DNA from: Opitutia bacterium
GTDB taxonomy: Bacteria; Verrucomicrobiota; Verrucomicrobiia; Opitutales; T3Sed10-336
Direction: 5' to 3'
NCBI GenBank assembly: GCA_050506795.1
Contig: JBJHCF010000030.1
Coordinates: 6,145-65,736 of the forward strand
Length of the DNA stretch: 59,592 nucleotides
Part shown: piece after piece, positions 1 through 59,592 of the stretch
How the letters are laid out: the number at the start of each line of letters is the position of its first letter
Numbering within the stretch: the stretch's first letter is position 1
Program-made: the position numbers and the translations under genes
Notes under the pieces: model-generated
The model's database searches: none
Told to the model about the DNA's origin: nothing
What the model saw: only the letters and a program-made list of their open reading frames with translations

Positions 1-153
1 GCGAAGCTCAAGGGCTTCAGGCCCGGCAAGGTGCCGCAGAAGGTCGTCCGTCAGCGTTTCGGCGGCCAAGTGCGCGAGGAGGTGCTGACGGACGTCGTTC
101 GCCAGACTTTCTCCCAGGCCATTCAGCAGGAAAATCTCACCCCGGCGGGGGGT
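1..153 (+). pseudogene. tig: Trigger factor N-terminal fragment, partial and abruptly ending (possible chimeric contig end)
   Basis: Frame 1 reads AKLKGFRPGKVPQKVVRQRFGGQVREEVL...QENLTPAGG and contains the GFRxGKVP ribosome-binding motif. Similarity stops near 153 and the frame stops at 252. Confidence 0.75.
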
Positions 154-167
154 GGGACGCGGCCCCC

Positions 168-284
168 ATGCAAAACCGGGGGGCGCCGCTTCTGGGCCGC
201 TGGCGTAACTGGTATTACTTCACCGCGGCCTCACTTGTATTCTACATCATAGCGCTGTCCCTTTTCAGTCGCTGGTTCTCATGA
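168..284 (+). CDS. Small single-TM membrane peptide (38 aa) coupled to the SSS transporter
   Basis: Manual translation MQNRGAPLLGRWRNWYYFTAASLVFYIIALSLFSRWFS*. Its TGA overlaps the ATG at 281 (ATGA). Below the ORF-track cutoff. Confidence 0.7.
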   Translation: MQNRGAPLLGRWRNWYYFTAASLVFYIIALSLFSRWFS

Positions 285-1999
285 CTGGGCTTGATTATGT
301 GGTCATGCTGGCGACGTTGCTGGGAATCGCCGCCTACGGAGCCTGGACCACACGAGGCAGTCGCAATCTCGAGTCCTACCTGCACGGAAGTCACGCGCTG
401 AAATGGGGGACCATCGGCCTCTCGGTCATGGCCACCCAGGCCAGCGCCATCACGTTCCTGTCCATGCCGGGCATGGGTTACGAGAACGGCATGGGATTCG
501 TGCAGAATTATTTTGGCATGCCCCTTGCGCTGATCATCGTGTGCGCGGTTTTCCTGCCGATTTACCGCCGCCTCAAAGTCTTCACCGCCTACGAGTATCT
601 GGAGAACCGATTCGACGGGAAAACACGCCTGCTCGGAGCGCTCCTTTTTCTCCTGCAGCGCGGTCTGGCGGCGGGCATCACGCTCTACGCGCCCGCCATC
701 ATCCTTTCCCTTACCCTGGGCTGGCCGTTCGATATCACCGTGGTTGCCTGCGGGCTGGTCGTCATTACCTACACGGTGACCGGCGGCACCCGCGCGGTCA
801 GTATTACCCAACGCCATCAAATGACCGTGATCCTCATCGGCATGGGGATCGCGTTCTACATTCTGATCGCCAAACTCCCTTCCGGAGTCGGGATGCTGGA
901 GGCCACGAGGCTGGCGGGGAGTCTGGGGAAACTGGAAACGGTGAGTTTTTCCCTGGAAATCAGCGAACGCTACACCATCTGGACCGGACTGCTGGGCGGA
1001 CTGTTTCTGAGCCTGTCCTACTTCGGAGCGGACCAGTCGCAGGTGCAGCGTTACCTCGGGGGGTCTTCGCTGACGGCCAGCCGTTTCGGCCTCTTGTTCA
1101 ACGCGGTGGTCAAGATTCCGATGCAGTTCCTCGTCCTCTTTCTCGGCGCGCTCCTGTTTGTCTTTTATCTTTTCGAAAAACCTCCGGTGTTTTTCAATCA
1201 ACCCGCTTGGGAGGACGCGAGGTCCGGAGAAATGGGTTCCGCCTTCGAAGACCTGGAGCGGCGTCACGAGGCGATCTTCGAAGCCAAGCGTTCCGCCGCG
1301 CTGGCATACGCCGACGCCACGGATTCCGCTTCGCGTTTGGCGGCGGCTGAAATCCTGGCGGCGCGGCACGGAGAAATGAACGCCCTGCGGGATGAGACCC
1401 GTCAAACGCTCCTCCTGGCCGACCCCGGAGCCGAAACCAAGGATTCGGATTTCATCTTCATCACCTTTGTAGTCAACCATCTCCCCACCGGACTGATCGG
1501 GCTGCTGCTGGCAGTGGTGTTATGCGCAGCCATGTCATCCACCGCCTCCGAGCTGAACGCCCTGGCCTCGACCACCACCATCGACTTCTACCAGAAGTTC
1601 CGGCGCGGTTCCCTCTCAGAGCACCACAAGGTCCGGGTTTCCAAGATCCTGACCGTGTTTTGGGGGTCGCTGGCCATCGCGTTCGCCATATTCGCCCGCC
1701 TGGCGGAAAACCTGATCGAGGCCATCAATATCCTCGGCTCGATCTTTTACGGTGTCATTCTGGGCATATTCCTGACCGCGTTCTTCCTGAAGTTCGTGCG
1801 CGGCACTCCCATTTTTCTGGCGACATTGATCGTGCAACCGTGCGTGGTGGTCATGTATTTCACCCTCGAAATCGGGTATCTCTGGTTCAACGCGATCGGC
1901 TGCCTCGCGGTGATGGCAGTGGCGATTCTCCTGCAACTTGCTCTTCCAAACGGTGATCAACCTGAGAACCGGTCCACCACCGCCTCTTCCAAAGAATGA
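281..1999 (+). CDS. Sodium:solute symporter (SSS family)
   Basis: 572 aa polytopic protein with SSS motifs (SVMATQASAITFLS, TAYEYLENRF, GADQSQVQRYL, AAMSSTASELNALA). Confidence 0.92.
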   Translation: MTGLDYVVMLATLLGIAAYGAWTTRGSRNLESYLHGSHALKWGTIGLSVMATQASAITFLSMPGMGYENGMGFVQNYFGMPLALIIVCAVFLPIYRRLKVFTAYEYLENRFDGKTRLLGALLFLLQRGLAAGITLYAPAIILSLTLGWPFDITVVACGLVVITYTVTGGTRAVSITQRHQMTVILIGMGIAFYILIAKLPSGVGMLEATRLAGSLGKLETVSFSLEISERYTIWTGLLGGLFLSLSYFGADQSQVQRYLGGSSLTASRFGLLFNAVVKIPMQFLVLFLGALLFVFYLFEKPPVFFNQPAWEDARSGEMGSAFEDLERRHEAIFEAKRSAALAYADATDSASRLAAAEILAARHGEMNALRDETRQTLLLADPGAETKDSDFIFITFVVNHLPTGLIGLLLAVVLCAAMSSTASELNALASTTTIDFYQKFRRGSLSEHHKVRVSKILTVFWGSLAIAFAIFARLAENLIEAINILGSIFYGVILGIFLTAFFLKFVRGTPIFLATLIVQPCVVVMYFTLEIGYLWFNAIGCLAVMAVAILLQLALPNGDQPENRSTTASSKE

Positions 2000-2820
2000 G
2001 TGTTTCCGAACCAGTGATCGCTTTCGGCCAGCAACCTTGCGGTTTTTTTCCGCGTCGCTATCTCGCCGCCAAGATACGGACCGCACTTCGGCTGCGCGCC
2101 GAGATCGGCGGGCGGGTAGTCTTCTTCTACCACGACAGCGATCATGATCCGCGGGAAACCTGTACGGTACTTCGCGAGCCGAAAAGCGGAAAAACGGTGC
2201 GACTGAATTTCCTGTTCACCAACAAAATCCAAAAAAAACACTCCCCGCTTTATAGCAAACAGATCGCCCCTGACTGGAAGAATAAAACCGAACGCCAGCT
2301 CCCCAAATATCTCGCTTCCCCCGCGCTGGAAGCATTCCGGAAAGCCGACGCCGCCAATCCCGCCGATTTCTGCCTTCAGATTTACCGGGCCATGGGTTTG
2401 CTGAACGAAGTCGAAGTCGTACGGTCAAGCGACCCCGAGGTCCGCCGCCGGGCAACGCGGGTGGAGGATTGCTTTGCCGACGTGCCCTACCAGGGCGAAA
2501 TCGTCCGGGCACGCATGGAGCCCGACGGACGCCTCCGCCTCCATCGGGGCGGCGAACACTTTATCGAACTCCCTCCCGCCGAGGTCGGACCGGAGCAAAT
2601 CAGTCCGGCGCGCGATACCCGTCTGCGTTGGATGCAGTCGATCCTGCACTGCACCCACTACATCGCCGGCGCCGGCGAACAGGCTTACCTGAACACCTAT
2701 GACACCCCTGAAATTCAATTTATCAACCGGGAAGAAATCGACCGCCCCGACGAGGCCCTCACCTATGAAAACACCGAACAGGAAAATTCTTACCTTCGGA
2801 GCCCATCCGGACGACATTGA
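1996..2820 (+). CDS. Short BshC-like protein (putative cysteine-adding enzyme homolog)
   Basis: GQQ, VFFYHDSDHD and YIAGAGEQAY resemble the BshC motifs GQQ, VFW..EDHD and Y.GGPGE.AY. Lies directly upstream of bshB1 and bshA. Only 274 aa. Confidence 0.6.
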   Translation: MSVSEPVIAFGQQPCGFFPRRYLAAKIRTALRLRAEIGGRVVFFYHDSDHDPRETCTVLREPKSGKTVRLNFLFTNKIQKKHSPLYSKQIAPDWKNKTERQLPKYLASPALEAFRKADAANPADFCLQIYRAMGLLNEVEVVRSSDPEVRRRATRVEDCFADVPYQGEIVRARMEPDGRLRLHRGGEHFIELPPAEVGPEQISPARDTRLRWMQSILHCTHYIAGAGEQAYLNTYDTPEIQFINREEIDRPDEALTYENTEQENSYLRSPSGRH

Positions 2821-3478
2821 GTTCGGCTGCGCCCCGGTACTGCTGGCCGAACGCGCACGTGGGGCGGAGCTGACCCTGGTGGTCTGCTCGCAGGGGGAAG
2901 CGGGCACCCGGGGAACTCCGGAGATTCGCCGGCGGGAGGCGGAAGCGGCGGCCGAACTGATGGAAGCCAGGCTTCGGTTTCTGGACCTTGACGGTGACGC
3001 CCGCCTGGCGCGAACCCCGGAAAATGCCCGCGTACTGGCCGCGGTGATACGCGAGGAAAAGCCGGCCGTCCTTTTCGCTCCGACTCCCACCGAAAATCAA
3101 CATCCCGATCATGCGGCCCTCGGAGCCATGGCGCGCGATGCCGCCCGGCTGGCGCGTTACGGAGGACTGGCGGACCTCCATAACCAGCCTCCACATGCAA
3201 TCGATCAGCTGTTTTTCTATTCGGTCACCAACAACGACCCTTTTCCCGCTGCCGGCGCGTTCCGATACGATGTCAGCGAACAACGCGAACTCTGGCGGCG
3301 GATCATGGAATGCCACGCCTCCCAGCTCGGCGGCAATCGGCGTTACATAGAGCTTCAGGAAACCCGCGCCCGTCTGCTCGGACTTGAGTCGGGGTGCGAG
3401 GCCGCGGTGCAACTCTACGCCAACGACCCGCTGCGGGTGAGCTCTCTGGAGCCGTTCCTGTCGGCCAGGCTTTTCTAA
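2765..3478 (+). CDS. bshB1: PIG-L family deacetylase, BshB1-like (GlcNAc-malate deacetylase)
   Basis: GAHPDDIEFGC, GEAGTRGTPEIRRREA and HPDH motifs, adjacent to bshA. ATG at 2765 chosen; it overlaps the upstream gene. Confidence 0.8.
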   Translation: MKTPNRKILTFGAHPDDIEFGCAPVLLAERARGAELTLVVCSQGEAGTRGTPEIRRREAEAAAELMEARLRFLDLDGDARLARTPENARVLAAVIREEKPAVLFAPTPTENQHPDHAALGAMARDAARLARYGGLADLHNQPPHAIDQLFFYSVTNNDPFPAAGAFRYDVSEQRELWRRIMECHASQLGGNRRYIELQETRARLLGLESGCEAAVQLYANDPLRVSSLEPFLSARLF

Positions 3479-3495
3479 CCGACCTCTTAATCATT

Positions 3496-4641
3496 GTGTC
3501 ATCTATTTCCAAATACAAGATCGCCATCACCTGTTATCCCACCGTGGGCGGGAGCGGGATCCTCGCGTCGGCTCTGGGTCACGACCTGGCCCGACGCGGC
3601 CATGAGGTCCACTTCATAAGTTACGAAAGTCCGTTCCGCCTGAACACGGACGACCCGAAAATTTTTTTTCATCCGGTGCGGGTGAACAGTTACAGCCTCT
3701 TCAAATACCCGGACTACACACTTCCCCTTTCGGTCAAGATGGCTGAGGTCGTGCAATCGTTTAACGTTCGTGTGCTGCATGTGCACTACGCCGTTCCGCA
3801 CGCCACCGCGGCGATCCTGGCACGCGCCATGTTGCCGCCTGAGATCCAGCCGGTCGTGGTCACCACCCTGCACGGCACCGACACCAACCTGATGGGCCGG
3901 GATCCCGCCTACCGTCCAGCCATCGGCCACGCACTTCGTCGAAGCGATGCCCTTACCGCCGTATCCAGCAGCTTGCGGCAACAGACTTTGGACACATTCG
4001 GCGAATGCGGAAATATCGAAGTCATACCCAATTTCTACGTCCCGGGAACCATCACCCGAGACCGAAAGTCGGTGCGCGCCGAACTGGGGGTTGAGGACGG
4101 CGAGTTCCTGCTGCTGCACATGTCGAACCTTCGTCCGGTAAAGCGCATCGATCTCCTGCTGCAGGCTTTCGCAGCCGCCAGACACCGGAACCGCATGCGG
4201 CTCGTCTTCCTTGCGGGCGACACCTTCGAAACCCACCGGGCCAAAGCGACGGAACTCGGCATACTCGACCGGATCATCGTGCGGGAAGATGTCCTGAACG
4301 TGGAGAACTACCTGGATGCGGCCGATGTCGGAGTCTACTCTTCCGAATCGGAAAGTTTTGGCCTCGGTATCCTGGAAACCATGGCTTGGGGCAAGCCGGT
4401 GGCCGCATTCGCCGTCGGCGGCATACCCGAAGTGGTGGAACACGGTAAATCGGGTTTTCTGCATCCCTTTGGCGACTGCCAGGCTCTGGCCTCGTCGCTG
4501 GACCGGCTTTACGAACACCCGGACGAGCGCGACCGAATGGGGGCCGCAGCGGCGCAAAGGGCTTGGGAGCAATTTTCCGCGGACGCCGTTACCCCGCTTT
4601 ACATCAAGCTCTACGAACGCATGCTCGAAGGTCGCGCCTGA
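3496..4641 (+). CDS. bshA: N-acetyl-alpha-D-glucosaminyl L-malate synthase (GT4)
   Basis: KIAITCYPTVGGSG, LHVHYAVPHA, TTLHGTD, HMSNLRPVKR and ESFGL signatures. GTG start at 3496 inferred. Confidence 0.9.
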   Translation: MSSISKYKIAITCYPTVGGSGILASALGHDLARRGHEVHFISYESPFRLNTDDPKIFFHPVRVNSYSLFKYPDYTLPLSVKMAEVVQSFNVRVLHVHYAVPHATAAILARAMLPPEIQPVVVTTLHGTDTNLMGRDPAYRPAIGHALRRSDALTAVSSSLRQQTLDTFGECGNIEVIPNFYVPGTITRDRKSVRAELGVEDGEFLLLHMSNLRPVKRIDLLLQAFAAARHRNRMRLVFLAGDTFETHRAKATELGILDRIIVREDVLNVENYLDAADVGVYSSESESFGLGILETMAWGKPVAAFAVGGIPEVVEHGKSGFLHPFGDCQALASSLDRLYEHPDERDRMGAAAAQRAWEQFSADAVTPLYIKLYERMLEGRA

Positions 4642-4665
4642 CCGGGGAAACCGCGACCTGTCGGG

Positions 4666-6390
4666 TTACTCAACCTCGTCGCGTGAATATCGCCAATCGA
4701 TCAGCTCGAACTGGAGGTATTCCCGGCCGTTGTAGAGGTTGCGGTAGATGCGAAAAACGAAATCCAGAGGCGTGTTCAAGGGAGGAAGCGCGTCGGCCTT
4801 CTTCCAGGCGACTCCGAAAAAACGTTGCCCGCGGCGATTCTCGATCTGGAAACGATAATGCAGATCCTGGAACACTCTGGGAGGCGTTCGCAATTCCGCC
4901 CGCCGCACCCCGAATAGCGGTTCGGGGTTGCCCTGTCCGAACGGGTGCAGCAGATCCAGTTCTTTGAGAAAGGGGTCGTCGATATCGTCGAGGTCCACCC
5001 ATGCGGTGATCTCGATCTCCGGCAGAGGAATCTCACCGGCGAAGAAATCGTGCACCGCCTGCGAGAAACGCTTCTGGAAACGAACCACGTTATCGCGCGG
5101 CAGCGTAACCCCCACCGCCAACGGGTGTCCGCCCCAATTGGCCAGGAGGTCATCACAGCGCTGCAGGACTTGAACCAGGTTGAGTCCGGGAATTCCACGC
5201 CCGGACCCCTTGGCCAGATCGCCTTCACGCCCCAGCACGATGGCAGGACGGTTGTATTTTCGCGAAATGCGACTGGCCACGATGCCGACCACCCCCGGAT
5301 GCCAATCGTCGTCGTAAAGGACCATCCCGGAAAAGCCGTCCTCCAGGCTCTCGATCCGCCGATCCGCCTCCGCCACAATGCGCCGCTCGATATCCTGGCG
5401 CTCACGATTGTAGGCATCGAGCCGATGGGCGGTTTTGAGACAGAACCCGAAATCGTCGCTCAAAAACATATGCACCGGCAGCGCCGCGTCGGCCAGGCGC
5501 CCGCAGGCGTTGATCCGGGGGCCGAGTCGGAAGGATATATCCACCGGGCGAATCGGATCGTCCTCCTTCAAACCGGCCACTTGGACAAGGGCCCGCAGAC
5601 CTTCACCGCGCGCATCGTTGAGCGCTTTCAACCCATGCCGGGCGAGAATCCGGTTTTCCTCCCGCAACGGCACCAGGTCCGCGATGGTACCCATGGCCAC
5701 CAAGTCGAGGTAATCCTTGATTTCGATCTCCCATCCCCTCGGGTCGCCGGCTTCCCGCAGGCACTTCAAAAGACCATGCACCAGCTTGAAGGCAAGTCCC
5801 ACCGCGCTGAGGTGGGTCCACGGGCGACCGTCACCATCCTCCAGATGGGGATTGACGATCAGGCAATCCTCGCAGATTCCTTCGCCGGCCCGGTGGTGGT
5901 CGACGATAATAACGTCCACGCCTTGCTCCCGCAGGGTCTTCACCTCCGCCTGTGAATTGGTGCCGCAATCAACCGCCAGCAGCAGCCCGGGGCGGCAATC
6001 GGCCACCACCCGTTCCACCGCCGCCGCACTGAGACCGTACCCCTCCTCCATACGGCGCGGGACAACAAACTCGGGCTGCAATCCCATGCGTCGAAAGGCG
6101 GAAACCAGGAGGGTTGTGCTGGTTACGCCGTCCACGTCGTAATCGCCGAATACCACCACGCGCTCCCCGGCATCCCGAGCCTGCAGAATCCTGTGCGCGG
6201 CCTCCTTGAGGTTGGGAAGTTCAAAGGGGTCACCCAGGTCCCGAAGCTTCGGAAACAGAAAAGTCCGCAGGTCGTCAATGTTTTCGATTTCCAGGCGCGC
6301 CAGTACCTCCGCCATAATCGCGCCAACCCCAAGCTCTTTCCTCAGGATCTCTTTCCGTTCCTCCTCCACGGGAACGTATTTCCAGAGCAT
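4666..6390 (-). CDS. recJ: ssDNA-specific exonuclease RecJ
   Basis: GDYDVDG, VDCG, DHH, GTIADLVPL, GPRINACGRL, GSGR and PFGQGNPEP motifs. Confidence 0.95.
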   Translation of the reverse strand: MLWKYVPVEEERKEILRKELGVGAIMAEVLARLEIENIDDLRTFLFPKLRDLGDPFELPNLKEAAHRILQARDAGERVVVFGDYDVDGVTSTTLLVSAFRRMGLQPEFVVPRRMEEGYGLSAAAVERVVADCRPGLLLAVDCGTNSQAEVKTLREQGVDVIIVDHHRAGEGICEDCLIVNPHLEDGDGRPWTHLSAVGLAFKLVHGLLKCLREAGDPRGWEIEIKDYLDLVAMGTIADLVPLREENRILARHGLKALNDARGEGLRALVQVAGLKEDDPIRPVDISFRLGPRINACGRLADAALPVHMFLSDDFGFCLKTAHRLDAYNRERQDIERRIVAEADRRIESLEDGFSGMVLYDDDWHPGVVGIVASRISRKYNRPAIVLGREGDLAKGSGRGIPGLNLVQVLQRCDDLLANWGGHPLAVGVTLPRDNVVRFQKRFSQAVHDFFAGEIPLPEIEITAWVDLDDIDDPFLKELDLLHPFGQGNPEPLFGVRRAELRTPPRVFQDLHYRFQIENRRGQRFFGVAWKKADALPPLNTPLDFVFRIYRNLYNGREYLQFELIDWRYSRDEVE

Positions 6391-6614
6391 GCTCTTGTCG
6401 GTCGATGCGGTCAAAGGCTAAAGGATTTTCTTGGAAAACAGATTACGTGAAGGATTACGATTCGGCTGTTCGGAATTTCCTCAACGCTCCATTCGTCGAA
6501 GCGCCCCACGGAATTCTTTTCCCTCCGATCAAATCCGGCGACGGAAACCAAGCGGGGGAATAACCAACGGCCAGGGATTTACGATACTTTCCCTTAGCGG
6601 ACTTCAAGGTCTTT

Positions 6615-6659
6615 GACAAATAAAAAGGTGAAATTAGACGGGACCTGAAGCGTCCCGCC
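6615..6659 (-). terminator. Possible intrinsic terminator after secDF
   Basis: Minus strand GGCGGGAC-gcttcag-GTCCCGTC hairpin followed by a T-rich run. Confidence 0.4.
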
Positions 6660-6695
6660 CAATCCAAACCATTCGTGCACAGGCCCCAGGCGACC

Positions 6696-9248
6696 TTACC
6701 GGGCGGCCTTGGTCGAGGATGACCACTCGTAGTTGGGCATGACGTCCTTACGTTCCTCCACGTGCCGTCGATCCCCCTTGTGCCACCAGAAGAAAACCGG
6801 ACTGGCGATAAAGATCGAGGAGAAGGTTCCGGTCAGAATCCCGACGATGAAAGTGAACGAGAAGTCGTTGATCACGCCGCCGCCGAAAATGTAGAGTGAC
6901 ATTGTCGCCAGGAGGGTGGTCACGCTGGTAATAATCGTTCGGGGCAGCACCCGGTTGATGGACTTGTTCACGATATCCTTCAGGGAGGAGTTCGGATCCA
7001 GGCCCAATTCCTCACGTATTCGGTCAAAAGCCACGATGGTATCGTTGATCGAATACCCCGCCACCATGAGAATAGCCGCCACCATGGGGGCGGAGAGCTG
7101 GCGACCGCTGAGGACGAAGATACCAATGACCATGAGAAGGTCGTGGACCACCGCCACCACCGCGCCCACGCCATACCCCATCTCAAAACGCAAAGCGACG
7201 TAGAGGAGAATCCCGATCAGGGCCACCGCGATACCGATAAGCGCATCCCGCTGGATCTCCGCGCCCACCGCGGGCCCGATGCGGTTCTCGCCGACAACCA
7301 CCAGACCGGCCTCGGGAAAGGCTTCCTCCAGAGCGGCGAAAACCTCAGTCGCGCGGTCGAACTCAGTCTGCAGGCGCAGCGTTTCGCGTTCCTCGCCGAT
7401 CATGCTCTGATACACCGGGAGAACCTCGCCGAGATTTTGCTGCGCTGCGATCTGCTCGATGTCCGAGGTTCCCAGACGCTCTTCAAACTGGATCAAGAGT
7501 TCGTCACCCCCGGCAAAATCAATGCCGTAAATGCGGTCGCCCTTGTAGAGGACCACGCCGATTCCCAGTGCCACGATCAGCCAGGAGGCCGCAAAGGCCG
7601 GCTTGCGGTACTTAAGGAAGTCGATCTTGGAGTCCTGCAGGACGGACAGCATCGACAACTTCTTGAGGAATCCGCTGTTGACCAGTAATTCCAGGAAAAA
7701 GCGGCTGATAATCAGCGCGCCGAACATCGAAGTGAACACCCCGATGGCGAGCGTGACCCCGAAACCTTTCACCGGCCCGGAGCCGAAATAAATCAGAATC
7801 CCGGCAGTAAGCAGAGTCGTGATATTGGCGTCCACGATGGCGGAAAGCGCCTTTTCATAACCGGTCGTCAGAGCGGTTTGCAGCTTCTTGCCCAATTTCA
7901 GCTCCTCGCGGATACGTTCGAAGATCAGAATGTTGGCGTCCACCGCGATCCCCATGGTCAAGACGATACCGGCGATGCCCGGCAGGGTGAGTGTGGCCCC
8001 CAGACTCGAAAGCACGCCCAGAATGATCACCAGGTTCAGGCTGAGAGTGATACAGGCCACCAACCCCGCGAACATGTAGTACACCAACATGAAAGCAATC
8101 ACCAGCGTGGCGCCGAGAAGGGCGGCGTTCATCCCCTGGCGAATGGAATCTTCCGCCAAAGTCGGCCCCACTTCGTACATCTGCTCGAGCTCCAGCGGCA
8201 GGTCGAGCGGGTTGTTCAGCACGTTGGCCAGTTCCTCGGCTTCGCGCTGGGTAAAGCGTCCGGTGATCGAGGCGCGGCCGCCCCGGATCTCCTCACGTAC
8301 GGTGGGCGCCGAATAAAGCTGTCCATCCAGGATGATCGCCAACTGCCCGATCCGTCCCGTTCGCCGGTTTTCCTCCGCGATGCGCCGGGTGATGTCGGCA
8401 AACCGCCGGGAGCCCTCGGAGGTGAACTCCAGAATGACTTCGTAACCGCCAGTCATTTCTCCCATGGAAACAAAGGCGTTGGCCACGTCCGCCCCGGTCA
8501 TTTCCGGAATGCGGTGAACGAAATGCGGAATCTCCTGCAGGCGTCCCTGCTCGTCGAAGCGCTCCAGGGTCAAAACCCGGTAGTTGGGAGGGTACTCGTC
8601 CTCCGGGGTGGTCCGGGGATCGAGGTCCCGGTGGACCAGGGCGAACTCAAGCAGTGCGGGACGCTGCAATTCGCCGGCGGCGTCCGGATTGTCGCGAGTG
8701 GTCAGTCCGGGGAGCTGGACTTCGATGCGGCTGGTGCCGATCGGCCGGATCACCGGCTCGGCCACCCCGAGACCATCCGCACGGCTGCGGATGATTTGAA
8801 TGGCCTGATTGAGCTGTTCCTCCCGACGCCAGGACTCCAATTCCTCATCCACGGCGGCGCGAAGGATGAACGCCACCCCGCCCCGCAAATCGAGGCCGGG
8901 CTGGAGCCTCGGCTGAGAGCGCCGCAGCAGCTCCGCCATCAGGACGTCGTTTCTCCGTTCCACGTTCACCAGGCTGCGCTCCAGCGGGATGTGCGGGAAA
9001 AAACGCGAAATGTCGGTGCCCTCCTCGGCCGCGATGCGCTTCATTGCCATGAAGACACTCGGTTCGTCCTGCCTGTCCACCCGCTCCTGGGCGCGCTCGA
9101 TCAGCTCCCGGAAATCCTCATGGTGTGCGGAGGCCTCGCGCTCGATGTATTCCTCGAACGGAGTATCGCGAAAGGGAATAAGGTTAACAACGGCCCATGC
9201 CACCACGAGAGAGGCGACAGCGAGCTTCCAGTACATATTGCCGGTCAT
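6696..9248 (-). CDS. secDF: Fused protein translocase subunit SecDF
   Basis: GLDLRGG, LTLPGIAG, AVDANILIFERIREE, GIDFAGG and GYSINDTIVAFDRIRE all in one 850-aa ORF. Confidence 0.95.
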   Translation of the reverse strand: MTGNMYWKLAVASLVVAWAVVNLIPFRDTPFEEYIEREASAHHEDFRELIERAQERVDRQDEPSVFMAMKRIAAEEGTDISRFFPHIPLERSLVNVERRNDVLMAELLRRSQPRLQPGLDLRGGVAFILRAAVDEELESWRREEQLNQAIQIIRSRADGLGVAEPVIRPIGTSRIEVQLPGLTTRDNPDAAGELQRPALLEFALVHRDLDPRTTPEDEYPPNYRVLTLERFDEQGRLQEIPHFVHRIPEMTGADVANAFVSMGEMTGGYEVILEFTSEGSRRFADITRRIAEENRRTGRIGQLAIILDGQLYSAPTVREEIRGGRASITGRFTQREAEELANVLNNPLDLPLELEQMYEVGPTLAEDSIRQGMNAALLGATLVIAFMLVYYMFAGLVACITLSLNLVIILGVLSSLGATLTLPGIAGIVLTMGIAVDANILIFERIREELKLGKKLQTALTTGYEKALSAIVDANITTLLTAGILIYFGSGPVKGFGVTLAIGVFTSMFGALIISRFFLELLVNSGFLKKLSMLSVLQDSKIDFLKYRKPAFAASWLIVALGIGVVLYKGDRIYGIDFAGGDELLIQFEERLGTSDIEQIAAQQNLGEVLPVYQSMIGEERETLRLQTEFDRATEVFAALEEAFPEAGLVVVGENRIGPAVGAEIQRDALIGIAVALIGILLYVALRFEMGYGVGAVVAVVHDLLMVIGIFVLSGRQLSAPMVAAILMVAGYSINDTIVAFDRIREELGLDPNSSLKDIVNKSINRVLPRTIITSVTTLLATMSLYIFGGGVINDFSFTFIVGILTGTFSSIFIASPVFFWWHKGDRRHVEERKDVMPNYEWSSSTKAAR

Positions 9249-9274
9249 AGAATAGAGAACAAACGGGGGGTTGC

Positions 9275-9610
9275 TCAGGAGGATTTCTTTTCCACACTTT
9301 GGATAAAACTCTTATTGACTTCCACCTTGGTGTTGTCGGCCACTTTCACTACAAAACGATCGTCCTTGACGTTCGTCACCACGCCGTAAAGACCGCCCGA
9401 AGTGAGGACTTCATCACCACTGGTCACCTGCGATATCATCTTCTGCAGGTCCTTCTGCCGCTTGCGATGGGGCGCCACGATGAGAAACCACATAGCCGCG
9501 AAGATCAGCCCCCATATCAAAATCACGGGTCCGATGCCCTGGCCGGCCCCGGGATCTCCCTGGGCCAGGTATTGAAAATTGTTCGCGAGTTCCGTAAACG
9601 TCGTATCCAT
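9275..9610 (-). CDS. yajC: Preprotein translocase subunit YajC
   Basis: One TM segment then GDEVLTSGGLYGVV, upstream of secDF. ATG at 9610. Confidence 0.92.
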   Translation of the reverse strand: MDTTFTELANNFQYLAQGDPGAGQGIGPVILIWGLIFAAMWFLIVAPHRKRQKDLQKMISQVTSGDEVLTSGGLYGVVTNVKDDRFVVKVADNTKVEVNKSFIQSVEKKSS

Positions 9611-9803
9611 TGCTTGGCAGCTTCCTTTCGAAGAATGCAAAGGGCAAACCAAACCGGAAGTAAATGGAAAACGCAAGTCGATTCCGCGGGCCCTGATTTT
9701 TTGATCTCGCCACCGTTCCGGGGATCTCTCAACAATCTCCGGTTTTCGCCCGAGCCGCGCATCACTTTCCCACTCCGCGGCCACGAACTCTCGATACCGT
9801 GAC

Positions 9804-11768
9804 GTGAAGAAGAGAACAAATAAGACCTGGAGCATCCAGAAATCCCAGGAACTGTATGGTTTCCAACGCTGGGGAAACGGCAACTTCTCCGTCGACGCCA
9901 CCGGCTGCGTGGAGGTTCGTCCGCTGGGCGACCAGCGGAGTATCCGCGTACTGGACGTCATCGAGGAAGCCCGCGGCAAGGGATTGCGCACGCCCCTGCT
10001 GATCCGGTTCCAGGATCTTCTCCGCCAGCGGGTTGAGCAGATCAACCATGCCTTCGCCACCGCCATCGCGGAGGAGAAGTACGACGGCACCTATCGCGGG
10101 GTTTTCCCCATCAAGGTCAACCAGATGCGCGAGGTGGTGGAGGAGATTATCGACGCCGGAGAGCCCTTCGGTTTCGGACTCGAAGCCGGCAGCAAACCCG
10201 AGTTGATGATCGCCCTGGCGATCCACAGCGACCCGAATTCCCTGCTCATCTGCAATGGCTACAAGGACGACGAATACATCCGCCTGGCCATGCTCGGCTC
10301 CAAGCTGGGCAAAAAAGTCATCATCGTCATCGAGCAGGTCTCGGAAATCGAACCCATCATCCGCCTCTCCCGGGAATTCGACACCGTCCCCACCATCGGC
10401 ATCCGGGTCAAACTCCTCAGCCAGGGCGAGGGCAAATGGGCGACCTCGACCGGAGATCAGTCCAAATTCGGGCTCAATACCTCGCAAATCCTGGGCGCCT
10501 GCCATCTTTTGCGTGAGGCCGGGATGGAGGAGGCGTTGCAACTCCTGCATTTCCACATCGGTTCCCAGGTCCCCAACATCATCACCATCAAGAACGCCGT
10601 GGTGGAAGCCGCCCGCTTTTATTGCCAGCTTTCCAAGCTCGGGTTCCCCATGGGCTACCTGGATGTCGGCGGCGGCCTGGGCATCGACTACGACGGCAGC
10701 CGCTCCAATTTCGATTCTTCCATGAATTATTCCATGGAGGAATATGCCCGCGATATCGTCTTCAATATTCGCGAAGTGTGCCGGACCTCCGATGTTCCGA
10801 CTCCGGACATTGTTTCCGAGAGCGGACGCGCTATCGTGGCGCCGCATTCCATGCTGGTGGTGGAGGTGTTCGACCGAATCAGCAAAATCGACGGCTTCAT
10901 CGCGCCAAAACCCGAAGGCAAACCCCACCCCATCATCAACGAACTGGAACACATTCTCAAAAGCAAACGCCGCTACAGCCAACTGGAGCGTTTCCACGAC
11001 GCGCTGCAGAAGAAGGAGGAGGCCTACTCCCTGTTCAATCACGGCTACCTCGACCTGGAAGACCGGGCGCAGGCGGAAAACCTCTTTTGGAGCATCTGCC
11101 GGGCCCTCGAGGAGGAAAAAAAAGAAAGCGCCTACCACCCGGAAGAGCTTTTCGAACTGCGCAAGATGCTGGCCGAACAATACGTCTGCAACTTTTCCGT
11201 TTTCCAGTCGCTGCTCGACCACTGGGCCTTCAACCAGCTTTTTCCCGTGGCTCCCCTGCACCGGCTCAAGGAAAAGCCGGACGTCAACGCCGTCCTGGTC
11301 GACATCACCTGTGACAGCGACGGCAAGATCTCGCATTTCATCGACCTGGAGGACGTCAAAGACTACCTCCCGCTGCACACTCTCAACGAAAAACCGTACT
11401 ACCTCGGAGTTTTTCTCACCGGCGCCTACCAGGATATCATGGGGGATCTGCACAACCTTTTCGGACGGGTGAACGAAGTGCACGTTTTCCTGGAGGACAA
11501 CGAGGAAGACGGTTATTACATCGAACAAACCATCCGCGGCAACCCGATCTCCGAAATCCTGGAACTGATCCAGTACAAGGAAAACGACCTCCTGCGCTCC
11601 ATGAAGCGCCAGATCGACCGCGCCACCAAAAAGAACCTGGTCAAACCGCGCCAGGGGACACGTCTGCTGGACTTTTACGAGGAGCTCATCGGCGGCAAGA
11701 CTTATCTCAATATCGTCCGGGAAGCCAAAAAGAAACCCGCCCGCCGCGCCGCCCGGAAAAAGACCTGA
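9804..11768 (+). CDS. speA: Biosynthetic arginine decarboxylase
   Basis: VFPIKVNQ, GLEAGSKPEL, LHFHIGSQ, DVGGGLGIDYDGS, DITCDSDG and GAYQDIMGDLHNLFG motifs. Confidence 0.95.
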   Translation: MKKRTNKTWSIQKSQELYGFQRWGNGNFSVDATGCVEVRPLGDQRSIRVLDVIEEARGKGLRTPLLIRFQDLLRQRVEQINHAFATAIAEEKYDGTYRGVFPIKVNQMREVVEEIIDAGEPFGFGLEAGSKPELMIALAIHSDPNSLLICNGYKDDEYIRLAMLGSKLGKKVIIVIEQVSEIEPIIRLSREFDTVPTIGIRVKLLSQGEGKWATSTGDQSKFGLNTSQILGACHLLREAGMEEALQLLHFHIGSQVPNIITIKNAVVEAARFYCQLSKLGFPMGYLDVGGGLGIDYDGSRSNFDSSMNYSMEEYARDIVFNIREVCRTSDVPTPDIVSESGRAIVAPHSMLVVEVFDRISKIDGFIAPKPEGKPHPIINELEHILKSKRRYSQLERFHDALQKKEEAYSLFNHGYLDLEDRAQAENLFWSICRALEEEKKESAYHPEELFELRKMLAEQYVCNFSVFQSLLDHWAFNQLFPVAPLHRLKEKPDVNAVLVDITCDSDGKISHFIDLEDVKDYLPLHTLNEKPYYLGVFLTGAYQDIMGDLHNLFGRVNEVHVFLEDNEEDGYYIEQTIRGNPISEILELIQYKENDLLRSMKRQIDRATKKNLVKPRQGTRLLDFYEELIGGKTYLNIVREAKKKPARRAARKKT

Positions 11769-11978
11769 ATCTCAAATTTCGGACTTCCGATCTGAACTGC
11801 TTTTCGTGCGGCTGCAAAAGCCATATGAAGAAGCCCGGCTCGCCTTACTGTCCGACTTATTCCGGCATTGCCATCCACAGCTTTCGTCCTATTATTAACA
11901 CATTCCTCACAATCAACCGGAACTTTCCGGCAAAGGTCCCGCCAAGGCCATTTGCCAGTTACCGATAACTCCCGTGTT

Positions 11979-13253
11979 ATGCACAACCTATTCACATTTC
12001 TCCGCACTTATTCCTCACTCGCCCTGTTCCAGCGCACCGCGACCGGATTCTGCCTGCTGGCCGCGTTGACGCTGACCCCGCCGTCCGCCTTGCAGGCTGA
12101 AGAGTCCGCCACCGAAACTCGCGAAGCCGAGGTGACAAAAGAGGACGACACCTGGACCGCCCGCATCGCCGGCGAACCGGTGTATTCCGGAGAAAACCTG
12201 ATCGATGCCGTCCAGGCCGCGGTCAACGGTCTTACCCCCGAACGGGACTGGAAGGAGACCGTACACGTGAAAGATTCCGGAACCGTCACCGATGAGGGCG
12301 CCGGCGAGGACATCATCGCCATTCACCTGGCTTCCTACACGGTGCTGGATTTTCACGGGAACACCATCGACGTGGTCGGTCGGCAAAACAACAGCATCAT
12401 TCCCGTGCGCGCCCAGGACGTACAGCACATCGAGGTCCGCAACCTGAAAGTCACCGGCAATCCCCGATTCGGCATTTTTATGAAAGGGTGCGAAGACGTC
12501 ACCATGGCCGATATTCACCTTTCCCTCGGCGAAACGGAACGCACCGATCAGCGCGGCGGCGCCGGCATCCGCACCGAAGGCGGCGACCGGCCCTGGAGCG
12601 GACACTGGAATCGCAACTACGTCCTGGACAATATTTTCGTGGAGGACACCCGCGGCCACGGAGTCGAGCTGTGGCGCACCGACGGCTTGCAGGTCACCAC
12701 TATAACGACCCGAAACACCGGGTACGCCGGCCTGCTCCTGAACCAGACCCGCAACGCCCGCATCGGGCTGGTCGAGGCCTACCGGGCCAATTACGGCGGC
12801 GGTTACGCCGGATTCCGGACCGCCAACGACGCCGGCCCCAACATCGAGGTCGACAAGGTCATTGCCATCGAGTGCGGCCGCGGTGTTTTCACCGTCTCCG
12901 GCAGCCACGGCATCACCATCCACGAAGTGGAAATCATCGGCTCCAGCGGCCACGGCATGCTGATCGAAGACACCGAGAATTTCACCGTCAACGGAGGCTC
13001 CATCACCGATACCGGCGCCGAAGGCGTGCGCATCACCTCCCGCCGGCTCGGACAGGGCCCGGGCAGCGACCACCACCCCGCCTCCAACGTCACCATTCAA
13101 AACCTGCGCATCTCCGGCTGCCCCTGGGGCATCCGCGAGACCCTTCCCCGCACCAACAACAACCGCATCGTGAACAACGACCTCCGCGGCAACCAAAACT
13201 GCATCGAAATCCAGGGCGAAGGCACGGTGGCGGAAAACAACCGCTGCGACTAG
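11979..13253 (+). CDS. Secreted right-handed parallel beta-helix protein (pectin-lyase-like fold)
   Basis: Signal-peptide-like N-terminus (…LLAALTLTPPSALQA) and repeated G-I-x-I / N-V-T-I-x-N beta-helix turns. Confidence 0.7.
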   Translation: MHNLFTFLRTYSSLALFQRTATGFCLLAALTLTPPSALQAEESATETREAEVTKEDDTWTARIAGEPVYSGENLIDAVQAAVNGLTPERDWKETVHVKDSGTVTDEGAGEDIIAIHLASYTVLDFHGNTIDVVGRQNNSIIPVRAQDVQHIEVRNLKVTGNPRFGIFMKGCEDVTMADIHLSLGETERTDQRGGAGIRTEGGDRPWSGHWNRNYVLDNIFVEDTRGHGVELWRTDGLQVTTITTRNTGYAGLLLNQTRNARIGLVEAYRANYGGGYAGFRTANDAGPNIEVDKVIAIECGRGVFTVSGSHGITIHEVEIIGSSGHGMLIEDTENFTVNGGSITDTGAEGVRITSRRLGQGPGSDHHPASNVTIQNLRISGCPWGIRETLPRTNNNRIVNNDLRGNQNCIEIQGEGTVAENNRCD

Positions 13254-13284
13254 CCCGTCGTTTCCCTTTCCCTTCAGCATTCTG

Positions 13285-13530
13285 ATGGTCAGGATCAATG
13301 TCAGTGAAGCCAAAGCCCACTTGGGCGACTACTTGAGGAAAGTCTCCGCCGGAGAGACCTTTGTGCTTTGCGAACGCAACCGCCCGGTAGCGGAATTGCG
13401 CGGCCTGCCGGACAACAACCGGGAAACACCGCTGAAGCTGGGCGTTCTGCGGGGAAAATTTGACGTTCCGGCCGACTTCGACGCTCCGATTCCGGAATTT
13501 GAAAAGCACTATTACGGAGAACAAGAGTGA
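13285..13530 (+). CDS. Phd/YefM-family antitoxin
   Basis: INVSEAKAHL…GE…RNRPVAEL and C-terminal VPADFDAP. Confidence 0.85.
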   Translation: MVRINVSEAKAHLGDYLRKVSAGETFVLCERNRPVAELRGLPDNNRETPLKLGVLRGKFDVPADFDAPIPEFEKHYYGEQE

Positions 13531-13625
13531 GGCAGATCCTCCTGGTCGCGCACGCCTTGCTTCACGGTTGGGAGATCGCCACCGTCGATTCCGAAATCCC
13601 GCGCTACCCGGTACGCACGCTCTGA
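13527..13625 (+). pseudogene. Internally deleted VapC/PIN toxin remnant (32 aa)
   Basis: GTGA overlap with the antitoxin stop. Reads MRQILLVAHALLHGWEIATVDSEIPRYPVRTL*, i.e. a PIN-like first strand fused to a PIN-like C-terminal tail. Confidence 0.7.
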
Positions 13626-13692
13626 TTCGCCCGCGGAGCAATACGATTCATCCGCCTTGCCCCGTCAGGCGGCGGGTGCTGTACTGCCGGGC

Positions 13693-14445
13693 ATGAAGTT
13701 GCTCTCCTGGAACGTGAACGGCCTGCGGGCCGCCCTGAAAAAGGGATTTGTCGATTTTGTGGACCAACAGGCCCCCGACATACTGGCCCTGCAGGAAATC
13801 AAGGCCGGCGCCGAGACGATCGAACTCCCTTTCAACCATTACCACGTGTACTGGAACCCCGCCGAGAAACCGGGCTACTCCGGTACCGCGCTGCTGACTC
13901 GCAACGAACCCGAAAACGTCACTTTGGGCATGGGTGTCGAGGCACACGACCGCGAAGGACGCCTCATCACCGCCGAGTTCGACGATTTTTTCCTGGTCAA
14001 TGTCTACGTGCCCAACGCCCAGCGTGGTCTCACGCGGCTGGATTACCGCACCAGAGAATGGGACACCGATTTCCGCGTCTTTCTGGAAAAACTGGCGAAA
14101 AAGAAACCAGTCGCCGTGTGCGGCGACTTCAACGTCGCCCACCGTGAAATCGACCTGGCCAATCCCAAAAGCAACGTCAAGAACGCCGGCTTCACCCCGG
14201 AGGAACGCGAGAGCTTTGACCGTCTGCTCGACGCCGGGTTCGTAGACACCTTCCGCGAATTCGAATCCGGCGGCGCCCACTACACCTGGTGGACCTACCG
14301 CTCCAACGCCCGCGCCCGCAACATCGGGTGGCGCATCGACTATTTTCTCATCTCCCCATCCCTCCGGCCCCGCCTTAAATCCGCCACCATCCTCCCCGAC
14401 GTCCACGGCTCCGACCACTGCCCCATCAGCATCGAACTCAAGTAG
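13693..14445 (+). CDS. xth: Exodeoxyribonuclease III (AP endonuclease)
   Basis: SWNVNGLRA, LQEIK, NVYVPN, GDFNVAH, YTWW, GWRIDY and GSDHCP motifs. Confidence 0.95.
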   Translation: MKLLSWNVNGLRAALKKGFVDFVDQQAPDILALQEIKAGAETIELPFNHYHVYWNPAEKPGYSGTALLTRNEPENVTLGMGVEAHDREGRLITAEFDDFFLVNVYVPNAQRGLTRLDYRTREWDTDFRVFLEKLAKKKPVAVCGDFNVAHREIDLANPKSNVKNAGFTPEERESFDRLLDAGFVDTFREFESGGAHYTWWTYRSNARARNIGWRIDYFLISPSLRPRLKSATILPDVHGSDHCPISIELK

Positions 14446-14625
14446 CCCCCCTTCCTCGCTCTCTCCATCCCTCCACCTCTCCATCCCTCCACCTCTCCAA
14501 CACTCCACCTCTCCAACACTCCTTTCCCCCCCACCCCTCGCCCCTCGCCCACTCGCCCACTCCCCCTCGCCCTCTCGCCCCCTTTTCCCTTTTGCATTCC
14601 CCCTTCCACCTCTTAACGTCCTCCC
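14446..14625. repeat. Pyrimidine-rich short-period tandem repeats
   Basis: (CTCCATCCCTCCACCT)x2, (CTCCAACACTCC)x2 and CTCGCCC(C/A) units between xth and folB. Confidence 0.75.
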
Positions 14626-14988
14626 ATGGACTTTATCCATATCAAGGACCTGAAATTCCACGGCCGTCACGGCGTGTTGCCGGAGGAGAACACTCTGGGT
14701 CAACACTTCCTGGTTTCGCTCATTCTGGAAACCGACCTGCAGCCCGCGGGAGAGTCCGACGACATCGAACGGGGCATCGATTACCGCCGTCTCGTCGCCG
14801 CCGCGCGAGAAGTGGTCGAGGGCCCGCCCGTCAAATTGCTGGAAACCCTGGCCGAACGGATCGCCGAAGGCATCCTCGACCGCTTTCCCGGCATCCACGC
14901 GGTCACCGTACAAACCGGCAAACCCACCCCGCCCATTCCCGAAACCTGCGGCGGCGTGTTTGTCAGAATTCGTCGCACCCGCCCATGA
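14626..14988 (+). CDS. folB: Dihydroneopterin aldolase
   Basis: FHGRHGVLPEENTLGQHF, IDY and LLETLAERIA motifs. Confidence 0.92.
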   Translation: MDFIHIKDLKFHGRHGVLPEENTLGQHFLVSLILETDLQPAGESDDIERGIDYRRLVAAAREVVEGPPVKLLETLAERIAEGILDRFPGIHAVTVQTGKPTPPIPETCGGVFVRIRRTRP

Positions 14989-15503
14989 GTTCCCCGGGCC
15001 AAGGAGTCACACCAATTCAGGCCCTCCTCGGTCTGGGCGCCAACCTGGGAAACCGCGACCACAACCTGAACACGGCCCTTCGCCTGCTGGATGCCAACGC
15101 CGGTATCCGCCTGCTCGCAGTCTCTTCGCGGTATGAAAGCGATCCGGTCGGTTACCTCGACCAACCCCGCTTCCTCAACCTCGTCGCCGGCATCGAAACC
15201 ACTCTGGATCCCGACGGATTGCTCGATGCCGTCCTCGACATCGAACGCCGCCTGGGACGTATCCGCACCTTTCCCAACGCCCCGCGAACCCTCGATATCG
15301 ATCTCCTGTTCTACGGCGACCAACCCCTCGAAACCGAACGCCTCACCCTACCCCACCCACGCTACGCCGAACGCGCCTTCGTGGTCGTCCCACTCGAAGA
15401 GGTCCTCGCCCAGGCCCCCTTCCAACTCCCGCAATGGGATCCCCTCCGCGCCGAACTCAAAACCAACCCCTCCCGCGAAGGCCTGCGAAAACCGGAAACC
15501 TAA
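14985..15503 (+). CDS. folK: 2-amino-4-hydroxy-6-hydroxymethyldihydropteridine diphosphokinase
   Basis: LGLGANLG, FLNLV, PRTLDIDLL and LPHPR..RAFV motifs. ATGA overlap with folB. Confidence 0.93.
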   Translation: MSSPGQGVTPIQALLGLGANLGNRDHNLNTALRLLDANAGIRLLAVSSRYESDPVGYLDQPRFLNLVAGIETTLDPDGLLDAVLDIERRLGRIRTFPNAPRTLDIDLLFYGDQPLETERLTLPHPRYAERAFVVVPLEEVLAQAPFQLPQWDPLRAELKTNPSREGLRKPET

Positions 15504-15540
15504 ATCCCAACCCGGTGGAACCGGTACCAATCAGGAGTCC

Positions 15541-15666
15541 CGTGGAGGGAGGCGCTCCCGCGCAGCCGCCGGAAGGTGTGCCTGAAGTGGTGGCCGTTGC
15601 GAAGGGCAGCGATCCCCACATCCGCTTTGGAGGCGGCCCCGGCCATGCGGGAACATGGCCCTCCAG
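15541..15666. repeat. REP-like palindromic element, family A copy 1
   Basis: CGTGGAGGGAGGCGCTCCCGCGC…GGCCATGCGGGAACATGGCCCTCCAG. The same ends occur at 44738-44824. Lies between convergent genes. Confidence 0.75.
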
Positions 15667-15764
15667 AAAATCTTGCGTGAAACGCGCAAGATTTCAGTAT
15701 CAATGGACTAATCTTTTTTCTACTTCTTCCTTCATCCTTTTTACTTTTAACCTTCTCCCTCTTC

Positions 15765-16226
15765 CTACCCTTCCACTTCCACCACGATCTGTAGTTCCAC
15801 CGCGGAGCCCAGCGGCAGGCCGTTGACCGCCACCGCGGCGCGGGCGTGTTTACCCTTGTCGCCAAACAGTTCGCCGATCAAATCGGAAGCGCCATTGATG
15901 ACCTTCGGGCTTTCCGTGAATCCGTCCACCGCGTACACGTATCCGTTCACCATGACAATCCGCCGGACCGCGGCCAGGTCACCCACCGCCGCCTTCAGGT
16001 TGGCCAGGGCATTCAACACACAAACCCGGGCCGCTTCGTAAGCCGACTCCACCGTCTGCTGCTCCCCGACCGGCCCGGAATGGGTTATCGCGCCGTCGCG
16101 CAACGCCAACACTCCCGACAAATAAACCAAATTGCCCGTTCGCACCGCCGGAACGTAATTCCCCGCCGGCGCCGGTGCTTCCGGCAATGCCAACCCCAGT
16201 TCCTTCAGTTTCGCTTCAATGCTCAT
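15765..16226 (-). CDS. RidA/YjgF superfamily protein
   Basis: PAPAGNYVP…GNLVYLSG…INGASDL…GKHARAAVAV.GLP motifs. Confidence 0.88.
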   Translation of the reverse strand: MSIEAKLKELGLALPEAPAPAGNYVPAVRTGNLVYLSGVLALRDGAITHSGPVGEQQTVESAYEAARVCVLNALANLKAAVGDLAAVRRIVMVNGYVYAVDGFTESPKVINGASDLIGELFGDKGKHARAAVAVNGLPLGSAVELQIVVEVEG

Positions 16227-16356
16227 GACCGTGAACCCTAACAAATTTCGGCCCCGCGCCAAGCCGCGAAATTCCGGTTCACCCCCATATCAACACCCGG
16301 CCGGCGCCCGCTCCTCACGCTTGCCGAACACGCACGAATTCAGTTAACGTGATGTC

Positions 16357-16680
16357 ATGACCGAGGAATCCATGCTGGTCGTTCACGTACAGATTTACGT
16401 GAAGCCCGAACATATCGACGCCTTCAAAAAGGCAACCATCGAAAACGCCCGTCAGAGCCTGCGGGAGCCGGGAGTCGCGCGTTTCGATGTCGCGCAACAA
16501 GCCGATGACCCGCGACGTTTCGTCCTGGTCGAGGTTTACCGGAGTCAGGACGCTCCGGCCGCCCACAAGGAGACTGCCCATTATAAAACCTGGCGCGACA
16601 CCGTGGCGCCGATGATGGAGGAACCGCGCACAAGCGTTAAATTCAGTCCGGTTTACCCGGATCGGGAGGGGTGGGGATGA
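16357..16680 (+). CDS. ABM-family monooxygenase (LsrG-like)
   Basis: EPGVARFDV…FVLVEVY…[14 protein letters not shown]. Confidence 0.85.
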
Positions 16681-17831
16681 GGTTTAACTTCGCCACCGCC
16701 GGCCGGATTGTTTTCGGGCCCGGAAGCGTCCTCGAAGCCGCACCCCTGGCCCGAAGCTTCGGCCAACGCCCACTGGTGGTGACGGGTCGAAACCCGGCAC
16801 GGGCCGAAAGCCTCCTCGATCAACTAAAAGCCGAAAAGCTCAATCCCTCCGTCTTTTCCACGGAGGGCGAACCCACCGTCGCCGGCATCAACGAGGGCGT
16901 GGCGCTCGCTCGCAAAATCAAATCCGATTGCGTGCTCGGTTTCGGCGGCGGCAGCGCCATCGACGCCGGAAAAGCGATCGCGGCCATGGCGGCCAACCCC
17001 GGCGAACTCCTCGACTACATGGAGGTGATCGGTGCCGGCAAACCGTTGCCCCGCCGTTCCCTGCCCTACATCGCCATTCCCACGACCGCCGGCACCGGGG
17101 CCGAAGTCACTCGAAACTCCGTCATCGGCTCGCCGGAACACCGGGTCAAAGCCAGCTTGCGCAGCCCCCACATGCTGCCCAGTGTGGCCCTGGTCGATCC
17201 GGATACAACAAGTCACCTGCCGCCGGAGATCACGGCCGCAAGTGGCATGGACGCATTGACCCAACTGATCGAACCGCTGGTATCCGGCAAAGCCAATCCT
17301 CTGACCGACGCCCTTTGCCGCGAGGGCATTCCCCGCGTGGCCCGCTCCCTCCGCGCAGCCTTTGCCGACGGCGAATCGCCGTCCGCTCGCGAGGACATGG
17401 CCCTGGCCAGCCTCTTCGGCGGCCTCGCCCTCGCCAATTCGGGACTGGGCGCTGTCCACGGCTTCGCCGGTCCGCTCGGCGGGATGTTCCCCGCCCCACA
17501 CGGCGGCATCTGCGCCGCCCTGCTGCCCTTTGTCATGGAAGCTAACCTGCAAGCCCTTCGGACCCGCGCCCCGAACTCCCCGGCCGAAGACCGCTACGGG
17601 GAAGTCGCCCATCTGCTGACCGGCAACCCCGACGCCACTCCTGAAGACGGCGTCCTATGGGTCCATACCCTCGTGCGTGACTTACAGGTACCCCCGCTCC
17701 AATCCTACCAGGTCAACAAAAACGACCTCGATGAAGTCGTCGCCAAGGCTCTGAACGCCAGCAGCATGAAGGGCAACCCGATTGAGCTCACGGCGGACGA
17801 ACTGCACGGGATCCTGAAGAAGGCCCTTTGA
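16677..17831 (+). CDS. Iron-containing alcohol dehydrogenase
   Basis: [37 protein letters not shown] and HG motifs. Confidence 0.9.
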
Positions 17832-17843
17832 AAGGGCTCCTGC

Positions 17844-19292
17844 CTAAAGTTTGTCCAGCTCCGTGCGCAGGAGTTGATCGACCACCTGGGGGTTGGCTTT
17901 TCCCCGGGTCGCTTTCATCACCTGGCCTTTGAGGAAGTTGATGGCGTTCTCTTTCCCTGCCTTGTAATCCTCCACCGACTTGGGATTGGCGGCGATAACT
18001 TCGTTGCAGATCCCGGTCAGCTCTCCGGTGTCACTGGACTGCTTCAAGCCCTTCTTTTCGACGATCTCCTCCGGGCGATCGCCGCTCTTGAACATGTCGA
18101 TAAACACGTCCTTGGCGATGTTGTTGGAAATGACCCCTTCCTTGACCAGCTTGACCAGTCCGGCAATGTGCTCCGGACGCAACTTACTGTCGTCGATCGC
18201 CATTCCGGCGGCGGAAAGGTCGCGCAGCAGATCGTTGGCGATCCAGTTGGCCACCGCCTTGGGTTCCCCGCATTGCTTGACCGCTTCCTCGAAGAAATTG
18301 GACAACTTGAGATCGGGCACCAGCACGGAGGTCACCGTGTAAGGCAGATCGAAATCGTCGAAATAACGCCTCTGGCGCTCGAAGGGAAGCTCGGGAACGG
18401 TGGCGCGAATCCTCTGCAGCCAGTCCTGGTCCACCCGCACCGGCATCAGGTCGGGATCCGGAAAATAACGATAGTCGTGCGCCATTTCCTTGGTGCGCAT
18501 CGGCGTGGCCGCGCCCGCGTCGGCGTCCCAGCGGCGCGTCTCCTGGATGACCTGCCCGCCCGATTGCACCACTTTGATCTGGCGCTTGATTTCGAAATCG
18601 ATCCCGTTGCGCACGCCGGAAATACTGTTGAGGTTCTTCAACTCGACCTTCACCCCAAGCGTATCCGCACCCTTGGGACGGATACTGATGTTGGCGTCAC
18701 AGCGAAGCTGCCCCTTCTCCATGTCACAGTCGGAGATCCCCCCCTGCACCATGATCTGTCGCAACGCCGTCAAATAGGCGTAGGCCTCGTCGCCCGAATG
18801 CATGTCGGGCTCGCTGACGATTTCCATGAGCGGCGTGCCGGCGCGGTTGTAGTCGACCAGGCTGTCGTTCTCAAAGTGGTTCAGCTTGCCGACATCCTCC
18901 TCCAGATGAATTCGGGTGAGTTGGATGAATTTGTGTTCGCCCATCACATTGCGCGATGGGCCGGGGAGTTCGATTTCCAATTGCCCGCCCAGGCAGATCG
19001 GTTGGTCGTACTGGGAGATTTGGTAATTCTTCGGGCTGTCGGGATAAAAGTAGTTTTTGCGGTCCCACTTGCACACCGGCGCGATCTCGCACCCCAGCAT
19101 CAGGCCGGCCTTGATGATCTGGTCGATGGCGTGCTTGTTCATGACCGGCAGGGTTCCCGGCAAGCCGAGCACCACCGGATCGGTCAGGGTATTTGGATCC
19201 TGACCGTAACCCGCGCCCACCCGGGCGAACATTTTCGATTCCGTCTTGATCTGAACGTGAACCTCAAGGCCGATAACCGCTTCGTATTCCAT
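17844..19292 (-). CDS. gatB: Asp/Glu-tRNA amidotransferase subunit B
   Basis: IGLEVHVQ, RKNYFYPD, DYNRAGTPLMEIV and YRYFPDPDL motifs. Confidence 0.96.
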   Translation of the reverse strand: MEYEAVIGLEVHVQIKTESKMFARVGAGYGQDPNTLTDPVVLGLPGTLPVMNKHAIDQIIKAGLMLGCEIAPVCKWDRKNYFYPDSPKNYQISQYDQPICLGGQLEIELPGPSRNVMGEHKFIQLTRIHLEEDVGKLNHFENDSLVDYNRAGTPLMEIVSEPDMHSGDEAYAYLTALRQIMVQGGISDCDMEKGQLRCDANISIRPKGADTLGVKVELKNLNSISGVRNGIDFEIKRQIKVVQSGGQVIQETRRWDADAGAATPMRTKEMAHDYRYFPDPDLMPVRVDQDWLQRIRATVPELPFERQRRYFDDFDLPYTVTSVLVPDLKLSNFFEEAVKQCGEPKAVANWIANDLLRDLSAAGMAIDDSKLRPEHIAGLVKLVKEGVISNNIAKDVFIDMFKSGDRPEEIVEKKGLKQSSDTGELTGICNEVIAANPKSVEDYKAGKENAINFLKGQVMKATRGKANPQVVDQLLRTELDKL

Positions 19293-19360
19293 GGATTTCA
19301 ATAAATCAGTTTTAATGCGTGGCCATGCCACAATACGTTTATCTTGAACTGCGCGCTCGA

Positions 19361-19498
19361 TTTAACCACAAAGATCACAAGGAACACAAAAGGATCCCTG
19401 AAGTTTTCCGGCCGACTCCGCGCCCCTCCGATAATCGGAAAAAAGCAATCAATAAACTCTCCCTTTCTCTGTGTTCTTTGTGCTCTCTGTGGTTGAAA
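19361..19498. repeat. Palindromic element with 9-nt periodic arms (family B)
   Basis: AACCACAAAGATCACAAGGAACACAAA … CTCTGTGTTCTTTGTGCTCTCTGTGGTT, between gatA and gatB. Confidence 0.8.
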
Positions 19499-19525
19499 AA
19501 TCCTTATCACAGGGGAGTTGCCCTT

Positions 19526-20992
19526 TTACAGTTCCGGGTGCCGGGTGTGGTAGTCGTGCGCCTGTTCAAACCGTTGGGCAATGGCGAACAGATCCGCTTC
19601 TTGAAAGGGCTGTCCCAGAATCTGCAATCCGATGGGCAGGCCCGACTCGCTGAATCCGCAGGGTATGGAGATACCCGGGATGCCGGACAAGTTGGCGCTG
19701 ATGGTGAAAATATCGCTCAGGTACATCTGGAGCGGATCGTCGGTCTTTTCTCCCTTGCGGAAGGCCGGCGACGGCGTGGTCGGGGTCAGCAGCGCATCGA
19801 CCTTCTCATACGCCTGCAGGAAATCCCGGCGGATGAGCGTGCGCACCTTCTGAGCCTTCAGATAATAGGCGTCGTAGTAGCCGCTGCTCAGCACATAGGT
19901 GCCCAGGATCACTCGGCGCTTCACTTCCGGGCCGAATCCTTCCGCCCGGCTTTTGAAGTAAAGGTCGATGGCGTCGGTTGCCTCGGCGCTGCGGTGCGAG
20001 TAGCGCACGCCGTCGTAGCGGGCGAGATTGGACGAGGCCTCGGCGGTGGCGATAATGTAGTACACCCCCACCGCGTGCTCGGTGTGCGGGAGAGAGACAT
20101 CGACTATTTCGCAACCTTCGCCGCGGTAAAACTCGATCGCGGCCTCGATGGCGCGGGCCACTTCCGGGTCCAGGCCCTCGCCGAAATACTCTTTGGGAAT
20201 GCCGAGCTTCCAGGGGCCTTTGCGGCTGTTGAGCTCCTGACGGTAATCGGGAATATCCGTTTTGTAGGAGCTGGAGTCACGGTCGTCGTGTCCGGCCACT
20301 GCCTGCAAGAGAATCGCCGCGTCCTCCACCGTGTGCGCGAAGGGGCCGATCTGGTCGAGCGACGACGCAAAGGCCACCAGGCCATAGCGTGAAACCAGGC
20401 CGTAGGTGGGTTTCATGCCGACCACTCCGCAGAGCGCGGCGGGCTGACGAATGGACCCTCCAGTGTCGCTGCCGAGACTGATCGGCGCCTCGCCGGCCGC
20501 GACGCAGGCGGCGCTGCCGCCGCTGCTGCCGCCGGGAATACAATCGGTGTTCCAGGGATTGGACGTGGTCTTGACCGAGGAATTCTCGGTGGAGGAACCC
20601 ATCGCAAATTCGTCCATGTTGAGCCGTCCCCAAGGCACGGCTCCGGCGGCCTTCAGCCGGGCGATAGCGGTCGCGTCGTAGGGCGAAACAAACTTCCCCA
20701 ACATCCGGCTGGCGCAGGTCAAGGGCTGACCTTCCACCGCCAGGACGTCCTTGATGCCGACCGGAATGCCATCCAGCGGGCCAAAAGCTTTCCCTTCGGC
20801 GCGGCGACGGTCGGAAGCCCGCGCCCGTTCGAGGGCGTCTCCCTCATCAAAGGAAATGAAGGCGCTGACTTTGTCATCCACCGCGCGGGTGCGCTCGATT
20901 ACAGAACGAACGATTTCCTCGGAGGAAACCTCCTTCGACTCCAGGGCGCGGCTCAGTTCGGCGGCGGTACGATAATACAGGGATTCTGCCAT
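19526..20992 (-). CDS. gatA: Asp/Glu-tRNA amidotransferase subunit A
   Basis: Amidase signature PGGSSGGSAA…GSDTGGSIRQPA, plus SSNLARYDG. Confidence 0.96.
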   Translation of the reverse strand: MAESLYYRTAAELSRALESKEVSSEEIVRSVIERTRAVDDKVSAFISFDEGDALERARASDRRRAEGKAFGPLDGIPVGIKDVLAVEGQPLTCASRMLGKFVSPYDATAIARLKAAGAVPWGRLNMDEFAMGSSTENSSVKTTSNPWNTDCIPGGSSGGSAACVAAGEAPISLGSDTGGSIRQPAALCGVVGMKPTYGLVSRYGLVAFASSLDQIGPFAHTVEDAAILLQAVAGHDDRDSSSYKTDIPDYRQELNSRKGPWKLGIPKEYFGEGLDPEVARAIEAAIEFYRGEGCEIVDVSLPHTEHAVGVYYIIATAEASSNLARYDGVRYSHRSAEATDAIDLYFKSRAEGFGPEVKRRVILGTYVLSSGYYDAYYLKAQKVRTLIRRDFLQAYEKVDALLTPTTPSPAFRKGEKTDDPLQMYLSDIFTISANLSGIPGISIPCGFSESGLPIGLQILGQPFQEADLFAIAQRFEQAHDYHTRHPEL

Positions 20993-21006
20993 GCCTTAAT
21001 CTTTCG

Positions 21007-21294
21007 TCACTCCACCACTTTGGGCACCACGATCATGTTCTGGCGGGCAGCGGGGGCGTTCCTCAATGCCACCTCCACCGGCATGGCCGGCTCGGCCTTG
21101 TCGTCGCGCCAAACATTTTCCAGGGGAAAGGCGTGGGCGGTGGGTTCCACTCCGGAAACATCGACCGTATCCAGTTTTTCAATATATTCTAAAACCTGAC
21201 CGAGCTGTCCGGAGAATCGCTCCTTTTCCTCGTCAGTTAGGGCGATGCGCGCCAGATTGGCGACGTAGTCGATGTCGATGCCGTCGTGTGCCAT
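21007..21294 (-). CDS. gatC: Asp/Glu-tRNA amidotransferase subunit C
   Basis: YVANLARI…VEPTAH…NAP…VPKVVE, upstream of gatA. Confidence 0.93.
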   Translation of the reverse strand: MAHDGIDIDYVANLARIALTDEEKERFSGQLGQVLEYIEKLDTVDVSGVEPTAHAFPLENVWRDDKAEPAMPVEVALRNAPAARQNMIVVPKVVE

Positions 21295-21299
21295 GATTT

Positions 21300-23756
21300 C
21301 TATTTTCGAATTCGGTATTCGGACTCACCGGCCAGGTCGTCCTGAATGGCCTGAAAGGCGGTGTTGACCTCCTCCTCGGTGAGCGTGCGGTCGGCGGAAC
21401 GAAAGATCAAACTGAAAGCCAGGTTTTTGCGGTCCTCGGGAATGCCCTGTCCTTCGTAAAGATCGAACAGGCTGACATTCTCCAGGGCAAATCGACCTCC
21501 CGTCGCCTTCTCCCCCGCCGCCAACAGCTTGCGACGCACGGTCTCGGCCATTTCCGAACGGGGAACCAGCAGCGCCAGGTCGCGTTCGGCCGCCGGGTAG
21601 GCACTGAACGGGCGAAAGACCGGACGGGCCGGGGCCTTTTCCAGTTTCTCCGGAAGGATCTCCAGGAGTCCCGCGATCACCGTTCCGTCGATTTCATAGG
21701 TTCTGAGCAGGGGCAGGTTGATTAATCCCATGCGCGCTTCGGCGCCGCCGGTGAGATCACCCACCCTCGCCGAATGGCCTTCCTGCCAGGCGGAGTTGGC
21801 CATTGGCACCGGTTGCAGGTCCGCCGTCGAAAAATCGACGCCTGCCATTGATGCGAGGCTAAAAATCAGGTTCTTGGCGGTGTAAAAATCGGGCGCCTCC
21901 CGTGTTTTCCAGGAGCGAATCTGATCGGTGTTCAGAATGACGAACGCCACTGAGGTCACTTCCAAAACCTCGCCGGAGACTTCACGGAAGGTCCGGCCGC
22001 GCTCAAAGAAACGAACCCCGCCGGTTTTGCGGTGCTGGTTGAGGCGCAACACATCGAGCAGTCCCGGAATCAAAGACCAACGCAGGTGCGACTGGTCGGC
22101 GCTCAGGGGATTGGACAATTTCAGCGAATCGGAGGCGGCGCGGGAGAACCAGCGCTCCAATTCCTCGCCGGAACGCAATGAATAGTTGAATGCCTCGAAA
22201 AAGTGCTGTCCGGCCAGGTACTCCGCCGCCTTGCGGTTGAACACCACCTGGAAATCGTCGTCGGCATCGAGTCCGGCGCAGCGGACGGGCGCTTCCGGGA
22301 TTTTATCCGTACCGTGGATACGCACCACTTCCTCCACCAGATCGATGGGGCTTTCCAGGTCGGTCCGAAAACTGGGAATCCCGATGTCCCACCGCGCCAG
22401 CTGGTCGCGGGTGTCCCGCCGGGTGACCTGCAGCTCCAGGGACTCCAGGATCTCACTGATGGTGTTGTCCGGAATATCAAATCCGGCCCGGCGACGAACA
22501 AAATCAAAATCCAGCTCGATGCTCTGTTCCAGCACCGGTTCTTCGCCGACCTGAATCGGTTCAACTTCGATACGGCCCCCGGCCAGCTCAAGTATCAGGT
22601 CCAGGGCGCGCTGCGCGGCATATTTGATCCCCCGGGGATCGACTCCGCGCTCGAAGCGGTAGGAACTGTCGGACGAAAGCGTGAGCCGTTTGGAGGTTCG
22701 GCGAATCGAATTGGCGCGAAAGTAGGCCGACTCCAGGACAAGATCAGTGGTGGTCTCGTCCACCTCCGCGTCGACGCTGCCCATGACCCCGGCCACCACC
22801 AGCGGTTTCTCCGCATCCGCGATGACCAGCATGTTCTGGCTGAGAGAACGTTCCTTGTCGTCCAGCGTAACAATCTTTTCGCCTTCGCGGGCGTGACGAA
22901 TGATCAGCTTCTTCCCGCCGATCTTGGCGGCGTCGAACGCATGCAGCGGCTGACCCAGTTCAAGGAGCACAAAATTGGTAATATCGACCACGTTGTTGAT
23001 CGGGCGCAGGCCCACCGACATCAGCGCGGCCTGGAGCCATTCCGGGCTCGGGCCGATCTTGACGCCGCTCACCATGTGGGCGGTATAGAGCGGACAATCC
23101 TCCTCCGCCTCCACCTTGACGCTTTCCAACAGGCGGCCGCGGGCATCATTCTCCTCGGGAGTCAGCGAATGGGTGATGTCCGGGTAGGACAGGGCCAGGC
23201 CAAAATAAGCGGCCAGCTCGCGCGCGATCCCAACGTGACTGAGGCAGTCGGGACGGTTGGGTGTCACTTCAACGTCGTACACCACATCGCCCCCGGGGAA
23301 CACATCGTTGATGGGTGTGCCCAGTTCCGGCCGGTTCTCCAAAACGAACAGGCCGTCGGCAACATCCTCCAAGCCGAGTTCTCCGGCGCTGCACATCATA
23401 CCCTCGGACTGCACGCCGCGCAGCTTGGAGGCCTTGATCTTAAAGCCGCCCGGCAGCACCGCGCCGGGAAGCGCCACCGGCACGCGGTCGCCCACCTTGT
23501 AGTTCTTCGCCCCGCACACGATGGTGCGCGCCTCCCCGCCGTCACCCACCGAAACCTGACAGACGCTGAGCCGGTCGGCATTCGGGTGCGGCTCGCTTGA
23601 CAGCACTTCGCCCACCACCACGTGGTTGAGGTCCGGAAGGCCGGTCGTTTCCACACCTTCCACTTCGAAGCCGATCAAAGTCAGGGCCTCTTCGACCTCT
23701 TCGGGCGTTCGGTCGAGGTCAATGTAACGCCGCAGCCAATGGGTACTGATCTTCAT
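21300..23756 (-). CDS. pheT: Phenylalanyl-tRNA synthetase beta subunit
   Basis: HPNADRL, VCGA, TPNRPDCLS, NNVVDITN, RFERGVD and a C-terminal FDX-ACB domain. Confidence 0.96.
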   Translation of the reverse strand: MKISTHWLRRYIDLDRTPEEVEEALTLIGFEVEGVETTGLPDLNHVVVGEVLSSEPHPNADRLSVCQVSVGDGGEARTIVCGAKNYKVGDRVPVALPGAVLPGGFKIKASKLRGVQSEGMMCSAGELGLEDVADGLFVLENRPELGTPINDVFPGGDVVYDVEVTPNRPDCLSHVGIARELAAYFGLALSYPDITHSLTPEENDARGRLLESVKVEAEEDCPLYTAHMVSGVKIGPSPEWLQAALMSVGLRPINNVVDITNFVLLELGQPLHAFDAAKIGGKKLIIRHAREGEKIVTLDDKERSLSQNMLVIADAEKPLVVAGVMGSVDAEVDETTTDLVLESAYFRANSIRRTSKRLTLSSDSSYRFERGVDPRGIKYAAQRALDLILELAGGRIEVEPIQVGEEPVLEQSIELDFDFVRRRAGFDIPDNTISEILESLELQVTRRDTRDQLARWDIGIPSFRTDLESPIDLVEEVVRIHGTDKIPEAPVRCAGLDADDDFQVVFNRKAAEYLAGQHFFEAFNYSLRSGEELERWFSRAASDSLKLSNPLSADQSHLRWSLIPGLLDVLRLNQHRKTGGVRFFERGRTFREVSGEVLEVTSVAFVILNTDQIRSWKTREAPDFYTAKNLIFSLASMAGVDFSTADLQPVPMANSAWQEGHSARVGDLTGGAEARMGLINLPLLRTYEIDGTVIAGLLEILPEKLEKAPARPVFRPFSAYPAAERDLALLVPRSEMAETVRRKLLAAGEKATGGRFALENVSLFDLYEGQGIPEDRKNLAFSLIFRSADRTLTEEEVNTAFQAIQDDLAGESEYRIRK

Positions 23757-24796
23757 CGTGCGAACTGTTGCAGGAATCGAAAGTCGTTCTGATAGAAATA
23801 CCGAATATCGTCCACGCCGTGGAGAATCATGGCGATCCGCTCGATTCCCATGCCAAAGGCGAACCCGGAATACTTCTCCCGGTCGTACCCCACCGCGTCA
23901 AACACCGACGGGTGCACAATGCCGCAGCCCGCGATTTCAATCCATTCACTGCCGAGTTTCCGCAGGTGGGACGATGAAAAATCCACCTCGAAACTCGGTT
24001 CGGTGTAAGGGAAAAAATGCGGCCGGAACCGGGTGCGGGCATCCTTGCCCAGCAGGGAACGGATGAAGTAGTCGAGCAACGCCTTCAGGTCCTTGACCGA
24101 GACGTCCTCGTCGACATACAGCCCTTCGATCTGATGAAAATTCGCGCTGTGGGTGGCGTCGGCGGTATCCCGGCGAAAACAGCGGCCGGGCGAGACCACC
24201 CGCACCGGGGGCGGGGTCTTCAGCATGTGCCTGATCTGTACCGACGAGGTGTGGGTTCGCAGCAGGTAACGCTCGTCCTCTTTTTTGGAAATGTTTCCGA
24301 AACGGGCGTTCTCGGGCAGGTAATAGGTGTCCTGCAAATCGCGCGCCGGGTGATCCGAGGGCGTGTTCAGGGCATCGAAGCAATAATACTCCGTCTCCAC
24401 TTCGGGCCCCTCCACCACCGAAAACCCGACCTTGCGGAAAATCGAGCAGATCTCTTCGCGCACCTGGGCCAAGGGATGCAGGCTTCCGCGCGCGCCATCA
24501 GGACTTGGAAGGGACGGGTCGATCGGCGGACCGAGACGGGCGGCCGTTTCTCTTTCCTCAATACCGTCGAGCAGATCCTGGAAAAGGGATTCGATGGTCT
24601 TTTTGACCTCGTTGAGCGCCCGTCCGACACGGGGCTTGTCCTCCTTCGGGACGGCGCCCATGCCCTTGACCACCTGGGTCAGTTCGCCTTTGGGACCAAC
24701 CAGGCGAGCTTTGAAGGCTTCGAGGTCGGCCCGTGTCTCGACGTCCTTCGCTCCCTGCCGCGCCCCTTCTAAAATGGACTGGAGCTTGTCTTCCAT
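23753..24796 (-). CDS. pheS: Phenylalanyl-tRNA synthetase alpha subunit
   Basis: HPAR..QDT, LLRTHTSSVQIR, FHQIEGL, FPYTEPS and GFAFGMGIERIAM motifs. Confidence 0.96.
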   Translation of the reverse strand: MEDKLQSILEGARQGAKDVETRADLEAFKARLVGPKGELTQVVKGMGAVPKEDKPRVGRALNEVKKTIESLFQDLLDGIEERETAARLGPPIDPSLPSPDGARGSLHPLAQVREEICSIFRKVGFSVVEGPEVETEYYCFDALNTPSDHPARDLQDTYYLPENARFGNISKKEDERYLLRTHTSSVQIRHMLKTPPPVRVVSPGRCFRRDTADATHSANFHQIEGLYVDEDVSVKDLKALLDYFIRSLLGKDARTRFRPHFFPYTEPSFEVDFSSSHLRKLGSEWIEIAGCGIVHPSVFDAVGYDREKYSGFAFGMGIERIAMILHGVDDIRYFYQNDFRFLQQFAR

Positions 24797-24817
24797 GCGC
24801 CGGAAACCTCCGTGCGA

Positions 24818-25240
24818 TCAGGCGTCAGCGCCCGTCGCGGATTTCCAGCTGCGGGTCGGCTTCAGTCCGGCTGCCTTGCGCTTGGCTTCCAAGGCATCTT
24901 TCGCCTTGCGAACCACCGCCTTAAACGCTTCCGGATCCCGGACAGCCATGTCGGCCAACGCCTTGCGGTCGAGCCCGATTTCGGCGGCCACCAGCCCTTC
25001 CTGGAATCGGCTGTAACTAATGCCGGCCTCGCGGCAGGCCGCGTTCACCCGGACAATCCACAGGGAACGCCAGGTCCGCTTTTTCAAGCGGCGGTGATAA
25101 TAGGCGTACTGTCCCGCATGGGCCACGGCCTCTTTGGCGTAGCGGTAAAGCCGGGACTTGTTTCCGTAATACCCCTTGGCCCGCTTGAGCATCTTCTTGC
25201 GGCGCTGGCGGGAGGCGGGAGAGTTGGTGGCTCTTGGCAT
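24818..25240 (-). CDS. rplT: 50S ribosomal protein L20
   Basis: KRAKGYYG…[11 protein letters not shown]…SYSRF…LDRKALAD. Confidence 0.95.
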
Positions 25241-25291
25241 GGTGTGCTTCCTTAAAAATCTCTGCTAGACGATCACTAACAAGCGTAAACC

Positions 25292-25486
25292 TCAGTTGCC
25301 GAACGGCATGGCGCGCTTTAAAGAATCGGCGCGCGACTCCGAAACCAGCTTGGCCTGCCCCAACCGGCGCTTGCGCTTCCGACTCTTGGCGGAAAGCAGG
25401 TGGCGCATGCCCGGGCTGCGGCGCAGCAACTTGCCGGTGCCGGTGATCTTAAAGCGCTTGGCGATCGATTTCTTCGTTTTCTGCAT
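25292..25486 (-). CDS. rpmI: 50S ribosomal protein L35
   Basis: MQKTKKSIAKRFKITGTGK…HLLSAKSRKRKRRL. Confidence 0.95.
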   Translation of the reverse strand: MQKTKKSIAKRFKITGTGKLLRRSPGMRHLLSAKSRKRKRRLGQAKLVSESRADSLKRAMPFGN

Positions 25487-25625
25487 GGCTGGAATCGGTG
25501 AAAAAGAGTGAATAAAACCCAGCGCGGAAGGGATGTAAAGCGTAAAGGTGGGAAAATCCCGTCGGAGCACGGGATCCGGCCGGCAGACCGCAATCATCCC
25601 AAATATCCTGACCAAAAGACGGCAT

Positions 25626-26627
25626 TCAAGCCTTCTGCGAAGTGTCCGGAACCGGCGTTCCGAAATCCGGCATGCCGTCCTCACGCCACCCCACCAGTTG
25701 GGCCCGGGTATGACGATTGGGGTCGTCGAGGGGATCGCCTTCGATTTCTTTATAATTGCGGGCGTGGTACACCATGATGACCCGCCCTTGCTCGTCCTCG
25801 ACGAAACAATTGTGCCCCGGACCGTACTGGCCGGCGGCTTCGTCGGTGCCGAACACCGGCTCGGGCGATTTCGTCCAGGACTTCGGGTCCAGCAAATCGG
25901 CGTCCTCGGGAGCGTGCAGCAGCCCCATGCAGTAGTTGTAATCGGTCGCCGAAGCCGAATAGGTGATAAAAACCCGGCCGTTGCGCTTCACCACCGCCGC
26001 GCCTTCGTTGACCCGGAACCCGATCACCTCCCAGGACAATTCCGGATGCGTCAAAGCAACCTGGGGACTCACGATCGACCAGGGCGTATCCATCTCGGCG
26101 ATAAAGAGACTGGTGTTGCCGCCCACCTTCGGATCGTGCTGCGCCCACACCAGGTAGCGCTTCCCGCGATGTTCGAACGTGGTGGCGTCGAGGGAAAAGG
26201 AAGTCCAATCGGTTTTGATCTGACCGCGTTCCACCCACTCCCCCTTCATCGGATCGTCGCCGGCGTTCTCCAGCACGTACATACGAATGTCCCAGACGTC
26301 CGCCGTGGCGTCGCCGGCGCCCCCCGCCGCGAAGTAGATGTACCAGCGCCCGTCGATCCGGTGCAGTTCCGGCGCCCAGATGTGCGAACCCATGGCGCCG
26401 GTCTCGTGTTTGCGCCAGACCACCTTCGGCGGTGCATCACGCAACCCGTCCAGCGTCCTCGCCCGCCGAATCTCCAGCCGGTCGTACTCCGGCACCGTGG
26501 CGATGAAATAATAATATCCGTCATCGTGCCGCACCACCCACGGATCCGCCCGCTGCTCCACCAACGGGTTGGTCCAGGGAAGCGATCGCGGAGAGTCCGC
26601 GGAAGAGGAATGATTTTCGGTTGTCAT
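25626..26627 (-). CDS. Glycoside hydrolase family 43 (arabinofuranosidase-like)
   Basis: RADPWV, IWAPELH, SLDAT, VNEG, YSAS and GPGHN motifs. Start 26627 inferred; no clear signal peptide. Confidence 0.9.
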   Translation of the reverse strand: MTTENHSSSADSPRSLPWTNPLVEQRADPWVVRHDDGYYYFIATVPEYDRLEIRRARTLDGLRDAPPKVVWRKHETGAMGSHIWAPELHRIDGRWYIYFAAGGAGDATADVWDIRMYVLENAGDDPMKGEWVERGQIKTDWTSFSLDATTFEHRGKRYLVWAQHDPKVGGNTSLFIAEMDTPWSIVSPQVALTHPELSWEVIGFRVNEGAAVVKRNGRVFITYSASATDYNYCMGLLHAPEDADLLDPKSWTKSPEPVFGTDEAAGQYGPGHNCFVEDEQGRVIMVYHARNYKEIEGDPLDDPNRHTRAQLVGWREDGMPDFGTPVPDTSQKA

Positions 26628-26910
26628 GAGATGAATGATGAAACTGAATTCGCTCCACGGAAACAGCGAAACCCGCCGGAGACCGATATTTTTCGCCGCG
26701 TTACCGTTCGCAGACACGGTTATTTATCACATCGGAAATCCGTTCGAGGTCGAATCTTCGTTCAAGAGATCAGTACCGGGAAGGCGTGAGGTAGAAGGAA
26801 TAACTAGGAGGTAGCAACCGAATCCATCCCGCAATCGATTTCCGACAAGCAGTTATATCCGTAGGCCGAAGCCATTGACACCCGCCAACGGCCGCCTTAT
26901 CGACTCCTGA

Positions 26911-28074
26911 ATGAAGACCTTTCCGACGGTTGCCCTCATCCTGTCCCTCACCATAACATTTTTCTCCTCCATGCACGCCAACTCTCCCGTCCTTCCCGGC
27001 GTCGGCGACGCCGTGAATGCCATGATCGAAAACCGGGAAATCGCCGGGGCGGTCACGCTGGTGACCTCCGCCGACGAAATCCTGCACCTGGAGACCTCGG
27101 GCTGGGCCGATCTGGCCTCCGAAACCCCCATGCGGGCCGACAATATTTTCTGGATCGCTTCCATGACCAAACCGATCACCGGCATCGCCGCCCTGATGCT
27201 GCAAGAGGAAGGCCTACTGGATATCAATGATCCCGTCGCCAAATACATTCCCGAATTCGCCGAGCTGAAAACGCCCTCCGGCCGGCCGGCCGACCTGACC
27301 ATCGAGCAACTCCTCCTCCACACCTCAGGGTTGTCCGAAGCCCCAAGAAATATCTCGGCCCAGGCGCGAACCCTGGAGGACCTGATTCCCGCCTTTCTGG
27401 CCTCCCCCACTCTGTTCGAACCCGGAGAACGCTGGCAGTACTCCCAGTCCAGCATCAACACCGCCGCCCGCATCGTGGAAATCGTCAGCGGCCAACCTTA
27501 CGAGGTGTTTCTCGAGGAGCGCCTCTTCGGCCCTCTCGGCATGAAGGATACCGCCTTTTACCTCACCGGGGAACAGGCGGCACGCATGGCTTCCCTCTAC
27601 GCCCGCAACCTCGAGACCGGCGACCTCGAACCCGCGACCCCCTGGATGAACCCCGCCACCCGTGACCGTCCGCCCCTGGCCAACGGCGGCCTCTTTTCCA
27701 CCGCCCCCGACTACGCGCTCCTGTGCCAAATGCTGCTCAACGAAGGCACTTTCGACGGCCGCCGCTACCTCACTCCGGAATCGATCGAACAACTCATCCG
27801 CGACCGCACCGGTGACCTGAACGCCGGTTTTGTTCCCGGCAGCGCCTGGGGACTCGGCACCAGCCTGGTCCGCGAACCCCAGGGCATCACCGCCATGCTC
27901 TCCCCCGGCACCTACGGCCACGGCGGCGCCCACGGCACCCAGGCCTGGATCGATCCGGTGAAAGGCGTCGCCTACATCCTCATGGTACAACGCGCCAACT
28001 TCCCCAACAGCGACGGCAGCACCGTCAGAGAAGCCTTCCAAAAAGCCGCCGCCGCGGCGTTGGCGGAACGGTGA
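26911..28074 (+). CDS. Serine hydrolase, beta-lactamase/esterase family
   Basis: Signal peptide, SMTK (SxxK), LLLHTSG, PGERWQYS and GHGG. Confidence 0.88.
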   Translation: MKTFPTVALILSLTITFFSSMHANSPVLPGVGDAVNAMIENREIAGAVTLVTSADEILHLETSGWADLASETPMRADNIFWIASMTKPITGIAALMLQEEGLLDINDPVAKYIPEFAELKTPSGRPADLTIEQLLLHTSGLSEAPRNISAQARTLEDLIPAFLASPTLFEPGERWQYSQSSINTAARIVEIVSGQPYEVFLEERLFGPLGMKDTAFYLTGEQAARMASLYARNLETGDLEPATPWMNPATRDRPPLANGGLFSTAPDYALLCQMLLNEGTFDGRRYLTPESIEQLIRDRTGDLNAGFVPGSAWGLGTSLVREPQGITAMLSPGTYGHGGAHGTQAWIDPVKGVAYILMVQRANFPNSDGSTVREAFQKAAAAALAER

Positions 28075-28100
28075 GCGAGGCGGTTCCGCTCCGGGGCGGT

Positions 28101-28823
28101 TCACCACCACCAGGAAGGATGAGTAACTACTGACCTAAGTCGCAACTCGGAGAATTCGCGCCACTCAACCGTGCCGTCCATGTAGAGGATATTTCCACCA
28201 GCGGGACGGTCGCCATTCATGTGGTTGGTGCGTAGCAAAGGCTCCGTCAGCCACCCTTGAATTCCCATAAAATCCGAATCGACCGTATTTCCCAGGGAGA
28301 TCACCGCGTCCACTGCAAGTTCTCGTTCGCTTTCGGGAATCACCACCGATTCCGGCGTATGGCCCAGGTAAAACACGGTCTGTTCACCCAGATACCGATT
28401 CCCGTACCTGGAATCAATTCCCGCAGTCCCGTCAAACAGCAGAAGATAGGTTAGTGCACGGAAACCTGAATTGACAGCGAATTCCCACATCTCGTCCGCC
28501 AATTCCACCGGCCCCGACGGGCAATAGAACGATTCTTTTGTCACGGCTCCCGTAGCCTTCAGGCGATCCACAATACTGACATCCACATCCCATGCCCAGT
28601 TTCCGGTGTATTTGACCGGAAACCGCTTATCGTTTTGCTGCGCGTCGATGTGCACGGCCATGCCGATTTGACGCAGATTCGACGCGCACTGCGCGCGGTT
28701 CACCATCTCGCGCCCGGAGTTGAAAGCCGGTGCCAGCACGGCGGTCAGCACCGCAAGAATCGCAATAAACACCAACAGTTCGATCAAGGTGAATCCGTAT
28801 GAGGAGGTCTGTTTTGTCGTCAT
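28101..28823 (-). CDS. Prepilin-type N-terminal cleavage protein, H-X9-DG/DUF1559-like, paralog 1
   Basis: [25 protein letters not shown]…GGNILYMDG; ends PSWWW. Confidence 0.85.
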
Positions 28824-28996
28824 GGGAGTATCAGGATGGTGAGTCGCGTTTTCTCTCGCCACAAGGCGATCCCATAAGGACATTCCCTTTCTCGCAGGTC
28901 AAGCGCTTGCTCCGCCGCCACTGAAGAAGAGACCCCCTCGCAATTTCTTATAGGCACCCGAACCGCGCCACCCCAATAGACAGCCACCACCCCCGA

Positions 28997-29032
28997 CGAC
29001 AATAAAACTATCAGCTGATAGTTTTATTGTCG
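28997..29032. repeat. Perfect 36-bp palindrome (PaaX-associated family, copy 1)
   Basis: CGACAATAAAACTATCAG|CTGATAGTTTTATTGTCG. Confidence 0.92.
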
Positions 29033-29205
29033 CAACGGAGGGAAGTGGCGAATCGGGATTGCAGCGCCTATTCCTTGTGATTTACCGAAAAATCCCAATC
29101 ACTTTGCCAGGCAATATATCTTTGACAGGCTTGACGGCTGATTCCGGTGATTCGTTGATGCCACAGCGTTGGCCGACCGGTAAACGAATGCGGTCCGCAA
29201 GCAAA

Positions 29206-29934
29206 CTACCACCACCAACTGGGAACGCTCTGTGTCCTAACCTGCATCTCCGAAAACTCGCGCCACTCAACCGTACCGTCCATAAAGAGTATATTCCCTC
29301 CCGCCGGACGATCACCGTTCATGTGATTGGTGCGATGCATCCCCCCCACCAGCCCGCCCTGAATCTCCATAAAATCTGAATCGACCGTACTCCCCGTAGA
29401 AAGCACGGCGTCCGCCGCGAGTACCCTCTCGCTTTCCGGAATGATCACCGGTTCCGGCGCACCGCCGGGCAAAACCACCATTTGCGGCCCCAACTCACGA
29501 TTCACGTACCATGGCAGAACTCCAGCGGTACCGTCGAACAGAATCACATAGGTCAAAAGCCGGAAACCGGAATCGTCACCGAAAACGGCGAAATCCCACA
29601 TTTCGTCTAAAAATTCAACCGTTCCCGACGGGCAGTACAACGTCTCCTTGGTCACGGCGCCGGTGGCCAACAAACGATCCACAATACTGGCATCTATATC
29701 CCATGGCCAAAAACCGTGTGATTTGACCGGAAACCGCTTGTCGTTCTGCTGCGCGTCAATGTGCACGGCGACACCGATCTGCCGCAGATTCGACGCGCAC
29801 TGCGCCCGGTTCACCATTTCGCGGCCCGAGTTGAAAACCGGTGCCAGCACGGAGGTCAGAACCGCAACGACCGCCAACAACACCAACAATTCAATCAGGG
29901 TAAATCCGGACGGGATGTGCTTTTCAAATCTCAT
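29206..29934 (-). CDS. Prepilin-type N-terminal cleavage protein, H-X9-DG/DUF1559-like, paralog 2
   Basis: Same motifs as paralog 1; ends PSWWW. Confidence 0.85.
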   Translation of the reverse strand: MRFEKHIPSGFTLIELLVLLAVVAVLTSVLAPVFNSGREMVNRAQCASNLRQIGVAVHIDAQQNDKRFPVKSHGFWPWDIDASIVDRLLATGAVTKETLYCPSGTVEFLDEMWDFAVFGDDSGFRLLTYVILFDGTAGVLPWYVNRELGPQMVVLPGGAPEPVIIPESERVLAADAVLSTGSTVDSDFMEIQGGLVGGMHRTNHMNGDRPAGGNILFMDGTVEWREFSEMQVRTQSVPSWWW

Positions 29935-29973
29935 GATCGGTAATATTCCAGCCGAGTCGATCAATAACTGCCT

Positions 29974-30720
29974 CTACCACCACCAGGAAGGGCCGGCTGT
30001 GACACGAAACGCCATATCGGCGAAACTTCTCCATTCCACCGCCCCGTCCAGGTAAAGGACATTGCCGCCGGCGGGCCGATCGCCCTTCATGTGATTGGTG
30101 CGATGCGGTTCGGGAGAGCCTCCCATAATCCCCATGAAACTTGCATCCGCAGACGAACCAATGGACATCACGGCATCTACGGCCAACACGCGCTCGCTTT
30201 CCGGAATGTCGACAGCGACGGGATTCCGGCCACCGAGCGTAATAGTCTGATCCCCCAACCTCGGATTCCAGTATTGCTGGGGAATTCCCGGCGAGTTGTC
30301 AAAAATCAGCACATACGTGATTATGGAAAAAGTAGTTTCGGGATTATGGAACCCAAAATGCCATTCCCATTCCCCTTCCGAACCGGTGTTATCAGCATCC
30401 CATGTTCCGGAAGGACAATAGAACGTTTCCAGTGTCAGCGCTCGCGTGGCCATAAGTTGATCCAACACCAAGAGCCGGGTGTCCCACGGCCACAATCCAA
30501 CACCAGCTTTATCAGGCAACGCCTTGTCGTTCTCTTGAGCATAAAGGTGGGTCGCGACAGCTATCTGACGCAGATTCGACGCGCACTGCGCACGGTTCAC
30601 CATCTCGCGGCCGGAGTTGAAAGCCGGGATCATTATCGCGCTCAGTACCGCAATAATCGCCAACAACACCAACAACTCAATCAGGGTAAATCCGGACGGG
30701 GTGCTCCTGCTTCTTTTCAT
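29974..30720 (-). CDS. Prepilin-type N-terminal cleavage protein, H-X9-DG/DUF1559-like, paralog 3
   Basis: Same motifs as paralog 1; ends PSWWW. Confidence 0.85.
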   Translation of the reverse strand: MKRSRSTPSGFTLIELLVLLAIIAVLSAIMIPAFNSGREMVNRAQCASNLRQIAVATHLYAQENDKALPDKAGVGLWPWDTRLLVLDQLMATRALTLETFYCPSGTWDADNTGSEGEWEWHFGFHNPETTFSIITYVLIFDNSPGIPQQYWNPRLGDQTITLGGRNPVAVDIPESERVLAVDAVMSIGSSADASFMGIMGGSPEPHRTNHMKGDRPAGGNVLYLDGAVEWRSFADMAFRVTAGPSWWW

Positions 30721-30872
30721 GGGAGTGATCGGTAGGTTTAGTGGGCTTACAAAGCAATCCGATAAGAACATGCCATGTCCCGTAAGTCAAGCGATTGCTC
30801 CGCCGGTGGTTAAACCGAATCCCGAAACAAAACCACACCCGGTTTTAAAGCATATCCGAACGAAGAAGGTTG

Positions 30873-30942
30873 TCACACGGAGTCACGGAGTCACGGAGAT
30901 TTCATCCGGACCAGCCTCCGTGTGCTCCGTGACTCCGTGTGA
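30873..30942. repeat. Palindromic element with CACGGAG periodic arms (family C)
   Basis: TCACACGGAGTCACGGAGTCACGGAG … CTCCGTGTGCTCCGTGACTCCGTGTGA. Confidence 0.8.
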
Positions 30943-31169
30943 GCCCAATTTCTGCTGTATTGAAGGACTGGCTGAAAACACAACAAAGCAGAATTAACAG
31001 GAACGGACCGTCGCGATGGAATCATAACCGCATAGCACCTCGCTTGAGCCGTTGAGCGATCCCGCGGCAAACGAGGTACACAGGCTTTTTCGCTTGCCCC
31101 ATTTGCCCATCATCTGTTGTTTTTATTCCGTCGCTTATCGCCTCTCCCACCCATCTTCCCTTCCCGATC

Positions 31170-33647
31170 ATGAAAACCCTACCGTTTTTCCTCACCGTCC
31201 TGGCAACCGGCCTCACCGTATCTTTAGTATCGGACACCGTCGCGGACATCCCCTCGCACAGCCCGAGCGATCCCGGAGCGACCGGATCGCACCTTTTCGG
31301 CGTCACCGTTTTCGACAACGCCGTGTACTCCGCCGGGCGAACCCAAACCATCCTGCGCTCGGACGCGGCCGGGACCTGGACCGCCGAGCGATTGGAGTTG
31401 GAGGACGAAAGCTGGCGGGGGATCGCCCAGGACGGCGAACGCGTCGTGGCGGCGGGACGCAACGGCGGGATCGCCGTTTCGAATGACGGCATCGAATGGC
31501 AAACCTTCGAGGAGGTCTCCGGGGAAAGGCTGACGGGCCTCACCCACCTGGCCGGCCACTTCTGGGCGTATGGTGAGACGGGAACCCTGCTTCGCTCCGC
31601 CGACGGTATCGATTGGGAGGCCCAGGCAACCGGATCGGTCCAAACCTTGCGGGGCATCGCCTTCGACCCGGGCACCAGTCGGTACGTCGTGGTCGGGGAT
31701 ACCGGAAACGTTCTCATTTCAACCGACGGCGAGCTTTGGCAGGCCCACGAAACCGATCCGGCGTGGGAGTTTGTCGATGTCGCTTACGCCACCGCGGGAT
31801 TCATCGCGGCGGCGCGCGGCGGCCGAGTCTTGCGGTCAACCGACGGTGAATCATGGACCCTGCTGCAAGAATCCATCGGCCACGAACACCTCGGCGCGAT
31901 CGCCTACGGCAACGGCCACTACGTGATCGCGGGCGGGTTGGGCCAGGATACGGTTTTTTTTGTCTCCGACAACGGCGATGCCTGGCAGGAAGCGCAGGTC
32001 CCTCTGCCGGCACTCATCACCAACCTCACCTTCGTCGATGACCGTTTCCTCGCCGCCGGTTATTCCGGAACCGTCTTGCAATCGAACAACGGTCTCGATT
32101 GGGAAATCCTGCACACCGCCATCCGCACCGACGTCTTCGGGCTCGCCGAAACCGCAGACAACCACCGGGTCGCCGTGGGCGAACACGGGCAAATCCTCCA
32201 CTCGACCGAAGGGGGCTCATGGAGGCGAGTTCCTTTGCCCAATGCCGACTGGCTCTGGGACATCGCCAAAGGCGACGGAACCCTGGTGGCGGTGGGGGAT
32301 AATGGCGCCATACTGCGCTCCACCGACGGCGAACAATGGCAACGCATCGAAATTTCCGATACGGCAAGGCTCGGGTCGGTGGCTTACGGGGAGGGCCGGT
32401 TTCTCGCGGTGGGAGAAGACGGAGTCGCATTGCGTTCCGACGACGGCGGCCTCTCCTGGGAAAGCGGATCGCTTCCGGGAGGACGCATGTATTGGTCGCT
32501 CACCTACGGCAACGGCTCCTGGGTTGCGGTCGGAGAAAACGCCGTCGCCGTGTCGCCCGACGGCCTGGACTGGGAAGAAACACTGTTCGACGAAGCCGTA
32601 ACCCTCAACGCGGTCGCTTTTCTCGAAGGCGAGGGGTTTGTTCTCGCCGGCTCGCAGTTCGCATTCGAGGATGGCGCGGTCACCGTTGAGTTTGCCGGAT
32701 GGCTCGCGCATAGCGAGAATGGCCAGAATTGGGAGATCCTGCCTCCACAACCCGGCGTCTCCTGGTGGACCGCTTCCGGCGGCGCCGGATGGTTGAGCGC
32801 TTTTAGCCCCTACGGTGAAGCCGCCCTCTCCGCCGACGGTCGTGAATGGGAGGTTACCGAACTCTTGCCCGCGGACACCCCGTTCGCCTCGGAAGGCTGG
32901 GTCAACACGGTGCACACCGGCGAACAAGGCGTCACCCTGACGGGTCGCAACACGATGACCCATATTTACGCTCTGCCGCCCCTGATCCGCGCACTCGCCG
33001 GCGACCACACCGTGGACCTCCTGGGCGAAGTCACCTTGTCCGGTGAATCCGGCGGGACCGGACCTTTCACGTATCAATGGTTTCGTGACGGCGTTCCACT
33101 GGATGGCGAAACCGACCCCACCCTCCACTTGAACGAAGCCGATCGCGACGCCATCGGCGACTACCTTCTGCAAGTCAGCGGCCCGGGCGGCCAAACCCAA
33201 AGCCCCGCCGTCCTGCTGGTGGTGCGTTTCGACTACGACGCCTGGGTCGCCGCCACCTTCGACGAGTCCGCCTCGCCGGAAACCACCGAACCAGGGGCCG
33301 ACCCCGAAAACGTCGGTGTCGCGAATCTCCTGGCCTACGCCTTCGACTCCGACCCCGCCTCCACGCGGTCGCTCCTGCCCCAAGCCGCCATCGAAACCTT
33401 GACCGTCGACGACCAGGAAGCCGCCTACCCCACCCTCACCTTCACTCGCTCCCTCGGCGTCGACGACCTTACCTTCCTGCCGGAGTCTTCCGAAGATCTG
33501 CAAACCTGGACCCCACTCCCCCTGGAACAGATCGTCCGCGTCGAACGCTCCGGCACCCGCGAACTCGTCACCATCCGCGGCGCCACCCCCCTCACCGAAA
33601 ACACCCCCCCGACATTCTTCCGCCTATCCGTCAAACTCGAAGACTAA
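31170..33647 (+). CDS. Secreted beta-propeller-repeat protein with an Ig-like domain and PVC-type C-terminal domain
   Basis: Signal peptide, many VAVG..G.ILxSxDG..W repeats, TYQWFRDG…GDY Ig motif, tail NLLAYAF…SEDLQTW…FFRL. Confidence 0.8.
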   Translation: MKTLPFFLTVLATGLTVSLVSDTVADIPSHSPSDPGATGSHLFGVTVFDNAVYSAGRTQTILRSDAAGTWTAERLELEDESWRGIAQDGERVVAAGRNGGIAVSNDGIEWQTFEEVSGERLTGLTHLAGHFWAYGETGTLLRSADGIDWEAQATGSVQTLRGIAFDPGTSRYVVVGDTGNVLISTDGELWQAHETDPAWEFVDVAYATAGFIAAARGGRVLRSTDGESWTLLQESIGHEHLGAIAYGNGHYVIAGGLGQDTVFFVSDNGDAWQEAQVPLPALITNLTFVDDRFLAAGYSGTVLQSNNGLDWEILHTAIRTDVFGLAETADNHRVAVGEHGQILHSTEGGSWRRVPLPNADWLWDIAKGDGTLVAVGDNGAILRSTDGEQWQRIEISDTARLGSVAYGEGRFLAVGEDGVALRSDDGGLSWESGSLPGGRMYWSLTYGNGSWVAVGENAVAVSPDGLDWEETLFDEAVTLNAVAFLEGEGFVLAGSQFAFEDGAVTVEFAGWLAHSENGQNWEILPPQPGVSWWTASGGAGWLSAFSPYGEAALSADGREWEVTELLPADTPFASEGWVNTVHTGEQGVTLTGRNTMTHIYALPPLIRALAGDHTVDLLGEVTLSGESGGTGPFTYQWFRDGVPLDGETDPTLHLNEADRDAIGDYLLQVSGPGGQTQSPAVLLVVRFDYDAWVAATFDESASPETTEPGADPENVGVANLLAYAFDSDPASTRSLLPQAAIETLTVDDQEAAYPTLTFTRSLGVDDLTFLPESSEDLQTWTPLPLEQIVRVERSGTRELVTIRGATPLTENTPPTFFRLSVKLED

Positions 33648-33713
33648 TCCCCTCCACACCCACCCTTCACCCCACCACCCCCCAAACTACCTTCAAATAC
33701 CCCCAACTACCCT

Positions 33714-33751
33714 GCGACAATAAGATTATCAGCTGATAATCTTATTGTCGC
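33714..33751. repeat. Perfect 38-bp palindrome (copy 2), 36 nt upstream of the PaaX-like gene
   Basis: GCGACAATAAGATTATCAG|CTGATAATCTTATTGTCGC. Confidence 0.92.
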
Positions 33752-33787
33752 GGACCTTTCGGGACAATTGCACCGAGGACCTACCCC

Positions 33788-34576
33788 ATGAAAGCCTCCA
33801 CCGAACTTTTTCTCTGGGAAATGCTGTCGATAGCGGAAGCCCTTTTCTACCCCTCGTACCGGTACGCTGATGAAAGCTTTGAAGGATGGGCATACCGTAA
33901 GGGGCTACTGCGACAGATTCAGCGGCTTGAGGCACAGGCCTACCTGGAACGGCAACCCGGAGGGAGTGCGGACAGGGTTTACCGGCTCACCCCGAGGGGA
34001 CGACTCGCGGCTCTCGGAGGCAGGGATCCGGAACAGTGTTGGCAACGCCCGTGGGATGGACGCTGGCGCCTATTGATGTTCGACCTGCCCCAGGCACCAC
34101 AGACCCCAAGAGCCCGGTTGCGAAAAGTGCTCAAAGAACACGGGCTGGGATGCCTCCAGGGAAGCGTTTGGTTATCGCCCGACTCACTCGAACCGCTACG
34201 CAAACAACTCAAAGGTGACCGCCATCCATCCTCGCTACTGCTGTTTGAGGGAAGTGCAACCGGCGGGGAGAAAGCATCCGAGTTGGTCCGCGAAGCCTGG
34301 GATTTCGACGCGATCCACAACGACTGGGCCGCCTACCGGAACATAATCCGACGGGGCAGGGAATTCCTCAAAGGCAAAAAAATCGATCCGGATGCATTCC
34401 GCGAGTGGTCGCAAAGCCGTCACAGTTTGTGGAAACTGATAATTGAACAAGATCCATTTCTGCCATCACCGCTCCTGCCCAGGAAGTACCCGGGAAGAAA
34501 GGTCTGGAAAGAACACAAAAACCTCTGCCGACAAATCCCCGTCCACCTCAAAAAATACGGCTTCAAAAAATCCTGA
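33788..34576 (+). CDS. PaaX-like protein (wHTH, Cas2-like central fold, PaaX C-terminal domain)
   Basis: YRLTPRG, WDGRWRLLMFDLP, R..LRK.L…G.G.LQGSVWLSP, AWDF and DPFLP..LLP motifs. Confidence 0.82.
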   Translation: MKASTELFLWEMLSIAEALFYPSYRYADESFEGWAYRKGLLRQIQRLEAQAYLERQPGGSADRVYRLTPRGRLAALGGRDPEQCWQRPWDGRWRLLMFDLPQAPQTPRARLRKVLKEHGLGCLQGSVWLSPDSLEPLRKQLKGDRHPSSLLLFEGSATGGEKASELVREAWDFDAIHNDWAAYRNIIRRGREFLKGKKIDPDAFREWSQSRHSLWKLIIEQDPFLPSPLLPRKYPGRKVWKEHKNLCRQIPVHLKKYGFKKS

Positions 34577-34679
34577 TCCACCAGACACTCCATCGCCAAC
34601 CACCGCTCAATTCAGCCGATCCAACCTGACTCGCCGCCCTAGGAAGCCCTCCCCCACCTCGAACCCCCTTTCAGATTTC

Positions 34680-34717
34680 GCGACAATTGAATTATCAGCT
34701 GACAATTTAATTGTCGC
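34680..34717. repeat. 38-bp palindrome with 2 mismatches (copy 3), downstream of the PaaX-like gene
   Basis: GCGACAATTGAATTATCAG|CTGACAATTTAATTGTCGC. Confidence 0.9.
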
Positions 34718-34900
34718 ATCGCGGATATACTGCGGAATCGGGTGAGGGCTGAATTCCTGGTCGGGCCAGGGGGCAGGGCGCAGGGGGTCTGATTATCCGA
34801 CGGGTAGAATTGGGGTATCGGTTCTTTGGGTTGTCCCGTGGTCGTATTGCAGGGCCCTCATCCCCCGGCGACAAAAGGATTCGATAAAGACCCGGGTGTT

Positions 34901-34929
34901 TTGACAATGGACGGGTATTGGACGAGAAT
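34901..34929 (+). promoter_or_regulatory. Possible sigma70 promoter
   Basis: TTGACA-17 nt-GAGAAT, just upstream of a GTG at 34937. Confidence 0.35.
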
Positions 34930-36472
34930 CGGCCTTGTGTCGACCAATGGTCACAAAACCGGCCTTATTCTTGTAACCGGGGCCACCGGGTATATCGGGG
35001 GCCGTTTGACCCCTCGTTTGCTGGCTATGGGGTATAAGGTCCGTTGTCTGGCACGCGATCCGGACCGGTTGCGGGGGCGTCCCTGGGGAAGCGGGGTGGA
35101 GTTGGTCAAGGGAGACTTGCTCCAGCCGGATTCTCTGATGGACGCCCTGGAGGGGGTCGATATCGCTTATTACCTGGTGCACAGCCTGGGCAGCGGGACG
35201 GAATTCCACCGAAAGGACTTGGAGGCGGCCAGAAATTTCGGCAAAGCGGCTGTCACCGCCGGGGTGCAACGGGTCATTTACCTCGGCGGTCTGGCCGAGA
35301 GTACGCCCGGCCTTTCCGAACACCTGCGCTCGCGGCAGCAAACCGGCGACACCCTGCGGGAAACGGGAGTTTGCCTGACCGAGTTCCGGGCCGGAGTAAT
35401 CGTGGGTTCGGGTAGCGTATCCTTCGAGATGATACGGTATCTGACCGAACGCTTGCCGGTCATGATCTGTCCCCGCTGGGTTTACACCCGCACGCAACCG
35501 ATCGGCGTGCGCGAAGTTCTCGAGTACCTGACCGCGGCGCTGGAGGTTGCGGAAAGCGCCAATCGCATCATCGAGATCGGGGGAAAGGAAGTGGTGACCT
35601 ACGGCGAAATGATGCTCACCTACGCTCAGGCCCGCGACCTGAAGCGTTGGATGCTGCCCGTTCCCGTCCTGACGCCGCGTTTGTCCTCTTACTGGATCAA
35701 CCTGGTCACGCCAATCCCCGCCGCCATCGCCCGGCCCCTGGTCGAAGGTCTGCGCAACGAAAACATCGTGCGCGATCCGATCGCCCGGGAGCTCTTTCCG
35801 GAGATTCGGCCGGTGGATTATCGAACGGCGGTGGAACGAGCCCTGGAAAAACTGGAAGCGAGCGACATCGAAACCTCCTGGAGCGACGCCTTGAGCACCA
35901 CCCGCAGCAAAAGGCCTCCGGTAATCCTGACCACCCACCAGGGGATGATCCTGGAAAACCGGCAAAGACAAGTCGCCGCGACCCCCGAGCAGGTTTACCA
36001 AGTAATCACCGCCCTAGGCGGGCGACGCGGATGGTTATTCTGGAACTGGGCCTGGCGCATACGCGGATTCATCGATCGCCTGATTGGCGGGGTGGGCCTC
36101 CGTCGGGGACGCCGCGACCCCCACGATCTCCGGGTCGGCGACGCCCTGGATTTCTGGCGGGTGGAAGCCGCGGAGCCGGGCCATTTGCTTCGACTGCGCG
36201 CCGAAATGAAGGTGCCGGGAAAAGCCTGGCTGCAGTTCAAGGTCACCTCCGAGGGAGAAGGAAAAAGCCTCCTGTCTCAGACCGCATTTTTTGCGCCCAA
36301 GGGATTGCCTGGATGGATCTACTGGTACGGCCTCTACCCGATACACGCCTTCATCTTCAGCGGTCTGATCGACCGAATTGTGGCGGCGGCGCGGATGGAG
36401 AATCGTTCCGGGCAATCGCCGCCAAACAAGGACGTCCGTCCGGCGAGTCACCAGCCTGAATCTGGGTTATGA
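34907..36472 (+). CDS. Atypical SDR / NAD(P)-binding protein with DUF2867 domain (YbjT-like)
   Basis: LVTGATGYIGGRL, AYYLVHS, GSGSVSFEM, DALDFWRVE and AEMKVPG.AWL motifs. Start uncertain (34907 or 34937). Confidence 0.85.
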   Translation: MDGYWTRIGLVSTNGHKTGLILVTGATGYIGGRLTPRLLAMGYKVRCLARDPDRLRGRPWGSGVELVKGDLLQPDSLMDALEGVDIAYYLVHSLGSGTEFHRKDLEAARNFGKAAVTAGVQRVIYLGGLAESTPGLSEHLRSRQQTGDTLRETGVCLTEFRAGVIVGSGSVSFEMIRYLTERLPVMICPRWVYTRTQPIGVREVLEYLTAALEVAESANRIIEIGGKEVVTYGEMMLTYAQARDLKRWMLPVPVLTPRLSSYWINLVTPIPAAIARPLVEGLRNENIVRDPIARELFPEIRPVDYRTAVERALEKLEASDIETSWSDALSTTRSKRPPVILTTHQGMILENRQRQVAATPEQVYQVITALGGRRGWLFWNWAWRIRGFIDRLIGGVGLRRGRRDPHDLRVGDALDFWRVEAAEPGHLLRLRAEMKVPGKAWLQFKVTSEGEGKSLLSQTAFFAPKGLPGWIYWYGLYPIHAFIFSGLIDRIVAAARMENRSGQSPPNKDVRPASHQPESGL

Positions 36473-36975
36473 GCCGCGCGTCGTCGCTTCGAACGAACAA
36501 ACCCAAAGCCGCGTCCACCATAAGCGACGGGCGCGGGGTCGGAGCAGGACGCGGGGCCGGAACCGCTTGGCGCCAACACGCCTCGCGCCCTATCGGGGGA
36601 AAAGCGTACCTGTCACTGTGCGTACTGCTTTTGCTGCCGGGTTTCGCCCTGTCCCGCCACATTCATTTGGTCGACTGGCGGATTCTCTTCGGTGTGCCGC
36701 TTCTGGCGTCGGCCGTCGCCTTCCTGGCGTATCGAATCGACAAACACCGTTCGCGGGAAGGTCGCTGGCGAATCGCGGAATCGACCCTCCACCTGATGGA
36801 CCTCGCGGGAGGGTGGCCCGGAGCCTTCCTGGCCCAACGCCGCTATCGGCACAAGATATCCAAGGCCTCGTTTCAACTGAAATTCTGGACGATTGTCTTC
36901 GCCCATAATCTGATCGCGATCGATGCGCTGCTGGGGTGGAGGATCGCGTCACAACTCACGTCCGCATTCCGATAG
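36469..36975 (+). CDS. DUF1294 family membrane protein
   Basis: DK…WRIAESTLH…GGWPGA..AQ…RHK. Confidence 0.85.
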   Translation: MSRASSLRTNKPKAASTISDGRGVGAGRGAGTAWRQHASRPIGGKAYLSLCVLLLLPGFALSRHIHLVDWRILFGVPLLASAVAFLAYRIDKHRSREGRWRIAESTLHLMDLAGGWPGAFLAQRRYRHKISKASFQLKFWTIVFAHNLIAIDALLGWRIASQLTSAFR

Positions 36976-37078
36976 AACAACCCCGGCCCCCCCGGACTGA
37001 ATTTCGCCGCCTCCATTTCGGAATCGATCCCAGTTCGGCCGCTTGCGTTGCGCGAAATCGACCGTACAATCTCAGAAC

Positions 37079-37882
37079 ATGGGAATCTTCCGGATGTTCA
37101 AGTGGGTGCTGGGATTCATGTTCCTGCTGTGCCTGCTGGCCGTTGCCGCAGTGGTCGGATACTTCCAGATCGACCGTCTGGCCAAACAGGCGATCGAACG
37201 CGGCGGAAGTTTTGCCCTGGGAACCCCAACCCATGTGGAATCGGCCAACCTCAGAGTCAGGGCGGGCGAGCTCGGCCTCAACCGGCTGCGAGTGGAAAAT
37301 CCTCCCGGATTCACCGATCCTCTCTTTATCGAGGTGGAGGACGGGGTGATCACCCTGAAGGCCGCCTCTCTTCTGACTCGTCAGGTTGAGGTCCCCCGAG
37401 TCGAGCTCAACCGGCTGACCCTCCATCTGGAACACGCCTCCGGCGGCGCCAACTACGAAAAGATCCTGGAAAACATCGAACGCCTGAAGGAGTCTCTGCC
37501 CCGGGTATCGGCGGCGGAGAAAAAATACGTCATCGACGAAATCGTGATGCGCGATGTCACGGTTTTCGCCGCCACCCGGCAACTGGCCTTCCTGCGCCCT
37601 TTGCGTATCACCATCGAGGAAATCACTCTGGCGGATGTCAGCTCGGACTCCCCGGACGGCATGGTCATGGCCCAGATACAAGGCATTATCGTTCGCTCGG
37701 TCCTACAAGCGGTTCTGCGCGAAGCCGGGGGTATTTTCTCTCCCTCGGTGGCCGCCGCCCTTTCCGGTGAAGTCGGACCGCGAACGTCAGTGCGCGGTAT
37801 TCGGGTGGAAGGCGCCGCGGTCGACGACGCCATCGATGCCGCCCGGCGCGGGATCGAATCGATTCTCAGGGGAAGAGACTGA
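37079..37882 (+). CDS. AsmA-like membrane-anchored hypothetical protein
   Basis: N-terminal TM segment, L.V.NPPGF motif, beta-rich body. Confidence 0.6.
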   Translation: MGIFRMFKWVLGFMFLLCLLAVAAVVGYFQIDRLAKQAIERGGSFALGTPTHVESANLRVRAGELGLNRLRVENPPGFTDPLFIEVEDGVITLKAASLLTRQVEVPRVELNRLTLHLEHASGGANYEKILENIERLKESLPRVSAAEKKYVIDEIVMRDVTVFAATRQLAFLRPLRITIEEITLADVSSDSPDGMVMAQIQGIIVRSVLQAVLREAGGIFSPSVAAALSGEVGPRTSVRGIRVEGAAVDDAIDAARRGIESILRGRD

Positions 37883-38100
37883 CCGGATTCCACCATCGTC
37901 GCCGGCAATCAGAGCGAGGAGACACTCTCCGCGCAAAGAACCAAAGATCTGAGTCGAGTCTCGGCCAAGCCTGGCGCCTCGGTTCGCCCGTTCAATCGAC
38001 TGCTGGACATCGCCGGACGCCGACTCCATTTTCTGCTTGCGATGCGGACGCCTAACGATTCCTTTGACCTTTATTGAGAACGAGTATCAATTTTGACCGT

Positions 38101-38865
38101 ATGAAGATTTCCCGCCTGCGCGCCGCCATTCCGGCTCTCCTTTTGGTCGGCATCCTATTCCCGCCGACAATGGAGGCCTCGGAATTCCAGGACACGGTGG
38201 ACCGCTGGATCGAAATCCGCAGGGAAATCGCGGAGGAGGAAAGCCGTTGGCGCGAGGACGAGGATCTCCTCCTCCGGACCCGCGAACTGTTGCAGAGCGA
38301 ACTGCAGCGCCTCGACGAAAGCATCGCCCAACTCGAATCCGAAACCTCTTCCCAGCAACGTGAACGCGAGCGCCTCAGCGCCGAATCCGAGGCGCTGGAT
38401 GCCGTCGATGACCGGATCTCCGGCCGGATCGCCACCCTGGAAGCGGCGCTTTACACCACTTACTCGCGGCTACCTGAACCCCTGCGGGAGCGCACCCGTC
38501 CTCTGGGACAAAGACTGGCCGAAGGCGCCGACGCCACGCGTCCTCTCTCCCAACGGCTGCAAACCGTGGTCGGCCTGCTCGGCGAAGCGGATCGCTTTCA
38601 GGCGAACCTGTACGCCGGCCGCGAGGTGATTGCTCTGCCCGAAGGGGAAACCCGGGAAGTGCGGACCCTCTACCTGGGCCTGGGTCAGGCGTATTACCTT
38701 TCTCCCGACGGCCAGCGCGCCGGTGTTGGCACTCCCGGCGCCAACGGATGGGAATGGTCTTCAAAGCCGGAGCTGGCCGGTGAAATCCGTCGCGCCTTCG
38801 CGGTGTACGACAATGTAGTCGCGCCCAACTTCATGCGCCTGCCGGTAACCCTGCAAATGCGCTGA
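38101..38865 (+). CDS. DUF3450-like coiled-coil periplasmic protein
   Basis: Signal peptide, coiled coil, LYLGLGQAYY; first gene of the TonB locus. Confidence 0.75.
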   Translation: MKISRLRAAIPALLLVGILFPPTMEASEFQDTVDRWIEIRREIAEEESRWREDEDLLLRTRELLQSELQRLDESIAQLESETSSQQRERERLSAESEALDAVDDRISGRIATLEAALYTTYSRLPEPLRERTRPLGQRLAEGADATRPLSQRLQTVVGLLGEADRFQANLYAGREVIALPEGETREVRTLYLGLGQAYYLSPDGQRAGVGTPGANGWEWSSKPELAGEIRRAFAVYDNVVAPNFMRLPVTLQMR

Positions 38866-38868
38866 CCC

Positions 38869-40281
38869 ATGCCGAACCGTTTCTCTAGTATATTCCTCTT
38901 GCTGCCGGCGTCGGTCTTGACCCTGCTTTCCTCGTTGCCGGTCACGGCCGCCAACCTGGACACGGCCGCCGAAGGCGCCCGGCAGGATCTGGAGCGGGCG
39001 GTTGAGGAATTGGTCGAGCTGCGCTCCCGCATCGCCGACGAACGCATCCCCCTGGCCCGGGAAATCAACGAGTTGGAGGAACGGGTCGCCGCCCGCCGCC
39101 GCGAACAGGCGGACTTGCAGCGTCTCCGCCGCGAGGGGGAGAGCGCGCTGGCCGAACTGCAAAGGCAGGTGGAAAGACGGCAGGACAATCTCCAGTACTT
39201 GGGCAGCCTCCTCGACAGCTACCTGGACGCTTTCGAATCCCGCCTGCACATCGCGGAACTGGCGAACCACCGCACCGACTTGCTGCAGGTGCGGGAGCAA
39301 ACGGAAGAGCGGTTTGACGGCGAGGCCTTCGACGCGCGTTTCGACCTGGTCGACCGCGCCGCGGAACGCCTGGGAGCCGTAATCGGCGGCAGAACCTTCT
39401 CCGGCGAGGCCCTGCAGGCGGATGGGCATCTGATCGACGGCGTTTTCGTCCAAATCGGTCCGATCGCCGCCTTTGACGCCGGCGAAAGCGGTCCGACCGG
39501 TCTCACCGTCCGACACCCGGGATCGCTCCGTCCCGCGGTGGCCCCGCTGAGTGGCCGCCTGCAGAACGATATCCGCTCGTTGATCGCGGACGGACAGGGA
39601 TTCCTCCCCGTCGACCCCACCCTCGGTCTGGCCACTCGACGCCTGGAGGCCCGCGGGAACCTCTGGGATCATATTCGCGCCGGCGGTCCCGTCATGATTC
39701 CCATCCTGGCCCTGGCACTCATCGCGTTCGGGGTCGCCCTGTACAAGTGGCGGGAAATCAATCGCATGCCCCAATTGCCGCCGGACGTTCTCGAAAGTGT
39801 CCTGACGCCGCTGAACGCCGGGAGGCACGACGAGGCACGCAAGCGGGCCGAAGCGATTCCCGGACCGGCCGGAGAGATGCTGGTGGACGCGGTGGGGCAT
39901 GTGGACGAGGGGCGGGACCTGGTGGAGGAAGTGATGTTCGAGCGAATGCTGCGCACCCAGCCAAAGCTGGATCGTCTCATGCCCCTGATCGCCCTCACCG
40001 CCGCCACCGCGCCGCTGCTGGGCCTGCTGGGAACGGTGACCGGCATGATCCAGACCTTTCACCTGATCACCCTGTTCGGTACCGGTGACGCCCAAACGCT
40101 CTCCGGGGGTATTTCCGAAGCGCTGGTCACCACCCAGTTCGGCCTGATCGTGGCCGTTCCCGCCCTGATCGTCCACGCCCTGCTCTCACGCAAGAGCAAG
40201 GGGATCCTGAACAACATGGAACAGACCTCCCTGGGTTTTCTCAACGGACTCACCCAGGACCGCCGCCGCGACCATGTTTGA
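38869..40281 (+). CDS. Long MotA/TolQ/ExbB family protein (TtpC-like)
   Basis: Periplasmic coiled coil, then APLLGLLGTVTGMI.TF and GISEALVTTQFGL. Confidence 0.88.
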   Translation: MPNRFSSIFLLLPASVLTLLSSLPVTAANLDTAAEGARQDLERAVEELVELRSRIADERIPLAREINELEERVAARRREQADLQRLRREGESALAELQRQVERRQDNLQYLGSLLDSYLDAFESRLHIAELANHRTDLLQVREQTEERFDGEAFDARFDLVDRAAERLGAVIGGRTFSGEALQADGHLIDGVFVQIGPIAAFDAGESGPTGLTVRHPGSLRPAVAPLSGRLQNDIRSLIADGQGFLPVDPTLGLATRRLEARGNLWDHIRAGGPVMIPILALALIAFGVALYKWREINRMPQLPPDVLESVLTPLNAGRHDEARKRAEAIPGPAGEMLVDAVGHVDEGRDLVEEVMFERMLRTQPKLDRLMPLIALTAATAPLLGLLGTVTGMIQTFHLITLFGTGDAQTLSGGISEALVTTQFGLIVAVPALIVHALLSRKSKGILNNMEQTSLGFLNGLTQDRRRDHV

Positions 40282-40891
40282 GGCGTTCATCAGGCAAACC
40301 GCTCTGACCTGGAGCGACGGGGGATGGGTAATGATCCCCCTGGCACTGCTGGCGCTCTTTATGTACGCCTTTGCCGCCGACTTGTTTTTCACCTTCACCC
40401 GCAGCCAGTACCGCCGGTTCGATCAGAAAACCTGTCGCCACTGCGTCCGCCACCCGGAGACCGTCGCCGGTCCGGTGGGCGAGATCATTCGCTACGCGCG
40501 GGACGAGGTGACTTCGCTCCAGGACATTCGGAACCGTTTCGAGGAGGTGCGCCTGGCGGTATTTCCCAAAATCGACCGGCGCCTGTTTTTTCTGGTCACT
40601 CTGACCACCGCGGCGCCTTTGCTCGGCCTGTTGGGAACGGTGCTGGGGATGATTTCCACCTTCGACGCCATGGCGGGGGGCGGCGGACGGGTCATCGAAA
40701 TGGTGGCCGCCGGCATTTCCACCGCTTTGATCACCACCAAAACCGGCCTGCTGATCGCCATTCCCGGCTATTTTATGGCCTCCGCCATTCGCCGGCGGCG
40801 CAACGAGTACGCCGCCTTCCTCGCCGGCCTGGAAAGTCTGGTCATGCAGCAGTTCCACCAGGCAGGCGCCCAGCGGAGGACCTCGTCATGA
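40274..40891 (+). CDS. exbB: MotA/TolQ/ExbB family protein
   Basis: APLLGLLGTVLGMI.TF and GISTALITT..GL motifs. Confidence 0.88.
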   Translation: MFEAFIRQTALTWSDGGWVMIPLALLALFMYAFAADLFFTFTRSQYRRFDQKTCRHCVRHPETVAGPVGEIIRYARDEVTSLQDIRNRFEEVRLAVFPKIDRRLFFLVTLTTAAPLLGLLGTVLGMISTFDAMAGGGGRVIEMVAAGISTALITTKTGLLIAIPGYFMASAIRRRRNEYAAFLAGLESLVMQQFHQAGAQRRTSS

Positions 40892-41292
40892 ACCGGCACC
40901 GCACCCTTCGGGTCGATCCGGAAACCACCGACATCAACATTTCCCCGTTGATCGACATGGTGTTCATCCTCCTGATCTTTTTCATCGTCACCACCGTCTT
41001 CGTCGAGGAAACCGGGGTCGATGTCCGTCGGCCGGAAGCCGCCTCCGCCGTCGATCTCGAACGCCAGAGTATCCTGATCGCCATTACGGCATCCGGAGAC
41101 GTCTATTACGGCGGAGAGGAAATCGGAGTAAGTGGCGTCCGTCTCGCCGTTCGGCGGCTCTTGCAGGAGGAGGCGATGCCGGTTATCCTGCAAGTCGACG
41201 AGGATGCCGCGGCCGGAATCGTAGTCCGGGTCATCGACCAAGCCAAACTCGGCGGCGCCGAAACCATCAGCATCGCCGCCGACCGTCCTTGA
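40888..41292 (+). CDS. exbD: Biopolymer transport protein ExbD
   Basis: INISPLIDMVFILLIFFIVTTVF. Confidence 0.92.
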   Translation: MNRHRTLRVDPETTDINISPLIDMVFILLIFFIVTTVFVEETGVDVRRPEAASAVDLERQSILIAITASGDVYYGGEEIGVSGVRLAVRRLLQEEAMPVILQVDEDAAAGIVVRVIDQAKLGGAETISIAADRP

Positions 41293-41296
41293 ACCT

Positions 41297-41965
41297 ATGC
41301 AACGTGTTTATCAACCGCCTCCTTCCGGACGACACCGTTTCCTGGTGATCCTGTCCGCACTGGGACTGACCGCACTGGTGTTTCTGACTCTGCCGCTCAC
41401 GCGGCTCCTCACTTCCAGCGAAGAATCCCCGGAGGAGCGACCGGCTCGGGTTGATCTCACCCCGCCACCTCAACCGCCGCCGGAGGAAGATCCGCCCCCG
41501 CCCGCGGAGGAAACGCCGGAATTTCCCGAGGAACCGCCCGCGGCGACCCAACAGGAGGTCGAACCCATTCCCTTCGAACAACTCGAACTCGCCCTCGATC
41601 CGGATCCCGGCGCCGCGGTGGCGGGAGATTTTTCCTTCGAATTCAACCTGTTCGCCGACACCGGCAGCGCGTTCGAGACCTTTGAGGTCTCCGAGCTCGA
41701 CCAGGCCCCGCGGGCCATCAATCGCACGCCTCCGGTTTACCCGTACGCCATGCGCCGCGACCGCATCGAGGGGAACGTGACCCTGATCTTTGTTATCGAC
41801 GACAACGGGCGGGTCATCGAACCCCGCATAGAATCCTCCACCCGGCGCGAATTCGAGCGCCCCGCCCTCGACGCGGTCCGCCAGTGGCGCTTCGAGCCGG
41901 GCATTCGGAACGGAGAGCCCGTTCGCACCCTGGTGCGAACCCCCATCGAATTCTCCCTCGATTGA
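41297..41965 (+). CDS. tonB: Energy transducer TonB
   Basis: TM segment, Pro/Glu-rich linker, P.YP…G.V…AVRQWRFEPG. Confidence 0.9.
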   Translation: MQRVYQPPPSGRHRFLVILSALGLTALVFLTLPLTRLLTSSEESPEERPARVDLTPPPQPPPEEDPPPPAEETPEFPEEPPAATQQEVEPIPFEQLELALDPDPGAAVAGDFSFEFNLFADTGSAFETFEVSELDQAPRAINRTPPVYPYAMRRDRIEGNVTLIFVIDDNGRVIEPRIESSTRREFERPALDAVRQWRFEPGIRNGEPVRTLVRTPIEFSLD

Positions 41966-42085
41966 CGCAAAACCTGTGGCGACCGGATTAGTCCCGCGAA
42001 CTGATGAAACAAGAGTCCGCCAACCCACAACTCCGCGATTCGATTTACCACAAAGTGCACAGAGACCACGAAGATTTTGCCTGAA

Positions 42086-43780
42086 ATGACCAGGACTACC
42101 AACAAACAATATCGTATCAGGAGGTTTTCCCCTGAAGATTCTCACACGGAGGCACGGAGGCACGGAGTTGGGGAAGGGATTCCCGGAGTTTCGTCATTGG
42201 ATAGCGTTTCTGAGAATGCGGCATCCGGCGGCTTTGGTGCCCCGAAAGGTCCGGCTGAAGCACAGACCTACTTTTATTGCACAGAGCACGCTTCCCGAAA
42301 ACAGCAGCAAACGGCGAGGCACCTGAATCCTTCCTCCGCCTCCCGCAAAAAAAATCTCTGTGGCTCCGTGGCTCCGTGTGAGCCAAACGCCTTTCTCGAA
42401 TTTCCAAAGACCTGCGCCTGGATTCTCCTGGGCCTTTCCTTCCTGCTCGCCGGACCGGTGGCCATCGCGGATGACGGCGGGTTTCCCGGACAGGATTTCT
42501 GGCGCGATCCGGGTTTTTTGCAAAGTTTCATGGGGTCTTACGGTTTCGCCACCGACATCGAGCCGCGGGTCACCCGGCAGGAGCAGGAACTCCTGCGGGA
42601 AATCGGAGACCTCATGAGCGCCGACCCGGACGCCGCCACCCGACGGTTGCAACAGGCCGTCACCGCGGACTCCAGCGCCGCGCTTGATTTCGTTTTAGCC
42701 AACTTACACTTCCAGCGGGACCAACTCGATCAGGCCGCCCAACGCTATGAGATCGCGCTGGAGAAATTCCCCGGCTTCATGCGCGCCCGCAAGAATCTCG
42801 GCATGGTGCACTTGCGTCAGGGGGATTATTCCGCCGCCGCCCGCTCACTCACCCGCGCGATCGAACTCGGAGGCGGAGACAGCGCCACTTTCGGATTGCT
42901 CGGCTTGAGCCGCCTCCAGCAGGACCGCCCACACGCGGCGGAAGGCGCCTACCGCCAGGCGTTGATGCTGGATCCCGAAAACACCCCTTGGCGATTGGGC
43001 CTGGGGCAGTCACTCCTTTCGCAGGAACGCTACCGCGAAGCCGCGGCGTTGCTGGAGGAATTGATCGAGGACCATCCCGGCCAGGGGGAATACCGGCTGC
43101 ACCTGGCCAACGCGTTTCTTGGCCTCAACGAACCCCGCCGCGCCGCTCTGCAATACGAGGTGGTGCGCAGGCAGGAACAAGCCACGGGCCAAAGCCTGGC
43201 CACCCTGGGAGACCTGTACCTTAACGACTCGCTGACAGGCCTGGCCCTGGAGGTTTACCTGGAAGCGATCGAACGGGACCGGCCGCCATCGCCGGATCGC
43301 GCCCTGCGCGCGGCCCGGGCCCTGGCCGATCGCGGCGCCTGGGTCGAGACGGAACGCCTGGTGGCGGCCATCGAATCAGGCCGCGACGATACCTGGAGCG
43401 ACCAAACCGAACTCAACCTTCTCCGAATCCGTGCTCGCCTCAGCATGCAGGCCGGCGAAATCGACGAAGCTGTCGACCTCCTCCACCGGATTGTCGAGCG
43501 AGACCCGCTCGACGGCGCCTCGCTTATCCTGCTGGCCGGCCACTACGGCGGCAGCGGCGAACCCGAGCGCGCCGAGCTGCTTTTCGAACGCGCCGCCCGG
43601 GCTCCCGGTCACGAAGCCGAAGCCCTCCGTCGCCACGCGGAGTTCCTGGTACAACGCGGCCGCCTGGAACCGGCGGCGGAACTTTTGCGCCGCGCCCAGC
43701 AAATCGAACCTCGCGAATACGCCGCCCAGTACCTCGAACGAATCGAAAACGTTCTGCAACAACGGTCCGACACCCGATAA
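42086..43780 (+). CDS. TPR-repeat periplasmic protein of the TonB locus (start uncertain)
   Basis: Multiple TPR helices. The signal-peptide h-region (WILLGLSFLLAGPVAIA) lies after an in-frame palindromic insert. Alternative GTG near 42368. Confidence 0.8.
   Translation: MTRTTNKQYRIRRFSPEDSHTEARRHGVGEGIPGVSSLDSVSENAASGGFGAPKGPAEAQTYFYCTEHASRKQQQTARHLNPSSASRKKNLCGSVAPCEPNAFLEFPKTCAWILLGLSFLLAGPVAIADDGGFPGQDFWRDPGFLQSFMGSYGFATDIEPRVTRQEQELLREIGDLMSADPDAATRRLQQAVTADSSAALDFVLANLHFQRDQLDQAAQRYEIALEKFPGFMRARKNLGMVHLRQGDYSAAARSLTRAIELGGGDSATFGLLGLSRLQQDRPHAAEGAYRQALMLDPENTPWRLGLGQSLLSQERYREAAALLEELIEDHPGQGEYRLHLANAFLGLNEPRRAALQYEVVRRQEQATGQSLATLGDLYLNDSLTGLALEVYLEAIERDRPPSPDRALRAARALADRGAWVETERLVAAIESGRDDTWSDQTELNLLRIRARLSMQAGEIDEAVDLLHRIVERDPLDGASLILLAGHYGGSGEPERAELLFERAARAPGHEAEALRRHAEFLVQRGRLEPAAELLRRAQQIEPREYAAQYLERIENVLQQRSDTR
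42141..42382. repeat. Family C palindromic element in the 5' part of the TPR ORF
   Basis: CTCACACGGAGGCACGGAGGCACGGAG … CTCTGTGGCTCCGTGGCTCCGTGTGAG. A lone family B arm sits at about 42045-42072. Confidence 0.8.
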
Positions 43781-43788
43781 CCGCCGCG

Positions 43789-43971
43789 TTACTGGTGATC
43801 GCCCGTCCGGATCACCACCGAGGTACCGGTGGTGCGGGTGGTTTCGTTCTCGTGGTTGTCCCGGGAATTATAGGTGGCGGTGCAGCCGCTCGCGTAACCG
43901 GCCGCCAGGAGGCAAAACGCCAGGAGGTGGGTCAATCCGTTCTGGATCAATTGTGGTACGCGCTTCATCAT
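43789..43971 (-). CDS. Putative small lipoprotein
   Basis: MMKR…LLAFCLLAAGYASG|C then a polar tail; fills the gap between two + strand genes. Confidence 0.5.
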   Translation of the reverse strand: MMKRVPQLIQNGLTHLLAFCLLAAGYASGCTATYNSRDNHENETTRTTGTSVVIRTGDHQ

Positions 43972-44019
43972 CTCTCCCAACCTAACTTACGCCTTCCGCA
44001 AATTCCGTCAATTCAGACA

Positions 44020-44637
44020 ATGAACACCTTGTTCCTGCTAACGCTTCCATTGATGACCGCCCTGATCGGGTGGCTTACCAATCTGGTGGCGATTCGCATG
44101 CTCTTTCGACCGAAACGGGAGGTCCGGCTTTTGGGATGGCGATGCCAGGGAATCATCCCGCGGCGCCAGCAGGATCTGGCCACCCGCACCGCCGAAATCA
44201 TTGAAAAGGAACTGCTTTCTTCCGGCGTACTGGAACGCCAAATACAGGAAATCGACCTGAAACCGTTTTTACGCGACTACGCCCGGCACCTGGTGCACGA
44301 GGGTCTCGGCGAAAAACTGCGGCGCATTCCGGTTTTTGGAGGATGGGTCAACGCCGCGACCCTGAGAAAAATCGAAAAACTCCTGGCCGCCGAAATGCAA
44401 CGGCAGGCCAATCCTTTGCTATTGAGGCTTTCCAGCGAAGTCGAACACCACATCCCGGTCCGCGAACTGGTGGAAAAGAAAATGGCCGCGTTGAACGTCG
44501 ACGACCTCGAACGCATGGTCAACCAGGTGGCGCGCAAAGAGTTCAAATCGATCGAACGGCTCGGCGCGGTGCTCGGTTTTGTGGTCGGACTGATTCAGCT
44601 CGGAATTCTCAGTCTGACCGGCAACGTGCAGTGGTGA
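44020..44637 (+). CDS. DUF445 family membrane protein
   Basis: IGWLTNLVAIRMLFRP, QGIIPRR and IERLGAVLGFVVGLIQ motifs. Confidence 0.88.
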   Translation: MNTLFLLTLPLMTALIGWLTNLVAIRMLFRPKREVRLLGWRCQGIIPRRQQDLATRTAEIIEKELLSSGVLERQIQEIDLKPFLRDYARHLVHEGLGEKLRRIPVFGGWVNAATLRKIEKLLAAEMQRQANPLLLRLSSEVEHHIPVRELVEKKMAALNVDDLERMVNQVARKEFKSIERLGAVLGFVVGLIQLGILSLTGNVQW

Positions 44638-44737
44638 GCAGGAGATTTTCCCTTGCTGGCTAAGCTGAATGCCACTCTCGGTTAAGCAGGTTCATCGTTT
44701 GAGAAACCGAATCGAAATCCGGGTCACGCTTCCGCTT

Positions 44738-44824
44738 CGTGGAGGGAGGCGCTCCCGCGCCGCCGGTGCGGGCAGGATGCCCGCGCTCCCAGGTCGGCGG
44801 CCATGCGGGAGCATGGCCCTCCAG
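44738..44824. repeat. REP-like element family A copy 2, with nested GCGGGCAGGATGCCCGC hairpin
   Basis: Same ends as 15541-15666 with a different interior; between convergent genes. Confidence 0.75.
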
Positions 44825-44854
44825 GGGAACGGTTAATGCGATTAAACTAAGCTC

Positions 44855-45688
44855 TCATGGCAGCCACGGGTACTTGCGGAAATTTGGTTTCCGTTTTTCC
44901 AGAAAGGCGGTTTTGCCTTCGGTGCCTTCCTGGCTCATGTAGTAGAGGAGCGTGGCATTGCCCGCCAACTCCTGCAGGCCGGCCTGCCCGTCGCAATCGG
45001 CGTTAAACGCCGATTTCAGGCAGCGTATGGCGATGGGACTTTTTTCCAGGATCTCGTCGGCCCAGCGAAGCCCTTCCGCCTCCAGTTCCTCCACCGGGAC
45101 CACGGTGTTGACCAGACCCATTTCCAGAGCTTCCCGGGCATTGTATTGCCGGCACAAATACCAAAGTTCCCGCGCCTTTTTTTGTCCGACGATGCGCGCG
45201 AGATAACTCGACCCGAAACCGCCGTCGAAACTCCCCACCCTGGGGCCGGTTTGACCGAAGATGGCGTTGTCCGCCGCCAGGGTAAGGTCGCACATCACGT
45301 GCAACACATGACCGCCCCCGATGGCGTAGCCGGCAACCAGGGCGATCACCACCTTGGGCATGGAGCGGATCAGCCGTTGCAGTTCGAGCACGTTCAACCG
45401 GGGAACCCCCTGACCGTCCACGTAGCCGGCGTTGCCGCGGATACTCTGGTCACCGCCGGAACAGAAGGCGTATTTCCCGTCGGTGTGCGGTCCGGCCCCG
45501 GTGAGCAAGACCACCCCGATGCTCGCGTCCTCGCGTGCGTCAATAAAGGCATCGATCATCTCGGTTACCGTCTCGGGCCGAAAGGCGTTGCGCTTCTCCG
45601 GCCGGTTGATTGTCACTTTGGCGACTCCGTCACCCTTGTGATAAAGAATATCGCGGTATTTACGGGCTTCTTTCCATTCAGTTTTCAT
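44855..45688 (-). CDS. menB: 1,4-dihydroxy-2-naphthoyl-CoA synthase
   Basis: [29 protein letters not shown] and VGSFDGG motifs. Confidence 0.96.
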
Positions 45689-45750
45689 GGCAATGATAGT
45701 TTGGTTCTAGAAACGTTCCCCATCGGACGAAGGGTTGATAGTACAAGGTT

Positions 45751-47529
45751 TCAAGGAGACGTCAGCGCCTCGGCCACTTCCTTAAAGAGTTTTCCACGGC
45801 GGGCCATATCCGCTTTTCGGTCGGTGGGGATTTCCAGGATTCGGAGTCCGCTGGCCGGGAGCGGATCCAGGCAGGCCACCAGGTCGTCCCAGGTATCCAT
45901 TTTTTGATACGAGGCTCCGTATGCCGCCGCCAATTCTCGAAAATCGACTTGCTGCGGGGTAGCGAAAAATTCCTCGAAGGGCGGATCGAACCGGGCCATG
46001 GGCAGCTTTTCGAAAATCCCCCCGCCGCGGTTGTTGATCAGAATCACAGTCAGGCTCCCCCGAAACCGCGGCCGGGTTTGCAGTCCGTTGGCATCGTGCA
46101 GAAAGGCCAGGTCCCCCGTCAGCAGAACACCGGGAGGCCCGTCGTGGCACATACCCATGGCGGTGGAAAGGGTGCCGTCGATCCCGTTGACCCCCCGATT
46201 GCAGTAGATCTGGAATCGGCGATCACCCGGTTCCCAGTAAAACTCGACGTCACGCACCGGCATGCTGGCGGCGATAAAACAAGGCGTTTGAGGAGGCAAA
46301 TGACGGCTCATGAGCCAGGCCACTTTGCCTTCGAAAAGGCCCTGTTCCGCATCCATGAAGCGGGTGACGTGAGCGGCGGCGGCGTTTTCCGCTGCCAGCC
46401 AGCGGTCGAGATAGGGACCGGCCTGCCTGGCTGTCACGGTTTCGTCGATCTCCGCGACCAGGTCGTCGACCCCTCCACGGACATGACACGTCCAGCCGTG
46501 GAGCGGATCGAGGTTCCGGTCACCCTCTGTGATTACCCAGGTTTCGGGCGCCGCTTCCTCCAGCCAGGAACGAAGCGTTTTGCCGGTAGGCAACCCCCCC
46601 AACTGAATGACCAGATCGGGTTTCAGATCGTGGCGCAGGTGGTCCGCTCGTAAAAGGAACTCATACTTGGTCACCAAACCGGGCAGGTTGTCGCGGTGGC
46701 TTCGGATCGGTGACAGCCCATCGCTCAACACCGGCCAGCCGAGAAAGGACGCCAACCGGCCGACCATCGCGCAATACTCCGCCGGATTGGCGGGCTGGGC
46801 CGGTCCGGCGACGATCAATCCACGTTCACCTCCCCGCCAGCGATCGAGCAGCCCCTTCGCTTCGTTCGATGCCAAACGGATGCGCGCCGGGGTTATCGGC
46901 GGAGAATAAGGCGACGCCGGCAGCAGCTTTTCCGGGTCGAAGGAGTCCAGCAAGGAGCGTAGGCTTTTGTCCTCAACCGGCGCCAGCGGTTCCCGAAACG
47001 GGGCGTTCAGGTGCACCGGCCCCGGGAGCGGACCGCGCGCGATTTCCCAGGCATGGGTTAGGGTTTGCCGCAATTGACGCAACAAAGGGGCCAAAGGCTC
47101 CGGCAAAGGAAGTTCGGTGGCATAGCGGACGAAGCCGCCGTACAGGTCAGCCTGTTTGATCGTTTGGCCCGCCCCGCAATCCCGCAGTTCGGGCGGTCGG
47201 TCGGCGGTTACGGCCAGCAACGGGACGTTGGCTTCGCTCGCCTCGATCAAAGCCGGGTAATAATGGGCGCCCGCGGTGCCGGAGGTCGCCAGCAGGAGCA
47301 CCGGGAGTTTCGTCCGCCGGGCGATGCCCAGGGCGAAAAAACCGGCTGAACGCTCGTCCAGCACCGGAATCGCCTCGATTCCAGGATGTGATGCCAGCGC
47401 CCAGGTCAAGGGCGCCGATCGGGCGCCGGGAGACACCACCGCATACCGCAATCCCAGCCGATACAAGGTTTCAACCGCAAACGTTCCCCAAAGCGCGTTG
47501 AGATTGGCACGGGAAAGCGACGACGACAT
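45751..47529 (-). CDS. menD: SEPHCHC synthase
   Basis: SPG.RSAPL, DERSAGFFALG, TSGTA, TADRPPEL, NRGVNGIDG, GDLAFLHD and NNRGGGIF motifs. Confidence 0.95.
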   Translation of the reverse strand: MSSSLSRANLNALWGTFAVETLYRLGLRYAVVSPGARSAPLTWALASHPGIEAIPVLDERSAGFFALGIARRTKLPVLLLATSGTAGAHYYPALIEASEANVPLLAVTADRPPELRDCGAGQTIKQADLYGGFVRYATELPLPEPLAPLLRQLRQTLTHAWEIARGPLPGPVHLNAPFREPLAPVEDKSLRSLLDSFDPEKLLPASPYSPPITPARIRLASNEAKGLLDRWRGGERGLIVAGPAQPANPAEYCAMVGRLASFLGWPVLSDGLSPIRSHRDNLPGLVTKYEFLLRADHLRHDLKPDLVIQLGGLPTGKTLRSWLEEAAPETWVITEGDRNLDPLHGWTCHVRGGVDDLVAEIDETVTARQAGPYLDRWLAAENAAAAHVTRFMDAEQGLFEGKVAWLMSRHLPPQTPCFIAASMPVRDVEFYWEPGDRRFQIYCNRGVNGIDGTLSTAMGMCHDGPPGVLLTGDLAFLHDANGLQTRPRFRGSLTVILINNRGGGIFEKLPMARFDPPFEEFFATPQQVDFRELAAAYGASYQKMDTWDDLVACLDPLPASGLRILEIPTDRKADMARRGKLFKEVAEALTSP

Positions 47530-47629
47530 GCGGGCCAATGAAAAAGATTCGCTGTCTTGCGGCAACGGAAATATCCAATCCGACACGAATGACTCGCGCT
47601 CGATGAAGCCGTAAAACGGGAGGCGACGA

Positions 47630-48379
47630 TTACTTCGAGGCGCGGTCGGTGGCGGCGACGAGTTTGACGAACACCTCTTCGAGGTCGGTCTCGTTGTGTT
47701 TGTCGAGGAGTTCGTTCACCGTGCCTTCGTCGACCAGCTTGCCCTGGTGGATCACCCCGACCGTATCGCAGAGTTTGGCGGCCTCGGTCATGATGTGGGT
47801 GGAAAAGATCACCGTTTTGCCCTGGTCTCGGCACTGCCGGATAAACGCCAGAACGGCGCGCGCGGTGAGGACGTCGAGTCCCGAAGTGGGCTCGTCGAAG
47901 ATCATGACCGGAGGATCGTGAATGAGGGTTCGGGCGATGGAGACTTTTTGTTTCATACCGGTCGAAAGCTTGTCGCACCGGCGGTCCTGAAATTCCTCCA
48001 TGCCCAATTGCGCAAAGAGCCTCTTCACCCGCTCCCGCAGCTCCGTCCGGCGCAGGCCGTGCAGATTCCCGAAATACTCCACCATCTCGCGCGCCGTAAG
48101 CCGGCCGTACAAGGCGGTGGCTCCCGAGAGAAATCCCACGCGGGCGCGAACCTGTTCCGGCGCCGACACGATATCGAACCCGTCGACAGTCGCCCCGCCG
48201 CGGGTGGGAGTCAAAAGCGTCGCCAGCATACGCAGCGTGGTGGTCTTGCCTGCCCCGTTCCCGCCCAGCAGTCCGTAAACCTGTCCCGCCTCGCAGCGGA
48301 AGGAAACCTCGCTGACCGCGTGAAACAGACCGCGCTTTTTATCGCTGAACGATTTACTGAGACCGGAAACTTCGACCAT
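47630..48379 (-). CDS. ABC transporter ATP-binding protein (NatA-like)
   Basis: [26 protein letters not shown] and STH motifs. Confidence 0.88.
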
Positions 48380-48482
48380 GGCAAAATCCAAACCCAACAT
48401 GAGGCATCAAGACCAACGCGCGAGCAAAATCCGGCACGGTGCCATTCAGGACGGGCTGGAGGAATACAAACGCCGAGGCCCG

Positions 48483-48688
48483 GGCTGAACCGTGGAGTTA
48501 CGGCGGGGAATTCGTAGCGCCCTGCTTCAGCGGGCGTTCTGTGCGGTGTGCGGACGGCATTTCCCGGGAAGCACTCCGGCTGAAGCGCGGAGCTACGAGA
48601 AACGTAGCGCCCTGCTTCAGCGGGCGTCTGTGCGGTGTGCGGACGGCGATTACCGTCAAGAAGCCTCCGGCTTAAGCACGGAGCTACG
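48483..48688. repeat. GTAG-type REP cluster (BIME-like), reverse orientation relative to the array at the window end
   Basis: Two units of CGTAGCGCCCTGCTTCAGCGGGCG…TGTGCGGTGTGCGGACGGC…CTCCGGCT(G/T)AAGC(G/A)CGGAGCTACG plus a partial arm. Confidence 0.88.
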
Positions 48689-49520
48689 GGGCGGCGCGGG
48701 ATGCGGACCAACTTCGCGACAGGCTGCGGTAGGCGTAGGCGAAGCCGAATATTACCGTGCAGGCCAGGACGATGGAGGCGCCGGAGGAAACGGCGAAATG
48801 GTATGACACGTACAAACCGATAATCCCTCCCAGCACCGCGAAGAGACTGGACAGGAGCATCATTTTCGGCAGGCGGTCGGTTAGAAGGGAGGCCGCCGCG
48901 GCGGGGGTTATCAGCAGCGCGCTGGTCAACACCACCCCCACCGCCTGGATGCCGGAGACCACCGTAAACGCCAGCAGGATCATGAGAATGTAACGCAGCC
49001 TTTCGGTTTTCAACCCGATGACCGCGGCGAAATTGGGATCGTAGGACACCAGTTCCATTTCCTTGAAGAGCACCAGCAAAACCCCCAGCACCAGCACCGC
49101 CACCAGAATGAGGAGCACCAGATTCGTCGCGGTGATTCCCAGAATATTGCCAAAGAGAATGGAGTGAAAGTCGCGGAACGACCGGGTGGAGCTCATCATG
49201 ACAATTCCCAGGGCGAACATCCCCGTGAACATCACTCCGATCGCGGTATCCTCACGCAGTTCCTGGCGCCGGGAAAGCCATCCGATGCCCATCGCGGTGA
49301 TCAGACCCGCCACCAACGCCCCCCAGAAGAGATTCCAGCCGTAGAGGTAGGCGATCACAATGCCGGGCAGTACCGTGTGCGCCAGGGCGTCGCCGATAAA
49401 CGCCATCCGCCGCAGCACCACGTAAACGCCGATGGTGGCGCAGGTGACGCCGACAAAAAAAACGGCGAGAAACCCCATGCGCATGAACACAGGTTCGAGC
49501 GGATCGATGAGCCAGTTCAT
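48684..49520 (-). CDS. Mn/Zn ABC transporter permease
   Basis: VVLRRMAFIGDALAH..LPG, LFGNILG and LLITPAAAA motifs. Confidence 0.92.
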   Translation of the reverse strand: MNWLIDPLEPVFMRMGFLAVFFVGVTCATIGVYVVLRRMAFIGDALAHTVLPGIVIAYLYGWNLFWGALVAGLITAMGIGWLSRRQELREDTAIGVMFTGMFALGIVMMSSTRSFRDFHSILFGNILGITATNLVLLILVAVLVLGVLLVLFKEMELVSYDPNFAAVIGLKTERLRYILMILLAFTVVSGIQAVGVVLTSALLITPAAAASLLTDRLPKMMLLSSLFAVLGGIIGLYVSYHFAVSSGASIVLACTVIFGFAYAYRSLSRSWSASRAAP

Positions 49521-50272
49521 GAGCAGCTGTGTTCCAGCGGGGGCTGATTGGGCGGAGCGTCCACCTGGCGTCCGTCCACCAGGAACACCGCCTGATCGAA
49601 ATCGGATTCCAGGCGCCCGATATCGTGGGTGGCCATGATCACGGTTTTGCCTTCCTCGCGCAGCCGGTCGAGCACGTCGTTGATAATCCCCCGCGTCCGG
49701 GCGTCAACGGCGTTGAGGGGTTCGTCGAGGAGCAGCAGTTCCGCCTCCTGCACGAGGGTCCGGGCGAAAATCGCGCGCTGTTGCTGGCCGCCGGAAAGCT
49801 GACCGATCTGGCGATCGCGCAGGTGGTCGAGTTGCAGCAGGCGGATCTTGTCGTCGACCATCTCCCGGTCCCGCGCGCCAGGGCGACGGAGCCACCCCAT
49901 GTGCACATAACGGCCGGCCATGATGAGGCGTTCGACGCTGATGGGAAAACGCCAGTCGAGTTCGCTGCGCTGGGGGAGAAACGAGACCCGGTGATGGCAG
50001 GTGCCCACCGGATGCCCGAAAATCCGCACCGCGGACCGGTCGGCCGGCAGCAGGTTGGCAATTACTTTCAGCAGCGTGGACTTCCCGGCGCCGTTCGGCC
50101 CGACCAGCGCCACCCGCTGGCCGCGCTCCACCCGCAGGTCGACCCCTCGCAGCGCGGGAATGCGGCTTTCATCGTAACGCGTGGCCAGCCCCTTCACCTC
50201 CAGCGCCGGGGAATTCTCAACGGGAGGCGGGTGATGGCACCCGCTGTAGGTTAACAGTTTCGTCTTAAGCAC
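49517..50272 (-). CDS. Mn/Zn ABC transporter ATP-binding protein
   Basis: GPNGAGKST, PQR..LDWRFP, LSGGQQQR and LLDEP motifs. Confidence 0.92.
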   Translation of the reverse strand: MLKTKLLTYSGCHHPPPVENSPALEVKGLATRYDESRIPALRGVDLRVERGQRVALVGPNGAGKSTLLKVIANLLPADRSAVRIFGHPVGTCHHRVSFLPQRSELDWRFPISVERLIMAGRYVHMGWLRRPGARDREMVDDKIRLLQLDHLRDRQIGQLSGGQQQRAIFARTLVQEAELLLLDEPLNAVDARTRGIINDVLDRLREEGKTVIMATHDIGRLESDFDQAVFLVDGRQVDAPPNQPPLEHSCS

Positions 50273-50381
50273 GGCCTTTATCGATGAAAGTTCATTTGCC
50301 GGGGGATTGCAAGAATCGCCGAGTCAGAGGAGCAACCCCCCGCCGCATTGCCTTGAGATTTTCGCCCCAAATAAGCGTTCT

Positions 50382-50523
50382 ATTCGGGATCGCTATCGGC
50401 ATCGGCATCGGAATCGAAATCGACGGAGCGAAAGCGTTGATGGCGAAGTCTGCAGAGCACGTTCCGTTAATGCCTTTGTTATCAGGATTTTCGATCCCGA
50501 TAGCGATCCCGGTCCCGATTTTT
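50382..50523. repeat. Palindromic element with ATCGG(A/C/G) 6-nt periodic arms (family D copy 1)
   Basis: 15-bp inverted repeat CGGGATCGCTATCGG (50385-50399) / CCGATAGCGATCCCG (50497-50511). Confidence 0.82.
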
Positions 50524-50537
50524 GATTCAAAAAACGA

Positions 50538-51503
50538 CTAATCCCCGAGGTGGGTGACCAGGGAGTCGACGTTGTAGCGCATCATGTCGATGTAGGTGGC
50601 GGCTTCGCCCCCTTCGTGGGAGAGATAATCGGTGTAGAGCGAAGGGCCGACCCGTACACCGGCTTCCCCGGCGATACGGGTCAGGAGTCGGACGTCGCTC
50701 CCCTTCTCGGGGAACACGGCGGGGACGCCGGAACCGCGCAGGGTTTCGATCTGGTGCCCCACATCGGACGCCGCCGGATCGAAGACATCGGTTGTGGCCG
50801 AGGTCAGGGCGGTGCCGACCACGTCGAAATCGTAACGGCGGGCAAAATACCGGAAAACGTCGTGGTGCGTGAAAAGCCGACGCCGGGGCTCGGGAATCAG
50901 GGCGACCCGGGCCTCGATCCACCGGTCGAGTTCCTCCAGCTCGTCCAGGTAACGCGAAGTGTTCGCTTCATAGTAGGCCGCGTTCTCTGGATCCAGTTCG
51001 GAAAAAACCTCCCTCAACGCCTCCGCCACCGTCATGGCATTGCGCACATCGAGCCAGATGTGCGGATCGTTTTCGCCCGCTCCGCAGCGGCTGTGGCCCA
51101 AGTGACGCGGACGCTCGCATTCGACCGCGATCAAGTCGACCGCCCCGGTCAACGTCAGGCGTTGAGCCTGGGAGCGGGATGCCGCGAACAGACGGTCCAG
51201 CCACGGCTCGAAGTCCTCGCCGATTTCCACCACCAGATTGGCCCCGGACAGGGTGCGTCCGTCCGACGGATTGGCGTCAAAAGTGTGAGGATCGCTTTCC
51301 CGGGGCACCAGCGAACGCACGATCACCCGATCGCCGCCGACCTGTTGCACCATATCCTCCAGGATGCTGAAACTGGTCGCCACCTGCAGGCGGTTTTCGT
51401 CGTTTTCCTCCCACTGGACCGCCCCGTCAGGCCCACAGGCGGCCATCGCCACGGCAACCAGGGCGATCGGGAAAATCAAAATACTATTACGCTGCTTAAA
51501 CAT
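50538..51503 (-). CDS. Mn/Zn ABC transporter substrate-binding lipoprotein (TroA/ZnuA family)
   Basis: Lipobox MAAC, DPHTF, DPHIWLD and HDVFRYF motifs. Confidence 0.92.
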   Translation of the reverse strand: MFKQRNSILIFPIALVAVAMAACGPDGAVQWEENDENRLQVATSFSILEDMVQQVGGDRVIVRSLVPRESDPHTFDANPSDGRTLSGANLVVEIGEDFEPWLDRLFAASRSQAQRLTLTGAVDLIAVECERPRHLGHSRCGAGENDPHIWLDVRNAMTVAEALREVFSELDPENAAYYEANTSRYLDELEELDRWIEARVALIPEPRRRLFTHHDVFRYFARRYDFDVVGTALTSATTDVFDPAASDVGHQIETLRGSGVPAVFPEKGSDVRLLTRIAGEAGVRVGPSLYTDYLSHEGGEAATYIDMMRYNVDSLVTHLGD

Positions 51504-51661
51504 ACTGAGAGAAATACGTCCGGACCGTCATGCCGGAAAAGAAGCCTTCGAAACGCTAAAATTAAAGGCGACAAAGCCTGTCGTCAGGCCCGCACCCTTA
51601 GTGGAAGACTACGCTTCGAATACCTTAAATCCAACAACCGGCCCTTCCCCTTGTCAAACCT

Positions 51662-51684
51662 TTAACGCAAAATTTTTGCATTAA
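51662..51684. promoter_or_regulatory. Putative metalloregulator operator
   Basis: 11-1-11 AT-rich dyad TTAACGCAAAA-T-TTTTGCATTAA (1 mismatch), next to a minus-strand TTGACA (51652-51657), upstream of the metal ABC operon. Confidence 0.5.
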
Positions 51685-51707
51685 TGCCTGTCGGTAGGAC
51701 AAGAAAC

Positions 51708-51797
51708 CGTAGCTCCGTCCTTCAGGCGGAGCATGGAGACCCGACCGGCGCTCCCTACGCCGGACCGTTCTAACGCCGTCTAAAGAGCGGCGCTACG
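51708..51797. repeat. Divergent GTAG-type REP doublet
   Basis: CGTAGCTCCGTCCTTCAGGCGGAG … CGCCGTCTAAAGAGCGGCGCTACG. Confidence 0.7.
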
Positions 51798-51880
51798 TTT
51801 GCACCAGCCATGGGAAACTTGAGGCAATGGCAACAGCTTTTCCGTTTAAGGAGACTGCTGCTACTCGGTTTAGGTTTTCC

Positions 51881-51985
51881 ATTCGGGATCGCTATCGGAA
51901 TCGGGATCGGAATCGAGGTTTCGTTATCCAAACCCCCATCAGGGCCTTCGATCCCGATAGCGATCCCGAACCCGATTTGGATTTT
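51881..51985. repeat. Family D palindromic element copy 2
   Basis: TTCGGGATCGCTATCGG (51882-51898) / CCGATAGCGATCCCGAA (51954-51970). Confidence 0.82.
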
Positions 51986-52164
51986 CAAACAATGAACCTA
52001 CCTAACCGAGCGCCGTTGATGTTAGACCAGAAAAAGCATCGGATTATCGTCTTAACCGTGCCATTCAGGTCAGAGCGGCTGTCTCCCGCTCCTTCCCGCA
52101 GTTACGCCAAAGGGAAATGAAACATTGAAAAGTCAGGGATAAAATCTACCTTTTCCCGGTCGGT

Positions 52165-53958
52165 ATGGGTTTCATGAAGACTAATTGTGTGACATCACTC
52201 CTGCGGGGGGCCTTGAGCGGGCTGGCGATCCTATTCGCGGCCTGCTCGGCGGAGATCGAATCGGAACGGGTCGATTATCCGTTGCCCGAGGATGTCGATA
52301 TCTCGGTCCGCGCCGCCGGCGAGCGGGGGGATGTGTTCACCGGCGCTTCCGCCGGCACCCCGGCCACCTTCAATCCGCTCGTGTCGGAAGACGCGAGTTC
52401 CACGGAGGCCATCCTGCGGCTGATGGAGGGATTGACCCGCTTCGATCCGGTAACCGACGAGGTCGTGCCCGCCCTGGCCAAATCCTGGGATATCTCAGAG
52501 GACAGCCGCTCGTTCACCTTTCACTTGCGCCGCGACGTCAAGTGGAGCGACGGCGAGCCTTTTTCCGCGGACGACGTGATCTTCACCTTCAAGGCCATCT
52601 ACGACGAACGTTTCCCCAACCGCATGCAGATGGAGTTCGCGGTCAACGGGGAGCCGTTCGAGGTGGAAAAGATTGACGATTATACGGTTCGCATCACCAC
52701 CGCCGACGTCTACGCTCCCTTCCTGCTCTACATCGCAACGCCCATCCTGCCCCGCCACAAACTCATCGACGCCTTCGAGGACGGCACCCTCCTGCGGCAG
52801 TGGACCATCAGCACCGCCACTCGCACACCGGAAGAGATCGTCGGCACGGGGGCCTTTCGCATTCGTTCGTTTCGACCGGCGCAGCGCATGATCTACGAGC
52901 CGAACCCGCACTATTGGCGCGCCGACGAAGCCGGCTCCCGGTTGCCCTACGTCGACTTTTTCATCGAACGGTTCGTCCAGGACCAGAATTCGACCATGGT
53001 GGCGTTTGCCTCCGGACAGAGCGACCACCAGGCAATCACCCCGGACCAGGTCGGCTGGATACGCCGCAACGCCGAGCGTCACGATTATTCCGTGCACGAC
53101 CGGGGCCCCTCCACCAGCACGAGTTTTATCTGGTTCAATCAGAACCCCGGTCGCAACGAAAACGGTGTTCCCTTCGTCGAACCGCACAAGCTGGAATGGT
53201 TTCAGGACCAGCGTTTCCGTCAGGCCGTATCCTATGGTATCGACCGACAGGGCCTCATCGACGGGGTTATTTTCGGCCGCGGGGAACCGCTTTGGAGTTC
53301 GGTCAGCCCGGCCAACACCCAGTGGTACAACCCGGACGTAAAGCAGTATCCCTACAACCCGGAACGGTCGCGGGAACTCCTCCGGGAGGCCGGTTTCGAA
53401 TGGCGGCCCAACGGCGACCTTCACGACCGCCACGGCAATCGCGTCACCTTTTCCCTCATTACCAACGAGGACAACCGCCTGCGCGCCAACATGGCCACGG
53501 TCTTCATGGAGAACATGAAAGACCTGGGCATCGAGGTGCGGCTGCGGCTGATCGACTTCAGCAATTTCGTCAACCGCATCTCCGATTCCTTCAACTACGA
53601 AGCGGGGCTGCTCGGTTTCACCGGCGGCCGCGACCCCCACGGGGGCATGTCCATTTACAGCAGCCGCGGAAGGTTGCACGTCTGGCACCCCAATCAGCCG
53701 GAGCCGGCGACAGAGTGGGAAGCGCGCATTGACGAATTGATGCAAAAACAGTTGCGTACCCTGGATGAGGACGAGCGCCGCGAGTATTTCAACGAGGTCC
53801 AGTACATCATGAGCGAACAGATGCCTTTGATTTACCTGATCACACCGAACATCTACGAGGGACTGCGAAACCGCTGGCGGAACATCGACCCGCCGAGCAT
53901 GGGTTCCCTCATCTGGAACCTCGACGAGATCTGGGCGGAGCAACGCCTGCTGCCCTGA
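52165..53958 (+). CDS. Peptide/nickel ABC transporter substrate-binding lipoprotein (family 5)
   Basis: Lipobox FAAC, PALAKSW, FTFHLRRDVKWSDGEPFSADDVIFT and FRQAVS..IDR motifs. Confidence 0.92.
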   Translation: MGFMKTNCVTSLLRGALSGLAILFAACSAEIESERVDYPLPEDVDISVRAAGERGDVFTGASAGTPATFNPLVSEDASSTEAILRLMEGLTRFDPVTDEVVPALAKSWDISEDSRSFTFHLRRDVKWSDGEPFSADDVIFTFKAIYDERFPNRMQMEFAVNGEPFEVEKIDDYTVRITTADVYAPFLLYIATPILPRHKLIDAFEDGTLLRQWTISTATRTPEEIVGTGAFRIRSFRPAQRMIYEPNPHYWRADEAGSRLPYVDFFIERFVQDQNSTMVAFASGQSDHQAITPDQVGWIRRNAERHDYSVHDRGPSTSTSFIWFNQNPGRNENGVPFVEPHKLEWFQDQRFRQAVSYGIDRQGLIDGVIFGRGEPLWSSVSPANTQWYNPDVKQYPYNPERSRELLREAGFEWRPNGDLHDRHGNRVTFSLITNEDNRLRANMATVFMENMKDLGIEVRLRLIDFSNFVNRISDSFNYEAGLLGFTGGRDPHGGMSIYSSRGRLHVWHPNQPEPATEWEARIDELMQKQLRTLDEDERREYFNEVQYIMSEQMPLIYLITPNIYEGLRNRWRNIDPPSMGSLIWNLDEIWAEQRLLP

Positions 53959-53959
53959 T

Positions 53960-54937
53960 ATGAGGACCGTCATTACCAGACGCCTCCTCGCGCTGATTCC
54001 CATGTTGCTGGGTATCACGTTTATGGCCACCATGCTCATGCACCTGGCGCCGGGGGACTTTCTCGACCAGGTGAGGATGCAGCGCGACGCCGACCCCGAA
54101 TACATCGAGCGGCTGGAGCGGGAGTTCGGTTTGGACAACCCCTGGTACGTGCAGTACTTCCTCTGGCTGAAAAACGTCCTGCCCTGGGACCTGCGTTCCG
54201 ATTTCGGCTACTCCTTCCACTACAAGGTCGATGTCTGGGAACTGCTGGGACAGCGCCTGCCGGCGACTATCATTCTGTCGCTGACTTCCCTCACGTTCGC
54301 CTGGCTCATCGCCATTCCGTTGGGAGTGCTGGCGGCCATTTACAAGGATTCGATCTTCGACCGCATCAGCTCGATCCTGGCTTATGCCGCGCTTTCCATC
54401 CCGGAGTTTTTCCTCGCCCTGCTGGCGCTTTTCTTCGCCGCGCGCACCGGAATTTTCCCGCTGGGCGGGTTCACGTCCACCGAACACGAATTCATGTCGC
54501 CGCTGCGGCGGCTGCTCGACATCGGCCACCACCTGGTGCTGCCCACCATCGTGGTCGGCATCGGCAGCATCGCCAGCATCATGCGCATCATGCGGGCGAA
54601 CTTCATCGACAACATCCGCTCGGAGTACGTCACCACCGCCCGCGCCAAGGGTGTCCCCGAGGGGGTCGTCATGTTCCGGCACGTCTTCCGCAACGCCATC
54701 AATCCGCTCATCACGGCGGCGGGTTTCGCCTTTTCCACCATCCTCAGCGGAGCGCTCATGGTGGAAATCGTCATGAACTATCCCGGCATCGGGCACCTGG
54801 TCTTTCACGCCCTGCTGCAACAGGACCAGTTCGTCGTGCTCGGCGCCCTGGTGATGGGCAGCACCATGCTGATCATGGGCAACCTCCTGGCCGACATCGT
54901 GCTGGCCTGGAACGACCCGCGCATTCGTTATGACTAG
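53960..54937 (+). CDS. Peptide ABC transporter permease (OppB/DppB-like)
   Basis: LAPGD, EYVTTARAKG, RHVFRNA and DPRIR motifs. Confidence 0.92.
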   Translation: MRTVITRRLLALIPMLLGITFMATMLMHLAPGDFLDQVRMQRDADPEYIERLEREFGLDNPWYVQYFLWLKNVLPWDLRSDFGYSFHYKVDVWELLGQRLPATIILSLTSLTFAWLIAIPLGVLAAIYKDSIFDRISSILAYAALSIPEFFLALLALFFAARTGIFPLGGFTSTEHEFMSPLRRLLDIGHHLVLPTIVVGIGSIASIMRIMRANFIDNIRSEYVTTARAKGVPEGVVMFRHVFRNAINPLITAAGFAFSTILSGALMVEIVMNYPGIGHLVFHALLQQDQFVVLGALVMGSTMLIMGNLLADIVLAWNDPRIRYD

Positions 54938-55988
54938 GAGGAAATCACTCATACGTCAGGTGGCCGAAAGGCGCCTCGGACTGGCGGTCCTCATCCTCCT
55001 GGGGTCTCTTTACCTGATTGCCCTTTTCGCCGACTTTCTGGCGCCTTACCAAACGCCGGACCAGGACCTGCAGAAAACCTACCACCCGCCGACCGGAGTT
55101 TTTTGGAAAGACGGACGCCTCCACGTGCAGCGCTACGAACTGGCCGACCCCTCGGAAATGGTGTACCGCAAAATCGAAGGCGAAGGCGCGCCCATCCGGT
55201 TCTTCGCCCAGGGCTACGAGTATCGGCTCTTCGGCCTGATCCCGGCCAGCCGCCATCTCTTCCAGGTGGACGCCCCCGACCGCATCTACCTGCTGGGGAG
55301 CGATGAAACCGGACGGGACAACTTTTCCCGGTTGCTTTACGGCTCGCGGATTTCCCTCTCTATCGGCCTGGTGGGCATCAGCATCATCATGGTGTTCGGT
55401 TTCGCCGCCGGAGGGTTTGCCGGTTATTTCGGCGGGATCTGGGACAACGTCACCATGCGATTCATCGAACTGGTCATGGCCGTTCCCGGACTCTACCTGC
55501 TGCTGGTGCTCCGTTCCACCTTCCCCGATCACCTCTCACCGGCCCAGACCTTTTTCCTGATCGTGGTCATCCTGAGCTTCCTGGCCTGGGGTGGCACCGC
55601 GCGTATCATCCGGGGCATGTCACTGTCGTTGCGCAACCGGCAGTTCGTGATGGCGGCGGAGGTGCTCGGACAGTCCTCCTGGAAGATCATCTGGAAACAC
55701 ATTCTGCCCAATGTCTTCAGCTACCTGGTGGTGGCCGCCAGTCTCAGCATTCCCGGCTTCATCCTGGGCGAGGCCGCGCTGAGCTTTCTCGGACTCGGCA
55801 TCCAGGAACCCTCCGCCTCCTGGGGGCTTATGCTGAGCCAGGCGCAGGACATGAAGGTCTTTATGCTCGGTTTCTGGTGGCTGCTGATTCCCGGCGCCGC
55901 CATCTTCGTGACCGTCATCGCGTTCAACGTCCTGGGCGACGTGCTGCGCGACATCGTCGACCCCAAACAGAAATTCCTCAACCGCTGA
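54930..55988 (+). CDS. Peptide ABC transporter permease (OppC/DppC-like)
   Basis: LGSDETGRD.FSRLLYGSRISL, HILPN and EAALSFLGLG motifs. Confidence 0.92.
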   Translation: MTRRKSLIRQVAERRLGLAVLILLGSLYLIALFADFLAPYQTPDQDLQKTYHPPTGVFWKDGRLHVQRYELADPSEMVYRKIEGEGAPIRFFAQGYEYRLFGLIPASRHLFQVDAPDRIYLLGSDETGRDNFSRLLYGSRISLSIGLVGISIIMVFGFAAGGFAGYFGGIWDNVTMRFIELVMAVPGLYLLLVLRSTFPDHLSPAQTFFLIVVILSFLAWGGTARIIRGMSLSLRNRQFVMAAEVLGQSSWKIIWKHILPNVFSYLVVAASLSIPGFILGEAALSFLGLGIQEPSASWGLMLSQAQDMKVFMLGFWWLLIPGAAIFVTVIAFNVLGDVLRDIVDPKQKFLNR

Positions 55989-56001
55989 TCCGCCGAACGC
56001 C

Positions 56002-56892
56002 ATGACCGAAAACGGAAACCAAAACTCATCCCAATCCGCGACACCGGAACTCCTCCTCGACGTCCGCGATCTGGTGATCGAGTTTCGCTCGCGGGGCGAA
56101 GTCAATCGCGCGGTGAACGGGATTTCCTTCCAGGTCCACAAAGGAGAAACCCTCGCGGTGGTCGGCGAAAGCGGCAGCGGCAAGAGCGTCACCGCGATGT
56201 CCCTCACCCAACTGCTGCCCGAGGAGCCCGTCTGCCGCATCACCGGCGACATCCATTTCGGCGGACGCAACCTGACGCAATGTGGGTCGCGGGAAATCCG
56301 CAAATACCGGGGCCGCGAAATCGCCTACATCTTCCAGGAGCCGGCCACCTCGCTCAATCCGGTTTTCACCATCGGCAACCAGATCGCCGAAGCCATCAAG
56401 CTGCACCGTCCGGAGGTCAAGGACGTGCGCGCCGAAATCATCCGCGCCCTCGACCTGGTTAAAATTCGCGACCCGGAAAAGCGCTACCTCGACTACCCGC
56501 ATCAGTTGAGCGGCGGCATGCAGCAACGAGTCATGATCGCCATGGCCCTGGCCTGCCACCCCAAACTCCTGGTGGCGGACGAACCCACCACCGCGCTCGA
56601 TGTCACCATCCAGGCCCAGATCATGGACCTGCTTCGGGAAATCCGATCGCGCATGACCATGTCGATCATTCTCATCACCCACAACTTCGGCATCGTCTCC
56701 GACTTCGCCGACAAGGTAATCGTCATGTTCCGCGGAGATATCGTGGAAGCCGGCCCCACCGAGGAAGTGCTCCGCAACCCCCAACACCCCTACACCAAGG
56801 CCCTCATCGCCTGCATTCCGCGCATGGGAGCCCGCCAACAACGCCTCACCACCATCGACTACGCCGAGCTGGAAAAAAACGGCGCCTCCTGA
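56002..56892 (+). CDS. Peptide ABC transporter ATPase (OppD/DppD-like)
   Basis: GESGSGKS, YPHQLSGGMQQRV, ADEPTTALDVTIQAQ and HPYT motifs. Confidence 0.93.
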   Translation: MTENGNQNSSQSATPELLLDVRDLVIEFRSRGEVNRAVNGISFQVHKGETLAVVGESGSGKSVTAMSLTQLLPEEPVCRITGDIHFGGRNLTQCGSREIRKYRGREIAYIFQEPATSLNPVFTIGNQIAEAIKLHRPEVKDVRAEIIRALDLVKIRDPEKRYLDYPHQLSGGMQQRVMIAMALACHPKLLVADEPTTALDVTIQAQIMDLLREIRSRMTMSIILITHNFGIVSDFADKVIVMFRGDIVEAGPTEEVLRNPQHPYTKALIACIPRMGARQQRLTTIDYAELEKNGAS

Positions 56893-56928
56893 ACAACAAT
56901 GGATTTTCTTTCAAACCACGGATTGGTG

Positions 56929-57023
56929 AACCACAGAGAACACAAAGATCACAAAGAAGTGGGGGTTTTTGCGCCGTTTCCTCGCTTCTCAAACGTATTT
57001 TGTGATCTTTGTGCTCTTTGTGG
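56929..57023. repeat. Family B palindromic element
   Basis: AACCACAGAGAACACAAAGATCACAAA … TTTGTGATCTTTGTGCTCTTTGTGG, between the two ATPase genes. Confidence 0.82.
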
Positions 57024-57050
57024 CCATTCCAGTCCTTTCAGAAACTGACC

Positions 57051-57866
57051 ATGTCCGAAAAATCCGCCAGCACCACCGAAACGCCGCTCCTCGAAGTCAA
57101 AGACCTGAAAGTCCATTTCCCGGTCTACGGAGGCGTTTTCCGCCGGGTGATCGATCACGTCAGGGCGGTGGACGGCGTTTCCTTCCGCGTTCCGCAAGGC
57201 AAGACCGTCGGTCTGGTGGGTGAAAGCGGCAGCGGCAAAACCACCATCGGCCGCTCCATCGTCAAACTCAACCCCATCACCTCCGGCACGATTCACTACC
57301 GCGGCCACAACATCTCCTCCCTCTCCCGCAAAGCGTTTTTCCCCTACCGCAAGAAGATCCAGATGATCTTCCAGGATCCGTTCAATTCCCTCAATCCCCG
57401 CATGACCGTTGAGGCCATCCTGGCGGAACCGCTCACCATTCATTTCCCCAAAATGACCCGGCAACAACGCCGCGACCGCTCGGCCGAACTTTTGGATCAG
57501 GTCGGCCTGGAGCGGCGTCACCTGGAACGCTACCCCCACGAATTCAGCGGCGGCCAGCGCCAGCGCATCGGCATCGCCCGATCATTGGCGGTGGAACCCG
57601 AGTTCATCATCTGCGACGAACCCGTCAGCGCCCTCGACGTCTCCGTGCAGGCGGCCATCGTCAACCTCCTCCAGGACCTGCAGGAACGCCTCGGTCTCAC
57701 CTACCTCTTCATCGCCCACGACCTCGCCGTGGTCGAGCACATCAGCGACGAAGTCCTGGTCATGACCGAAGGCAAAATCGTGGAACAAGCCACCGCCCGC
57801 GAAATCTACGAATCCCCACAACACGAATACACCCGCAAACTCCTCGAAGCCGTCCCCAAGCTCTGA
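57051..57866 (+). CDS. Peptide ABC transporter ATPase (OppF/DppF-like)
   Basis: [26 protein letters not shown] and [14 protein letters not shown] motifs. Confidence 0.93.
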
Positions 57867-57892
57867 GGAGTTTCGAGACCCCTTCAACCACA

Positions 57893-57916
57893 GTGACACA
57901 GACATTCCTGTCTGTC
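57893..57916. repeat. Single REP-like hairpin
   Basis: GTGACACAGACATTCCTGTCTGTC (ACAGAC-ATTCCT-GTCTGT), between convergent genes. Confidence 0.5.
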
Positions 57917-57998
57917 CTTCCGTCAAGTTCGAAGCCGAGACTTCGCAGAGTGAAATGTCCGCCCCACTCCCTTTCGATCGCCGCTCGCGTCGGGCGGC

Positions 57999-59021
57999 TC
58001 AAAACGGGACAGTCGCCGAAATCGACCCGAAGAGCAGGCTCCGGTCCTGGCTTTCAAATTGCCGCGTTCGGTACACAATTGAATACGTCGCGCGGAAATC
58101 CCTGTACTCAAATCCCAGCCCTCCGTTGAGCTCCGCCACCCACGGTCTGCGCTCCACGCTGCGGCTGTCGCGAAACGTGTTCCCATCCAGGAATATATCG
58201 TGGGCCACATACCGCCCGTCGACCCCGGCAAACAGGTGAACGCCGAACGGGGGACGCGGAGCTCCGTCGTCGGCAGGTAATGGGACATCACCCGGACGGC
58301 GCAGGGGATTGGTCCCGAAATCCCGGGGCAGGTTGTAGCCGTACCGAACCATTCCCCCCGCGCTTCCGTAAACCGCCACATTGCCGACACCCGCCCCGAC
58401 GTGCGGAATGAAATCGGTCCGGAACGCCTCGCCGAAAGCGTAGTCGCCCGCACGCCACTTCCGCTCGTACAACCCCAGGATCCCGGGCTCGGTTTTCAAC
58501 TGATGGTCCCATCCCTCAGGCCGGTCCGCGCCAAATATGCTGTGAATGGTTTTCTGCGTTTCCTCTGCGAGCGAGAGTGGGCCTATCACTCCGACATTGA
58601 ATTCAATGATGTCGGTTCGCGTGAGGGTTTTGCTGTGGAAGGAAATGCCCGCATACAGCCATCCCGCATAAGGACGATCGTCCTGAGGGGGATTCGGCAA
58701 CCTGATATCGTCGGGTGTATAAATCTCCTGGCCAAAACTCAGGCCGAGGTTTCGCACCACACCAGGCCGGTTTATAAACGGCAGGTGACCAACCACCGTT
58801 TCACTCCAACCCGTGAGTTCGTAATCATCCATGTCCGCGGAAAGCCAGGAGAACTTGAACCCATTGGTGTATTGCCTGTCGGATCGCGCGAAAATATCAT
58901 TCTCCCAATAAAGCGTTAACTGAGACTGTTGCCCGCGGTCCGAACCGAAAAGGGAACCGGCAGCCAACCCAAAGACGCCTCCCGAAATCAAAACGCGAAA
59001 CAATACAGGGAAAAAACGCAT
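57999..59021 (-). CDS. Lipid A deacylase LpxR family (DUF2219) outer-membrane protein
   Basis: ENDIF..SDRQYTNG, GQEIYTP, DRPYAGWL, GWDHQL, IFLDGN and a terminal Phe. Confidence 0.88.
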   Translation of the reverse strand: MRFFPVLFRVLISGGVFGLAAGSLFGSDRGQQSQLTLYWENDIFARSDRQYTNGFKFSWLSADMDDYELTGWSETVVGHLPFINRPGVVRNLGLSFGQEIYTPDDIRLPNPPQDDRPYAGWLYAGISFHSKTLTRTDIIEFNVGVIGPLSLAEETQKTIHSIFGADRPEGWDHQLKTEPGILGLYERKWRAGDYAFGEAFRTDFIPHVGAGVGNVAVYGSAGGMVRYGYNLPRDFGTNPLRRPGDVPLPADDGAPRPPFGVHLFAGVDGRYVAHDIFLDGNTFRDSRSVERRPWVAELNGGLGFEYRDFRATYSIVYRTRQFESQDRSLLFGSISATVPF

Positions 59022-59295
59022 AAAATGCAGAACCTTCACGGCGCCTGAATATTGTGACCCCGCGAACGCCCATGGCAACGCTGCCGGGGAAATCCCTGGA
59101 TGTCGAGGCTTTGCTTCGCGGGACTCGCGACTGCACGAATCGGGCCCGGAAATCGCCTCCAACCTCCAGACAGCTCGGCGCATCCTCCAACGAATTGCCG
59201 CCGTTTGATTGCATGCACTGGCGCTGGCCGGAAGAGATTTCTCGCCTCCCTGTTTGCTGTGGGTTCCGTGGGCTGGCTTAAGCATGGCCCTCTTA

Positions 59296-59592
59296 CGTAG
59301 CTCCGTGCTTCAGCCGGAGTTTCCTTCCCGGGAACCGCCGTCCGCACACCGCACAGAACGCCCGCTGAAGCAGGGCGCTACGATTTCCCGTAGCTCCGTG
59401 CTTCAGCCGGAGTTCCCTTCCCGGGAACCGCCGTCCGCACACCGCACAAACGCCCGCTGAAGCAGGGCGCTACGATTTCCCGTAGCTCCGTGCTTCAGCC
59501 GGAGTTCCCTTCCCGGGGACCGCTGTCCGCACACCGCACAGAACGCCCGCTAAAGCAGGGCGCTACGTTTCTTGTAGCTCCGTGCTTCAGCC
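59296..59592. repeat. Tandem GTAG-type REP doublet array, about 92-93 bp period, truncated by the window end
   Basis: Units start at 59296, 59389, 59481 and about 59573: CGTAGCTCCGTGCTTCAGCCGGAG…GTCCGCACACCGCACA…CGCCCGCTGAAGCAGGGCGCTACG. Confidence 0.92.

Follow-up and report, generated by a model that had tools for sequence, protein, structure and literature searches.

Does a 274-residue protein of no recognised family, encoded directly upstream of a BshB-like deacetylase and of BshA, take the place of the much longer BshC in a bacillithiol-type pathway? The question arises from the window, that is, the whole stretch of 59,592 nt analysed here (Opitutia bacterium, assembly GCA_050506795.1, contig JBJHCF010000030.1, positions 6,145–65,736 of the forward strand). 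A sequence-only reading had described at 1996..4641 a tightly packed trio consisting of an unknown gene, a BshB1-like deacetylase and BshA, and had ascribed the DNA to a probable verrucomicrobium. The ascription fits, as the nearest relative of the locus, L022, is an Opitutia metagenome-assembled genome (MAG) at 90% identity. Hereafter, we call X274 the 274-aa protein encoded at window positions 1996–2820 (+).

The operon around X274

The packing was found as described, with open reading frames (ORFs) at 1996–2820, 2699–3478 and 3394–4641, all on the forward strand. The operon extends beyond these three genes: a DUF2911 gene, a small membrane ORF and a symporter also belong to it. The features are as follows:

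180–284, +, small single-pass membrane ORF (3' part), its stop overlapping the symporter start
281–1999, +, sodium:solute symporter of the SSF family, 572 aa (PF00474, 138.9 bits; TIGR00813, 210.5 bits)
1996–2820, +, X274, half-size remote BshC homolog and proposed cysteine-adding enzyme (4WBD, Z 20.4; hhalign, 95.1%)
2765–3478 (ORF open from 2699), +, BshB-like PIG-L/LmbE deacetylase (PF02585; TIGR04001)
3496–4641 (ORF open from 3394), +, BshA, N-acetyl-alpha-D-glucosaminyl L-malate synthase (TIGR03999)

The assignments of the three genes also held. BshA scored 388.8 bits with TIGR03999, above the equivalog cut-off of 273.7, with a match spanning model positions 2–374 of 375. The deacetylase exceeded the cut-off of the PIG-L family PF02585 (87.5 bits vs 28.2), and its best NCBIfam model was TIGR04001 (BshB1) with 122 bits, under the equivalog cut-off of 182.5; it is therefore named here BshB-like and not BshB1. 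Its start is likely the ATG at 2765, within the non-conserved tail of X274, on the basis of the sequence and of an HMM match beginning at residue 29. Similarly, BshA likely starts at the GTG at 3496, 17 nt past the BshB-like stop, its HMM match beginning at residue 42.

Upstream, the symporter stop and the X274 start codon overlap in the tetranucleotide ATGA (1996–1999), and the two genes are predicted to be translationally coupled. The symporter, whose nearest solved relatives are SiaT (5nv9), SMCT1, NIS and SMVT, lies directly upstream of X274 on the same strand in 65/68 related loci having at least 1.8 kb of upstream sequence. The alignment with L022 showed that the 5' part of the membrane ORF is cut off in the window by a 10-N scaffold gap and a foreign inserted fragment (window 1–178); in L022 the ORF is intact (57 aa, 5116–5289), and in 46/85 related loci a peptide homologous to it is encoded right up against the symporter start. 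Furthermore, among the 45 related loci with room for it, 38 carry a signal-peptide PIG-L/Mca-like protein of 838 aa between DUF2911 and the symporter. Using the relatives' protein as query, this exported protein was not found in the window's own genome, and L022 likewise keeps X274 without it.

Relationship of X274 to BshC

Searches against curated models did not reveal what X274 is. No Pfam or NCBIfam model matched it at E≤1, save DUF6619 at chance level (E 0.3); the curated BshC models TIGR03998 and PF10079 are blind to it at this threshold, and the Pfam scan gave no PF24850. Against PDB sequences, phmmer and the family profile returned chance rows only (E 0.4–1.5), and hmmsearch with the X274 family profile did not retrieve BshC from Bacillus subtilis (4WBD). 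Among 1.84 billion representatives, a profile search found 259 matches at E≤0.001, the best 150 of which were X274 family members or fragments, with no protein of BshC length among them.

X274 belongs to a large family, uniformly labelled “hypothetical protein”. Relatives (E≤0.001) are found in more than 6,505 clusters made at 90% identity, and at least 559 stretches of the species-genome collection encode one, of which 80 loci were retained. The family has a uniform length of ~257 aa, with 83 invariant columns among 27 sequences at 59–67% identity. The conserved core of X274 spans residues ~5–257, and the final ~16 residues are not conserved. C126 and H221 are invariant, while C219, H46 and H50 are conserved at 90% or more. 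A search for longer proteins turned up nine clusters in which the family sequence is joined to a symporter, PIG-L or GT4 domain; each has one member on one contig and may be a read-through or frameshift call, so the fusions are weak hints.

The comparison of structures was more informative. The AlphaFold2 model of X274 (pLDDT 91.1, pTM 0.88) had 4WBD as its top Foldseek match (E 9.5e-9), followed by a class I lysyl-tRNA synthetase (LysRS; 8e-4). With VIA-align, 252/274 residues were superposed onto BshC residues 80–525 (Z 20.4, rmsd 3.2 Å, 16% identity in the structural alignment). 4WBD ranked first among 998 re-aligned chains and also among 48,161 representative PDB chains; the runner-up was 1irx (Z 15.2–15.3), and all remaining chains scored 9.0 or less.

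Profile comparison gave a coherent result. The alignment of 33 X274 family members (A4) matched that of 26 BshC sequences (A2) with an hhalign probability of 95.1% (E 3.4e-8) over 218 columns, X274 5–234 falling on BshC 85–360; a less diverse family alignment (A1) gave 79.9% (E 1.4e-5). As an independent method, ESM Atlas features pointed to PF10079 BshC clusters (0.91 and 0.90), common to all ten best family-bearing matches. On the basis of these profile and model comparisons, we conclude that X274 is a remote homolog of BshC.

The sequence-only reading had recognised three BshC-like motifs in the BshC order, GQQ (11–13), VFFYHDSDHD (42–51) and YIAGAGEQAY (222–231). In the hhalign comparison with the 26 BshC sequences, all three fall in register on invariant columns of BshC, an agreement that, judged from the alignment, exceeds chance. 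Indeed, using P0326 numbering for BshC, G11-Q12-Q13 aligns with G91-Q92-Q93, K26 with K106, F44 with W130, D49-H50-D51 and E54 with D135-H136-D137 and E140, S203, R209 and Q214 with S329, R335 and Q339, and G225, E228 and Y231 with G351, E354 and Y357. All these core invariants are identical in the two proteins, except for F in place of W130. Thus, X274 and BshC have in common the core fold and the motifs GQQ, K, [FW]x4DHDxxE, S, R, Q and AGxGExxY.

Conversely, much of BshC has no counterpart in X274. BshC proteins measure 520–570 aa; the canonical form had been described as having about 540 aa, a Rossmann core and a long coiled-coil region, which agrees with the 4WBD chain (540–541 residues) and with the presence of both PF10079 and PF24850 on BshC proteins. 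X274 lacks the N-terminal ~84 residues of BshC, including the near-invariant R53, N64 and L80, an insert of ~35 residues near BshC 247–285, and the C-terminal region of ~180 residues with the coiled-coil dimerisation domain (PF24850). It ends ~40 residues past the core, without the C-terminal invariants P498, Q503, E504, R505 and H535, and its tail does not match the BshC C-terminal region (hhalign probability 0.2%). Should the missing N- and C-terminal invariants be catalytic, X274 alone could not perform the same chemistry. Features of X274 that BshC does not share are the Cys and His residues invariant in its own family and the apparent coupling to the symporter.

The second-best structural match, the catalytic domain of class I LysRS (1IRX; 226 residues aligned, 12% identity), reflects the HUP/Rossmann nucleotide-binding architecture common to X274 and class I aminoacyl-tRNA synthetases. 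In X274, GQQPCG stands after strand 1 in the place of HIGH, and neither its translation nor the family consensus contains a KMSKS-like stretch. Unlike these synthetases, it has no anticodon-binding domain, and it is found among genes for thiol biosynthesis rather than for translation. MshC, the mycothiol cysteine ligase (3C8Z), gave a generic fold match only (Z 7.8). MshC uses ATP and cysteine, via cysteinyl-adenylate, and the logic of its pathway is analogous: a GT4 glycosyltransferase, a PIG-L deacetylase and an enzyme of class I synthetase fold that adds cysteine to an amino sugar. Nevertheless, MshC is a paralog of cysteinyl-tRNA synthetase, and X274 is not.

Co-occurrence with BshA and the place of canonical BshC

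The gene bshC itself was discovered because it co-occurs, and at times is co-located, with bshA and bshB, as told in the accessible part of PMC5790435. X274 behaves in the same way, both in its co-occurrence and co-location with these genes and in its operon slot upstream of bshB and bshA. Among 301 genomes of the order, 39 carry X274 and 37 carry BshA (E≤1e-70); each of the 37 also has X274, while no genome (0/301) has a canonical BshC over the cut-off. In a sample of 201 genomes of the phylum, BshA was over the cut-off in 11: ten of these carry X274, and the eleventh, G070, is alone in the sample in having a canonical BshC. There, the gene order is methyltransferase-BshC-BshB1-BshA, and BshC occupies the place of X274. 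The association does not reflect adjacency alone, since in two genomes (G321 and G285) X274 and BshA lie on separate contigs.

Synteny is also conserved. The arrangement symporter-X274-BshB-like-BshA was found in 9/9 related genomes. Among the 64 species loci with enough downstream sequence, BshA lies downstream of X274 on the same strand in 63, and a BshB-like gene in 54; in the other 10 no BshB-like gene is adjacent. L104, a member at 42% identity, is arranged differently and again has a BshB1-like neighbour (155 bits). The same synteny was seen at 59–64% identity in loci labelled Rokubacteria, Methylomirabilota, cyanobacterial and other MAGs, by mis-binning or gene transfer.

The window's own genome (97.8% complete) was also searched for other thiol genes. 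The best TIGR03998 match (E 0.34) lies elsewhere than X274, and there was no PF10079 at E≤10, no PF24850 at E≤1 and no glutathione synthetase at E≤0.001. Model searches for bacillithiol partners placed the best YpdA/Bdr match (55.5 bits) below the 339.9-bit cut-off and retrieved neither YtxJ/BrxC nor BrxA/B (PF06491). A query with the methyltransferase adjoining BshC in G070, aimed at a candidate N-methyl-bacillithiol methyltransferase, gave generic 33-bit matches only.

A candidate BshC step and its alternatives

Structure, profiles, co-occurrence and synteny all favour the minimal BshC subfamily that had been proposed from the sequence. X274 is homologous to BshC, retains its core motifs, sits in its slot in the operon and, where canonical BshC is lacking, strictly co-occurs with BshA. 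In our judgement, X274 is probably a minimal form of BshC, which carries out the corresponding step in the synthesis of a thiol of bacillithiol type. BshA would convert UDP-GlcNAc and L-malate into GlcNAc-malate, and the BshB-like deacetylase would turn this into GlcN-malate. X274, having retained the Rossmann-like catalytic core of class I aminoacyl-tRNA-synthetase type and its conserved residues, would then attach cysteine to the free amine by acylation, so that the product would be bacillithiol or a compound closely derived from it. In mutants of canonical bshC, bacillithiol is absent and GlcN-malate accumulates. We infer cysteine as the substrate of X274, GlcN-malate as its acceptor, the activated form in which cysteine would be used, and the role of the symporter; our guess is that the latter imports a carboxylate-bearing precursor or recovered GlcN(Ac)-malate. 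According to the part of PMC5790435 available, the BshC reaction has never been reconstituted and the activated cysteine donor is not known, so to say that X274 works like BshC is to lean on an enzyme with that history.

It is unlikely, in our view, that X274 is a BshC-type ligase whose acceptor, GlcN-malate or some other amino sugar, receives a group that is not cysteine; the end product would then be another small molecule, which need not be a thiol. Such a reading, which the sequence-only reading had allowed for with GlcN-malate, could appeal to the identity of only 16% in the structural alignment, to the missing terminal regions of BshC with their invariants, and to conserved residues without BshC counterpart (C126 and H221, with C219 and H46 at 90% or more). 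The deacetylase under the BshB1 cut-off, the failure of the models searched to reveal Bdr/Brx partners in the own genome, and the dedicated symporter coupled to X274 are also on its side. However, BshA is above its equivalog-level cut-off, the residues that X274 shares with BshC are precisely the BshC core invariants, and X274 and canonical BshC are exactly complementary among BshA-bearing genomes, as expected if the same step was replaced.

We regard as improbable a role in uptake or recovery with the symporter, activating or re-charging what is imported, or as a nucleotide-binding regulator, with cysteine added elsewhere by an unrecognised enzyme. The overlap of the X274 start with the symporter stop, the symporter upstream in 65/68 loci and the 838-aa signal-peptide protein in 38/45 loci, which looks like a recovery module, speak for it; conversely, the own genome, as searched with the relatives' protein, and L022 keep X274 without the exported amidase, and the own genome yielded no second BshC candidate with TIGR03998 or PF10079. 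The two functions are in any case compatible, as re-ligating cysteine to imported GlcN-malate is the BshC reaction. Lastly, half the length of BshC and the lack of a curated family match might suggest a decayed bshC remnant or a functionless chance ORF, to which we give practically no credit: it is ruled out by conservation (more than 6,505 clusters, at least 559 stretches, a uniform ~257 aa, 83 invariant columns), and the fold is predicted confidently (pLDDT 91.1).

A further and rather unlikely possibility is that the thiol of this operon is not plain bacillithiol, that X274 is a self-sufficient ligase in vitro and could reveal the chemistry of the BshC step, and that the symporter and the exported Mca-like amidase of most relatives form a backbone recovery loop. 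X274 would then have shed domains on which canonical BshC seems to depend and gained its own invariant Cys and His, and the loop would return the sugar-malate backbone to the cell.

According to the text available of PMC6282198, Verrucomicrobia are a major lineage without a documented or predicted low-molecular-weight thiol. Published surveys, as far as their accessible text goes, require BshC orthologs of similar length (PMC6282198, PMC12719100), and by this criterion they would miss the X274 family. In the literature on bacillithiol and Verrucomicrobia, within the text accessible, we found no description of an X274-type pathway. Searches linking bacillithiol with Opitut- taxa gave nothing, those for truncated, short or BshC-like homologs nothing relevant, and those from 2019 onwards for BshC reconstitution only glutamate-cysteine ligase work.

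A new model for the X274 family would re-annotate thousands of genes. Being half-size with the core invariants, X274 indicates which parts of BshC may be dispensable, and it offers a smaller target than BshC for biochemistry and crystallography. From the operon, many Opitutales can be predicted to make a thiol of bacillithiol type (at least 559 stretches of the species-genome collection match), and its gene content suggests that Verrucomicrobia have a redox thiol pathway that has so far gone unrecognised.

Gene content of the operon

At 1996-4641, the window carries three close-packed genes on the same strand. The sequence-only reading had described them as an unknown gene, a BshB1-like deacetylase and BshA, and the ORFs and family model scores confirmed this arrangement.

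Core genes of the operon (window coordinates)
1996-2820, + strand: X274, a protein of 274 aa
ORF 2699-3478, likely start ATG 2765, + strand: PIG-L/LmbE deacetylase (BshB-like), PF02585, 87.5 bits
ORF 3394-4641, likely start GTG 3496, + strand: BshA, TIGR03999

The two likely starts were judged from the onset of the HMM matches and from the DNA. The BshA ORF scored 388.8 bits against TIGR03999, above the cut-off of 273.7, and the best NCBIfam model for the deacetylase was BshB1 (TIGR04001), with 122 bits and thus below the cut-off of 182.5. Searched against Pfam-A and NCBIfam at E ≤ 1, X274 gave nothing except a chance-level DUF6619 row. Its ATG overlaps the stop codon of the preceding sodium:solute symporter gene (281-1999) as ATGA.

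Among the loci related to that of X274, the operon often extends upstream. Of the 45 related loci with at least 4.9 kb of upstream sequence, 40 have a DUF2911 gene upstream in the same orientation, and its product has a signal-peptide-like N-terminus, both in this genome (G000, contig C30) and at locus L019 (597-1481). The interval between DUF2911 and the symporter measures 2.5-4.1 kb in 38/40 loci; its content was read in L019.

Features upstream of X274
C30:5180-6049, just upstream of the window, same strand as the operon: DUF2911 gene, 186.5 bits
Window 1-178, after 10 N (G000:C30:6134-6144): trigger-factor N-terminal fragment, PF05697, 58 bits
Window 180-284; L022:5116-5289 (57 aa, intact); L019, ending at 4298: small membrane ORF
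L019:2-472, directly upstream of DUF2911: MsrB (SelR, 160.8 bits)
L019:1640-4156, between DUF2911 and the symporter: Mca/MshB-like protein, 838 aa, N-terminal PIG-L domain

The 838-aa protein of L019 has a signal-peptide-like N-terminus. Among family models it matches the mycothiol conjugate amidase Mca and MshB best, and it may be an exported amidase of a recovery route. A search with the L019 query and a comparison of loci found no such protein in this genome or in L022, an "Opitutia bacterium" MAG that is the nearest X274 locus among the matches listed (90% identity). The presence of MsrB beside DUF2911 in L019 is consistent with a connection of the locus to oxidative stress. The product of the small ORF is a single-pass membrane protein of ~45-57 aa, whose consensus resembles GVPGFRTWRGVYLFV...LFSR.FA. 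The stop codon of the ORF overlaps the start of the symporter gene; the two adjoin in 46/85 related loci, and the protein could serve as an accessory subunit of the transporter. In the window, the 10-N scaffold gap and the 178-nt trigger-factor fragment disrupt the 5' part of this ORF. Since L022 is continuous across the site and lacks both, the fragment and the gap look like a scaffolding or assembly artefact.

Homology of X274 to BshC

Plain sequence searches with X274 did not detect BshC. The link was detected by three independent methods of higher sensitivity, based on structure, profiles and protein-language-model features. From the family alignment, AlphaFold2 gave a confident model (pLDDT 91.1, pTM 0.88) whose top Foldseek match in the PDB was B. 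subtilis BshC (4WBD), with E 9.5e-9; a class I lysyl-tRNA synthetase came next, with E near 8e-4. VIA-align superposed 252 residues of the model on BshC 80-525 (Z 20.4, rmsd 3.2 Å); the second chain was the class I lysyl-tRNA synthetase 1IRX (Z 15.2-15.3, 226 aligned), all other chains remained at or below 9.0, and the mycothiol ligase MshC reached 7.8. The outcome was the same over Foldseek's best 998 chains and in an exhaustive comparison with 48,161 representative chains. As 1IRX far outscores the other class I synthetases (≤9.0), this comparison of a predicted model hints that the BshC lineage could be closest to LysRS-I. X274 shares the fold of the adenylate-forming class I synthetases, but both HIGH and KMSKS are absent from its sequence.

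For the profile comparison, BshC homologs were collected with the canonical BshC at locus L002 (TIGR03998, 347 bits), the sole relative in the phylum with a canonical BshC, and the alignment comprised 26 of the 120 homologs listed, picked for spread and for named entries. Aligned to it with hhalign, the X274 family gave a probability of 79.9% (E 1.4e-5), which became 95.1% (E 3.4e-8) when diverged members were included, over 218 columns placing X274 5-234 on BshC 85-360. In language-model features, PF10079 BshC clusters rank just behind X274's own (0.91 and 0.90). The sequence-only reading had also pointed to three ordered BshC-like motifs, at residues 11-13, 42-51 and 222-231. In the hhalign alignment, BshC invariants fall on identical X274 residues at GQQ (11-13), K26, D49-H50-D51, E54, S203, R209, Q214, G225, E228 and Y231, with F44 in place of BshC W130, so the motif match is genuine and keeps the register. 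X274 is almost certainly a BshC homolog.

X274 lacks several parts of BshC. It begins at about BshC residue 80-85, misses ~35 residues around BshC 247-285, and ends ~40 residues past the last common motif, without the coiled-coil domain (PF24850) and without the C-terminal segment holding the invariant P498, Q503, E504, R505 and H535. The tail of X274 gave no hhalign match to the BshC C-terminal region (probability 0.2%), and searches of the genome for the missing parts as a separate gene came up empty (PF24850 at E ≤ 1; PF10079 at E ≤ 10). Compared with BshC as now modelled, X274 thus agrees in fold, in core residues and in genomic association; it scores under the HMM cut-off and has neither the coiled coil nor the N-terminal region. 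The most fitting description is a new, minimal subfamily within the BshC lineage, in line with what had been proposed from the sequence.

Family, synteny and distribution

At 90% identity, the X274 family forms over 6,505 clusters (E ≤ 0.001), with a length of ~257 aa and no Pfam domain; the named entries are "hypothetical protein" from Verrucomicrobiota, Opitutaceae, Lacunisphaera or Opitutus. Because clustering at 50% leaves just 259 X274-like representatives with E ≤ 0.001, fragments for the most part, the family is narrow in sequence space. The few diverged full-length members (P0125, P0127, P0128, P0130 and P0169) show 29-42% identity. An alignment of 27 family sequences (59-67% identity) has 83 invariant columns. 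Among the family-specific residues, C126 and H221 are invariant and C219, H46 and H50 are conserved at ≥90%. The single-member clusters P0392, P0393, P0391 and P0396 join X274 with PIG-L (495 and 501 aa), the symporter or GT4 BshA; these fusions may be real or may be frameshift or read-through gene calls.

The order symporter-X274-BshB-like-BshA was kept in 9/9 related genomes first examined. A scan with one genome per species found X274 relatives encoded in at least 559 stretches, and the titles of the best 80 are mainly Opitutales or Verrucomicrobiota MAGs. Among these best 80, BshA lies downstream on the same strand in 63 of the 64 loci with at least 2 kb of downstream sequence (the exception being L066), a BshB-like gene is also present in 54/64, and the symporter is directly upstream in 65 of the 68 loci with at least 1.8 kb of upstream sequence. 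Ten loci lack an adjacent BshB-like gene; in nine of them (L031, L049, L050, L070, L090, L093, L095, L097 and L100), BshA comes right after X274. Several of these nine bear Rokubacteria or Methylomirabilota MAG titles, which may reflect mis-binning or gene transfer.

In the region L104:5207-7313, the gene of a diverged member (42% identity) comes after a GNAT acetyltransferase and converges with one for a BshB1-like protein (155 bits); no BshA was found within 12.6 kb. The GNAT is reminiscent of MshD from the mycothiol pathway and may act by N-acetylating the product. The X274 homolog and the BshB1-like gene of L104 lie between gatA and gatB. In the window, gatB and gatA are found at 17844-20992 (- strand), ~13 kb from the operon, and the resemblance is probably a coincidence.

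We then considered genome samples, whose counts are given without statistics because the genomes are relatives and not independent. In the phylum sample (201 genomes), BshA was above the cut-off in 11, namely the ten that have X274 plus G070, which alone in the sample has a canonical BshC. Its gene order is methyltransferase-BshC-BshB1-BshA, with BshC occupying the place of X274. In the order sample (301 genomes), X274 was found in 39 and BshA (E ≤ 1e-70) in 37, with 36 above the cut-off and one clipped by a contig end. The expectation that the gene accompanies bshA where full-length bshC is absent was borne out: X274 is present in 37/37 BshA genomes, and canonical BshC was above the cut-off in 0/301, the single match to its model at E ≤ 0.001 having 18.9 bits and internal stops. 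The two genomes with X274 only are 83% and 50% complete, and in G321 and G285 X274 and BshA are on separate contigs.

Proposed role in thiol synthesis

Some observations count against the assignment of the BshC step to X274: the C-terminal BshC invariants are absent, the deacetylase is below the BshB1 cut-off, and the genome has no YpdA/Bdr above the cut-off, no YtxJ and no BrxA/B. No glutathione synthetase was found in the genome either, thus no alternative thiol pathway is seen. PMC5790435 states that BshC activity was never achieved in vitro and that its activated cysteine donor is unidentified. According to PMC6282198, no thiol is documented or predicted for Verrucomicrobia. Our literature search (bacillithiol with Verrucomicrobia/Opitutales; short or BshC-like forms) found nothing in print on the X274 family, and the supplementary data of surveys may list partial pathways.

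X274 is homologous to BshC, retains its core, takes the operon position of BshC and is strictly paired with BshA where BshC is absent. The first reading of the gene as the BshC-like enzyme of a bacillithiol-type operon is supported. In the proposed pathway, BshA and the deacetylase would produce GlcN-malate, and X274 would join cysteine to its amine. The nearest solved relatives of the symporter are the sialic acid transporter SiaT, SMCT1 and SMVT, with carboxylate substrates, and also NIS; on the basis of these relatives and of the amidase seen in other genomes, our guess is that it could import a carboxylate precursor or recovered GlcN(Ac)-malate. Overall, we consider it likely that X274 carries out the BshC step, leading to bacillithiol or a close derivative.

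Follow-up and report, generated by a model that had tools for sequence, protein, structure and literature searches.

Single genes delimited by short, partly palindromic sites and found in varying genomic contexts are known from integron attC cassettes and from the dif modules of Acinetobacter. In REPtrons, as set out in two accounts of the system, a single-copy RAYT gene is flanked by its own REP or REPIN repeats, lone repeats are dispersed between genes, and several matched gene-repeat pairs occur per genome, with the gene itself not multiplied as identical copies (PMC3733652, PMC5581495). The REP repeats described in one of these accounts carry a GTAG (or CGTC) end tag (PMC3733652). For PaaX of Escherichia coli, the binding site is given as TGATTC-N27-GAATCA, 39 bp in all (PMC9493321).

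Here we describe a gene for a PaaX/Cas2-like protein lying between two copies of a palindrome in a window of 59,592 nucleotides from an Opitutia bacterium (GCA_050506795.1, contig JBJHCF010000030.1; a 4.9-Mb, 97.8%-complete genome, hereafter G000). Our literature search returned no paper joining PaaX with Cas2 and none describing this layout for PaaX or for Verrucomicrobia. With the same layout recurring across a phylum, the locus resembles, on sequence comparison, a selfish or mobile unit of gene plus repeats that has not been described before, rather than an ordinary regulator.

The palindrome-bracketed unit

A pattern scan of the window for CGACAAT-N6-ATCAGCTGAY-N6-ATTGTCG gave matches at 28997-29032 (copy 1), 33715-33750 (copy 2), and 34681-34716 (copy 3), with 0 expected by chance (100 dinucleotide-preserving shuffles). 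The three palindromes with a common CGACAAT...ATTGTCG pattern that were reported in an earlier note on this DNA are therefore real; the slightly longer intervals given there for the second and third (33714-33751 and 34680-34717) are our sites plus one G/C pair per side. Two of the copies do flank the PaaX-like gene, as had been claimed. The whole unit, 33714-34717 on the plus strand (~1.0 kb), is composed of a palindrome, a 37-bp leader, the PaaX/Cas2-like gene, a 104-bp trailer, and a second palindrome. The upstream bracket is copy 2, a perfect palindrome of 18+18 nt (38 nt including the flanking G/C pair) that ends 38 bp before the ATG of the gene (33788-34576, plus strand; 262 aa; Pfam PaaX_M and PaaX_C). 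The downstream bracket, copy 3, has two arm mismatches and starts 104 bp past the stop codon. Its position makes copy 2 a likely binding site for self-repression.

Copy 1 is perfect, equals the genome consensus, and stands alone in the gap between a tandem pair of DUF1559 pilin-like genes on the minus strand. It lies 114 bp upstream of one (ORF 28101-28883) and 173 bp downstream of the other (ORF 29206-29964). The palindrome is all that it has in common with the unit, and no gene remnant lies alongside. Folded as single-stranded DNA, copy 2 reached -17.8 kcal/mol (z = -10.3), and the two perfect window copies had hairpin z-scores of -8 to -10. A zero-spacer perfect palindrome in the 39-bp class of spans also suits a symmetric PaaX-type dimer on ordinary duplex DNA, to judge by the E. 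coli site as published (PMC9493321), and this counts against reading the unit as a selfish cassette. We considered the palindromes as intrinsic terminators and rejected this, as 0 T-run terminators were found. A promoter scan found no sigma-70-like site over palindrome 2 or 3; its single match (34901-34929) lies 185 bp beyond palindrome 3.

The predicted protein matches Pfam PaaX_M (7e-17) and PaaX_C (1.6e-6), and the search of G000 gave this one match, making the gene single copy. Its predicted fold (pLDDT 84.5) comprises an N-terminal winged helix, a Cas2-like middle domain (residues ~87-167), and a helical C-terminal domain. The best solved structures for this model in Foldseek were E. coli PaaX (8a39; E 3.9e-10), followed by 3kfw and 3l09 and then by Cas2 chains, on which the middle domain superposes with a Foldseek probability of 1.00 over 74-93 columns. 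All 30 of the aligned family members share D99, Q124, and S126. D99 sits at the end of strand 1, the position of an Asp in Cas2 that we take to be catalytic there, and it belongs to an F-D-x-P motif that is absent from both E. coli PaaX and Rv0674.

Sequence models place the protein outside both named families. The PaaX equivalog model (TIGR02277) scored 57.1 bits, below its cut-off of 264.55; on this score, and with no PaaA/C gene in the genome, we rejected a true PaaX regulator. The absence of phenylacetate genes stated in the earlier note was borne out: a scan of the eight ORFs around the gene revealed no paa gene, and PaaA_PaaC (PF05138) was not found in the 97.8%-complete genome. Likeness to E. 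coli PaaX consists of the three-domain fold, the C-terminal DPLLP...LLP motif that the family has in common with it, and the span of the inverted half-sites (36-38 bp here against the 39 bp described in PMC9493321), whereas the family keeps the Cas2-type F-D-x-P and Q-x-S that E. coli PaaX is without, and its site is palindromic over the full length, present on both sides of the gene, and dispersed. Cas2 is approached through the fold of the middle domain, the Asp at the end of strand 1, and weak Cas2 model matches at residues 93-128 (the first strand and helix); Pfam CRISPR_Cas2 was matched by 10 of 30 family members, and a scan against a defence-system library returned weak Cas2 matches and nothing else. 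The protein differs from Cas2 in scoring below the cut-off of TIGR01573 (20.2 bits against 24.5), in having a winged helix and a helical domain joined to the Cas2-like part, and in its surroundings, where the eight ORFs scanned include no cas gene.

Copies in the genome and layout across the family

The genome search that the earlier note had proposed recovered 13 copies of the 36-base palindrome in the 4.9 Mb of G000, two of them bracketing the gene. Lone copies here are clean (36-40 bp). The sites hold 58 bits of information, three times the 19.5 bits needed. Ten of the 13 either precede a gene or sit at the edge of a contig, and at some of these a regulatory role may exist; the other three lie between the converging 3' ends of genes. 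The genes near the sites have no common theme (pilin-like, GH43, two epimerases, GNAT, BlaI-like, carbonic anhydrase, and the 3' end of gyrA). Reading by eye revealed no target-site duplication or direct repeat beside the 13 copies. Contig ends near four palindromes overlap other contig ends by 99-126 bp; we rejected an insertion sequence as their source and read them as assembly-graph branching. Contigs from what is probably the source sample, examined together with one small-share run, showed breaks inside perfect palindromes and other copies with other flanks, and no excision or circle joint was seen.

Palindrome copies numbered 24 in G004, 12 in G005, 8 in G139, 7 in the closed genome G280, and 5 in G009, so the range across the genomes examined is 5-24 dispersed, intergenic copies per genome. 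Such numbers are regulon-sized and far below those of typical REP families, which is a further point against the cassette reading.

The earlier note had read the variable N6 bases of the window copies as compensatory change, mirrored from one arm to the other. This stands in part. Copies 1 and 2 are perfect and copy 2 differs by one mirrored A>G / T>C pair, and the first position in copy 3 is mirrored too; copy 3 has unmirrored changes as well. Over all 13 copies, 6 deviations are mirrored and 25 fall in one arm only; when the arm pairings were shuffled, 163 of 2000 trials reached that count. In relatives the mirroring is significant (3 of 2000 shuffles in G004 and 1 of 2000 in G009), and all five copies in G009 are perfect yet different from each other. 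The argument from mirrored changes is thus weak in G000, and such covariation can arise without a protein that reads hairpins.

To view the layout across the family, we used 33 homologous loci from the class Verrucomicrobiae, found by an alignment-based genome search, and counted a palindrome wherever the arms measured 14 nt or more with no more than 2 mismatches and a spacer no longer than 2. Next to the gene, palindromes reached a density of 3.0 per kb, compared with 0.06 per kb over the remainder of these loci. That homologs carry flanking palindromes of their own, a point the earlier note had proposed to check, was confirmed: a palindrome is present upstream in 25 of the 33 loci, downstream in 23, on both sides in 20, and on at least one side in 28. 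The upstream copy is ~35 bp before the ATG in most loci, and the downstream copy falls between a point 20 bp within the ORF and one 165 bp beyond the stop; according to a crude gene caller, the downstream bracket faces a converging gene in 16 of 33. Eight further loci from a scan of the phylum had cognate palindromes on both sides in three cases and on at least one side in six. Paralogs within single genomes, 30-61% identical, have their own different palindrome on both sides at 10 of 16 loci. The palindrome centre varies with the protein (ATCAG|CTGAT in G000, AGCAG|CTGCT in G004, CCCAG|CTGGG in G009), and G005 has a palindrome of wholly different sequence within the protein family of the window.

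No catabolic genes were found among the neighbours of the homologs. Plasmid records held distant actinobacterial PaaX-family genes only, which served as the outgroup, and phage records gave no match. At the four outgroup loci, bracket palindromes were absent (0 of 4), a gene for an FAD-dependent monooxygenase lay just downstream in three, and an aromatic-acid transporter gene lay upstream in two. The family was found in 43 of 401 genomes, a patchy spread that is partly unreliable because ~1-kb contigs between repeats are easily lost from binned genomes. Many family contigs measure 0.9-1.6 kb, as for a repeat-bounded unit, and since contigs break inside perfect palindromes, the unit is likely under-counted in binned genomes.

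Relocation, decay, and turnover

The units of G410 and G370, two species of one genus, are 85% identical over exactly 895 bp, from palindrome to palindrome. Their flanks are unrelated, and similarity stops at the outer edges of the palindromes. The flanks of each unit are located elsewhere in the other genome at 71-73%, those of the G410 unit on two different contigs in G370. Unrelated flanks were seen in 11 of the 12 locus pairs compared, including same-genus pairs, so the gene occupies no fixed vertical locus. Decayed pieces of the unit remain joined to a palindrome in G009, G370, and G410, and G410 also has a junction in which the 3' end of the gene, a palindrome, and the 5' start of the gene follow one another. 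Between the same two flanking genes, G005 has a palindrome-gene-palindrome arrangement and G008 has a single palindrome with a different gene.

Among 30 palindrome loci of G001, G004, G009, and G011, flank matches in G000 were found for 23, and three were within 3 kb of a G000 site. Two of these three are the PaaX-like gene itself and one is a match at paralog level (34-38% identity). The positions of lone sites are non-orthologous between genera, though the half-sites are conserved. Five lone sites are common to the sister species G005 and G008, which indicates slow turnover. No genome has two near-identical whole units, and nothing therefore points to recent self-copying. These observations count against the cassette reading, as does the lack of a visible target-site duplication.

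The empty sites that the earlier note had proposed to look for did not appear in clean form in four comparisons of G005 with G008. The flanks of one G005 locus (L096) are 140 kb apart in G008, the place of another (L103) is occupied by a degenerate copy, and for the remaining two (L102 and L098) just one of the two flanks was located, close to the end of a contig. The ortholog of the YbjT-like gene in the same-genus G002 was no cleaner, having another upstream gene, no palindrome, and broken synteny. These comparisons thus show neither precise insertion nor a target duplication, and the want of a clean empty site is another point against the cassette reading.

Competing readings and their meaning

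As far as the published accounts of REPtrons go, the unit resembles them in having a single-copy gene with cognate palindromes on both sides, lone intergenic copies, several matched pairs per genome, and no identical gene copies (PMC3733652, PMC5581495). It differs in its protein, which is PaaX/Cas2-like with a winged helix and not an HUH Y1 (IS200/IS605-type) transposase, in its perfect spacerless palindromes with CGAC...GTCG ends in place of a tagged imperfect stem with a loop (no GTAG/CGTC tag is present), and in having 5-24 copies per genome and not hundreds. G000 has 16 Y1_Tnp matches, and as none lies beside a palindrome and the gene is PaaX-like, we rejected a classical REP/RAYT system. 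An autonomous insertion sequence would share the defined ends and the different genomic contexts (11 of 12 pairs), and is at odds with the one copy in G000, the divergence between paralogs, and the lack of any visible target-site duplication. Like attC cassettes and dif modules, the unit places a single gene between short palindromic sites in varying contexts, with a 3'-end/site/5'-start junction; unlike them, its sites co-vary with the cassette's own protein.

The earlier note had proposed either a selfish or mobile unit or a new regulator with its operators. The mobile branch is favoured by the family's own palindromes, the unfixed locus, and the absence of catabolic neighbours, and we consider it slightly more likely than not that this is a selfish cassette of ~1 kb, comparable to a REPtron but with a PaaX/Cas2-like protein in the place of the tyrosine transposase. 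Recognition of hairpin or cruciform DNA by the protein and its seeding of lone copies, both part of the earlier proposal, are hypothetical. The regulatory branch in its ordinary form would be a self-regulated, ligand-responsive repressor of the PaaX superfamily, with brackets that are operators looping over its own gene, lone copies that form a small regulon, and a gene relocated by general genome flux. Such a repressor would have the PaaX fold, a site span near that described for E. coli (39 bp, against 36-38 bp; PMC9493321), an upstream copy at the observed distance from the ATG, and sites of the observed number, mostly upstream of genes or at contig edges (10 of 13) and kept between sister species. 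A pure regulon nevertheless fits poorly with sites in 3'-3' gaps (3 of 13), with downstream brackets at or just past the stop that face a converging gene (16 of 33), and with positions that are unconserved between genera though the half-sites are conserved. Nor would it account for neighbouring genes without a common theme, sites with three times the needed information, truncated gene pieces that remain joined to palindromes, or similarity that ends exactly at the palindromes' outer edges; we judge it unlikely, while still the most serious of the rivals.

The palindromes could instead be moved by an unrelated enzyme (a host Xer-type or other recombinase, or a Y1 transposase), with the PaaX-like protein as passenger or regulator, in the manner of integron cassettes or dif modules. 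In favour of this, no recombinase or transposase chemistry is recognised in the protein, Y1_Tnp matches are at hand in G000, the junction in G410 is as expected of tandem or circular cassettes, and a different gene stands beside a palindrome at one sister-species locus. However, none of those Y1_Tnp matches neighbours a palindrome, and each paralog has its own palindrome type, which argues that specificity follows the PaaX-like protein rather than any host enzyme common to the paralogs. Crossover at the centres of differing palindromes would also yield asymmetric hybrids, and perfect-but-different copies are common instead, so this reading strikes us as improbable. Least credible is that the elements work at the RNA level, as hairpins by which transcripts are stabilised or terminated and which the Cas2-like protein binds or cuts: one copy precedes the gene, some lone copies are located in divergent promoter gaps, T-run terminators are lacking, and the N-terminal winged helix is that of a DNA-binding repressor family. 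The strong hairpin stability of the two perfect copies and the placement of one copy right after the stop codon, as with many REPs, speak for it. Cas2 proteins were first described as RNases, which would also suit an RNA substrate.

Under the cassette reading, the protein would dimerise through its Cas2-like domain as PaaX does and set two winged helices on the two 18-bp half-sites, a step proposed from the fold and from the 39-bp span given for the E. coli PaaX site (PMC9493321). The upstream copy, by its position ~35 bp before the start codon, would serve self-repression, and the downstream copy may act as a second site that loops or insulates the unit and sets its right-hand boundary. What is inherited and relocated is the stretch bounded by the two palindromes, as genome comparison shows. 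On the sequence evidence, the lone copies are shown to be copies by descent and not independently evolved operators, given their excess information, unconserved positions, and 3'-3' locations. They would arise either by separate seeding or when the two palindromes of a unit recombine and the unit collapses. How spread works chemically is speculative and might lie with the Cas2-like domain and its Cas2-type Asp or with host recombination or replication acting on palindromes. A bolder version, which we regard as tentative and rather doubtful, is that the protein itself cuts or recombines DNA at its palindromes via the Cas2-type acidic site. This would make the unit a mobile element of a new class, in which a Cas2-fold winged-helix "transposase" moves a cassette delimited by palindromes and the lone palindromes are its footprints or landing sites, and the protein a free-living relative of a possible common ancestor type of Cas2 and PaaX repressors.

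On either reading, the many Verrucomicrobiota entries that databases call [quoted passage not shown] are misnamed. To our knowledge, REP/RAYT, which is built on an HUH transposase, has until now been the only well-described case of a gene paired with its own dispersed palindromes. The family described here would show similar genome-level behaviour with an unrelated protein, a repressor-type winged helix joined to a Cas2-like domain that retains Cas2 signature residues. If the protein only binds DNA, repressor and operator would make up a selfish pair by which the repressor's binding sites are spread, and thus a route to seed regulatory sites across a genome. If it also cuts DNA, it would represent a new transposase class linking Cas2, PaaX regulators, and mobile DNA.

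Palindromes and the PaaX/Cas2-like gene in the window

The earlier note had described three palindromes sharing a CGACAAT...ATTGTCG pattern, and all three were recovered when we searched the window for CGACAAT-N6-ATCAGCTGAY-N6-ATTGTCG (28997–29032, 33715–33750, and 34681–34716, hereafter copies 1, 2, and 3; none expected by chance in 100 shuffles of the window). Most copies are 38 bp long when an additional G...C pair is counted. The arms match perfectly in copies 1 and 2, for which the folding energy as single-stranded DNA is -15 kcal/mol (z = -8.2) and -17.8 kcal/mol (z = -10.3), respectively; copy 3 has two arm mismatches. The bracketing of the PaaX-like gene (33788–34576, forward strand) also held, with copy 2 ending 38 bp 5' of the ATG and copy 3 starting 104 bp 3' of the stop codon. 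Copy 1 is a lone copy, away from this gene, and separates the first and second of three tandem DUF1559 pilin-like genes. Each product of these paralogs (260, 252, and 265 aa; 28101–30771, reverse strand) has a prepilin methylation motif at its N-terminus, along with the start of DUF1559. The 38-bp palindrome at 28996–29033 was also found, with one difference and other flanks, on a contig of an unrelated soda-lake metagenome.

A second repeat family, unrelated to the palindromes, is represented at 30870–30955 by an inverted repeat of tandem GTCACGGA units (CACGGAGTCACGGAGTCACGGAG ... CTCCGTGACTCCGTG). The 15-mer occurs 12 times in the window's own genome (G000), counting both strands. Source-sample contig depth at the repeat is 46.7, up from about 12 in adjacent sequence, and loose ends lie at 30867 and 30909.

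The 262-aa product matches Pfam PaaX_M (7e-17) and PaaX_C (1.6e-6) and is encoded by a single-copy gene in G000. We rejected its assignment as a PaaX ortholog, as it scored 57.1 bits against the TIGR02277 cut-off of 264.55. The reported lack of phenylacetate genes was upheld: the neighboring genes encode beta-lactamase-like, pilin-like, beta-propeller, YbjT-like (with DUF2867), and DUF1294 proteins, with no paa gene among them, and PaaA/PaaC were not found in the 97.8%-complete genome. Many of the family's database entries carry the name 'phenylacetic acid degradation operon negative regulatory protein', which is probably wrong for this Verrucomicrobial family. The closest solved structures to an AlphaFold model (mean pLDDT 84.5, from a 30-sequence alignment) were E. 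coli PaaX (8a39, E 3.9e-10), Rv0674 (3kfw), and a Jannaschia protein (3l09), followed by many Cas2 chains that match the middle domain only. D99, Q124, and S126 are invariant in all 30 aligned members, and the alignment indicates that the family keeps Cas2-like signature residues; the Asp at the D99 position is catalytic in Cas2. Pfam CRISPR_Cas2 is matched by 10 of the 30 members, while residues 93–128 of the window protein give Cas2 matches below threshold. In contrast to the family, E. coli PaaX and Rv0674 lack an F-D-x-P motif at this position of the profile alignment.

The bracketed layout and its boundaries in relatives

Homologs were found in three of 11 other genomes of the window's taxonomic family, in none of 29 from other families of the order, and in 43 of 401 genomes class-wide (with up to six paralogs per genome); the 'not found' counts are weak because the genomes compared are mostly binned metagenome assemblies, and repeat-bracketed units tend to assemble as contigs of about 1 kb that are dropped by binning. 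All three same-family homologs are palindrome-bracketed, and the palindrome sequence differs along with the protein: CGACAATAATTTTAGCAG/CTGCT... in G004 (61% protein identity to G000), ...TTCCCAG/CTGGGAA... in G009 (68%), and ACCGAAAAATCGGGCA-NN-TGCCCGATTTTTCGGT in G005 (54%). The genes flanking the unit are different in each of these four genomes.

Whether homologs have flanking palindromes of their own, a question raised in the earlier note, was evaluated at 33 loci (arms ≥14 nt, ≤2 mismatches, spacer ≤2). Palindromes were upstream of the gene in 25, downstream in 23, on at least one side in 28, and on both sides in 20, counting L019, whose downstream hairpin is G+C-rich and unrelated. Palindrome density was 3.0 per kb beside the gene versus 0.06 per kb elsewhere. 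The upstream palindrome ends 8–81 bp before the start codon, and the downstream one starts between 20 bp inside the ORF and 165 bp beyond the stop. Each paralog in three multi-paralog genomes has a unique palindrome type, and cognate palindromes flank both sides in 10 of 16 loci. A phylum scan added eight loci (three with both sides, six with at least one). None of four actinobacterial plasmid PaaX-family genes, used as an outgroup, had bracket palindromes; an FAD-dependent monooxygenase gene lies directly downstream in three and an aromatic-acid transporter gene upstream in two.

The unit behaves as a block. Between two genomes of one genus (G410 and G370), 85% identity extends over exactly 895 bp, from outer palindrome edge to outer palindrome edge; the flanks do not match each other and are found elsewhere in the other genome at 71–73% identity. 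The synteny suspected to be sporadic proved so: of 12 locus pairs compared, only G319/G429 was syntenic, and the other 11 had unrelated flanks. The same two genes enclose palindrome-gene-palindrome in G005 and one palindrome plus an unrelated 300-aa gene in its sister species G008. Three genomes contain fragments of the unit that still adjoin a palindrome: a palindrome with about the first 185 bp of the gene in G009 (74% identity to the intact copy), the 3' end of the gene with a palindrome in G370, and, in G410, one fragment ordered gene 3' end, palindrome, gene 5' start and a second limited to the 3' end.

Dispersed copies and the symmetry of their arms

The genome-wide search proposed earlier identified 13 palindromes (at most nine substitutions from consensus) in G000 (4.94 Mb, 82 contigs, 59% G+C; the window is G000:C30:6145-65736), 11 of them lone. 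The lone copies have only the 36–40 bp palindrome in common with the unit, and no gene remnants were found beside them. Flanks are mutually unrelated except at C7:137263, C7:139611, and C25:75495, which have about 55 bp in common on one side. The two C7 copies (137263–139646; L148 2501–4884) are in direct order and, with this 55-bp extension, enclose a 2.3-kb stretch with a 353-aa ORF, for which a weak TorF-porin match was the sole match (no Pfam or PADLOC matches); the copy at C25:75495 carries this extension too. Adjoining genes have no shared theme, and three of the 13 copies lie between converging 3' ends (gyrA and an exonuclease-like gene; a lyase-like gene or short ORF and a SCO4226-like gene; a TetR gene and a cupin gene). 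The information content of the set is 58 bits, against the 19.5 bits needed to specify 13 sites in a genome of this size. Four copies are within 1 kb of a contig end (C7, C45, and C25 ends, C30 start; binomial P = 7e-4). The C45, C25, and C30 ends have 99–126 bp in common with other contigs' ends, which may be strain-level structural variation beside the palindromes. In public contigs from the probable source sample, breaks fall within both perfect palindromes.

Copy numbers elsewhere, bracket palindromes included, were 24 (G004), 12 (G005), 10 plus one degenerate (G008), 5 (G009), 7 (G280, closed, 6.0 Mb), 8 (G139), 7 (G410), and 6 (G370). G008, G001, and G011 have palindromes with the gene undetected in these mostly binned metagenome assemblies. 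Sister species share sites (five positions in G005/G008, one in G009/G011), and palindrome positions are not common between genera: of 30 loci in G001, G004, G009, and G011, flanks were matched in G000 for 23, and in only three cases was the match no more than 3 kb from a G000 site; the PaaX-like gene itself accounts for two of these, and the remaining match is paralog-level (34–38% identity). Where a crude gene caller allowed classification (39 sites, four genomes), the sites were tandem (26), divergent (7), or convergent (6), with 11 more at contig edges and four within a called ORF. In the genus of G005 and G008, the palindrome is often embedded in a longer non-palindromic repeat (60–240 bp). 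A separate 150–220 bp repeat (L102 1684–1903, G005:C109) is present at no fewer than 15 places in G008.

Mirrored arm changes, claimed in the earlier note for the window's copies, were weak in the window's own genome and significant in two relatives. In 2000 shuffled arm pairings, the mirrored count was reached three times for G004 (5 mirrored, 20 one-arm deviations) and once for G009 (7 and 0), versus 163 times for G000 (6 and 25) and 96 for G008 (1 and 3); with none mirrored and 8 one-arm in G005, the shuffle was uninformative. Arm mismatches over the 13 G000 copies were 0 (two copies), 1 (two), 2 (five), 3 (three), and 6 (one). The five G009 copies are all perfect yet mutually different, and G139, G370, and G410 also have perfect palindromes differing in sequence. 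In single copies the symmetry continues into sequence specific to that copy (arms of 30 nt at the downstream versus 19 nt at the upstream copy in G009; arms of 38 nt at the upstream copy in G005). The mirrored deviations and perfect-yet-different copies imply that some process keeps the two arms alike. Selection acting on a hairpin or cruciform form is one candidate; an equally good one is template switching during replication, by which quasi-palindromes tend to be 'corrected'. Arm symmetry by itself is thus no demonstration that the protein reads a hairpin.

Plain regulator or probable selfish unit

Because each paralog adjoins its own palindrome phylum-wide, protein and palindrome appear from these sequences to be functionally coupled. 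Given the PaaX fold and the site of E. coli PaaX, which spans 39 bp (TGATTC-N27-GAATCA, as given in excerpts of the review PMC9493321), the simplest assumption is that a dimer would bind the palindrome as duplex DNA, and the position of the upstream palindrome makes self-repression likely. A plain regulon, with palindromes as ordinary regulatory sites, does not explain the downstream palindrome, which is not a promoter operator of the next gene where that gene converges on it (16 of 33 loci by a crude caller using G+C at third codon position). Nor does it explain the sharp block edges, truncated pieces, 3'-3' sites, non-conserved positions, or threefold information excess, and all these features are characteristic of a selfish gene-plus-repeat unit.

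An active insertion sequence was rejected: identical copies are absent, and no target duplication could be seen. The Y1 transposase family (PF01797) is matched at 16 places in G000 (e.g., C36:50038-50379 and C35:37974-38303; several open frames of about 320 aa), none near any palindrome. The literature searched, with the 8a39 structure paper outside it, yielded no description of the palindrome-bracketed PaaX-like layout and no papers mentioning PaaX together with Cas2.

The nearest counterpart to the selfish gene-plus-repeat unit, in the excerpts of PMC3733652 and PMC5581495, is the REPtron, a REP-associated tyrosine transposase gene flanked by its own REP/REPIN repeats. The features that define a REPtron are absent: the protein here is not an HUH transposase, the 16 Y1 transposase matches lie away from the palindromes, the palindromes lack the GTAG or CGTC tag, and copy numbers are low. 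It seems rather doubtful that a Cas2-fold protein drives the unit as a mobile element of a new class. The unit is best placed among genes that have their own dispersed palindromes, here with a PaaX/Cas2-like protein.
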